From the sequence record PQ850620.1: 39,651 nt of DNA. One strand, written 5' to 3'. This document shows, one piece after another, positions 1 to 39,651 of the stretch. A program made the position numbers and the translations under genes. The notes below the pieces were generated by a model. It was not told where the DNA came from. It saw only the letters and a program-made list of their open reading frames with translations, and made no database searches. Each line of letters begins with the position of its first letter. Position 1 is the stretch's first letter. This DNA is from Escherichia phage MeretOppenheim_Bas102.

Positions 1-204
1 ATGCTGTCTTTGGATTTCAATAACGAGTTAGTCAAGGCTGCGCCTATTGTTGGCACTGGTGTGGCTGACGGCGCTGCGAGGCTTTTCTTCGGACTTAGTC
101 TTAACGAGTGGTTCTACATTGCCGCTATCGCCTACACAGTGGTTCAGATTGGTGCCAAGGTAGTCGATAAGATGATTGACTGGAAGAAAGCCAATAAGGA
201 GTAA
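1..204 (+). CDS. 17.5: holin, T7 gp17.5-like
   Basis: 67-aa ORF MLSLDFNNELVKAAPIVG... recognisable as T7 gp17.5; its RBS AAGGAGGA lies at the very end of the window (39641-39648), consistent with a rotated circular assembly. Confidence 0.9.
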   Translation: MLSLDFNNELVKAAPIVGTGVADGAARLFFGLSLNEWFYIAAIAYTVVQIGAKVVDKMIDWKKANKE

Positions 205-209
205 TTAGT

Positions 210-479
210 ATGGAAAAGGATAAAAGCCTTATTACGTTCTTAGAGATGTTGGACACTGCGATGGCTCAGCGTATGCTTGCGGACCTTTCAGACCCTGAGC
301 GTCGTTCTCCACAACTCTATAACGCCATCAACAAACTATTAGACCGTCACAAGTTCCAGATTGGTAAGTTGCAGCCGGATGTTCACATCTTGGGTGGCCT
401 TGCTGGTGCTCTTGAAGAGTACAAAGAGAAAGTCGGCGATAACGGTCTTACGGATGACGATATTTACACATTACAGTGA
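210..479 (+). CDS. 18: DNA packaging protein A / small terminase subunit (gp18)
   Basis: 89-aa ORF MEKDKSLITFLEMLDTAMAQRMLADL... recognisable as T7 gp18; position between holin and 18.5. Confidence 0.92.
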   Translation: MEKDKSLITFLEMLDTAMAQRMLADLSDPERRSPQLYNAINKLLDRHKFQIGKLQPDVHILGGLAGALEEYKEKVGDNGLTDDDIYTLQ

Positions 480-521
480 CATACTCAAGGTCTCCTACGG
501 GTGGCCTTTATGGATGTCATT
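476..521 (+). promoter_or_regulatory. RNase III processing site R18.5 (predicted)
   Basis: hairpin with conserved CTCAAGGTC...GTGGCCTTTATG motif between genes 18 and 18.5. Confidence 0.5.
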
Positions 522-541
522 TAGATATTTGGGAGGGTGAT

Positions 542-985
542 ATGCTGCAATTTTTACGTAAGCTAATCCCTTGGGTTCTCGCTGGGATGCTATTCGGATT
601 GGGATGGCACCTTGGGTCAGACTCAATGGACGCTAAATGGAAACAGGAGGTACACAATGAGTACGTTAAGAGAGTTGAGGCTACGAAGAGCACTCAAAGA
701 GCAATCAATGAAATATCGGCTAAGTATCAAGAAGACCTTGCCGCGCTGGAAGGGAGCACTGATAGGATTATTTCTGATTTGCGTAGCGACAATAAGCGGC
801 TGCGTGTCAGAGTCAAAACTACCGGAACCTCCGATGGTCAGTGTGGATTCGAGCCTGATGGTCGAGCCGAACTTGACGACCGAGATGCTAAGCGTATTCT
901 CGCAGTGACCCAGAAGGGTGACGCATGGATTCGTGCGTTACAGGATACTATTCGTGAACTGCAACGTAAGCAGGAAAGCAAGTAA
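542..985 (+). CDS. 18.5: gp18.5, Rz-like inner-membrane spanin
   Basis: N-terminal TM segment (LIPWVLAGMLFGLGW) followed by charged coiled-coil-like region; start placed at ATG 542 after GGAGGGTGAT, ORF track frame opens at 476. Confidence 0.85.
   Translation: MLQFLRKLIPWVLAGMLFGLGWHLGSDSMDAKWKQEVHNEYVKRVEATKSTQRAINEISAKYQEDLAALEGSTDRIISDLRSDNKRLRVRVKTTGTSDGQCGFEPDGRAELDDRDAKRILAVTQKGDAWIRALQDTIRELQRKQESK
657..908 (+). CDS. 18.7: gp18.7, Rz1-like outer-membrane lipoprotein spanin nested in alternate frame of 18.5
   Basis: 83-aa nested ORF MSTLRELRLRRALKEQ... with hydrophobic signal and lipobox-like TISGC plus proline-rich C-terminus; classic embedded Rz/Rz1 architecture. Confidence 0.8.
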   Translation: MSTLRELRLRRALKEQSMKYRLSIKKTLPRWKGALIGLFLICVATISGCVSESKLPEPPMVSVDSSLMVEPNLTTEMLSVFSQ

Positions 986-994
986 GGAGGCAAT

Positions 995-2755
995 GTGTCT
1001 ACTCAATCCAATCGTAATGCGCTCGTAGTGGCGCAACTGAAAGGAGACTTCGTGGCATTCCTGTTCGTCTTATGGAAGGCGTTAAACCTTCCGGTGCCCA
1101 CTAAGTGTCAGATTGACATGGCTAAGGTACTGGCGAATGGAGACAACAAGAAGTTCATCCTACAGGCTTTCCGTGGTATCGGTAAGTCGTTCATCACCTG
1201 TGCGTTCGTTGTGTGGTCCTTATGGAGAGACCCTCAGTTGAAGATACTTATCGTATCAGCCTCTAAGGAACGTGCAGACGCTAACTCCATCTTCATCAAG
1301 AACATCATTGACCTGCTGCCGTTTCTTAGTGAGTTGAAGCCGAGACCCGGACAGCGTGATTCTGTAATCAGCTTTGACGTGGGTCCAGCTAACCCTGACC
1401 ACTCTCCTAGTGTGAAATCAGTAGGTATCACTGGTCAGTTAACTGGTAGCCGTGCTGACATTATCATTGCGGATGACGTTGAGATTCCTTCTAACAGTGC
1501 GACTATGGGTGCCCGTGAGAAGCTATGGACTCTGGTTCAGGAGTTCGCTGCATTACTTAAGCCACTGCCTTCCTCTCGCGTTATCTACCTTGGTACTCCT
1601 CAGACAGAGATGACTCTCTATAAGGAACTTGAGGACAACCGTGGGTACACAACCATTATCTGGCCTGCTCTGTATCCAAGGACACGCGAAGAGAACCTCT
1701 ATTACTCACAGCGTCTTGCTCCTATGTTACGTGCTGAGTACGATGAGAACCCTGAGGCCCTCGCTGGGACTCCTACAGACCCTGTGCGCTTTGACCATGA
1801 TGACCTCCGTGAGCGTGAGTTGGAATACGGTAAGGCTGGCTTCACACTACAGTTCATGCTTAACCCGAACCTGAGTGATGCCGAGAAGTACCCTCTGAGG
1901 CTCCGTGACGCTATCGTAGCGGCCTTAGACTTAGAGAAGGCCCCAATGCATTACCAATGGCTTCCGAACCGTCAGAACATCATTGAGGACCTTCCTAACG
2001 TGGGCCTTAAGGGTGATGACCTTCATACCTATCACGATTGTTCCAACAACTCAGGTCAGTACCAACAGAAGATTCTGGTCATTGACCCTAGTGGTCGCGG
2101 TAAGGACGAAACAGGTTACGCTGTGCTGTACACCCTGAACGGTTACATCTACCTTATGGAAGCTGGAGGTTTCCGTGATGGCTACTCTGATAAGACCCTT
2201 GAGTTGCTCGCTAAGAAGGCAAAGCAATGGGGAGTCCAGACGGTCGTCTACGAGAGTAACTTCGGTGACGGTATGTTTGGTAAGGTGTTCAGTCCTATCC
2301 TTCTTAAACACCACAACTGCGCTATGGAAGAGATTCGTGCTCGTGGTATGAAGGAGATGCGTATTTGTGATACCCTTGAGCCAGTCATGCAGACTCACCG
2401 CCTTGTCATTCGTGATGAGGTCATTAGGGCCGACTATCAGTCTGCTCGTGACATAGACGGTAAGCATGACGTTAAATACTCACTGTTCTACCAGATGACC
2501 CGTATCACTCGTGAGAAAGGCGCTCTGGCACACGATGACCGATTGGATGCCCTTGCGTTAGGCATTGAGTATCTCCGTGAGTCCATGCAGTTGGATTCCG
2601 TTAAGGTCGAAGGCGAAGTGCTTGCTGACTTCCTTGAGGAACACATGATGCGTCCTACAGTAGCTGCAACGCACATCATTGAGATGTCTGTGGGAGGAGT
2701 TGATGTGTACTCTGAGGACGATGATGGTTACGGTACATCTTTCATTGAGTGGTGA
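995..2755 (+). CDS. 19: DNA maturase B / large terminase subunit (gp19)
   Basis: 586-aa [22 protein letters not shown]..., GTG start after AGGAGG; length and sequence as T7 gp19. Confidence 0.95.
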
Positions 2756-2835
2756 TTTATTCACTGAGACTGCATAGTGATGCACTATAGACCACGGATG
2801 GTCAGTTCTTTAAGTTACTGAAAAGACACGATAAA

Positions 2836-2858
2836 TTAATACGACTCACTATAGGGAG
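2836..2858 (+). promoter_or_regulatory. T7 RNAP promoter phiOR
   Basis: exact 23-bp consensus TAATACGACTCACTATAGGGAGA between gene 19 and 19.5. Confidence 0.9.
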
Positions 2859-3012
2859 AGGAGGGACGAAAGGTTACTATATAGATACTGAATGAATACT
2901 TATAGAGTGCATAAAGTATGCATAATGGTGTACCTAAAGTGACCTCTAAGAATGGTGATTATATTGTATTAATATCACCTTAACTTAAAGACCAACATAA
3001 AGGAGGAGACTC

Positions 3013-3162
3013 ATGTTCCGCTTATTGTTGAACCTACTGCGGCATAGAGTCACCTACCGCTTTCTTGTGGTACTTTGTGCTGCCCTTGGGTACGCATCTC
3101 TTACTGGAGACCTCAGTTCACTGGAGTCTACCGTTTGCTCTTTACTCACTTGTAGCGATTAA
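3013..3162 (+). CDS. 19.5: gp19.5 small protein
   Basis: 49-aa ORF MFRLLLNLLRHRVTYRFLVVLCAAL... after AGGAGGAGACTC RBS, downstream of phiOR as in T7. Confidence 0.75.
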   Translation: MFRLLLNLLRHRVTYRFLVVLCAALGYASLTGDLSSLESTVCSLLTCSD

Positions 3163-3404
3163 GGTCTTCCTGACCGACTGATGGCTCACCGAGGGATTCA
3201 GCGGTATGATTGCATCACACCACTTCATCCCTATAGAGTCAAGTCCTAAGGTATACCCCCATAAAGAGCCTCTAATGGTCTATCCGTAAGGTCTATACCT
3301 AAAGATAGGCCATCCTATCAGTGTCACCTAAAGAGGGTCTTAGAGAGGGCCTAAGGAGTTCCTAGAGGGTCCTTTAAAATATACCATAAAAATCTGAGTG
3401 ACTA

Positions 3405-3564
3405 TCTCACAGTTTAAGAACCCAAAGTTCCCCCATAGGGGCCCCTAAAGCCCAGCCAATCACCTGAAGTCAACCTTCGGTTGACCTTGGGGTTCCCTTG
3501 AGGGGTTGGGATGGGCCTTGGGTTTACCTTTGAGTGGTCCTAGAGTGTCTCTTTGTGTCCCTAT
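3405..3564. repeat. terminal repeat region (single collapsed copy at the right-end/left-end junction)
   Basis: sequence TCTCACAGT...CTGTGTCCCT corresponds to the ~160-bp direct terminal repeat of T7; flanked by right-end unique sequence on the 5' side and left-end unique sequence on the 3' side; exact boundaries for this phage not verifiable from one copy. Confidence 0.5.
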
Positions 3565-3576
3565 CTGTTACAACCT

Positions 3577-3740
3577 CCTAAAGTATCCTCCTAAAGTATC
3601 CTCCTAAAGTCACCTCCTAAAGTCCTTCCTAAAGCCAACACCTAAAGCCTACACCTAAAGACCCATCGAGTCAACGCCTATCTTAAAGTATAGACCTAAA
3701 GACCAGACCTAAAGACACCACATAAAGACCATACCTAAAG
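3577..3740 (+). repeat. left-end array of CCTAAAG heptamer repeats
   Basis: about ten copies of CCTAAAG (and close variants such as CTTAAAG and ATAAAG) spaced 4-15 bp apart, read directly from the sequence; known feature of the T7 left end. Confidence 0.8.
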
Positions 3741-3802
3741 ACGCCTTGTTGTTAGCCATAAAGGGATAATCTTCAATCATTGTCTTTAACCATTGTCTTT
3801 AT

Positions 3803-3825
3803 TAATACGACTCACTATAGAGAGA
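3803..3825 (+). promoter_or_regulatory. T7 RNAP promoter phiOL
   Basis: TAATACGACTCACTATAGAGAGA near the genome left end, upstream of A1. Confidence 0.85.
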
Positions 3826-3881
3826 CTACTTAAAGAGGCCTTAAAGATGGATTAATTTAAAGATTTATTAAAAAAAGAGTA

Positions 3882-3917
3882 TTGACTTTAAGTCTAACCT
3901 ATAGGATACTTTGAGCC
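3882..3917 (+). promoter_or_regulatory. E. coli sigma70 early promoter A1
   Basis: -35 TTGACT (3882-3887), 17-bp spacer, -10 GATACT (3905-3910); matches T7 A1 architecture. Confidence 0.85.
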
Positions 3918-4007
3918 ATCGAGAGGGACACGGTGAATAACCATCCTAATCGACACCGGGGTCAACCGGATAAGTAGGCAGCCTGTAAGCCATACGAAAA
4001 ACAGGCA

Positions 4008-4044
4008 TTGACAACATGAAGTAACATGCAGTAAGATATTAAGC
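4008..4044 (+). promoter_or_regulatory. E. coli sigma70 early promoter A2
   Basis: -35 TTGACA (4008-4013), 18-bp spacer, -10 TAAGAT (4032-4037). Confidence 0.85.
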
Positions 4045-4113
4045 GTCAACCACTGACACGGTGTCTTCTAGGTGACTTAAGCGCACCACGGCACATAAAG
4101 TGAAACAAAACGG

Positions 4114-4149
4114 TTGACAACATGAAGTAAACACGGTACGATGTACCAC
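4114..4149 (+). promoter_or_regulatory. E. coli sigma70 early promoter A3
   Basis: -35 TTGACA (4114-4119), 17-bp spacer, -10 TACGAT (4137-4142). Confidence 0.85.
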
Positions 4150-4242
4150 GAAATGACGGAACAGTGAGTCACCACACTGAAAGGTGATGCGGTCTAACGA
4201 AACCTGACCAAAGACGCTCTTTAACAATCTGGTAAATAGCTC

Positions 4243-4318
4243 TTGAGTGCATGAATAGTGGATAACTCAAGGGTATCGCAAGGTGCCCTTTAATGATATT
4301 CATTAACAACACTATGAG
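4243..4318 (+). promoter_or_regulatory. RNase III processing site R0.3 (predicted)
   Basis: imperfect hairpin upstream of ocr with ACTCAAGG...GTGCCCTTTAATGA motif. Confidence 0.5.
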
Positions 4319-4328
4319 GTAACACAAG

Positions 4329-4691
4329 ATGGCTATGTCTAACATGACTTACAACAACGTTTTCGATCACGCTTACGAAATGCTGAAAGAAAATATCCGT
4401 TATGATGACATCCGCAACGCTGATGGTCTGCACGATGCTGTTCACATGGCTGCCGATAATGCAGTACCGCACTACTACTCCGACATTTTCAGTGTGATGG
4501 CAAGCGAGGGCATTGATCTTGAGTTCGAGGACTCTGGTCTTATGCCGGACACCAAGGACGTAATTCGCATCCTGCAAGCTCGCATCTATGAGCAACTAAC
4601 GATTGAACTCTGGGGAGACGCTGAGGACTTACTGAACGAGTACCTTGAGGAAGTCGAGGAAGAGGAAGACTACGAAGAGGACGAAGAGTAA
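4329..4691 (+). CDS. ocr: Ocr (gp0.3), DNA-mimic anti-restriction protein
   Basis: 120-aa highly acidic [32 protein letters not shown]... ending in [14 protein letters not shown]; first gene after early promoters A1-A3. Confidence 0.93.
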
Positions 4692-4843
4692 TGGCTAACA
4701 GCACGCAATACGGTCTGACCGCTCAAACTGTACTGTTTTATAGTGACATGGTGCGCTGCGGGTTTGATTGGTCGCTCGCAATGGCACACCTTAAGGAACT
4801 GTATGAAAACAACAAGGCAATAGCCTTAGAAGCTGCTGAGTGA
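4691..4843 (+). CDS. 0.4: gp0.4 (cell-division/FtsZ inhibitor in T7)
   Basis: 50-aa [28 protein letters not shown]... starting at TAATG overlap with ocr stop. Confidence 0.8.
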   Translation: MANSTQYGLTAQTVLFYSDMVRCGFDWSLAMAHLKELYENNKAIALEAAE

Positions 4844-4881
4844 TAGGCTCAAGGTCGCTCCTAATGAGTGGCCTTTAATGA
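4843..4881 (+). promoter_or_regulatory. RNase III processing site R0.5 (predicted)
   Basis: CTCAAGGTCGCTCCTAATGAGTGGCCTTTAATG between 0.4 and 0.5. Confidence 0.5.
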
Positions 4882-4906
4882 TTATCACTTTTTACTTACG
4901 GGAGTA

Positions 4907-5038
4907 ATGTATATGCTTACTATCGGTCTACTCACCGCGCTAGGTCTAGCCGTAGGTGCATCTTTTGGGGAGTCTTTGGGCGTAGCTGTAGGCTCTTACT
5001 TGGTAGCTTGCATCGTTACGGGAGCACTGCGCAAATGA
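4907..5038 (+). CDS. 0.5: gp0.5 small hydrophobic protein
   Basis: 43-aa ORF MYMLTIGLLTALGLAVGASFG... after GGGAG RBS; hydrophobic. Confidence 0.7.
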   Translation: MYMLTIGLLTALGLAVGASFGESLGVAVGSYLVACIVTGALRK

Positions 5039-5196
5039 TGAAACACTACGTCATGCCTATCCACACGTCCAACGGGGCAACAGTGTGCACACCTGACGGG
5101 TTCGCAATGAAACAGCGCGTCGAACGCCTTAAGCGTGAACTGCGCATCAACCGCAAGATTAACAAGATAGGTTCCAACTATGATAGAACGCACTGA
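5035..5196 (+). CDS. 0.6: gp0.6A
   Basis: ORF MMKHYVMPIHTSNGATVCTPDGFAMKQRVERLKRELRINRKINKIG... recognisable as T7 gp0.6. Confidence 0.8.
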   Translation: MMKHYVMPIHTSNGATVCTPDGFAMKQRVERLKRELRINRKINKIGSNYDRTH

Positions 5197-5398
5197 TGGC
5201 TTAAAGAAAGGCTATATGCCCAACGGTACACTATACGCTGCAAATAGGCGCATAGTAAGGACGTGGCGAGAGAACAACCTTGAACGCCGCAAGGCCCAAG
5301 AAAGGGCGGCATGGCATCGGCGAAAGGAAAGGGTTAAAGCTAAGAAACTGGCAGCACTTGAACAAGCATTAGCTAACACACTGAACGCTATCTCATAA
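5180..5398 (+). CDS. basic ORF in the frame used for the T7 gp0.6B extension (possible frameshift product) or hypothetical protein
   Basis: 72-aa arginine/lysine-rich ORF overlapping 3' end of 0.6A in a different frame; position corresponds to 0.6B region of T7; no independent RBS checked. Confidence 0.35.
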   Translation: MIERTDGLKKGYMPNGTLYAANRRIVRTWRENNLERRKAQERAAWHRRKERVKAKKLAALEQALANTLNAIS

Positions 5399-5422
5399 CG
5401 AACACATAAAGGACACACTGCA

Positions 5423-6502
5423 ATGAATATTACCGACATCGTGAACGCTATCGACGCAATCAAAGCGCTACCAATCTGTGAAATTGACAAGCGTCAAAGT
5501 ATGCTTATCGACTTACTGGTTGAGATGGTAAGCAGCGAGACATGCGATGGCGAGATCACCGAACTGAATCAGGCACTTGAGCATCAAGATTGGTGGACTA
5601 CCTTGAAGTGCCTCACAGCTGACGCAGGGTTCAAGATGCTTGGTAATGGTCACTTCTCGGCTGCTTATAGTCACCCGTTGCTACCTAACAGAGTGATTAA
5701 GGTGGGCTTTAAGAAAGAGGACTCAGGCGCTGCGTATACCGCATTCTGCCGCATGTATCAGGGCCGTGCAGGCATCCCTAACGTCTACGATGTACAGCGT
5801 CACGCTGGATGCTATACGGTTGTACTCGATGCACTGAATGATTGCGAGCGTTTCAACAACGATGAACATTATAAATACGCTGAGATTGCAAGCGACATCA
5901 TTGACTGCAAATCAGATGCGCACGATGTGTTAACTGGATGGGATGGCGAGTTCGTCGAGACTTGCAAGTTAATCCGCAAGTTCTTTGAGGGAATCGCTTC
6001 GTTCGACATGCACAGTGGGAACATCATGTTCAACGATAATGATGTACCATACATTACCGACCCGGTATCATTCTCACAGAAGAAAGACGGTGGCTCGTTC
6101 AGCATTGACCCTGAGGAACTCATTAAGGAAGTCGAGGAGGTCGCACACCAGAGAGAAATCGACCGCGCTAAGGACCGTAAAGTACGCCACGAGGGGCGCT
6201 TAGAGGCACGCAGATGCAAGCGCCATAACCGCAAGGCTCGTAAAGCACACCAAGCGAAGAGCGAGAGAATGCTTGCTGCGTGGCGCTTGGCTGTACGTCA
6301 AGAACAACGAGACCATCAAATAGCTAGGTATGTACTCGGTAGAACTGCTCATGTCTTGCGCTGGGTGCAAATGCCTATGGTGGACTTTAAGGCACTTGAG
6401 GAACGAATCGCGCTGCACTGGCGTAAAGCTGACAGAGTGGCTGTAGCTAACGGTCTTCCGCTTAACATCGACAAGAAACTTGACGCAATGCTAATGGGTT
6501 GA
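5423..6502 (+). CDS. 0.7: gp0.7 serine/threonine protein kinase / host transcription shut-off protein
   Basis: 359-aa [28 protein letters not shown]...; same length and sequence family as T7 gp0.7. Confidence 0.93.
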
Positions 6503-6504
6503 TA

Positions 6505-6548
6505 GTCTTATCTTACAGGTCATCTACGGGTGGCCTGAATAGATACGA
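6505..6548 (+). promoter_or_regulatory. RNase III processing site R1 (predicted)
   Basis: CTTACAGGTCATCTACGGGTGGCCTGAATAG between 0.7 and gene 1. Confidence 0.5.
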
Positions 6549-6572
6549 TTTACTAACAGAAAGAGGCGCTAA

Positions 6573-9224
6573 ATGAACACGATTAACATCGCTAAGAACG
6601 ACTTCTCTGACATCGAACTAGCTGCTATTCCGTTCAATACTCTGGCTGACCATTACGGTGAGCGTTTAGCTCGCGAACAGTTGGCCCTTGAGCATGAGTC
6701 TTACGAAATGGGCGAAGCACGCTTCCGCAAGATGTTTGAGCGTCAGCTTAAAGCTGGTGAGGTTGCGGATAACGCTGCCGCCAAGCCTCTCATTACTACC
6801 CTACTCCCTAAAATGATTGCACGCATCAACGATTGGTTTGAGGAAGTGAAAGCTAAGCGCGGCAAACGCCCGACAGCATTCCAGTTCCTGCAAGAAATCA
6901 AGCCGGAAGCTGTAGCTTATATCACCATTAAGACCACTCTGGCTTGCCTCACTAGCGCAGACAATACAACCGTTCAGGCTGTAGCAAGCGCAATCGGTCG
7001 AGCCATTGAGGATGAGGCTCGCTTCGGTCGCATCCGTGACCTTGAGGCTAAGCACTTCAAGAAAAACGTTGAGGAGCAACTCAACAAGCGCGTAGGGCAC
7101 GTCTACAAGAAAGCATTCATGCAGGTTGTCGAAGCTGACATGCTCTCTAAGGGTCTTTTAGGCGGTGAAGCGTGGTCTTCGTGGCACAAGGAAGACTCTA
7201 TTCACGTAGGTGTGCGCTGCATTGAGATGATCATCGAGTCAACCGGAATGGTCAGCTTGAACCGCCAAAACGCTGGCGTAGTAGGGCAAGACTCTGAGAC
7301 TATCGAACTCACACCGGAATACGCTGAAGCTATCGCAACACGTGCGGGTGCACTGGCTGGTATCTCTCCGATGTTCCAACCTTGTGTAGTTCCTCCCAAG
7401 CCTTGGACTGGCATTACCGGTGGTGGCTATTGGGCTAATGGTCGCCGCCCTCTGGCACTGGTACGTACCCACAGCAAGAAAGCACTGATGCGCTACGAAG
7501 ATGTTTACATGCCTGAGGTGTACAAAGCGATTAACATTGCACAAAACACCGCATGGAAAATCAACAAGAAAGTCCTAGCGGTCGCCAACGTAATCACCAA
7601 GTGGAAGCACTGCCCTGTAGAGGACATCCCAGCGATTGAACGCGAAGAACTCCCGATGAAACCGGAAGACATCGACACGAATCCTGAGGCGCTCACCGCT
7701 TGGAAGCGTGATGCTGCCGCTGTGTACCGCAAGGACAAGGCTCGCAAGTCTCGTCGTATCAGCCTTGAGTTCATGCTTGAGCAAGCCAATAAGTTCGCTA
7801 ACCATAAGGCCATCTGGTTCCCTTACAACATGGACTGGCGCGGTCGTGTTTACGCTGTGTCAATGTTCAATCCGCAAGGTAACGACATGACCAAGGGACT
7901 GCTTACGCTGGCGAAAGGTAAACCAATCGGTAAGGAAGGTTATTACTGGCTGAAAATCCACGGCGCAAACTGTGCGGGTGTCGATAAGGTTCCGTTCCCT
8001 GAGCGCATCAAGTTCATTGAGGAAAACCACGAGAACATCATGGCTTGCGCTAAGTCTCCACTGGAGAACACTTGGTGGGCTGAGCAAGATTCTCCGTTCT
8101 GCTTCCTTGCGTTCTGCTTTGAGTACGCTGGGGTACAGCACCACGGCCTGAGTTATAGCTGCTCTCTTCCGCTGGCGTTCGATGGGTCTTGCTCTGGCAT
8201 TCAGCACTTCTCCGCGATGCTCCGTGATGAGGTAGGTGGTCGCGCTGTTAACTTGCTGCCCAGCGAAACCGTTCAGGACATCTACGGGATTGTCGCTAAG
8301 AAAGTCAACGAGATTTTGCAAGCAGACGTAATCAACGGGACCGACAACGAAGTAGTTACCGTTACCGATGAGAACACTGGTGAAATCTCTGAGAAAGTCA
8401 AGCTGGGCACCAAGGCGCTGGCTGGTCAGTGGTTGGCTTACGGTGTTACTCGTAGTGTGACTAAGCGTTCAGTCATGACGCTGGCTTATGGGTCCAAAGA
8501 GTTCGGATTCCGTCAACAAGTGCTGGAAGATACCATTCAGCCAGCCATTGATTCCGGTAAGGGTCTGATGTTCACTCAACCGAATCAGGCTGCTGGATAC
8601 ATGGCGAAACTGATTTGGGAATCTGTGAGCGTGACGGTGGTAGCTGCTGTGGAAGCTATGAACTGGCTTAAGTCTGCTGCTAAACTGCTGGCTGCTGAGG
8701 TCAAAGATAAGAAGACTGGAGAGATTCTTCGCAAGCGTTGCGCTGTACATTGGGTGACTCCTGATGGGTTCCCAGTGTGGCAAGAATACAAGAAGCCTAT
8801 TCAGACTCGCTTGAACCTGATGTTCCTCGGTCAGTTCCGTCTACAGCCGACCATTAACACCAACAAAGATAGCGAGATTGACGCTCACAAGCAGGAGTCT
8901 GGCATCGCTCCTAACTTTGTACACAGCCAAGACGGTAGTCACCTGCGTAAGACTGTAGTGTGGGCACATGAGAAGTATGGAATCGAGTCTTTTGCACTGA
9001 TTCACGACTCCTTCGGGACCATTCCGGCTGACGCTGCTAACCTGTTCAAAGCTGTTCGGGAAACTATGGTTGACACCTATGAGTCTTATGATGTACTGGC
9101 TGACTTCTATGACCAGTTTGCTGACCAGTTGCATGAGTCTCAATTGGACAAAATGCCAACGCTTCCGGCTAAAGGTAACTTGAATCTACGTGACATCTTA
9201 GAGTCAGACTTCGCGTTCGCGTAA
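6573..9224 (+). CDS. 1: single-subunit DNA-directed RNA polymerase (T7 RNAP, gp1)
   Basis: 883-aa ORF MNTINIAKNDFSDIELAAIPFNTLADHYGERLAREQLALEHESYEMGEARFRKMFERQ...; unmistakable T7 RNA polymerase. Confidence 0.98.
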   Translation: MNTINIAKNDFSDIELAAIPFNTLADHYGERLAREQLALEHESYEMGEARFRKMFERQLKAGEVADNAAAKPLITTLLPKMIARINDWFEEVKAKRGKRPTAFQFLQEIKPEAVAYITIKTTLACLTSADNTTVQAVASAIGRAIEDEARFGRIRDLEAKHFKKNVEEQLNKRVGHVYKKAFMQVVEADMLSKGLLGGEAWSSWHKEDSIHVGVRCIEMIIESTGMVSLNRQNAGVVGQDSETIELTPEYAEAIATRAGALAGISPMFQPCVVPPKPWTGITGGGYWANGRRPLALVRTHSKKALMRYEDVYMPEVYKAINIAQNTAWKINKKVLAVANVITKWKHCPVEDIPAIEREELPMKPEDIDTNPEALTAWKRDAAAVYRKDKARKSRRISLEFMLEQANKFANHKAIWFPYNMDWRGRVYAVSMFNPQGNDMTKGLLTLAKGKPIGKEGYYWLKIHGANCAGVDKVPFPERIKFIEENHENIMACAKSPLENTWWAEQDSPFCFLAFCFEYAGVQHHGLSYSCSLPLAFDGSCSGIQHFSAMLRDEVGGRAVNLLPSETVQDIYGIVAKKVNEILQADVINGTDNEVVTVTDENTGEISEKVKLGTKALAGQWLAYGVTRSVTKRSVMTLAYGSKEFGFRQQVLEDTIQPAIDSGKGLMFTQPNQAAGYMAKLIWESVSVTVVAAVEAMNWLKSAAKLLAAEVKDKKTGEILRKRCAVHWVTPDGFPVWQEYKKPIQTRLNLMFLGQFRLQPTINTNKDSEIDAHKQESGIAPNFVHSQDGSHLRKTVVWAHEKYGIESFALIHDSFGTIPADAANLFKAVRETMVDTYESYDVLADFYDQFADQLHESQLDKMPTLPAKGNLNLRDILESDFAFA

Positions 9225-9232
9225 CGCCAAAT

Positions 9233-9255
9233 TAATACGACTCACTATAGAGGGA
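9233..9255 (+). promoter_or_regulatory. T7 RNAP promoter phi1.1A
   Basis: TAATACGACTCACTATAGAGGGA immediately after gene 1 stop. Confidence 0.88.
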
Positions 9256-9300
9256 CAAACTCAAGGTCATTCGCAAGAGTGGCCTATGATTGACCTTCCA
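9256..9300 (+). promoter_or_regulatory. RNase III processing site R1.1 (predicted)
   Basis: CTCAAGGTCATTCGCAAGAGTGGCCTATGATTGACCTT between phi1.1A and phi1.1B. Confidence 0.5.
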
Positions 9301-9302
9301 GT

Positions 9303-9325
9303 TAATACGACTCACTATAGGGGAA
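9303..9325 (+). promoter_or_regulatory. T7 RNAP promoter phi1.1B
   Basis: TAATACGACTCACTATAGGGGAA. Confidence 0.88.
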
Positions 9326-9403
9326 CCTTAAGGTTTAACTTTAAGACCCTTAAGTATTAATTAGAGATTTAAATTAAAGAATTACTAAGAGAGGACTTTA
9401 AGT

Positions 9404-9532
9404 ATGCGTAACTTCGAAAAGATGACCAAACGTTCTAACCGTAACGCTCATGACTTCGAGGCAACTAAAGGTCGTAAGTTGAATAAGACTAAGCGTGATC
9501 GCTCCCACAAACGTAGCTGGGAGGGTCAGTAA
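9404..9532 (+). CDS. 1.1: gp1.1
   Basis: 42-aa basic ORF MRNFEKMTKRSNRNAHDFEATKGRKLNKTKRDRSHKRSWEGQ downstream of phi1.1B. Confidence 0.8.
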   Translation: MRNFEKMTKRSNRNAHDFEATKGRKLNKTKRDRSHKRSWEGQ

Positions 9533-9533
9533 G

Positions 9534-9791
9534 ATGGGTCGTTTATACAGTGGTAATCTGGCAGCTTTCAAGACAGCAACAAACAAGTTATTTCAGTTAG
9601 ACTTAGCGGTCATTTGTGATGAATGGTACGATACCTACACCAGAAAAGATTACATACGGTTACGCGTTGAGGACCGGACTGGGAACCTGATTGATACCAG
9701 TACATTTTGCCACTACGACGAAGACGTTCTGTACAATATGTGCACTGATTGGCTGAACCGTATGTATGACCAGTTGAAGGACTGGAAGTAA
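9534..9791 (+). CDS. 1.2: gp1.2 (inhibitor of host dGTP triphosphohydrolase in T7)
   Basis: 85-aa ORF MGRLYSGNLAAFKTATNKLFQLDLAVICDEWYDTYTRKDYIRLRVEDRTGNLIDTS... Confidence 0.88.
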   Translation: MGRLYSGNLAAFKTATNKLFQLDLAVICDEWYDTYTRKDYIRLRVEDRTGNLIDTSTFCHYDEDVLYNMCTDWLNRMYDQLKDWK

Positions 9792-9811
9792 TACGACTCA
9801 GTATAGGGACA
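9789..9811 (+). promoter_or_regulatory. T7 RNAP promoter phi1.3
   Basis: TAATACGACTCAGTATAGGGACA (C-to-G variant at -5 typical of phi1.3). Confidence 0.88.
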
Positions 9812-9848
9812 ATGCTTAAGGTCGCTCATTGAGTGGCCTTAGTCATTT
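9808..9848 (+). promoter_or_regulatory. RNase III processing site R1.3 (predicted)
   Basis: CTTAAGGTCGCTCATTGAGTGGCCTTAGTC after phi1.3. Confidence 0.5.
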
Positions 9849-9869
9849 AACCAATAGGAGATAAACATT

Positions 9870-10892
9870 ATGATGAACATTAAGACTAGCCCATTTAAAG
9901 CCGTGTCTTTCGTAGAGTCCGCCATTAAGAAGGCTCTGGGTAACGCTGGGTATCTTATCGCTGACATCAAGTACGATGGTGTACGTGGGAACATCTGCGT
10001 AGACAATACCGCTAACAGTTGCTGGCTCTCTCGTGTATCTAAAACGATTCCGGCGCTGGAGCACTTAAACGGGTTTGATGTTCGCTGGAAGCGTCTGCTG
10101 AACGATGACCGTTGCTTCTACAAGGATGGCTTCATGCTCGATGGGGAACTCATGGTCAAAGACGTAGACTTCAACACAGGGTCCGGCCTACTGCGTACCA
10201 AATGGACTGACACTAAGAACCAAGAGTTCCACGAAGAGTTATTCGTTGAACCGGTACGTAAGAAAGATAAAGTTCCCTTTAAGCTGCACGCCGGACACCT
10301 TCACGTCAAACTGTACGCTATCCTCCCGCTGCACATCGTGGAGTCTGGAGAAGATTGCGATGTCATGACGTTACTCATGCAGGAACACGTTAAGAACATG
10401 CTGCCTCTGCTACAGGAATACTTCCCTGAAATCGAATGGCAAGCGGCTGAATCTTACGAGGTCTACGATATGGTGGAACTACAGCAACTGTATGAACAGA
10501 AGCGTGAAGAAGGCCATGAGGGTCTCATCGTGAAAGACCCGATGTGCATCTATAAGCGCGGTAAGAAGTCCGGCTGGTGGAAACTTAAGCCTCTTGAGGA
10601 AGCTGACGGCATCATTCAAGGTGTAAACTGGGGAACCGAAGGGCTTGCTAACGAAGGTAAAGTGATCGGCTTTAGTGTCTTGCTAGAAAGCGGGTGTGTA
10701 GTAGATGCTAATAACATCTCACGGGAACTGATGGATGAATTTACAGCTAACGTTAAAGAACATGGCGAGGACTACTACAATGGGTGGGCTTGTCAAATTG
10801 GATTTATGGAGGTAACACCTAATGGAAACCTTAGACATCCGTCCTTCACCTGCTTCCGAGGAACTGAGGACAATCCGAAAGAGAAAGTATAA
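9870..10892 (+). CDS. 1.3: ATP-dependent DNA ligase (gp1.3)
   Basis: 340-aa ORF MMNIKTSPFKAVSFVESAIKKALGNAGYLIADIKYDGVRGN... with adenylation motif KYDG; C-terminal region shorter than T7 ligase as I recall it. Confidence 0.93.
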   Translation: MMNIKTSPFKAVSFVESAIKKALGNAGYLIADIKYDGVRGNICVDNTANSCWLSRVSKTIPALEHLNGFDVRWKRLLNDDRCFYKDGFMLDGELMVKDVDFNTGSGLLRTKWTDTKNQEFHEELFVEPVRKKDKVPFKLHAGHLHVKLYAILPLHIVESGEDCDVMTLLMQEHVKNMLPLLQEYFPEIEWQAAESYEVYDMVELQQLYEQKREEGHEGLIVKDPMCIYKRGKKSGWWKLKPLEEADGIIQGVNWGTEGLANEGKVIGFSVLLESGCVVDANNISRELMDEFTANVKEHGEDYYNGWACQIGFMEVTPNGNLRHPSFTCFRGTEDNPKEKV

Positions 10893-11292
10893 GTATAACC
10901 CTGCGGCTCCTTCGGGAGTCGTTTCTGCCTCTGGTAAACCAATAGGTTACAAGCGGAAAGATGGGTATTGGCTACTTTCTTATGGAGGAAAGCATGTACT
11001 TGCACACAGGGTGGTCTGGATGCTTAACTTCGGTGTCATACCGGAGGGAATGGTGATAGACCACATTAACAGAAACCCTAGCGATAACCGTATAGAGAAT
11101 CTTCGAATAGTAACTCAATCAGCTAACCTAATGAACGTAGGCGTCCGGTCTCATTGTAGGAGTGGAGAGAAGTTTATCTCCCTTGATGTGAGAACCGGAC
11201 GTTTTTCCGTTCGTATCAGGAGAAAATCCTATGGCACATATGGTACTCTCGAAGAGGCTATAGCTGTGCGCGATGCTAATACGACTCACTAA
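10822..11292 (+). CDS. HNH homing endonuclease with C-terminal AP2-like DNA-binding domain, overlapping ligase 3' end
   Basis: 156-aa ORF with HNH motif IDHINRNPSDNRIENLRIVTQSANLMN and AP2-like tail (GRFSVRIRRKSYGTYGTLEEAIAVRDA); own RBS GGAGG at 10808-10812 inside ligase ORF; occupies the position of T7 gene 1.4; true start uncertain. Confidence 0.75.
   Translation: METLDIRPSPASEELRTIRKRKYKYNPAAPSGVVSASGKPIGYKRKDGYWLLSYGGKHVLAHRVVWMLNFGVIPEGMVIDHINRNPSDNRIENLRIVTQSANLMNVGVRSHCRSGEKFISLDVRTGRFSVRIRRKSYGTYGTLEEAIAVRDANTTH
10902..10930 (+). terminator. TE-like early terminator (for host RNAP)
   Basis: hairpin CGGCTCC-TTCG-GGAGTCG followed by TTTCTGCC immediately after the ligase stop; resembles the T7 TE element (GGCTCACCTTCGGGTGGGCCTTTCTGCG) as I recall it. 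Confidence 0.55.
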
Positions 11293-11299
11293 AGGAGGT
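11277..11299 (+). promoter_or_regulatory. T7 RNAP promoter phi1.5
   Basis: TAATACGACTCACTAAAGGAGGT; contains the stop codon of the upstream HNH ORF. Confidence 0.88.
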
Positions 11300-11306
11300 A
11301 CACATC

Positions 11307-11396
11307 ATGATGTACTTAATGCCATTACTCATTGTCGTCATAGGATGCCTTGCGCTCCACTGTAGCGATGACGATATGCCAGATGGTCACGCTTAA
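11307..11396 (+). CDS. 1.5: gp1.5
   Basis: 29-aa ORF MMYLMPLLIVVIGCLALHCSDDDMPDGHA immediately downstream of phi1.5 with RBS AAAGGAGG. Confidence 0.6.
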   Translation: MMYLMPLLIVVIGCLALHCSDDDMPDGHA

Positions 11397-11416
11397 TACG
11401 ACTCACTAAAGGAGAC
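11394..11416 (+). promoter_or_regulatory. T7 RNAP promoter phi1.6
   Basis: TAATACGACTCACTAAAGGAGAC; first three nt are the TAA stop of gene 1.5. Confidence 0.88.
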
Positions 11417-11421
11417 ACTAT

Positions 11422-11682
11422 ATGTTTCGACTTCATTACAACAAAAGCATTAAGAATTTCACGATTCGCCGTGCTGACCGTTCAATCGTATGTGCGAGCG
11501 AGCTCCGAGCTAAGTTACCTCTTATTGGTGACACAGTTCCTCTGGCACCGAGCGTACACATCATTATTACCCGTGGTGACTTTGAGAAAGCAATAGACAA
11601 GAAACGTCCGGTTCTTAGTGTGGCAGTGACCCGCTTCCCGTTCATCCGTCTGTTACTCAAACGAATCAAGGAGGTGTTCTGA
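11422..11682 (+). CDS. 1.6: gp1.6
   Basis: 86-aa [66 protein letters not shown]... downstream of phi1.6. Confidence 0.85.
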
Positions 11683-11910
11683 TGGGCAAAGACATGGTAA
11701 ACCAACCTGCGCATTATACTTCTGGCGGGATTGAGTGCCTTGACGCTATCAGGGCTTCGATGACAGAGGAGGCATTTAAGGGCTTCCTGAAAGGTAACGT
11801 ACTTAAGTATATGTGGCGCTACGAGAAGAAATTTAATCCAACTGAGGACTTAAAGAAAGCTCAGTGGTATTTGAAGCGTCTGGAGGAAGCAAATGAAAAG
11901 GATAAATCAT

Positions 11911-12257
<347 letters not shown>

Positions 12258-12260
<3 letters not shown>

Positions 12261-12280
12261 TACGACTCACTATTAGGGAG
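12258..12280 (+). promoter_or_regulatory. T7 RNAP promoter phi2.5 (A-initiating)
   Basis: TAATACGACTCACTATTAGGGAG with the extra T characteristic of phi2.5; begins with the gene 2 stop codon. Confidence 0.88.
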
Positions 12281-12330
12281 GGAGGACTCCCTTTAAGAAA
12301 CCAAAATGAAACCTAAAGGAGATTAACATT

Positions 12331-13035
12331 ATGGCTAAGAAGATTTTCACCTCTGCGCTGGGTACTGCTGAACCTTACGCTTACATCGCTAAGCCGGACT
12401 ACGGCAACGAAGAGCGTGGCTTTGGGAACCCTCGCGGTGTCTACAAAGTTGACCTGACTATTCCCAACAAAGACCCGCGCTGCCAGCGTATGGTCGATGA
12501 AATCGTGAAGTGCCACGAAGAGGCTTATGCTGCTGCCGTTGAGGAATACGAAGCGAATCCACCTGCGGTAGCTCGTGGTAAGAAACCATTGGAGCCTTAC
12601 GAGGGAGACATGCCGTTCGTAGATAACGGTGACGGTACGACTACCTTTAAGTTTAAGTCCTACGCATCCTATCAAGATAAGAAGACCAAAGAGACCAAGC
12701 ACATCAATCTGGTTGTTGTGGATTCTAAGGGTAAGAAGATTGAGGACGTGCCTATCATCGGTGGCGGCTCTAAGCTGAAAGTTAAATACTCTCTTGTTCC
12801 CTACAAATGGAATAAAGCAGTCGGTGCAAGCGTTAAGCTACAGTTGGAGTCTGTAATGCTGGTCGAACTGGCTTCCTTTGGTGGTGGCGGTGATGGTGAT
12901 TGGGCTGATGAAGTCGAAGAGAACGGCTATGTTGCCTCTGGTTCTGCCAAAGCGAGCAAACCACGCGACGAAGAAAGCTGGGACGAAGACGACGGAGACT
13001 CTTACGAAGAAGAAGACGAAGACGGAGACTTCTAA
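12331..13035 (+). CDS. 2.5: single-stranded DNA-binding protein (gp2.5)
   Basis: 234-aa ORF MAKKIFTSALGTAEPYAYIAKPDYGNEERGFGNPRGVYKVDLT... with acidic C-terminal tail ending DGDF. Confidence 0.95.
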   Translation: MAKKIFTSALGTAEPYAYIAKPDYGNEERGFGNPRGVYKVDLTIPNKDPRCQRMVDEIVKCHEEAYAAAVEEYEANPPAVARGKKPLEPYEGDMPFVDNGDGTTTFKFKSYASYQDKKTKETKHINLVVVDSKGKKIEDVPIIGGGSKLKVKYSLVPYKWNKAVGASVKLQLESVMLVELASFGGGGDGDWADEVEENGYVASGSAKASKPRDEESWDEDDGDSYEEEDEDGDF

Positions 13036-13491
13036 GTGGCTGGCGCATACGCTGCGCGTGGTATCCGAAAGGTCGGGACATTCCGTTCCGGCCTAGAAGA
13101 TAATGTCTCTAAGCAGCTAGAGGGTAAGGGCATTCAGTTCGACTATGAACTGTGGAAAATCCCTTACGTTGTCCCTGCGAGCAACCATATGTATACTCCA
13201 GACTTCCTGCTGCCTAACGGAATCTTTATTGAAACCAAGGGTTTATGGGAGAGTGACGACCGAAAGAAACACTTACTGATTCGCGAACAGTTTCCTGAAC
13301 TGGACATCCGTCTGGTGTTCTCAAGCTCACGCACCAAGCTGTACAAAGGGTCTCCGACCAGTTACGGTGAATGGTGCGAGAAGCACGGCATTCTGTTTGC
13401 TGACAAATTAATTCCTGTAGAATGGCTCAAAGAACCCAAAAAGGAGGTGCCATTTGACAAGCTGAAACAATCGAAGGGAGGAAAGAAATAA
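13036..13491 (+). CDS. 3: endonuclease I, Holliday-junction resolvase (gp3)
   Basis: 151-aa ORF (M)AGAYAARGIRKVGTFRSGLEDNVSKQLEGKGIQFDYELWKIPYVVPASNHMYTPDFLLPNGIFIETKGLWESDDRKKH...; GTG start directly abutting the gene 2.5 stop codon. Confidence 0.92.
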   Translation: MAGAYAARGIRKVGTFRSGLEDNVSKQLEGKGIQFDYELWKIPYVVPASNHMYTPDFLLPNGIFIETKGLWESDDRKKHLLIREQFPELDIRLVFSSSRTKLYKGSPTSYGEWCEKHGILFADKLIPVEWLKEPKKEVPFDKLKQSKGGKK

Positions 13492-13946
13492 TGGCTCGTG
13501 TACAGTTTAAACAACGTGAATCTACTGACGCAATCTTTGTCCACTGCTCGGCTACCAAGCCAAGTCAGAATGTAGGTGTCCGTGAGATTCGCCAGTGGCA
13601 CAAAGAGCAAGGCTGGCTTGATGTGGGGTATCACTTTATCATCAAGCGTGATGGTACAGTAGAGGAAGGCCGAGATGAGATGGCTGTAGGCTCTCACGTT
13701 AAGGGTCATAACCACAACTCCATTGGTGTCTGCCTTGTAGGTGGTATCGACGATAAAGGTAAGTTCGACGCTAACTTTACGCCAGCCCAAATGCAATCCC
13801 TTCGCTCACTGCTTGTCACACTACTGGCTAAGTATGAAGGCGCTGTGCTTCGCGCGCATCATGATGTGGCACCTAAGGCTTGCCCATCGTTCGACCTTAA
13901 GCGTTGGTGGGAGAAGGACGAACTGGTCACTTCTGACCGTGGATAA
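13491..13946 (+). CDS. 3.5: lysozyme / N-acetylmuramoyl-L-alanine amidase, RNAP inhibitor (gp3.5)
   Basis: 151-aa ORF MARVQFKQRESTDAIFVHCSATKPSQNVGVREIRQWHKEQGWLDVGYHFIIKRDGTVEEGRDEMAVGSH... Confidence 0.95.
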   Translation: MARVQFKQRESTDAIFVHCSATKPSQNVGVREIRQWHKEQGWLDVGYHFIIKRDGTVEEGRDEMAVGSHVKGHNHNSIGVCLVGGIDDKGKFDANFTPAQMQSLRSLLVTLLAKYEGAVLRAHHDVAPKACPSFDLKRWWEKDELVTSDRG

Positions 13947-13947
13947 T

Positions 13948-13970
13948 TAATTGAACTCACTAAAGGGAGA
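13948..13970 (+). promoter_or_regulatory. T7 RNAP promoter phi3.8
   Basis: TAATTGAACTCACTAAAGGGAGA, the divergent phi3.8-type sequence, directly upstream of gene 4 here. Confidence 0.85.
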
Positions 13971-14002
13971 CCACAACGGTTTCCCTTTGTTCGCAATGTT
14001 GA

Positions 14003-15736
<1,734 letters not shown>

Positions 15737-15743
<7 letters not shown>

Positions 15744-15759
15744 ACTCACTAAAGGAGCT
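15737..15759 (+). promoter_or_regulatory. T7 RNAP promoter phi4.3
   Basis: TAATTAGACTCACTAAAGGAGCT; its +2 to +6 GGAG serves as RBS for the inserted HNH gene. Confidence 0.8.
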
Positions 15760-15765
15760 AACCAC

Positions 15766-16191
15766 ATGGACACTAACTTAGCGAGATTTGAAATATTCTT
15801 GAAGATTGATGGTGACTGCTGGTTGTTCACTGGTGGAAGGGCGCACTCCTATGGAGTCTTCTGGATGAACGGTAAGAATCACAAGGCACATAGGGCCGCC
15901 TTCGAACTTTATAACGGGAGGAAACCTAATGGCGTTATACTACATTCTTGTGATAATCCTTTGTGCTGCAATCCCGCTCATCTATCTGAGGGAACTCAGC
16001 TTGATAATATGGTGGACATGGTTAGAAAGGGACGCTCATTGAGAGGTACTAAGAATCCAATGTGCAAGTTTACTGATGCGGATGTTAAGTTCATCCGAGA
16101 GTCTACCATGAAGGTCAAGGATTTAGCTGCTTTATTCGGAGTAACCCGCCAAACAATAACTAAATGGAGGAGGCACCAATGTTCAAACTGA
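15766..16191 (+). CDS. free-standing HNH (His-Me finger) endonuclease inserted between promoter phi4.3 and gene 4.3
   Basis: 142-aa ORF MDTNLARFEIFLKIDGDCWLFTGG... with motif HSCDNPLCCNPAHL and C-terminal HTH-like TRQTITKWRR; paralogous to gp7.7 and to the intron ORF; not present at this locus in T7. Confidence 0.8.
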   Translation: MDTNLARFEIFLKIDGDCWLFTGGRAHSYGVFWMNGKNHKAHRAAFELYNGRKPNGVILHSCDNPLCCNPAHLSEGTQLDNMVDMVRKGRSLRGTKNPMCKFTDADVKFIRESTMKVKDLAALFGVTRQTITKWRRHQCSN

Positions 16192-16391
16192 TTAAGAAAT
16201 TAGGCCAACTGCTGGTTCGTATGTACAACGTGGAAGCTAAACGCCTGAACGATGAGGCTCGTAAAGAAGCCACACAGTCACGCGCTCTGGCGATTCGCTC
16301 CAACGAACTGGCTGATAGCGCATCAAATAAAGTTACAGAAGCTGCCCGTGTAGCAAACCAAGCACAACAGCTTTCCAAATTCTTTGAGTAA
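16179..16391 (+). CDS. 4.3: gp4.3
   Basis: 70-aa ORF MFKLIKKLGQLLVRMYNVEAKRLNDEARKEATQSRALAIRSNELADSASNKVTEAARVANQAQQLSKFFE; RBS GGAGGAGG lies inside 3' end of the upstream HNH gene. Confidence 0.85.
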   Translation: MFKLIKKLGQLLVRMYNVEAKRLNDEARKEATQSRALAIRSNELADSASNKVTEAARVANQAQQLSKFFE

Positions 16392-16410
16392 TCAAACAGG
16401 AGAAACCATT

Positions 16411-16680
16411 ATGTCAAACGTAGCTGAAACTATCCGTCTATCCGATACCGCTGACCAGTGGAACCGTCGGGTTCACATCAACGTTCGTAACGGAAAGGCT
16501 ACTATGGTCTACCGTTGGAAGGACTCCAAGTCCTCTAAGAATCACACTCAGCGTATGACGTTGACAGATGAGCAAGCACTGCGTCTGGTCAATGCGCTTA
16601 CCAAAGCTGCCGTGACAGCAATCCATGAAGCTGGTCGCGTCAATGAAGCTATGGCTATCCTCGACAAGATTGATAGCTAA
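16411..16680 (+). CDS. 4.5: gp4.5
   Basis: 89-aa ORF MSNVAETIRLSDTADQWNRRVHINVRNGKATMVYRWKDSKSSKNHTQRMTL... Confidence 0.85.
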   Translation: MSNVAETIRLSDTADQWNRRVHINVRNGKATMVYRWKDSKSSKNHTQRMTLTDEQALRLVNALTKAAVTAIHEAGRVNEAMAILDKIDS

Positions 16681-16684
16681 GAGT

Positions 16685-16722
16685 GGTATACTCAAGGTCG
16701 CCCAAGTGGTGGCCTTCATGAA
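16685..16722 (+). promoter_or_regulatory. RNase III processing site R4.7 (predicted)
   Basis: CTCAAGGTCGCCCAAGTGGTGGCCTTCATG between 4.5 and phi4.7. Confidence 0.5.
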
Positions 16723-16724
16723 TA

Positions 16725-16747
16725 CTATTAGACTCACTATAGGAGGT
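16725..16747 (+). promoter_or_regulatory. T7 RNAP promoter phi4.7
   Basis: CTATTAGACTCACTATAGGAGGT upstream of gene 4.7. Confidence 0.75.
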
Positions 16748-16753
16748 ATTATC

Positions 16754-17161
16754 ATGCGTGACCCTAAAGTTATCCAAGCAGAAATCGCTAAGTTGGAAGC
16801 TGAACTGGAGGACGTTAAGTTCCATGAGGCCAAGACCCGCTCCGCTGTTCACATCTTGAAGAACTTAGGCTGGACTTGGACAAGACAGACTGGCTGGGAG
16901 AAACAAGAAGTTAACAAGCTGAGCCACAAGGTGTTCGATAAAGACACTATGACCCACATCAAGGCTGGTGATTGGGTTAAGGTTGCCATGGGAGTTGTTG
17001 TTGGATACGGCTACGTCCGCTCAGTTAGTGGTAAATATGCACAAGTGTCATACATCACAGGCGTCACTCCACGAGGAGCAATCGTTGCCGATAAGACCAA
17101 CATGATTCATACAGTCTTCTTGACAGTTGTCTCGTATGAAGAGATTGTTAAGTCACGATAA
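16754..17161 (+). CDS. 4.7: gp4.7
   Basis: 135-aa ORF MRDPKVIQAEIAKLEAELEDVKFHEAKTRSAVHILKNLGWTWTRQTGW... downstream of phi4.7. Confidence 0.85.
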   Translation: MRDPKVIQAEIAKLEAELEDVKFHEAKTRSAVHILKNLGWTWTRQTGWEKQEVNKLSHKVFDKDTMTHIKAGDWVKVAMGVVVGYGYVRSVSGKYAQVSYITGVTPRGAIVADKTNMIHTVFLTVVSYEEIVKSR

Positions 17162-17179
17162 TCAATAGGAGAAATCAAT

Positions 17180-19138
17180 ATGATCGTTTCTGACATCGAA
17201 GCTAACGCCCTCTTAGAGAGCGTCACTAAGTTCCACTGCGGGGTTATCTACGACTACTCCACCGCTGAGTACGTAAGCTACCGTCCGAGTGACTTCGGTG
17301 CGTATCTGGATGCGCTGGAAGCCGAGGTTGCACGAGGCGGTCTTATTGTGTTCCACAACGGTCACAAGTATGACGTTCCCGCATTGACCAAACTGGCAAA
17401 GCTACAATTGAACCGTGAGTTCCACCTTCCCCGTGAGAACTGTATCGACACCCTTGTGCTGTCACGCTTGATTCACTCTAACCTGAAAGACACCGATATG
17501 GGTCTTCTGCGTTCCGGTAAGTTGCCCGGTAAACGATTTGGGTCTCACGCTTTGGAGGCGTGGGGTTATCGCTTAGGCGAAATGAAGGGTGAATACAAAG
17601 ACGACTTTAAGCGTATGCTTGAAGAGCAGGGTGAAGAGTACGTTGACGGAATGGAGTGGTGGAACTTCAACGAAGAGATGATGGACTATAACGTTCAGGA
17701 CGTTGTGGTCACTAAGGCTCTACTTGAGAAGCTACTCTCTGACAAACACTACTTCCCTCCTGAGATTGACTTTACGGACGTAGGTTACACTACGTTCTGG
17801 TCAGAATCCCTTGAGGCCGTTGACGTTGAACATCGCGCTGCGTGGCTACTCGCTAAGCAAGAGCGAAATGGATTCCCGTTTGACACGAAAGCAATCGAAG
17901 AGTTGTACGTAGAGTTAGCTGCTCGCCGCTCTGAGTTGCTCCGTAAATTGACCGAAACGTTCGGCTCATGGTATCAACCTAAGGGTGGCACCGAAATGTT
18001 CTGCCATCCGCGAACAGGCAAGCCACTGCCTAAATACCCTCGCATTAAGACACCTAAAGTTGGTGGTATCTTTAAGAAGCCTAAGAACAAGGCACAGCGA
18101 GAGGGCCGTGAGCCTTGCGAACTTGATACCCGCGAGTACGTTGCTGGCGCTCCGTATACTCCAGTTGAGCACGTAGTGTTTAACCCTTCGTCTCGTGACC
18201 ACATCCAGAAGAAACTCCAAGAGGCTGGATGGGTCCCCACGAAGTACACCGATAAGGGTGCTCCTGTGGTGGACGATGAGGTACTCGAAGGAGTACGTGT
18301 AGATGACCCCGAGAAGCAAGCTGCTATCGACCTCATTAAAGAGTACTTGATGATTCAGAAGCGAATCGGACAGTCTGCTGAGGGAGACAAGGCATGGCTC
18401 CGTTACGTTGCCGAGGACGGTAAGATTCATGGTTCTGTTAACCCTAATGGAGCAGTTACGGGTCGTGCGACCCATGCGTTCCCCAACCTTGCGCAAATTC
18501 CGGGTGTACGTTCTCCTTATGGGGAGCAGTGCCGTGCTGCTTTTGGCGCTGAGCATCATTTGGATGGGCTAACTGGTAAGCCTTGGGTTCAGGCAGGTAT
18601 CGATGCATCCGGTCTGGAGCTACGCTGCTTAGCCCACTTTATGGCTCGCTTTGATAACGGTGAGTACGCCCACGAGATTCTTAACGGTGACATCCACACT
18701 AAGAACCAGATGGCTGCTGAACTGCCTACCCGTGATAACGCCAAGACGTTCATCTACGGGTTCCTGTATGGTGCTGGCGATGAGAAGATTGGGCAGATTG
18801 TTGGTGCTGGTAAAGAGCGCGGCAAGGAACTCAAGAAGAAATTCCTTGAGAACACCCCAGCTATTGCAGCACTACGCGAGTCTATCCAACAGACACTTGT
18901 CGAGTCCTCTCAGTGGGTAGCAGGTGAGCAACAAGTCAAGTGGAAACGCCGCTGGATTAAAGGTCTGGATGGTCGTAAGGTACACGTTCGTAGTCCTCAC
19001 GCTGCCTTGAATACCCTGCTCCAATCCGCTGGTGCTCTCATCTGCAAACTGTGGATTATCAAGACCGAAGAGATGCTCGTAGAGAAAGGCTTGAAGCACG
19101 GCTGGGATGGGGACTTTGCGTACATGGCATGGGTGCAT
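17180..19138 (+). CDS. 5: DNA polymerase (gp5), exon 1 encoding residues 1-653
   Basis: Family A polymerase with 3'-5' exonuclease domain ([26 protein letters not shown]...); reading frame ends ...[11 protein letters not shown] then runs into 7 aberrant codons and a stop at 19160-19162 unless spliced. Confidence 0.9.
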
Positions 19139-19739
19139 AAACTATTTCATTGTGCACATTAAATCTGGTGAACTCGGTGAAACCCTAATGGGGCAATACC
19201 GAGCCAAGCCATAGGGAGGATATATGAGAGGCAAGAAGTTAATTCTTGAGGCCACTGAGACTGGCTGTATCATCCCTACGTCACACAAACTTAATGCTGA
19301 TGGTTATTTCAGAAAGAAAACCAATGGCGTCTTGGAGATGTATCACAGAACGGTGTGGAAGGAGCATAATGGAGAAATACCTGAAGGCTCCGAGATAGAC
19401 CATAAGTGTCGCAATAGGGCTTGCTGTAACATAGAGCATTTACAGATGCTTGAAGGTACAGCCCACACTGTTAAGACCAATCGTGAACGCTACGCAGACA
19501 GAAAGGAAACAGCTAGAGAATACTGGCTGGAGACTGGATGTACAGGCCTAGCACTCGGTGAGAAGTTTGGTGTGTCGTTCTCTTCCGCTTGTAAGTGGAT
19601 TAGAGAATGGAAGGCGTAGAGACTATCCGAAAGGAGTAGGGCCGAGGGTGAGACTCCCTCGTAACCCGAAGCGCCAGACAGTCAACTCAAAGACTGATGA
19701 TATAGTCCGACACTCCTAGTAATAGGAGAATACAGAAAG
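19139..19739 (+). mobile_element. group I self-splicing intron (inferred) interrupting gene 5 at motif C
   Basis: 601-nt insertion starting after exon U19138 and ending with G19739; GTGCAC (19152-19157) pairs with exon end GTGCAT (19133-19138) giving P1 with U-G wobble at the splice site; TTTCAT (19146-19151) complements exon 2 start ATGAAA (19741-19746) = P10; GACTAT (19621-19626)/ATAGTC (19702-19707) candidate P7; exon frame restored exactly. Confidence 0.8.
19224..19619 (+). CDS. intron-encoded HNH (His-Me finger) homing endonuclease
   Basis: 131-aa ORF MRGKKLILEATETGCIIPTSHKLNADGYFRKK... with motif EIDHKCRNRACCNIEHL, own RBS GGGAGGA 4 nt upstream; lies wholly inside the inferred intron. 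Confidence 0.8.
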   Translation: MRGKKLILEATETGCIIPTSHKLNADGYFRKKTNGVLEMYHRTVWKEHNGEIPEGSEIDHKCRNRACCNIEHLQMLEGTAHTVKTNRERYADRKETAREYWLETGCTGLALGEKFGVSFSSACKWIREWKA

Positions 19740-19895
19740 GATGAAATCCAAGTAGGTTGCCGTACCGAAGAGATTGCTCAGGTTGTCATTGAGACTGCAC
19801 AAGAGGCAATGCGCTGGGTAGGAGACCACTGGAACTTCCGGTGTCTTCTGGATACCGAAGGTAAGATGGGTCCTAATTGGGCCGTATGTCACTGA
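19740..19895 (+). CDS. 5: DNA polymerase (gp5), exon 2 encoding residues 654-704
   Basis: in-frame continuation DEIQVGCRTEEIAQVVIETAQEAMRWVGDHWNFRCLLDTEGKMGPNWAVCH matching the conserved C-terminus of T7 DNA polymerase; spliced product 704 aa. Confidence 0.88.
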   Translation, partial: DEIQVGCRTEEIAQVVIETAQEAMRWVGDHWNFRCLLDTEGKMGPNWAVCH

Positions 19896-19914
19896 TTCTA
19901 TAGGAGAAATTATT

Positions 19915-20211
19915 ATGGCTATGACAAAGAAATTTAAAGTGTCCTTTGATGTTACCCTTAAGCTGGACAGCGAGACCGAAGAACTGATGCGAGAAAAGAT
20001 TCTGGACTTAGCACATCGTGCTGGTGCTGGTAAGGAGGTTGCGCCTATGGACCGAGAGTTGCTCGTTCAGGCTCTGACCAATGGGCCTGATGGCGCTGCT
20101 GCATTCGCTGTACGCCAAGGTCTACGTAAGGCTATCAAAGAGTTGTTCGAAGAGATGAGTGATGCGTCAATGTTCAAAGCGTCTCCTGCAACTGTACGGG
20201 AGGTGTTCTGA
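19915..20211 (+). CDS. 5.5: gp5.5 (H-NS binding protein in T7)
   Basis: 98-aa ORF MAMTKKFKVSFDVTLKLDSETEELMREKILDLAHRAGAGKEV... Confidence 0.88.
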   Translation: MAMTKKFKVSFDVTLKLDSETEELMREKILDLAHRAGAGKEVAPMDRELLVQALTNGPDGAAAFAVRQGLRKAIKELFEEMSDASMFKASPATVREVF

Positions 20212-20420
20212 TGTCTGACTATCTGAAAGTGCTGCAAGCAATCAAAAGTTGCCCTAAGACTTTCCAGTCCAACTATGTACGGAACAATGCGAGCCTTGTA
20301 GCGGAGGCCGCTTCCCGTGGTCACATCTCGTGTCTGACCACAAGTGGACGTAACGGTGGCGCTTGGGAAATTACTGCTTCCGGTACTCGCTTTCTGAAAC
20401 GAATGGGAGGTTGTGTATAA
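20211..20420 (+). CDS. 5.7: gp5.7
   Basis: 69-aa ORF MSDYLKVLQAIKSCPKTFQSNYVRNNASLVAEAASRGHISCLTTSGRNGGAWEITASGTRFLKRMGGCV; TGATG overlap with 5.5. Confidence 0.88.
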   Translation: MSDYLKVLQAIKSCPKTFQSNYVRNNASLVAEAASRGHISCLTTSGRNGGAWEITASGTRFLKRMGGCV

Positions 20421-20578
20421 TGTCTCGTGACCTTGTGACTATTCCACGCGATGTGTGGAACGATATGCAGGGCTACATCGACTCTCTGGAACGTGAGAAC
20501 GATAGCCTTAAGAACCAACTAATGGAAGCTGACGAATACGTAGCGGAACTAGAGGAGAAACTTAATGGCGCTTCTTGA
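20420..20578 (+). CDS. 5.9: gp5.9 (RecBCD inhibitor in T7)
   Basis: 52-aa acidic ORF MSRDLVTIPRDVWNDMQGYIDSLERENDSLKNQLMEADEYVAELEEKLNGAS; TAATG overlap with 5.7. Confidence 0.85.
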   Translation: MSRDLVTIPRDVWNDMQGYIDSLERENDSLKNQLMEADEYVAELEEKLNGAS

Positions 20579-21467
20579 CCTTAAACAATTCTACGAGTTA
20601 CGTGAAGGCTGTGATGACAAGGGTATCCTCGTGATGGACGGCGACTGGCTGGTCTTCCAAGCGATGAGTGCTGCTGAGTTTGATGCATCATGGGAGGAAG
20701 AGATTTGGCACCGCTGCTGCGACCACGCCAAGGCCCGTCAGATTCTTGAGGATTCCATCAAGTCCTACGAGACCCGCAAGAAGGCTTGGGTAGGTGCCCC
20801 GATTGTCCTTGCGTTCACCGATAGCGTTAACTGGCGTAAAGAACTGGTTGACCAGAACTACAAGGCTAACCGTAAGGCCACTAAGAAACCTGTAGGTTAC
20901 TTTGAGTTCCTTGATGCTCTCTTTGAGCGCGAAGAGTTCTATTGCATCCGTGAGCCTATGCTTGAGGGTGATGACGTTATGGGAGTTATTGCTTCCAATC
21001 CGTCTGCCTTCGGTGCTCGTAAGGCCGTAATCATCTCGTGCGATAAGGACTTTAAGACCATCCCTAACTGTGATTTCCTGTGGTGTACCACTGGTAACAT
21101 CCTTACTCAGACAGAAGAGTCCGCTGACTGGTGGCACCTCTTCCAGACAATAAAAGGTGACATCACCGATGGTTACTCAGGGATTGCGGGGTGGGGTGAT
21201 ACCGCCGAGGAGTTCTTGAATAATCCGTTCATTACCGAGCCTAAAACGTCTGTGCTTAAGTCTGGAAAGAACAAAGGCCAAGAGGTTACTAAATGGGTTA
21301 AACGCGACCCTGAGCCTCATGAGACGCTTTGGGACTGCATTAAGTCCATCGGTGCGAAGGCTGGTATGACCGAAGAGGATATTATCAAACAGGGCCAAAT
21401 GGCTCGCATCCTACGGTTCAACGAGTACAACTTTATTGACAAGGAGATTTACCTGTGGAGACCGTAG
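20565..21467 (+). CDS. 6: 5'-3' exonuclease (gp6)
   Basis: 300-aa ORF MALLDLKQFYELREGCDDKGILVMDGDWLVFQAMSAAEF... FEN/PIN-like exonuclease. Confidence 0.95.
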   Translation: MALLDLKQFYELREGCDDKGILVMDGDWLVFQAMSAAEFDASWEEEIWHRCCDHAKARQILEDSIKSYETRKKAWVGAPIVLAFTDSVNWRKELVDQNYKANRKATKKPVGYFEFLDALFEREEFYCIREPMLEGDDVMGVIASNPSAFGARKAVIISCDKDFKTIPNCDFLWCTTGNILTQTEESADWWHLFQTIKGDITDGYSGIAGWGDTAEEFLNNPFITEPKTSVLKSGKNKGQEVTKWVKRDPEPHETLWDCIKSIGAKAGMTEEDIIKQGQMARILRFNEYNFIDKEIYLWRP

Positions 21468-21568
21468 CGTATATTGGCATTGGTCTTTGTGGTCTCGGAG
21501 TGTGCCTCATTTCGTTGGGCCTTTGGGACTTAGCCCGAATAATCAAGTCGTTACACGACACTAAGTGA
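21455..21568 (+). CDS. 6.3: gp6.3 small protein
   Basis: 37-aa ORF from GTG overlapping 13 nt of gene 6 end, (M)ETVAYIGIGLCGLGVCLISLGLWDLARIIKSLHDTK; same size and overlap as I recall for T7 gene 6.3. Confidence 0.5.
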   Translation: METVAYIGIGLCGLGVCLISLGLWDLARIIKSLHDTK

Positions 21569-21632
21569 TAAACTCAAGGTCCCTAAATTAATACGACTCA
21601 CTATAGGGAGATAGGGGCCTTTATGATTATTA
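21566..21632 (+). promoter_or_regulatory. RNase III processing site R6.5 (predicted, spans phi6.5)
   Basis: AACTCAAGGTCC...GGGGCCTTTATGATTATT flanking the phi6.5 promoter. Confidence 0.45.
21589..21611 (+). promoter_or_regulatory. T7 RNAP promoter phi6.5
   Basis: exact consensus TAATACGACTCACTATAGGGAGA. Confidence 0.9.
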
Positions 21633-21665
21633 CTTTAAGATTTAACTCTAAGAGGAATCTTTATC

Positions 21666-21920
21666 ATGTTAACACCTATTCAACAACTACTTAAGAACCC
21701 TAACGATATTCCAGATGTACCTCGTGCAACCGCTGAGTATCTACAGGTTCGATTCAACCATGCGTATCTCGAAGCGTCTGGTCATATAGGACTTATGCGT
21801 GCTAATGGCTGTAGTGAAGCTCACATCTTGGGTTTCATTCAGGGACTACAGTATGCCTCTAACGTCATTGACGAGATTGAGTTACGCAAGGAACAACTAA
21901 GAGATGATGGGGAGGATTGA
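21666..21920 (+). CDS. 6.5: gp6.5
   Basis: 84-aa [87 protein letters not shown] downstream of phi6.5. Confidence 0.85.
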
Positions 21921-21924
21921 CCTT

Positions 21925-22191
21925 ATGTGTTTCTCACCGAAAGTTAAAGTTCCGAAGATGGATACCAATCAGATTCGAGCCGTTGAGCCAGCGCCTCTGA
22001 CCCAAGAAGTGTCAAGCGTGGAGTTCGGTGGGTCTTCTGATGAGACGGATACCGAGGGCACCGAAGTGTCTGGACGCAAAGACCTCAAGGTCGAACGCGA
22101 TGATTCCGTAGCGAAGTCTAAAGCCAAAGGTAATGGCTCCGCTCGTATGAAATCTTCAATCCGTAAGTCCGCATTTGGAGGCAATAAGTGA
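21925..22191 (+). CDS. 6.7: gp6.7 virion protein
   Basis: 88-aa ORF MCFSPKVKVPKMDTNQIRAVEPAPLTQEVSSVEFGGSSDETDTEGTEVSGRK...; start chosen at the Met matching T7 gp6.7, ORF frame opens at 21904. Confidence 0.85.
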   Translation: MCFSPKVKVPKMDTNQIRAVEPAPLTQEVSSVEFGGSSDETDTEGTEVSGRKDLKVERDDSVAKSKAKGNGSARMKSSIRKSAFGGNK

Positions 22192-22592
22192 TGTCTGAGT
22201 TCACATGTGTGGAGGCCAAGAGTCGCTTCCGTGCAATCCGGTGGACTGTGGAGCACCTTGGGTTGCCTAAAGGGTTCGAAGGGCGCTTTGTGGGCTACAG
22301 CCTCTACGTAGACGAAGTAATGGACATGTCCGGTTGTCATGAAGAGTACATTCTGGACTCTACCGGAAAACATGTAGCGTACTTCGCGTGGTGCGTAAGC
22401 TGTGATATTCACCACAAAGGAGACATTCTGGATGTAACGTCCGTTGTTATTAATCCTGAGGCAGACTCTAAGGGCTTACAACGATTCCTAGCGAAACGCT
22501 TTAAGAACCTTGCAGAACTCCACGATTGCAATTGGGTGTCCCGCTGTAAGCATGAAGGCGAGACAATGCGTGTATACTTTAAGGAGGTATAA
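22188..22592 (+). CDS. 7: gp7 host-specificity/virion protein
   Basis: ORF MMSEFTCVEAKSRFRAIRWTVEHLGLPKGFEGRFVGYSLYVDEVMD...; start may be the second ATG at 22191. Confidence 0.85.
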   Translation: MMSEFTCVEAKSRFRAIRWTVEHLGLPKGFEGRFVGYSLYVDEVMDMSGCHEEYILDSTGKHVAYFAWCVSCDIHHKGDILDVTSVVINPEADSKGLQRFLAKRFKNLAELHDCNWVSRCKHEGETMRVYFKEV

Positions 22593-22595
22593 GTT

Positions 22596-22898
22596 ATGGG
22601 TAAGAAAATTAAGAAGGCCGTGAAGAAAGTCACTAAGTCCGTTAAGAAAGTCGTTAAGGAAGTGGCCCGTCCTGTTAAACAGGTTGCCAGCGGTCTGGCT
22701 GGTGGTGCTGGTGAGGCACAGGTAGTGGAAGTACCAGCGGCTGCTGCAACTCCTGCTGCACAGATTGTTGACGTACCTGAGAAAGAGGTTTCCACTGAGG
22801 ACGAAGCACAGACCGAAAGCGGACGTAAGAAAGCCCGTGCTGGTGGTAAGAAGTCTTTGAGTGTGGCTCGTAGCTCTGGTGGAGGTATAAATATCTAG
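22596..22898 (+). CDS. 7.3: gp7.3 tail/adsorption protein
   Basis: 100-aa lysine/alanine-rich ORF MGKKIKKAVKKVTKSVKKVVKEVARPVKQVASGLAGGAGEAQ... Confidence 0.85.
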   Translation: MGKKIKKAVKKVTKSVKKVVKEVARPVKQVASGLAGGAGEAQVVEVPAAAATPAAQIVDVPEKEVSTEDEAQTESGRKKARAGGKKSLSVARSSGGGINI

Positions 22899-22912
22899 TC
22901 TTGGAGGTTGTC

Positions 22913-23305
22913 ATGGAGAATTGTATTGAGTGGACTAAAGGTACTAATCAGAAAGGTTATGGACGTAAGTGGGTGAACGGTAAACTGGTGTCTGCACATC
23001 GTCACGCTTACGAAGAAGTTCATGGTCCAATCCCACATGGTCTTGTTGTAATGCACCTCTGTGACAATCCTCGATGTTATAATGTGGAGCACTTGACTCT
23101 TGGGACACATGCGGACAATTCAGATGATAAAGTTCGGAAAGGTAGACAAGCCAGAGGAGAAACTCTCAGCAAGAAGCTAACAGCGAGCGACGTTTTGGAA
23201 ATCCGTAGCTTGACACTACCACACACCGAGATAGCCAAGATGTACGGTGTAAGTCAATCAACTATAACTCGCATAATTAGACGAGATACATGGAGGCATA
23301 TCTAA
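22913..23305 (+). CDS. 7.7: gp7.7 HNH (His-Me finger) homing-endonuclease-like protein
   Basis: 130-aa ORF MENCIEWTKGTNQKGYGRKWVNGKLVSAHRHAYEEVHGPIPHGLVVMHLCDNPRCYNVEHL...; canonical T7 position between 7.3 and portal gene. Confidence 0.85.
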   Translation: MENCIEWTKGTNQKGYGRKWVNGKLVSAHRHAYEEVHGPIPHGLVVMHLCDNPRCYNVEHLTLGTHADNSDDKVRKGRQARGETLSKKLTASDVLEIRSLTLPHTEIAKMYGVSQSTITRIIRRDTWRHI

Positions 23306-24915
23306 TGGCTGAGAAACGAACAGGACTTGCGGAGGATGGCGCTAAGTCTGTGTATGAGCGATTAAAGAACGACCGTGCTCCTTATGAGACACGCGCTCAG
23401 AATTGCGCTCAGTACACTATCCCTTCGTTATTCCCTAAAGACTCCGACAACGCCTCAACGGACTATACAACGCCGTGGCAAGCTGTAGGCGCTCGTGGTA
23501 TTAACAATCTAGCATCTAAATTAATGCTTGCACTATTCCCGATGCAAACATGGATGCGTCTTGCCATCTCAGAATATGAGGCCAAACAGTTACTCAACGA
23601 CCCAGATGCACTCGCTAAGGTCGATGAGGGTCTCTCGATGGTAGAGCGTATCATCATGAACTACATTGAGTCTAACAGTTACCGAGTGACTCTCTTTGAG
23701 GCTCTCAAACAGTTAGTCGTAGCTGGTAATGTCCTGCTGTACCTGCCGGAACCAGAAGGGTCGAACTACAATCCCATGAAGCTGTACCGATTGTCTTCTT
23801 ATGTGGTCCAACGAGACGCATTCGGCAACGTTCTGCAAATGGTGACTCGTGACCAGATAGCTTTTGGTGCTCTCCCTGAGGACATCCGTAAGGCTGTAGA
23901 AGGTCAAGGTGGTGAGAAGAAAGCTGATGAGACCATCGACGTGTACACTCACGTCTATCTGGATGAGGACTCAGGTGAATACCTCCGATACGAAGAGGTC
24001 GAGGGTATGGAAGTCCAAGGCTCAGATGGGACTTACCCTAAAGAGGCTTGCCCGTACATTCCGATTCGAATGGTTCGTCTGGACGGTGAATCCTATGGTC
24101 GTTCGTACATTGAGGAATACTTAGGTGACTTACGGTCCCTTGAGAATCTCCAAGAGGCCATCGTCAAGATGTCAATGATTAGCTCTAAGGTTATCGGCTT
24201 AGTGAATCCCGCTGGTATCACCCAGCCACGCCGACTGACCAAAGCTCAGACTGGTGACTTCGTTACTGGTCGTCCAGAAGACATCTCGTTCCTCCAACTG
24301 GAGAAGCAAGCAGACTTTACTGTAGCTAAAGCCGTAAGTGACGCTATTGAGGCTCGCCTTTCGTTTGCCTTTATGTTGAACTCTGCGGTTCAGCGCACAG
24401 GTGAACGTGTGACCGCCGAAGAGATTCGGTATGTAGCTTCGGAACTTGAAGATACTTTAGGTGGTGTCTACTCTATCCTTTCTCAAGAATTACAATTGCC
24501 TCTGGTACGAGTGCTCTTGAAGCAACTACAAGCCACGCAACAGATTCCTGAGTTACCTAAGGAAGCCGTAGAGCCAACCATTAGTACAGGTCTGGAAGCA
24601 ATTGGTCGAGGACAAGACCTTGATAAGCTGGAGCGTTGTGTCACTGCGTGGGCTGCTCTAGCTCCTATGCGCGATGACCCTGACATCAACCTTGCGATGA
24701 TTAAGTTGCGCATTGCGAACGCTATCGGTATTGACACTTCTGGTATCCTTCTTACCGAAGAACAGAAGCAACAGAAGATGGCCCAACAGTCTATGCAAAT
24801 GGGTATGGATAATGGTGCTGCTGCGCTGGCTCAAGGTATGGCTGCACAAGCTACAGCTTCACCTGAGGCTATGGCTGCTGCCGCTGATTCCGTAGGTTTA
24901 CAGCCTGGAATTTAA
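23305..24915 (+). CDS. 8: head-tail connector (portal) protein gp8
   Basis: 536-aa ORF MAEKRTGLAEDGAKSVYERLKNDRAPYETRAQNCAQYTIPSLFPKD...; TAATG overlap with 7.7; stop codon TAA doubles as start of phi9. Confidence 0.97.
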   Translation: MAEKRTGLAEDGAKSVYERLKNDRAPYETRAQNCAQYTIPSLFPKDSDNASTDYTTPWQAVGARGINNLASKLMLALFPMQTWMRLAISEYEAKQLLNDPDALAKVDEGLSMVERIIMNYIESNSYRVTLFEALKQLVVAGNVLLYLPEPEGSNYNPMKLYRLSSYVVQRDAFGNVLQMVTRDQIAFGALPEDIRKAVEGQGGEKKADETIDVYTHVYLDEDSGEYLRYEEVEGMEVQGSDGTYPKEACPYIPIRMVRLDGESYGRSYIEEYLGDLRSLENLQEAIVKMSMISSKVIGLVNPAGITQPRRLTKAQTGDFVTGRPEDISFLQLEKQADFTVAKAVSDAIEARLSFAFMLNSAVQRTGERVTAEEIRYVASELEDTLGGVYSILSQELQLPLVRVLLKQLQATQQIPELPKEAVEPTISTGLEAIGRGQDLDKLERCVTAWAALAPMRDDPDINLAMIKLRIANAIGIDTSGILLTEEQKQQKMAQQSMQMGMDNGAAALAQGMAAQATASPEAMAAAADSVGLQPGI

Positions 24916-24935
24916 TACGACTCACTATAGGGAGA
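24913..24935 (+). promoter_or_regulatory. T7 RNAP promoter phi9
   Basis: exact consensus TAATACGACTCACTATAGGGAGA; first TAA is the gene 8 stop. Confidence 0.9.
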
Positions 24936-25014
24936 CCTCATCTTTGAAATGAGCGATGACAAGAGGTTGGAGTCCTCGGTCTTCCTGTAGTTCAACTTTA
25001 AGGAGACAATAATA

Positions 25015-25938
25015 ATGGCTGAATCTAATGCAGACGTATATGCATCTTTTGGCGTGAACTCCGCTGTGATGTCTGGTGGTTCCGTTGAGGAACATGAGCA
25101 GAATATGCTGGCTCTTGATGTTGCTGCCCGTGATGGCGATGATGCAATCGAGTTAGCGTCCGACGAAGTGGAAACAGAACGTGACCTGTATGACAACTCT
25201 GACCCATTCGGTCAAGAGGATGACGAAGGCCGCATTCAGGTTCGTATTGGTGATGGCTCTGAGCCGACCGATGTGGACACTGGTGAAGAAGGCTTTGAGG
25301 ACACAGAAGGTTCCGAAGAGTTTACCCCGCTGGGTGAGACTCCAGAAGAACTGGTAGCTGCCTCTGAGCAACTTGGTGAGCACGAAGAGGGCTTCCAAGA
25401 GATGATTAACATTGCTGCCGAGCGAGGCATGAGTGTTGAGACCATTGAGGCTATCCAGCGTGAGTACGAGGAGAACGAAGAGTTGTCCGCTGAGTCCTAC
25501 GCTAAGCTGGCTGAAATTGGCTACACTAAGGCTTTCATCGACTCATACATTCGCGGTCAAGAAGCTCTGGTGGAGCAGTACGTAAACAGTGTCATTGAGT
25601 ACGCTGGTGGTCGTGAGCGTTTTGATGCGCTGTATAATCACCTTGAGACGCACAACCCTGATGCTGCACAGTCGCTGGACAATGCGTTGACCAATCGTGA
25701 CTTAGCGACCGTTAAGGCTATCATCAACTTGGCTGGTGAGTCTCGCGCTAAGGCGTTCGGTCGTAAGCCAACTCGTAGTGTGACTAATCGTGCTATTCCG
25801 GCTAAACCTCAGGCTACCAAGCGTGAAGGCTTTGCGGACCGTAGCGAGATGATTAAAGCTATGAGTGACCCTCGGTATCGCATAGATGCAAACTATCGTC
25901 GTCAAGTCGAACAGAAAGTAATCGATTCGAACTTCTGA
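25015..25938 (+). CDS. 9: capsid assembly (scaffolding) protein gp9
   Basis: 307-aa acidic ORF MAESNADVYASFGVNSAVMSGGSVEEHEQNMLALDVAARDGDDAIELASDEVE... Confidence 0.95.
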   Translation: MAESNADVYASFGVNSAVMSGGSVEEHEQNMLALDVAARDGDDAIELASDEVETERDLYDNSDPFGQEDDEGRIQVRIGDGSEPTDVDTGEEGFEDTEGSEEFTPLGETPEELVAASEQLGEHEEGFQEMINIAAERGMSVETIEAIQREYEENEELSAESYAKLAEIGYTKAFIDSYIRGQEALVEQYVNSVIEYAGGRERFDALYNHLETHNPDAAQSLDNALTNRDLATVKAIINLAGESRAKAFGRKPTRSVTNRAIPAKPQATKREGFADRSEMIKAMSDPRYRIDANYRRQVEQKVIDSNF

Positions 25939-25951
25939 TAGACTCTGAAAT

Positions 25952-25974
25952 TAATACGACTCACTATAGGGAGA
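25952..25974 (+). promoter_or_regulatory. T7 RNAP promoter phi10
   Basis: exact consensus followed by the gene 10 leader GGGAGACCACAACGGTTTC...AAGAAGGAGA. Confidence 0.92.
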
Positions 25975-26034
25975 CCACAACGGTTTCTCTCTAGAAATAA
26001 TTTTGTTTAACTTTCTTAAGAAGGAGACATACAT

Positions 26035-27072
26035 ATGGCTAACATGACTGGTGGACAGCAACTGGGTACTAACCAAGGTAAAGGCGTAAGTACTGGTTCC
26101 GATAAACTGGCGTTGTTCTTGAAGGTATTTGGCGGTGAAGTTCTGACTGCATTCGCTCGCACCTCTGTGACCACTTCTCGCCACATGGTCCGTTCCATCT
26201 CCAGCGGTAAATCCGCTCAGTTCCCTGTTCTGGGTCGCACTCAGGCAGCGTATCTGGCTCCGGGTGAGAACCTCGACGATAAACGTAAAGACATCAAACA
26301 CACCGAGAAGGTAATCACCATTGATGGTCTCCTGACTGCTGACGTTCTGATTTACGACATTGAGGACGCGATGAATCACTATGACGTTCGCTCTGAGTAC
26401 ACCTCTCAGTTGGGTGAATCTCTGGCGATGGCTGCGGATGGTGCGGTTCTGGCAGAGATTGCTGGCCTGTGTAACTTGACGAGCACCCTTAACGAGAACA
26501 TTGAGGGCCTAGGCGCTGCTACGGTAATTGCGACCACTCAGGAAAAGTCTGCACTTACCGACCAAGTTGCGCTGGGTAAGGAGATTATTGCAGCTCTGAC
26601 CAAGGCTCGTGCAGCTCTTACCAAGAACTATGTTCCGGCTGCTGACCGTGTGTTCTACTGCGACCCAGATAGCTACTCTGCGATTCTGGCAGCACTGATG
26701 CCGAACGCGGCAAACTACGCTGCTCTGATTGACCCTGAGAAGGGTTCTATCCGTAACGTTATGGGCTTTGAGGTTGTAGAAGTTCCTCACCTCACTGCTG
26801 GTGGCGCTGGCACCTCTCGCGCGGATACCACTAATCAGAAGCACTCCTTCCCTGCCGCTAATGACGGTGGTACTACCAAGGTGGCTAAGGATAACGTTAT
26901 CGGCCTGTTCATGCACCGCTCTGCGGTAGGTACTGTTAAGCTGCGTGACTTGGCTCTGGAGCGCGCTCGCCGTGCTAACTTCCAAGCGGACCAGATTATA
27001 GCTAAGTACGCAATGGGCCACGGTGGTCTGCGCCCAGAAGCTGCTGGTGCAGTGGTTTTCAAGACGGAGTAA
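26035..27072 (+). CDS. 10: major capsid protein 10A
   Basis: 345-aa ORF MANMTGGQQLGTNQGKGVSTGSDKLALFLKVFGGEVLTAFARTSVTTSRH... preceded by the strong phi10 leader/RBS AAGAAGGAGA. Confidence 0.98.
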   Translation: MANMTGGQQLGTNQGKGVSTGSDKLALFLKVFGGEVLTAFARTSVTTSRHMVRSISSGKSAQFPVLGRTQAAYLAPGENLDDKRKDIKHTEKVITIDGLLTADVLIYDIEDAMNHYDVRSEYTSQLGESLAMAADGAVLAEIAGLCNLTSTLNENIEGLGAATVIATTQEKSALTDQVALGKEIIAALTKARAALTKNYVPAADRVFYCDPDSYSAILAALMPNAANYAALIDPEKGSIRNVMGFEVVEVPHLTAGGAGTSRADTTNQKHSFPAANDGGTTKVAKDNVIGLFMHRSAVGTVKLRDLALERARRANFQADQIIAKYAMGHGGLRPEAAGAVVFKTE

Positions 27073-27230
27073 TGCTAAGGGTGGCCTCAACGGTCGCTGC
27101 TAGTCCCGAAGAGGTGAGTGTTACTTCAACAGAAGAAACCTTAACGCCAGCACAGAAGGCCGCACGCACCCGCGCTGCTAACAAAGCCCGAAAGGAAGCT
27201 GAGTTGGCTGCTGCCGCCGCTGAGCAATAA
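26035..27230 (+). CDS. 10: minor capsid protein 10B produced by -1 programmed frameshift near the end of 10A
   Basis: -1 frame remains open from the 10A terminus (GGTTTTC region near 27053-27059) to TAA at 27228-27230 just before Tphi; arrangement known in T7; exact shift site not determined here. Confidence 0.5.
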
Positions 27231-27278
27231 CTAGCATAACCCCTTGGGGCCTCTAAACGGGTCTTGAGGGGTTTTTTG
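27231..27278 (+). terminator. Tphi, T7 RNAP late terminator
   Basis: CTAGCATAACCCCTTGGGGCCTCTAAACGGGTCTTGAGGGGTTTTTTG: GC-rich hairpin plus U-run after gene 10. Confidence 0.88.
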
Positions 27279-27295
27279 CTTAAAGGAGGAACTAT

Positions 27296-27886
27296 ATGCG
27301 CTCATACGATATGAACGTTGAGACTGCCGCTGAGTTATCCGCTGTGAACGACATTCTGGCATCTATCGGAGAACCTCCGGTATCAACGCTGGAAGGTGAC
27401 TCTAACGCAGACGTAGCGAACGCTCGGCGTATTCTCAACAAGATTAACCGACAGATTCAGTCTCGTGGCTGGACGTTCAACATTGAGGAAGGCATAACGC
27501 TATTACCTGATGTTTACTCCAACCTGATTGTATACAGTGATGATTATTTGTCCTTAATGGCTACTTCCGGTCAATCCATCTACGTTAACCGAGGTGGCTA
27601 TGTGTATGACAGAACGAGCCAAACAGACCGCTTTGACTCTGGTATTACCGTGAACATTATTCGTCTCCGAGACTACGATGAGATGCCTGAGTGCTTCCGT
27701 TACTGGATTGTCACAAAGGCTTCCCGTCAGTTCAACAACCGATTCTTTGGGGCACCAGAAGTAGAGGGTGTACTCCAAGAAGAGGAAGATGAGGCTAGAC
27801 GTCTCTGCATGGAGTACGAAGTGGACTACGGTGGGTACAATATGCTGGATGGCGATGCGTTCACTTCTGGTCTACTGACTCGCTAA
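27296..27886 (+). CDS. 11: tail tubular protein A (gp11)
   Basis: 196-aa [65 protein letters not shown]... Confidence 0.95.
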
Positions 27887-27906
27887 TAGTAAATAAGGAG
27901 GCTCTA

Positions 27907-30294
27907 ATGGCACTCATTAGCCAATCAATCAAGAACTTGAAGGGTGGTATCAGCCAACAGCCTGACATCCTTCGTTATCCCGACCAAGGGTCACGCCAAG
28001 TTAACGGTTGGTCTTCGGAGACCGAGGGCCTCCAAAAGCGTCCACCTATGGTTTTCCTTAAGACACTTGGAGGTAGTGGCGACTTAGGACAAGCACCTTA
28101 CATTCACCTGATTAACCGTGATGAGAACGAGCAGTATTATGCTGTGTTCACTGGCACAGGAATCCGAGTGTTTGACCTTGCTGGTAACGAGAAACAGGTA
28201 CGATACCCTACAGATGGTTCCTCATACATCAACACTGCAAACCCAAGGAATGACTTGAGGATGGTCACTGTGGCCGACTATACGTTCATCGTTAACAGAA
28301 ACGTAAGGGTTACTCGTAACACCAATGCAGTAAACCTTGCAGGCTTTAACCCTAAGAAGGATGCGTTAATCAACGTTCGTGGTGGTCAGTATGGTAGGAC
28401 ACTACAGATTCAGATAAACGGTGGAACCCAAGCATCCTACCAGATTCCTGACGGCTCACAGCCAGCACATGTTAATAACACGGATGCTCAATGGCTCGCT
28501 GAGGAACTTGCGCGGCAACTTCGGGTAAATACTCCCGGATGGACATTTAACGTTGGACAGGGTTTCATCCACATTATTGCAGATGCTGCTGGTGAAATTA
28601 ACTCACTAGTCACTAAGGACGGATACGCTGACCAGTTGATTAATCCTGTTACTCACTACGCTCAGTCATTCTCTAAGTTGCCACCTAACGCTCCTGATGG
28701 GTACATGGTGAAAATAGTAGGGGATGCGTCTAAGTCTGCTGACCAGTATTACGTTCGCTATGACGCTACACGTAAAGTCTGGGTTGAAACATTAGGCTGG
28801 AATGTTAACAATCAGCTTCTGTACGAAACAATGCCTCACGCGTTGGTACGCGCTTCTGACGGTAACTTTGAGTTCAGGTGGATTGAGTGGAGTCCTAAAA
28901 CCTGTGGTGACGACGACACAAACCCGTGGCCTTCCTTCATGGACTCCACAATAAACGATGTGTTCTTCTTCCGTAACCGTTTGGGTTTCCTTAGTGGTGA
29001 AAATATCATCCTGAGTAGAACCGCTAAGTACTTCAACTTCTACCCAGCGTCAATCGCAAACTTGAGTGACGATGACCCTATCGACGTAGCTGTGAGTACC
29101 AACCGAATCGCAATCCTTAAGTACGCCGTTCCGTTCTCAGAGGAGTTACTCATCTGGTCCGACGAAGCACAGTTCGTTCTGACAGCTTCAGGAACCCTTA
29201 CATCAAAGTCAGTTGAGTTGAACCTAACGACCCAGTTTGATGTACAGGACCGAGCGAGACCTTATGGTATTGGGCGTAATGTCTACTTTGCTAGTCCGAG
29301 GTCCAGCTTCACGTCCATCCACAGGTACTACGCTGTGCAGGATGTAAGTTCCGTTAAGAACGCTGAGGACATCACAGCGCACGTTCCTAACTACATCCCA
29401 AATGGTGTGTTTAGTATTTGTGGAAGTGGTACGGAAAACTTCTGTTCGGTACTATCTCAAGGGGACCCAAGTAAAATCTTCATATACAAATTCCTGTACC
29501 TGAACGAAGAGTTAAGACAACAGTCGTGGTCCCATTGGGACTTTGGGGGAAACGTACAGGTTCTAGCGTGTCAGAGTATAAACTCAGATATGTATGTGAT
29601 TCTTCGCAATGAGTTCAATACGTTTCTAGCTAAAATCTCTTTCACTAAGAACGCCATTGACTTACGAGGTGAACCTTACCGTGCCTTTATGGACATGAAG
29701 ATTCGCTACACGATTCCGAGTGGAACATACAACGATGACACGTTCACTACCTCTATCCATATTCCAACCATTTATGGTGCAAACTTCGGGAGGGACAAAA
29801 TCACCGTATTGGAGCCTGATGGTAAGATAACCGTATGTGAGCAACCAACTGGTGGGTGGAATAGTGACCCTTGGCTGAGACTCAACGGTAACTTAGAGGG
29901 ACGTGAAGTGTTCATTGGGTTCAACATACACTTCGTCTATGAGTTCTCTAAGTTCCTCATCAAGCAAACTGCCGACGATGGGTCTACCTCCACGGAAGAC
30001 ATCGGTCGCTTACAGTTACGCAGAGCGTGGGTTAACTACGAGGAATCTGGTACGTTCGACATTTATGTTGAGAACCAATCGTCCAACTGGAAGTACACAA
30101 TGGCTGGTGCCCGCTTAGGCTCTAACGGTCTGAGGGCTGGGCGGTTGAACTTAGGGACCGGACAATACCGATTCCCTGTGGTGGGTAACGCTAAGTTCAA
30201 TACCGTATACATCGTGTCAGATGCGACTACCCCTCTGAACATCATTGGGTGTGGCTGGGAAGGTAACTACTTACGGAGAAGTTCCGGTATTTAA
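27907..30294 (+). CDS. 12: tail tubular protein B (gp12)
   Basis: 795-aa ORF MALISQSIKNLKGGISQQPDILRYPDQGSRQVNGWSSETEGLQKRPP... Confidence 0.96.
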   Translation: MALISQSIKNLKGGISQQPDILRYPDQGSRQVNGWSSETEGLQKRPPMVFLKTLGGSGDLGQAPYIHLINRDENEQYYAVFTGTGIRVFDLAGNEKQVRYPTDGSSYINTANPRNDLRMVTVADYTFIVNRNVRVTRNTNAVNLAGFNPKKDALINVRGGQYGRTLQIQINGGTQASYQIPDGSQPAHVNNTDAQWLAEELARQLRVNTPGWTFNVGQGFIHIIADAAGEINSLVTKDGYADQLINPVTHYAQSFSKLPPNAPDGYMVKIVGDASKSADQYYVRYDATRKVWVETLGWNVNNQLLYETMPHALVRASDGNFEFRWIEWSPKTCGDDDTNPWPSFMDSTINDVFFFRNRLGFLSGENIILSRTAKYFNFYPASIANLSDDDPIDVAVSTNRIAILKYAVPFSEELLIWSDEAQFVLTASGTLTSKSVELNLTTQFDVQDRARPYGIGRNVYFASPRSSFTSIHRYYAVQDVSSVKNAEDITAHVPNYIPNGVFSICGSGTENFCSVLSQGDPSKIFIYKFLYLNEELRQQSWSHWDFGGNVQVLACQSINSDMYVILRNEFNTFLAKISFTKNAIDLRGEPYRAFMDMKIRYTIPSGTYNDDTFTTSIHIPTIYGANFGRDKITVLEPDGKITVCEQPTGGWNSDPWLRLNGNLEGREVFIGFNIHFVYEFSKFLIKQTADDGSTSTEDIGRLQLRRAWVNYEESGTFDIYVENQSSNWKYTMAGARLGSNGLRAGRLNLGTGQYRFPVVGNAKFNTVYIVSDATTPLNIIGCGWEGNYLRRSSGI

Positions 30295-30324
30295 TTAAAT
30301 GTTCTCCCTGTGGTGGCTCGAAAT

Positions 30325-30347
30325 TAATACGACTCACTATAGGGAGA
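30325..30347 (+). promoter_or_regulatory. T7 RNAP promoter phi13
   Basis: exact consensus followed by AATACGACTAC partial repeat as in T7. Confidence 0.9.
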
Positions 30348-30374
30348 ACAATACGACTACGGGAGGGTTTTCTT

Positions 30375-30791
30375 ATGATGACTATAAGACCTACTAAAAG
30401 TACAGACTTTGAGGTATTCACTCCGGCTCACCATGACATTCTTGAAGCTAAGGCTGCTGGTATTGAGCCGAGTTTCCCTGATGCTTCCGAGTGTGTCACG
30501 TTGAGCCTCTATGGGTTCCCTCTAGCTATCGGTGGTAACTGTGGGGACCAGTGCTGGTTCGTTACGAGTGACCAAGTGTGGAGACTTAGTGGAAAGGCTA
30601 AGCGAGAGTTCCGTAAGTTAATCATGGAGTATCGTGATAAGATGCTTGAGAAGTATGATACTCTTTGGAATTACGTATGGGTAGGCAATACGTCCCACAT
30701 TCGTTTCCTCAAGACTATCGGTGCGGTATTCCATGAAGAGTACACACGAGATGGTCAATTTCAATTATTCACAATAACGAAAGGAGGGTAA
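30375..30791 (+). CDS. 13: internal virion protein A (gp13)
   Basis: 138-aa ORF MMTIRPTKSTDFEVFTPAHHDILEAKAAGIEPSFPDASECVTLSLYGFPLAIGGN... downstream of phi13. Confidence 0.9.
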   Translation: MMTIRPTKSTDFEVFTPAHHDILEAKAAGIEPSFPDASECVTLSLYGFPLAIGGNCGDQCWFVTSDQVWRLSGKAKREFRKLIMEYRDKMLEKYDTLWNYVWVGNTSHIRFLKTIGAVFHEEYTRDGQFQLFTITKGG

Positions 30792-30795
30792 TCAC

Positions 30796-31386
30796 ATGTG
30801 TTGGCCTGCCGCAATACCTATCGCATTGTCTGGTGTACAAGCTGTAAGTAATCAATACACTCAGTCCAAAATGATTGCCGCTCAGACCGCTGCTGGTCGT
30901 CGTCAAGCTATCGAACTTTTGAAGCAGACGAACATCCAGAATGCTGACCTATCGTTGCAAGCTCGAAGTAAACTTGAGGAAGCGTCCTCTGAGTTAACCT
31001 CACAGAACATGCAGAAGGTTCAAGCTATGGGGTCTATCCGAGCGGCTATCGGAGAGAGTATGCTTGAAGGTTCCTCAATGGACCGCATTAAGCGAGTCAC
31101 CGAAGGACAGTTCATTCGGGAAGCCAATATGGTAACTGAGAACTATCGCCGTGACTACCAAGCAATCTTCGCACAGCAACTTGGTGGCACTCAAAGTGCT
31201 GCAAGCCAGATTAGCGAAATCTATAAAGGTGAACAGAAACAGAAGAGTAAGCTACAGATGGTTCTGGACCCACTTGCTGCCATGGGGTCTTCTGCTGCGA
31301 GTGCTTACGCATCCGGCGCGTTCGACTCTAAGCCAACAACTAAGGCACCTATTGTTGCCGCGAAAGGAACCAAGACGGGGAGGTAA
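30796..31386 (+). CDS. 14: internal virion protein B (gp14)
   Basis: 196-aa ORF MCWPAAIPIALSGVQAVSNQYTQSKMIAAQTAAGRRQAIELLKQ... Confidence 0.92.
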   Translation: MCWPAAIPIALSGVQAVSNQYTQSKMIAAQTAAGRRQAIELLKQTNIQNADLSLQARSKLEEASSELTSQNMQKVQAMGSIRAAIGESMLEGSSMDRIKRVTEGQFIREANMVTENYRRDYQAIFAQQLGGTQSAASQISEIYKGEQKQKSKLQMVLDPLAAMGSSAASAYASGAFDSKPTTKAPIVAAKGTKTGR

Positions 31387-31392
31387 TGAACT

Positions 31393-33654
31393 ATGAGTAA
31401 AATTGAATCTGCCCTTCAAGCGGCACAGCCGGGACTCTCTCGGTTACGTAGTGGCGCTGGTGGTATGGGCTATCGTGCAGCAACCACTCAGGCTGAACAA
31501 CCACGGTCAAGCCTATTGGACACCATTGGTCGGTTCGCTAAGGCTGGTGCTGATATATATACCGCTAAGGAGCAACGAGCACGCGACCTAGCTGACGAAC
31601 GCTCTAACGAGATTATCCGTAAGCTGACACCTGAGCAACGCCGAGAGGCTCTCAACAACGGGACCCTTCTGTATCAGGATGACCCATACGCTATGGAAGC
31701 ACTCCGAGTCAAGACCGGACGTAACGCTGCGTACCTTGTGGACGATGACGTTATGCAGAAGGTCAAAGAGGGTCGCTTCCGTACTCGCGAAGAGATGGAA
31801 GAGTATCGTCATAGTCGACTTCAAGAGGGTGCTAAGGCATACGCTGAGCAGTTCGGGATTGACCCTGAGGACGTTGATTATCAGCGTGGGTTCAACGGGG
31901 ACATTACCGAGCGTAACATCTCGCTGTATGGCGCACACGATAACTTCTTGAGCCAGCAAGCTCAGAAGGGTGCCATCATGAACAGTCGAGTGGAACTAAA
32001 CGGAGTTCTTCAAGACCCTGATATGCTTCGCCGCCCAGACTCTGCGGACTTCTTTGAGAAGTACATCGACAATGGTCTGGTTACTGGGGCAATCCCGTCT
32101 GATGCTCAAGCCACACAGCTTATAAGTCAAGCGTTCAGTGACGCTTCTAGCCGTGCTGGTGGGGCTGACTTCCTGATGCGAGTCGGTGACAAGAAGGTAA
32201 CACTTAACGGTGCCACTACGACTTACCGAGAGTTGATGGGTGAAGAACAATGGAATGCCCTTATGGTGACAGCCCAGAGAGCACAATACGACAACGATGC
32301 GAAACTGAACGAGAAGTTTCAACTAGATGTCAACTCTGCGTTGTTCGTGGACGACCCTCGTGTTGGCTGGGAGAAGCTCCAAGGCATCAAGGCTGAGCTA
32401 GATAAATACCAGCCAGGCGAGCAAATGACCCCTCAACGCGCAACGCTTATAGAGGCACAGAAGCAACTCAGAGCCAAGATGGTAGAGTGGGCCAAGAACG
32501 AGGCAAAAGCACTTGATGAGGCTCAGAAGGCCGATAATAAGTTTAGGGTTATTGATGCTCAGTACCAGAAGCGAATCAATGGAGAGTGGGTCTCTACGGA
32601 CTTTAAGGACATGCCCACAAACGATAACACTGGGGAGTTCAAGCATAGCGATATTGTAAACTACGCTAACAAGAAGCTGGCTGACATAGACGCTATGGAC
32701 ATCCCCGATGGAGCCAAAGATAGACTCAAACTACAGTACCTGCAATCAGACTCTAAGGACGGACCTTTCAGGACTGCAATAGGAACGATGGTTCAGGATG
32801 CGGCTCAGGAGTGGTCTTCTTCTGTGATGAATGGTAAGTTAGCAGATAAGACTCCAGCGATGGATGCCTTACGCAGAATCCGCAACGCAGACCCATACCT
32901 CATAGCGTCGCTGTACCCTGAGCAAGCTGAGCTATTCTTGACCATGGACTTAGCTGACCGACAGGGTGTTGATGTACAGGAGTTGATTGATGCTGACCGT
33001 CAGATGGCCACACGTTCTAAGGAGCAACGATTCGAAGATGATAGAGCCTTTGAGCAAGCACTTAATGACTCTAAAGTTCCAGAGATAGCTAATATGCCGA
33101 CAGAACTAAGGGGACTTGCTCGTAAGATTTATGACTCGGTTAAGTATCGCACCAACAATGTTGATATGGCTATGACAGAGATGCAGAAGTTCCTCAAGGA
33201 GTCCACTACGACCTTTAATGATGGTAGCTCAGACAGTGAGGGAGTCATTGGGGTAATTCCGAGGAACTATCTGCAGGTAAACGATGACCCTAAATCTTGG
33301 AAGCAAGGTAAGGATATTATTGACGCTGCTCTTAAAGGAATCATAGCGGCTAACCCAAGTATGGCCTCTGAGAAGATGACCGTCTCGGTAATCGGGAAGT
33401 CTATCTACATCATGCCAACTACAGGGACTGGTCCACGGGTTCGTTATGACAAGGAGATGTTGTCCAAGGTCTGGAAGGAGACGCAAGAGCGTCTAGCATC
33501 GGAAGCCGTTGAGAAGGCCCGTGATAAAGCTATTAAAGATGCCAACAAGCGAGCACCTATAGTTGCCGCTACGAAGGCCCGTGAAGCTGCTGCTAAACGA
33601 GTCCGAGAGAAACGTAAACAAACTCCGAAGTTCATCTATGGACGCAAGGAGTAA
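31393..33654 (+). CDS. 15: internal virion (core) protein C (gp15)
   Basis: 753-aa ORF MSKIESALQAAQPGLSRLRSGAGGMGYRAATTQAEQPRSSLLDTIGRF... Confidence 0.93.
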   Translation: MSKIESALQAAQPGLSRLRSGAGGMGYRAATTQAEQPRSSLLDTIGRFAKAGADIYTAKEQRARDLADERSNEIIRKLTPEQRREALNNGTLLYQDDPYAMEALRVKTGRNAAYLVDDDVMQKVKEGRFRTREEMEEYRHSRLQEGAKAYAEQFGIDPEDVDYQRGFNGDITERNISLYGAHDNFLSQQAQKGAIMNSRVELNGVLQDPDMLRRPDSADFFEKYIDNGLVTGAIPSDAQATQLISQAFSDASSRAGGADFLMRVGDKKVTLNGATTTYRELMGEEQWNALMVTAQRAQYDNDAKLNEKFQLDVNSALFVDDPRVGWEKLQGIKAELDKYQPGEQMTPQRATLIEAQKQLRAKMVEWAKNEAKALDEAQKADNKFRVIDAQYQKRINGEWVSTDFKDMPTNDNTGEFKHSDIVNYANKKLADIDAMDIPDGAKDRLKLQYLQSDSKDGPFRTAIGTMVQDAAQEWSSSVMNGKLADKTPAMDALRRIRNADPYLIASLYPEQAELFLTMDLADRQGVDVQELIDADRQMATRSKEQRFEDDRAFEQALNDSKVPEIANMPTELRGLARKIYDSVKYRTNNVDMAMTEMQKFLKESTTTFNDGSSDSEGVIGVIPRNYLQVNDDPKSWKQGKDIIDAALKGIIAANPSMASEKMTVSVIGKSIYIMPTTGTGPRVRYDKEMLSKVWKETQERLASEAVEKARDKAIKDANKRAPIVAATKAREAAAKRVREKRKQTPKFIYGRKE

Positions 33655-33680
33655 CTAAAGGCTACATAAGGAGGCCCTAA

Positions 33681-36600
33681 ATGGATAAGTACGATAAGAA
33701 CGTACCAAGTGATTATGATGGTCTGTTCCAGAAGGCGGCTGATGCCAACGGGGTCTCGTATGACCTTTTACGTAAAGTCGCTTGGACAGAATCACGATTT
33801 GTACCTACAGCAAAATCTAAGACTGGACCATTAGGCATGATGCAGTTTACCAAGGCAACCGCTAAGGCACTTGGTCTGCGAGTTACCGATGGTCCAGACG
33901 ATGACAGACTGAATCCAGAGTTGGCTATTGATGCTGCTGCCAAGCACCTTGCTGGACTGGTGAGTAAATTCGATGGGGATGAACTCAAGGCTGCCCTTGC
34001 GTACAATCAAGGTGAGGGGCGCTTAGGGAATCCACAACTTGAGGCATACACAAAAGGTGACTTCTCTGCTATCTCCGAGGAGGGTCGTAACTACATGCGT
34101 AACCTCATGGATGTAGCTCGGTCGCCCATGATTGGTCAGTTGGAAGCGTTCGGTGGAATCACCCCAAAGGGTAAAGGCATCCCTTCTGATGTTGGTTTAG
34201 GAGACATTAAGGTCGAAGGGAAGCGTAAAGTAACAGATGCTATCCCAGAGTCAACTGGATTGGACATTAAAGGTATCGAACAGGAGGCTCCGGCGAAATC
34301 ATTCGCTACGGACTTTTGGGACCATCATAAACAGAAACCATCTGAGTATGACGACCGCTCAACATTCTTCGGATTCAAAGATGCTGCAAGTGCCGAAATT
34401 GACAACTCAGTCCTCGGCATGGCCTTCCGTGCTGGTCGCCTCGATAATAGTTTTGATGTGTTTAAGGATGTTATCACGCCTACGCGTTGGAACTCTACTA
34501 TCTGGACTCATGAGGAACTAGAGAGGATTAGAACAGAAGTTAAGAACCCAGCGTATCTCAATGTTGTTACAGGCGGTTCACCTGAGAACCTTGATGACCT
34601 AATTAGATTAGCCAACGAGAACTACGAGAATGACCTAAAGAAAGCTGACGCAGGTATCGGAGCACAACTTTCCGCTGGCGTTGTTGGTTCAGCATTCGAC
34701 CCACTATCGTATGTGCCGTTGGTTGGTGTAACTGGTAAGGGCTTTAAGTTAATCAATAAGGCTCTTGTGGTAGGTGCTGAGAGTGCAGCTATTAACATGG
34801 CCTCAGAAGGGTTGCGAACGTCTATAGTTGGTGGAGACGCTAATTATACTGGTGCGGTACTAGGTGGTCTTGTGTTTGGGGCAGGAATGTCTGCAATCAG
34901 TGACACTATAGCTGCTGGATTGAGACGTAGCAAACCTGAGGCTGAGTTTAACAACGAGTTCGTCGGACCGTTGATGCGTATGGAAGCCCGTGAGACTGCC
35001 TTTAACGCTAACTCTGTGGACATGTCTAAGATGAACACAGATAGCACCAAATTTGACCGAGAGTACAGCGGGGTTAACTATGCGCCATTGGACACAGAGC
35101 CGGGTGCAGTTGTCCTACCTCAAGGTCAAATCCTCAGTGACACTAACCCACTGAACCCACAGACACTAAGTGAGTTTGAGGCGATAAATCCTGAGCGTGC
35201 AGCCAGAGGTATCTCCTTAGGTGGGTTCACTGAGATTGGCCTTAAGACACTACGTTCTGAGAACACTGGAGTTCGCTCCATTGCGCGTGACCTAGTGCGC
35301 TCTCCAACTGGCATGGAATCAGGGTCTAATGGTAAGTTCGGCTCGACCGCTGATGATATTCATAGTAGGTTATCATCCAACGATAACCGAGATTGGAACC
35401 TATACTATGATAAGATGAAGGAAGTCATGAAAGACCCTGAGTTCACAGTAGGTGCGCCTAAGATGAGCAAAGCAGAGGCCGTTGAGTTCATTGACCGCAA
35501 AATTGGACTAGCAATAGAGCACCCTGAGTTACAGGTAAACTTGTCTCCTAAAGAGCTAGACCTGATGCGCCACGTTAAGGGCCACTATGACCTCAAGCGT
35601 GAACTCATGGAAAACCCTGCTGTGTTTGGTAATCCAAAGGCGGTTAATATCTTCCCCGACAGTCGCAACAAAGGTACATACATTCCGCGAGTGTATGACA
35701 CCCAATTGAAGAATTTTCATATTCAACGTTTGGGGAGTCGAGAGGCTTTCCAGAGGGCTATCGCTGAAAGCTCCCTTGCGTCATACTATCTGCGTCCAGC
35801 AGTTAAGGCACGTATCGACGAGCACCTGATGGAAGTCAATGGGCTTAAGTCAACTAAAGACGTAACACACGAAATGGTGCGAAAGCACGCTATGGACAAA
35901 GCATATGGTATCTCCCATACAGACCAGTTCTCGGCGTCTTCTATTGTTGATGAGAATATCACGGGGCTTGTTGGTATCGAGAACAATAACTTTCTGGAAG
36001 CACGTAACCTCTTTGACACCGATGTACCAATCACGTTACCGGATGGCTCTACGTTCTCCGTAGATGACATTCGAGTGTTCAGCCAGCGCATCCTTATGCC
36101 AGCGTATGACCGTCGTGTGAATGGTGATATTGCCATCATGGGTAGCTCTGGTAAAACTACCAAGGAACTCAAGGATGAAATTATGGCACTGAGTAAGCAG
36201 GCCGAAGGTAACGGGAAGTTGAAGGGCGAAGTAGAAGCTCTTAAGGATACCGTGAAGATTCTAACTGGTCGCGCCCGTCGCAGCCCAGAAGGTGCTTTAG
36301 GGACAGCTTTACGCTCTCTGAATGACCTGACGTTCTTCGCCAAGAACTTCTATATGCCTCTCCAGAACTTCACGGAGATTGGTGCTATGTTGATAAAAGG
36401 TAATGTCTCTGCGGTGACTCATGGAATACCTATGATTAACGACTGGGTTAACCGGAGGAAACCAATGCGAGCCTCTGAGATTAAAGAACTCCACAGTATG
36501 GTGTTCGGGAAGGAACTCGACCAGTTAATACGCCCTAGTCGTGAAGATCACATTCGCAGACTTAGGGAGTCTACAGACACCAACGCTGTGTTGGCTAATG

Positions 36601-37655
36601 TGGTTGGTACTCTTCGTTTCGGCACTCAGGAGTTAGCGGCTCGTTCCCCATGGACGGTAATGCTTAATGGAACAACAAACTACATTATCGACGCAGCCCG
36701 TCAGGGTGTGCTAGGGGATATTGCCAGCGCAGCACTATCAGGGACTGGTGCCAAGTTTGGTAAGGCAAATTATCTTAAGTCTGCCTCAATCAGTCCTGAG
36801 CATTGGAATGGTATCAAGCAATTATTTCGGGACCACACCACTCGTGATGCTAACGGTAAGTTCACAATCAAGGACAAAAGGGCGTTCACCTACGACCCAC
36901 GCACAATGGATTTGTGGAGACTTGCTGACAAAGTGGCTGGAGAGACAATCATGCGACCCCATAAGATTTCCTCTCAAGATTCGGTTGCGTATGGTGCTGG
37001 TGTAAAGATGGTAATGCAATTTAAGAACTTCGTTATTAAGTCGCTTAACGCCCGATTTGTCCGTAGCTTTTATGAGGCCACAAAGAACAACCGTGCGTTA
37101 GACCAAGCGTTAACTCACATTGTTTCCTGTGGGCTTGCTGGTGGCTACTTCGTTGGACAGGCGCACCTAAAGGCCGCTGCCTTACCTGAGGACAAACGTA
37201 AGGAGTACCTCAAGATGGCACTAGACCCGAAGATGATTGCTCATGCGTCTATCTCCCGTAGCTCACACTTAGGTTCGCCACTTAGCATCTACGATATGAT
37301 CGCTGGGGTGTTTGGTGATGATACCTATAAATACACACGCTCCACGATACTACCTAAGCAACCAGAGGAACGAGATCGCACAAAAGCGGTCACAGGTCGT
37401 CAGGTTACTGGTATGATTAGCGGTGCTTTAGGCGAGCAGATTCCCGCTTTGGGGTTCGCAGGGCAGGTTGGCGGTACGGCACTTAATGCTATATCGCTAC
37501 TGAAAGCGCCTAACAAGGCTACCGAGATGGAGTTCCGTACAGGGATGTTTAATACCATGCGTGAGATTGTTCCGAACGACCCTATCACGCAGCAACTCAT
37601 TATGAAAATTTATGAGGCAAATGGTATCCACATCAAGGAGACACCTAGGAAATAA
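33681..37655 (+). CDS. 16: internal virion (core) protein D with N-terminal lytic transglycosylase domain (gp16)
   Basis: 1324-aa ORF MDKYDKNVPSDYDGLFQKAADANGVSYDLLRKVAWTESRF... (SLT-like motif ESRF); stop TAA doubles as start of phi17. Confidence 0.95.
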   Translation: MDKYDKNVPSDYDGLFQKAADANGVSYDLLRKVAWTESRFVPTAKSKTGPLGMMQFTKATAKALGLRVTDGPDDDRLNPELAIDAAAKHLAGLVSKFDGDELKAALAYNQGEGRLGNPQLEAYTKGDFSAISEEGRNYMRNLMDVARSPMIGQLEAFGGITPKGKGIPSDVGLGDIKVEGKRKVTDAIPESTGLDIKGIEQEAPAKSFATDFWDHHKQKPSEYDDRSTFFGFKDAASAEIDNSVLGMAFRAGRLDNSFDVFKDVITPTRWNSTIWTHEELERIRTEVKNPAYLNVVTGGSPENLDDLIRLANENYENDLKKADAGIGAQLSAGVVGSAFDPLSYVPLVGVTGKGFKLINKALVVGAESAAINMASEGLRTSIVGGDANYTGAVLGGLVFGAGMSAISDTIAAGLRRSKPEAEFNNEFVGPLMRMEARETAFNANSVDMSKMNTDSTKFDREYSGVNYAPLDTEPGAVVLPQGQILSDTNPLNPQTLSEFEAINPERAARGISLGGFTEIGLKTLRSENTGVRSIARDLVRSPTGMESGSNGKFGSTADDIHSRLSSNDNRDWNLYYDKMKEVMKDPEFTVGAPKMSKAEAVEFIDRKIGLAIEHPELQVNLSPKELDLMRHVKGHYDLKRELMENPAVFGNPKAVNIFPDSRNKGTYIPRVYDTQLKNFHIQRLGSREAFQRAIAESSLASYYLRPAVKARIDEHLMEVNGLKSTKDVTHEMVRKHAMDKAYGISHTDQFSASSIVDENITGLVGIENNNFLEARNLFDTDVPITLPDGSTFSVDDIRVFSQRILMPAYDRRVNGDIAIMGSSGKTTKELKDEIMALSKQAEGNGKLKGEVEALKDTVKILTGRARRSPEGALGTALRSLNDLTFFAKNFYMPLQNFTEIGAMLIKGNVSAVTHGIPMINDWVNRRKPMRASEIKELHSMVFGKELDQLIRPSREDHIRRLRESTDTNAVLANVVGTLRFGTQELAARSPWTVMLNGTTNYIIDAARQGVLGDIASAALSGTGAKFGKANYLKSASISPEHWNGIKQLFRDHTTRDANGKFTIKDKRAFTYDPRTMDLWRLADKVAGETIMRPHKISSQDSVAYGAGVKMVMQFKNFVIKSLNARFVRSFYEATKNNRALDQALTHIVSCGLAGGYFVGQAHLKAAALPEDKRKEYLKMALDPKMIAHASISRSSHLGSPLSIYDMIAGVFGDDTYKYTRSTILPKQPEERDRTKAVTGRQVTGMISGALGEQIPALGFAGQVGGTALNAISLLKAPNKATEMEFRTGMFNTMREIVPNDPITQQLIMKIYEANGIHIKETPRK

Positions 37656-37675
37656 TACGACTCACTATGGGGAGA
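37653..37675 (+). promoter_or_regulatory. T7 RNAP promoter phi17 (variant at -1)
   Basis: TAATACGACTCACTATGGGGAGA: consensus except G instead of A at -1; first TAA is the gene 16 stop. Confidence 0.8.
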
Positions 37676-37727
37676 GGTGAAAGAATCTTCTCCCTGTAGT
37701 CTCTTAGATTTACTTTAAGGAGGTCAA

Positions 37728-39596
37728 ATGGCTAACGTAATTAAAACCGTTTTGACTTACCAGTTAGATGGCTCCAATCGTGATTTTAATATTCCGTTTG
37801 AGTATCTAGCCCGTAAGTTCGTAGTGGTAACCATTATTGGTGTAGACCGCAAGGTCCTTACGATTAATACAGACTATCGTTTTGCTACTCGTACTACCAT
37901 CTCACTGACCAAGGCTTGGGGTCCAGCGGATGGATACACGACCATCGAGTTGCGCCGAGTAACCTCCACGACAGACCGCTTGGTTGACTTTACGGACGGC
38001 TCAATCCTCCGTGCGTATGACCTAAACGTTGCTCAGATTCAAACGATGCACGTAGCGGAAGAGGCCCGTGACCTTACTGCTGATACCATAGGTGTCAATA
38101 ATGATGGTCACTTGGATGCTCGTGGTCGCCGTATTGTGAACCTAGCGAACGCTGTGGATGACCGTGACGCTGTTCCGTTCGGGCAACTTAAGACCATGAA
38201 CCAGAACTCGTGGCAGGCGCGTAATGAGGCTCAAGGTTTCCGTAATGAGGCTGAGACTTTCAGAAATCAAGCGGAGGGCTTTAAGACTGAGTCTGGCACT
38301 AACGCTGCTAATACGAAGCAGTGGCGTGATGAGACCAAAGGTTTCCGAGATGAAGCTGAGCAGTTCAAGAATACTGCTGGTCAATATGCTACATCTGCTG
38401 GCAACTCTGCTACCGCCGCACATCAATCTGAGGTAAACGCTGGGAACTCCGCTACAGCCTCCGCTAATTCCGCTAATTTGGCAGAACAGCAAGCAGACCG
38501 AGCGGAACGCGAAGCAGACAAGTTGGGTAACTGGAATGCACTTGCAGGGGCCATTGATAGTGTCGATGGTAACAATGTCATGTTTAAAGGGGACATTCGA
38601 ACACCAAATAACATTGTAGGTGGTGGCTTAATCTCCAACGGTGCTGGTCATTTTGAGAAAGGAGTGCGTATTAGAGAGGGATTAGATGTTATAGGGGACA
38701 TTGCGGCACATAAGGATGTGTGGGTAGATGGTGTGGTTGTTGCCAATGGCGGTATACAGCAACAATCAGGGCCTAATTCAAGTAACGATATGTGGCGACT
38801 GTATATTAAAGGGGGACCACGGTATATCGGATACAGCCAAGGTCTTCATCTTGGTTGGAACGAGAGCGGTGGGTGGGGTGAATCATGCTTTGTTACTAAC
38901 AAAGGCGCAGGTAGCGGAGGTTTTGTTTTCCGCACGGTAAACTTTGAGAACAGTGTTGAGATTGGTCGCGTTACATTCAATGGTAACGGTGGGGTACGCG
39001 CCTACGATTTCCAAACAGTTAATGGTGCTCGTATTGAGGCTGGGAATAATATAGTTTGCGCGAGCATCTTCGCAGGAATGGGCGGCTGCGCGTTAGATAC
39101 TGTAGGTAACTTAGTAAACGGTGTATGGAACAACGTTGGTGGTGATTTGTATAACTACCTACAGAACAAGTCCCACTTCGCTAAGCCACCTGCTGGGGTT
39201 AAATTGTTTACATCACGCGGTGGTGACTACCTTGAGGGTGTGGTGGATGCTACCGCTGTTGGGTTCCGCTGGTTCAATTCTGACAGAAGGCTTAAAGAAA
39301 ACATAAAGGTTGTACGTTCCGCTGATGATATGCTTAAGATTATCCGCTCATACATCCCGGTTTCCTATAAGTATAAGGACTCTGAGCATGTTGATAAGCG
39401 CGGCAGAACGGTAAGTGTTACTGGTAAGAACTCTCGTGCCGGTTTCATTACTCAGGATTTGATTCGAATCTGGCCAGAGGCGGTTGACGTACTATCCGAT
39501 GGTATGCAATCTCCAGACCCTAACCAAATCATTGGCGGACTAATGCTTCTTGTCAAGAACCTTGACGAACGCGTACAGGAGTTGGAGAAAAAATAA
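37728..39596 (+). CDS. 17: tail fibre protein (gp17), mosaic: T7-like N-terminal tail-attachment/coiled-coil region, divergent receptor-binding region, C-terminal S74-type intramolecular chaperone domain
   Basis: 622-aa ORF; residues 1 to ~285 recognisable as T7 gp17 (MANVIKTVLTYQLDGSNRDFNIPFEYLARKF...); downstream sequence differs from T7 as I recall it; C-terminal ~105 aa begin with SDRRLKENI, the conserved cleavage-site signature of self-cleaving chaperone domains. Confidence 0.9.
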   Translation: MANVIKTVLTYQLDGSNRDFNIPFEYLARKFVVVTIIGVDRKVLTINTDYRFATRTTISLTKAWGPADGYTTIELRRVTSTTDRLVDFTDGSILRAYDLNVAQIQTMHVAEEARDLTADTIGVNNDGHLDARGRRIVNLANAVDDRDAVPFGQLKTMNQNSWQARNEAQGFRNEAETFRNQAEGFKTESGTNAANTKQWRDETKGFRDEAEQFKNTAGQYATSAGNSATAAHQSEVNAGNSATASANSANLAEQQADRAEREADKLGNWNALAGAIDSVDGNNVMFKGDIRTPNNIVGGGLISNGAGHFEKGVRIREGLDVIGDIAAHKDVWVDGVVVANGGIQQQSGPNSSNDMWRLYIKGGPRYIGYSQGLHLGWNESGGWGESCFVTNKGAGSGGFVFRTVNFENSVEIGRVTFNGNGGVRAYDFQTVNGARIEAGNNIVCASIFAGMGGCALDTVGNLVNGVWNNVGGDLYNYLQNKSHFAKPPAGVKLFTSRGGDYLEGVVDATAVGFRWFNSDRRLKENIKVVRSADDMLKIIRSYIPVSYKYKDSEHVDKRGRTVSVTGKNSRAGFITQDLIRIWPEAVDVLSDGMQSPDPNQIIGGLMLLVKNLDERVQELEKK

Positions 39597-39651
39597 CGTT
39601 TAAGGATAACACCAGATTAGGACCAAGGATGGTCTTTAATAAGGAGGATAC

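Follow-up and report, generated by a model that had tools for sequence, protein, structure and literature searches.

A T7-type tail fibre precursor with a probable recombined distal half and a predicted self-cleaving Peptidase S74 chaperone

Results and Discussion

Mosaic structure of gene 17

The tail fibre gene of this T7-like genome begins like gene 17 of T7 and ends quite differently, which raises the questions where the two parts join, where the second one belongs, and how such a protein might mature. The window, i.e. the whole stretch of 39,651 nt that was analysed, starts at position 1 with the ATG of the holin gene 17.5. We consider it very probable that gene 17 encodes a modular precursor, in which a T7-type attachment domain and rod are followed by a recombined distal half of the φYeO3-12 type and a self-cleaving S74 chaperone (Table 1).

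Table 1. Features of gene 17 and its flanks in window coordinates (aa, residues of gp17).
Feature	Position	Strand	Evidence and remarks
T7-type class III promoter (phi17 equivalent), upstream of gene 17	37653..37675	+	one mismatch, at position -1 (TATGGGGAGA)
Gene 17, tail fibre precursor, 622 aa, 67.8 kDa	37728..39596 (incl. stop codon)	+	single ORF; PHROG 9502 'tail fiber protein', residues 1-622, E 9e-281
N-terminal tail-attachment domain, T7 type, aa 1-162	37728..38213	+	PF03906 Phage_T7_tail, residues 1-162, E 3.7e-74
Proximal rod, FRNEAE-type coiled-coil repeats, T7/T3 type, aa 163-261	38214..38510	+	aa identity 93% to T7, 89% to T3, 27% to φYeO3-12
Conserved linker with left recombination junction, aa 262-289 (...KLGNWNALAGAIDSVDGNNVMFKG)	38511..38594	+	megablast homology to T7/T3 stops at nt 38578
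Distal half-fibre, presumed receptor-binding region, φYeO3-12 type, aa 290-517	38595..39278	+	Gly-rich, most variable part of gp17; tblastn matches
Conserved core motif in the distal region, aa 365-435 (QGLHLGWNESGG..GAGSGGFVFRTVN..N..EIGR)	38820..39032	+	common to >100 otherwise unrelated fibre-like proteins
Predicted scissile bond Asn517/Ser518 (codons AAC/AGC region)	39276..39281	+	Ser518 is the first PF13884 position; precedents T5 pb1 and φYeO3-12
Peptidase S74 intramolecular chaperone domain, aa 518-622, 12.0 kDa, pI 9.3	39279..39593	+	Ser518/Lys523 dyad; predicted C-terminal helix aa ~598-621
Right recombination junction, just 5' of the gene 17.5 (holin) ribosome-binding site	39597..39623	+	T7/T3 homology back at 39617-39623

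The preliminary description had recognised T7 likeness in the first ~285 residues and its loss from about residue 290 (nt 38595), and both observations hold. Megablast against T7, T3 and about 200 other records covered only gene nt 1-851 with 89-91% identity. In a sliding window, nucleotide identity to T7/T3 was still 83% at gene nt 721-810, but only 41% at nt 856-945 and no better than chance beyond, which places the collapse at window ~38540-38590. Amino acid identity to T7 was 99% for residues 1-150 (99% to T3 also), 93% for 151-261, 71% for 262-289, 19% for 290-517 and 11% for 518-622. The N-terminal domain and rod, with QARNEAQGFRNEAETFRNQAEGFK at residues 163-186, are thus 89-99% identical to T7/T3 gp17, with which the phi17-type promoter and the gene position are shared as well. 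T7/T3 gp17 continues into pyramid and tip domains (PDB 4A0T) and has neither an S74 domain nor cleavage, whereas no similarity to that distal half-fibre was detectable here after residue ~290. On the 3' side of gene 17, homology resumes about 20 nt past the stop codon (T3 from 39617, T7 from 39623) and continues at 86-87% identity, as seen by blastn across the circular join.

The left break falls within a linker of the form KLGNxNxxAxAIxxVxGxxVxxKG (residues ~262-289), which is conserved in the fibres of T7, T3 and φYeO3-12. We take its equivalent in T7 gp17 to be the meeting point of the proximal coiled-coil rod and the distal half-fibre; since the break sits in this linker, the entire distal half has been swapped. 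Given where similarity is lost and regained, the replacement of the whole distal half-fibre involved a cassette of ~1.04 kb. Both junctions are clean and therefore support recombination, as had been proposed initially; the location at a shaft/tip boundary was not borne out, as the junction lies in the linker at aa ~262-289 and not inside the distal fibre.

Relatives of the cassette

tblastn searches with the cassette matched 54 phage records, among which the record of MeretOppenheim (Bas102) was absent. Thirty-six of them, including φYeO3-12, AP5, phiYe-F10, E-2/3/4, KNP3 and phiCFP-1, passed a coverage of at least 80% and covered 99-100% of the query with 58-84% identity (φYeO3-12 gp17 62%; vB_Yep_9, 64795_ec1, ESh1 and NC-A 81-84%). 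The combination of distal module and S74 chaperone is the same in φYeO3-12 (Teetrevirus), AP5, phiYe-F10, E-2/3/4, KNP3, phiCFP-1 and 2050H2. Furthermore, residues 290-622 match PHROG 9502 positions 308-644 (E 1.1e-143), so that distal region and chaperone are homologous from end to end. The gp17 of φYeO3-12 (~645 aa in total) shares the T7-type N-terminal attachment domain (79% amino acid identity) but has a different, longer rod with 27% identity to the one described here.

Identical architecture and junctions were found in the Teseptimavirus phages 64795_ec1, ESh1, NC-A and vB_Yep_9, with 83-89% nucleotide identity over the whole gene and 72-86% identity in the distal receptor-binding part; in the 64795_ec1 record a 1-nt insertion splits gene 17 in two. 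Their hosts differ, being E. coli, Shigella, E. coli NC101 and Y. enterocolitica. Besides these four sequenced phages, the T7-rod-plus-cassette fibre occurs in 38 of 92 protein clusters (90% identity) that carry the cassette, many of them on contigs of 39-40 kb. The exact gp17 protein had no identical entry in the assembly index. A T7 rod with a φYeO3-12-type cassette is thus a common and already published fibre design, of which the present gene is a further variant.

These data bear on two other ways of explaining the mosaic, to both of which we assign next to no probability. The C-terminal half could be a strongly diverged T7/T3 distal fibre with pyramid and tip rather than a foreign module, given that T7 has the linker at aa 262-289 in common with gp17 (71% identity) and that a MAFFT alignment can produce a few scattered, forced identities beyond it; however, the sequence data given above already refute it. 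Alternatively, two phages occurring together could have been joined into a chimera during assembly, as the window is a permuted assembly beginning at the holin ATG and hence a computationally processed sequence. Yet the reading frame is unbroken through both junctions, and these are the same in four independently isolated phages and in 38 clusters from public assemblies, so that the mosaic is not an assembly artefact.

The S74 chaperone domain

The last ~105 residues, from Ser518 (nt 39279) onwards, had been likened to Peptidase S74 in the preliminary description, and the profile and the fold agree with this. Pfam model PF13884 matched residues 518-586 along profile positions 1-57 of 58 (E 4.5e-12; bit score 46.5, with a gathering threshold of 22), and all 19 homologues matched it too. 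Residues 517-526 read NSDRRLKENI and contain the S-D-x-x-x-K signature as Ser518-Asp519-Arg-Arg-Leu-Lys523, the S, D and K of which do not vary in any of three alignments (19, 21 and 120 sequences). Ser518 and Lys523 are the equivalents of Ser1264 and Lys1269 in T5 pb1 (PMC4690869). The domain forms the extreme C-terminus (residues 518-622 of 622) of a protein with a T7 tail-fibre N-terminal domain.

A profile of the 19 sequences matched solved chaperone domains significantly among PDB sequences; its match to T7 gp17 structures was discarded, being due only to N-terminal overhangs of the full-length homologues in the alignment. Single-sequence phmmer searches of aa 285-622 and aa 500-622 against the PDB gave non-significant matches only (E 0.4-0.95), the NCBIfam scan returned nothing relevant, and we found no literature on PDB entry 8JOV. 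A first word-indexed protein search had yielded 5 proteins only, and a 6-sequence alignment gave an AF2 model with pLDDT 36; a usable model was obtained from the 120-sequence alignment of a profile-based protein search. It reproduces the fold of solved S74 chaperones, mixed α/β with a long C-terminal helix, which in those domains builds the trimeric coiled coil. Only one chain of the obligate trimer was modelled, parts of the distal region have a pLDDT of 55-65, and the model says little on the receptor-binding fold; its distal part matched no solved structure. Sequence, profile and modelled fold together assign residues 518-622 to the Peptidase S74 chaperone domains. Other carriers of such chaperones with known structures are the K1F endosialidase, the L-shaped fibre pb1 of T5, the GA-1 neck appendage and S16 gp37. 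Their chaperones are just 9-23% identical to that of gp17, and their clients, a sialidase β-propeller with stalk or the bullet-shaped pb1 domain, are unrelated to it.

Predicted maturation

Gene 17 can be annotated as a precursor with a predicted cut site, the expected products being a mature fibre of 517 aa (55.8 kDa) and a released chaperone of 105 aa (12.0 kDa). In E. coli, Gp17 of φYeO3-12 undergoes cleavage (PMC7582827, PMC8739404) into pieces of ~58 and ~11 kDa by SDS-PAGE (PMC7582827) and of 57.423 and 12.242 kDa by mass spectrometry (PMC8739404). We computed 12,258.8 Da for its fragment from Ser539 to the end; the published value lies 17 Da below this Ser-start fragment, which supports the cut site but does not fix it exactly. 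T5 pb1 is cut at Thr1263/Ser1264 with Lys1269 activating, and only once the trimer is correctly folded, with Arg1250 and Asp1239 of a neighbouring chain, upstream of the cut, serving as folding sensors (PMC4690869). Arg514, Arg497, Asp507 and Asp500 are candidates for this role in gp17. On virion fibres, no cryo-EM density was seen for the S74 domain (PMC12143355).

We propose that aa 1-162 would dock the trimer to the tail, with the coiled-coil rod to about aa 261 forming the proximal half-fibre. Homologous recombination would have put the cassette (window ~38579-39620), of a kind first seen in the Yersinia phage φYeO3-12, in place of the distal half after the linker. It would encode a distal fibre rich in Gly and with β-structure (aa 290-517), which bears the receptor-binding surface, plus the chaperone. 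By homology to K1F endosialidase and T5 pb1, three chaperone domains may trimerise via their C-terminal helices and act as a template on which the intertwined β-structure before them folds. After correct folding, Ser518, activated by Lys523, would cut the Asn517-Ser518 bond in each chain, freeing the 12.0-kDa fragment while the mature fibre stays on the virion. A separate fibre-assembly gene would be unneeded, and the holin gene follows directly.

It is conceivable that the S74 domain does not cleave and stays as a structural cap or merely serves as a trimerisation domain. We regard this as improbable, since both residues of the Ser/Lys dyad and also Asp519 are retained and do not vary in 120 sequences, and since the domain shares 84% identity with its counterpart in the cleaved φYeO3-12 Gp17 (PMC7582827, PMC8739404) and 92-98% with those of the four closest relatives. 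Of similarly low, if anything slightly lower, probability is an enzymatic distal region, i.e. a depolymerase or tailspike-like glycanase comparable to the K1F endosialidase instead of a purely binding fibre. The first S74 chaperones to be described were those of endosialidase tailspikes, and recombinant φYeO3-12 Gp17 inhibits growth and biofilm (PMC7582827). However, only ~230 residues make up the mature distal part, which is Gly-rich and matched no family of glycosidases, lyases or β-helix depolymerases in Pfam or the PDB, and in ELISA the behaviour of φYeO3-12 Gp17 was that of a stable O-antigen adhesin (PMC8739404).

Distal region and putative receptor

No Pfam family matched the distal region (18.5% Gly over aa 285-517), and sequence searches of the PDB gave no solved homologue. 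The region is hypervariable, with an alignment entropy of 1.1-1.8 bits over residues 285-484, whereas the chaperone is conserved, as are the ~33 residues that precede the cut. T7 and T3 gp17 bind the rough LPS core (PMC11990801), and φYeO3-12 Gp17 binds the YeO:3 O-antigen but not a rough mutant (PMC8739404). The T7-like Teseptimavirus MeretOppenheim (Bas102) has been described with a fibre that carries a C-terminal intramolecular chaperone and with a dependence on O-antigen (O16) (PMC11990801). An LPS polysaccharide (O-antigen), the type of receptor of φYeO3-12 and AP5, is the most likely receptor of gp17, rather than the rough LPS core to which T7 binds; that the receptor differs from that of T7 is a reasonable inference for this allele. 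The specificity itself is not transferable, because the distal region is only 54-56% identical to φYeO3-12 and at most 82% to any known allele. As its receptor-binding surface has diverged from that of φYeO3-12, specificity for the YeO:3 O-antigen should not be assumed.

The arrangement indicates that two conserved homology arms flank exchangeable receptor-binding cassettes among T7-, T3- and φYeO3-12-like phages, namely the linker at aa 262-289 on the left and the near-invariant chaperone with the intergenic region on the right. For host-range engineering of T7-type phages this would mean that a swap must include the chaperone and that the fibre should not be tagged or truncated at its C-terminus. 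It also helps to predict a smooth-LPS host requirement for this phage. The practical value is modest, and no new biological question is opened.

A ~70-residue core within the distal region (aa 365-435, QG.h.GWNESGG.GE..F.NN.G.G.GGFVFRTVN..N..E.GR) was covered by 121 significant matches from 155 retrieved proteins, with G, W, N, G, G, F and R invariant in the alignment. In several of these proteins the S74 start follows directly after the motif. A 30-sequence profile of the core matched no solved structure in the PDB. We tentatively suggest, with rather more doubt than confidence, that the core is an undescribed, widely mobile fibre domain, often placed just before the S74 start and possibly a minimal S74 folding client or a generic glycan-binding unit, and that the distal allele may recognise a receptor so far unlinked to this fibre family.

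Other sequence features

Scanning 37000-39651 for Rfam families and terminators gave no match, sigma-70-like sites in the same interval were at chance level, and antisense ORFs of 43-116 aa within gene 17 were without support. The T7 promoter consensus was matched 10 times in the window, with 0 matches expected (consensus scan). GC-skew rises at 38450-39050; as a mark of foreign DNA this rise was discarded, since the glycine content of the distal region (18.5%, GGN codons) explains it more simply.

Mosaic structure of gene 17

By its position and N-terminus the product of gene 17 is gp17, and its distal half belongs to the distal-module family of the type found in Yersinia phage φYeO3-12. A megablast search with gene 17 against 50,697 phage records matched about 220 records. 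Full-length matches were obtained only to the Teseptimavirus phages 64795_ec1, ESh1, vB_Yep_9 and NC-A (83-89%), and T7, T3, T7M, φA1122 and the other partial matches listed covered gene nt 1-851 only, at 89-91% identity. In 90-nt sliding windows, identity to T7/T3 was 81-99% up to gene nt ~810, 73-77% at gene nt 766-855, 52-54% at gene nt 811-900 and at chance level (0-48%) from there to the gene end; the four full-length relatives showed 61-100% along the entire gene. Protein identity to T7 was 99% for residues 1-150, 93% for residues 151-261, 71% for residues 262-289, 19% for residues 290-517 and 11% for residues 518-622. These values agree with the preliminary description, which had a T7-like start and a loss of T7 resemblance at about residue 290; its positions for residue 290 and Ser518 were exact and its FRNEAE-type repeats were found at residues 163-186. 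The protein is not a receptor-binding fibre of the T7 type.

Homology to T3 and T7 returns ~20 nt past the stop codon and continues at 86-87% identity through the holin and terminase genes, across the circular join. Since T7/T3 similarity is lost at the left and regained so close to the stop codon, the exchanged segment is a clean cassette of ~1.04 kb. The left junction lies within the linker KLGNxNxxAxAIxxVxGxxVxxKG (aa 262-289), which is conserved in the T7, T3 and φYeO3-12 fibres and which in T7 gp17 separates the proximal coiled-coil rod from the distal half-fibre. The exchange covers the entire distal half of the fibre, beyond the tip alone. The module acquisition proposed earlier is thus upheld by a clean cassette with both junctions, but its placement at a shaft/tip boundary has to be moved to the linker between rod and distal half-fibre.

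The record of the closest relative, 64795_ec1 (L001, NC_031114), has a 1-nt insertion at 2348-2373, corresponding to window position 38598 (GACATTTAGAAC vs GACATTC-GAAC). The resulting stop lies right next to the mosaic junction and leaves gene 17 annotated as two CDS (290 and 341 aa). The insertion probably reflects a sequencing error; otherwise the fibre would be defective or made in two pieces.

Features of gene 17 and its surroundings
Feature	Window position	Strand	Remarks
Gene 17	37728..39596	+	single long ORF, 622 aa
T7-type promoter	37653-37675		1 mismatch; upstream of gene 17, followed by strong ribosome-binding site
Further T7 promoter matches	2837, 3803, 9233, 9303, 9789, 21589, 24913, 25952, 30325		nine matches
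3′ part of gene 16	36502-37655
Cassette	~38579-39620		~1.04 kb
Residue 290	38595
Core motif	38820-39032		aa ~365-435, QGLHLGWNESGG...GAGSGGFVFRTVN..N..EIGR
Ser518	39279
Return of homology	39617 (T3), 39623 (T7)		right junction
Permutation join	1-204 and 39597-39651		gene 17.5 start / its ribosome-binding site

C-terminal chaperone and predicted cleavage

The last 105 residues of gp17 are a bona fide Peptidase S74 intramolecular chaperone, as their resemblance to such domains had led the preliminary description to propose. PF13884 (Peptidase S74) matched residues 518-586 (E 4.5e-12, 46.5 bits vs threshold 22) as well as 19/19 diverse homologues from an exhaustive HMMER search. When a profile of these 19 homologues was searched against solved chains, chaperone-bearing chains were matched, namely fibre 8JOV (6.7e-31), Salmonella phage S16 gp37 6F45 (1.1e-18), the MyRF ICA domain 7DC3 (2.8e-15), the GA-1 neck appendage 3GUD (1.8e-10) and T5 pb1 8HQZ (6e-8). 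Residues 517-526 read NSDRRLKENI, and Ser518, Asp519 and Lys523, invariant across alignments of 19, 21 and 120 sequences, have the S-D-x-x-x-K layout of the T5 pb1 catalytic Ser/Lys pair (Ser1264/Lys1269; PMC4690869). An AlphaFold2 model of aa 285-622 (120-sequence alignment) had a mean pLDDT of 72.6, with 73-86 and a long terminal helix in the chaperone part; Foldseek comparison with the PDB was consistent with an S74 chaperone, and the best matches among BFVD viral models were S74-bearing fibres. S74 domains are widespread in many fibre classes and are missing from virion maps (PMC12143355).

In T5 pb1 the chaperone forms a trimer whose hairpins wrap around the folding client, and Thr1263-Ser1264 is cut only once the triple β-structure is correct, the serine departing with the chaperone (PMC4690869). 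Recombinant φYeO3-12 Gp17 (predicted 69.4 kDa) migrates as ~58 and ~11 kDa (PMC7582827), and mass spectrometry of the pieces gave 57.423 and 12.242 kDa (PMC8739404). The computed mass from Ser539 to the end is 12,258.8 Da, that of a fragment starting one residue later 12,171.8 Da and one residue earlier 12,387.0 Da, so that the published value places the cut directly before the serine, within 17 Da. The remaining gap, the published mass being the lower, could reflect measurement error or loss of NH3 or H2O at the new N-terminus. By homology, the window fibre would be cut between Asn517 and Ser518, which would yield a mature fibre of 517 aa and 55.8 kDa and a basic fragment of 12.0 kDa. No separate fibre-assembly gene is present, and the holin gene lies directly 3′ of gene 17.

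Among 94 members of the family, the chaperone and the last 33 residues ahead of the cut hardly vary (0.02-0.8 bits per position), and the distal fibre (285-484) is highly variable (mostly 1.1-1.8 bits). Diversifying selection on the mature surface would be expected to give such a pattern. Constraint would then act on the chaperone and its docking/cleavage site, which double as the right-hand homology arm for cassette exchange.

Distribution of the cassette

As a mobile module, the cassette is widespread among Studiervirinae. A tblastn search with aa 285-622 matched 54 phage records, and coverage reached 80% or more in 36. Matches included vB_Yep_9, 64795_ec1, ESh1 and NC-A (81-84%), the φYeO3-12 group (φYeO3-12 with 62%, AP5, phiYe-F10 and AP10), Enterobacter phages E-2, E-3, E-4 and KNP3, Citrobacter phage phiCFP-1, Serratia phage 2050H2, Klebsiella phage IME305 and several Shigella ESh phages. 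PHROG 9502 covers gp17 end to end (E 9e-281). Compared with φYeO3-12 gp17, identity is 54-56% in the distal part and 84% in the chaperone, but only 27% in the rod. A profile search over 5.8 billion proteins gave ~92 cassette-bearing clusters at 90% identity (T7-type rod in 38, φYeO3-12-type rod in 35, other rods in 19), many on 39-40 kb contigs. The exact gp17 protein was absent from the searched protein record and the highest identity of any cluster to its distal region was 82%; the window allele of the cassette is new, its T7-type rod background already known. Architecture, chaperone annotation, cleavage and O-antigen binding have all been published for close relatives, and T7-like phages with chaperone-bearing fibres were described from the BASEL collection (Bas102; PMC11990801). 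The window gp17 is hence an ordinary new allele of a known mosaic fibre.

For aa 290-517 no Pfam family and no solved structure, by sequence or fold, was found, and the AlphaFold2 model, a monomer of an obligate trimer, showed only short β-strands there. This region contains a core motif of ~60-70 aa (QG.h.GWNESGG.GE..F.NN.G.G.GGFVFRTVN..N..E.GR), covered by 121 of the significant matches (155 proteins retrieved in the exhaustive HMMER search) and common to >100 fibre-like protein clusters that are not otherwise related. Several short fibres have the S74 'SD.RLK' start immediately after the motif. It matched no Pfam family and, by sequence profile, no PDB entry, and seems to be a mobile sub-domain of fibres that lacks annotation.

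Possible receptor

φYeO3-12 Gp17 binds the Y. enterocolitica O:3 O-antigen and does not bind a rough mutant, and Gp17 of its relative AP5 behaves alike (PMC8739404). ESh1 combines the cassette fibre type with a T7 backbone, and ESh9 and ESh12 combine a φYeO3-12-type fibre with a T3-like one. Their Shigella serotype patterns are identical: the three phages lyse flexneri 2a, 3a and 5 and dysenteriae 1, and neither flexneri 6 nor sonnei (PMC9686686, Table 3). Such a common pattern across two phage genera with the cassette family fits a fibre-determined host range. 6-Deoxy-L-hexoses (rhamnose, 6-deoxyaltrose) are abundant in each of the susceptible O-antigens and in the φYeO3-12 receptor, and provide a candidate lead on the recognition target of the module. 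Classical-fibre T7-like phages require the rough LPS core, and O-antigen blocks them (PMC11990801). Taken together, our best guess for the receptor of the window fibre would be a smooth-LPS polysaccharide; with 82% identity or less in the distal part, no specificity can be assigned to this allele.

Genomic setting

The window is a complete T7-like genome (~39.65 kb), with ~92% nucleotide identity to Escherichia phage JeanTinguely and to T7 over its first 25 kb. It is circularly permuted: it opens with the start codon (ATG) of gene 17.5 (holin) and ends with the holin ribosome-binding site. The terminase and the genome ends are therefore internal to the window, and gene 17 keeps its usual place between gene 16 and the holin gene. 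The consensus of T7 RNA polymerase promoters was matched at ten sites vs 0 expected; the match before gene 17 has G in place of A at position -1.

Alignment from the 3′ part of gene 16 through the T7-like part of gene 17 gave ~75% nucleotide identity to T7/T3 and, since the gene 17 part alone has ~90%, it is the end of gene 16 that has diverged more. Over this stretch, identity to 64795_ec1, Yep_9, ESh1 and NC-A is 80-86%, which suggests that the window and these phages may have more in common than the fibre cassette. GC skew reaches 0.27-0.36 at window 38450-39050, compared with ~0.08 in the rest of gene 17 and 0-0.12 in the flank upstream, a rise explained by the 18.5% glycine (GGN codons) of the distal fibre.
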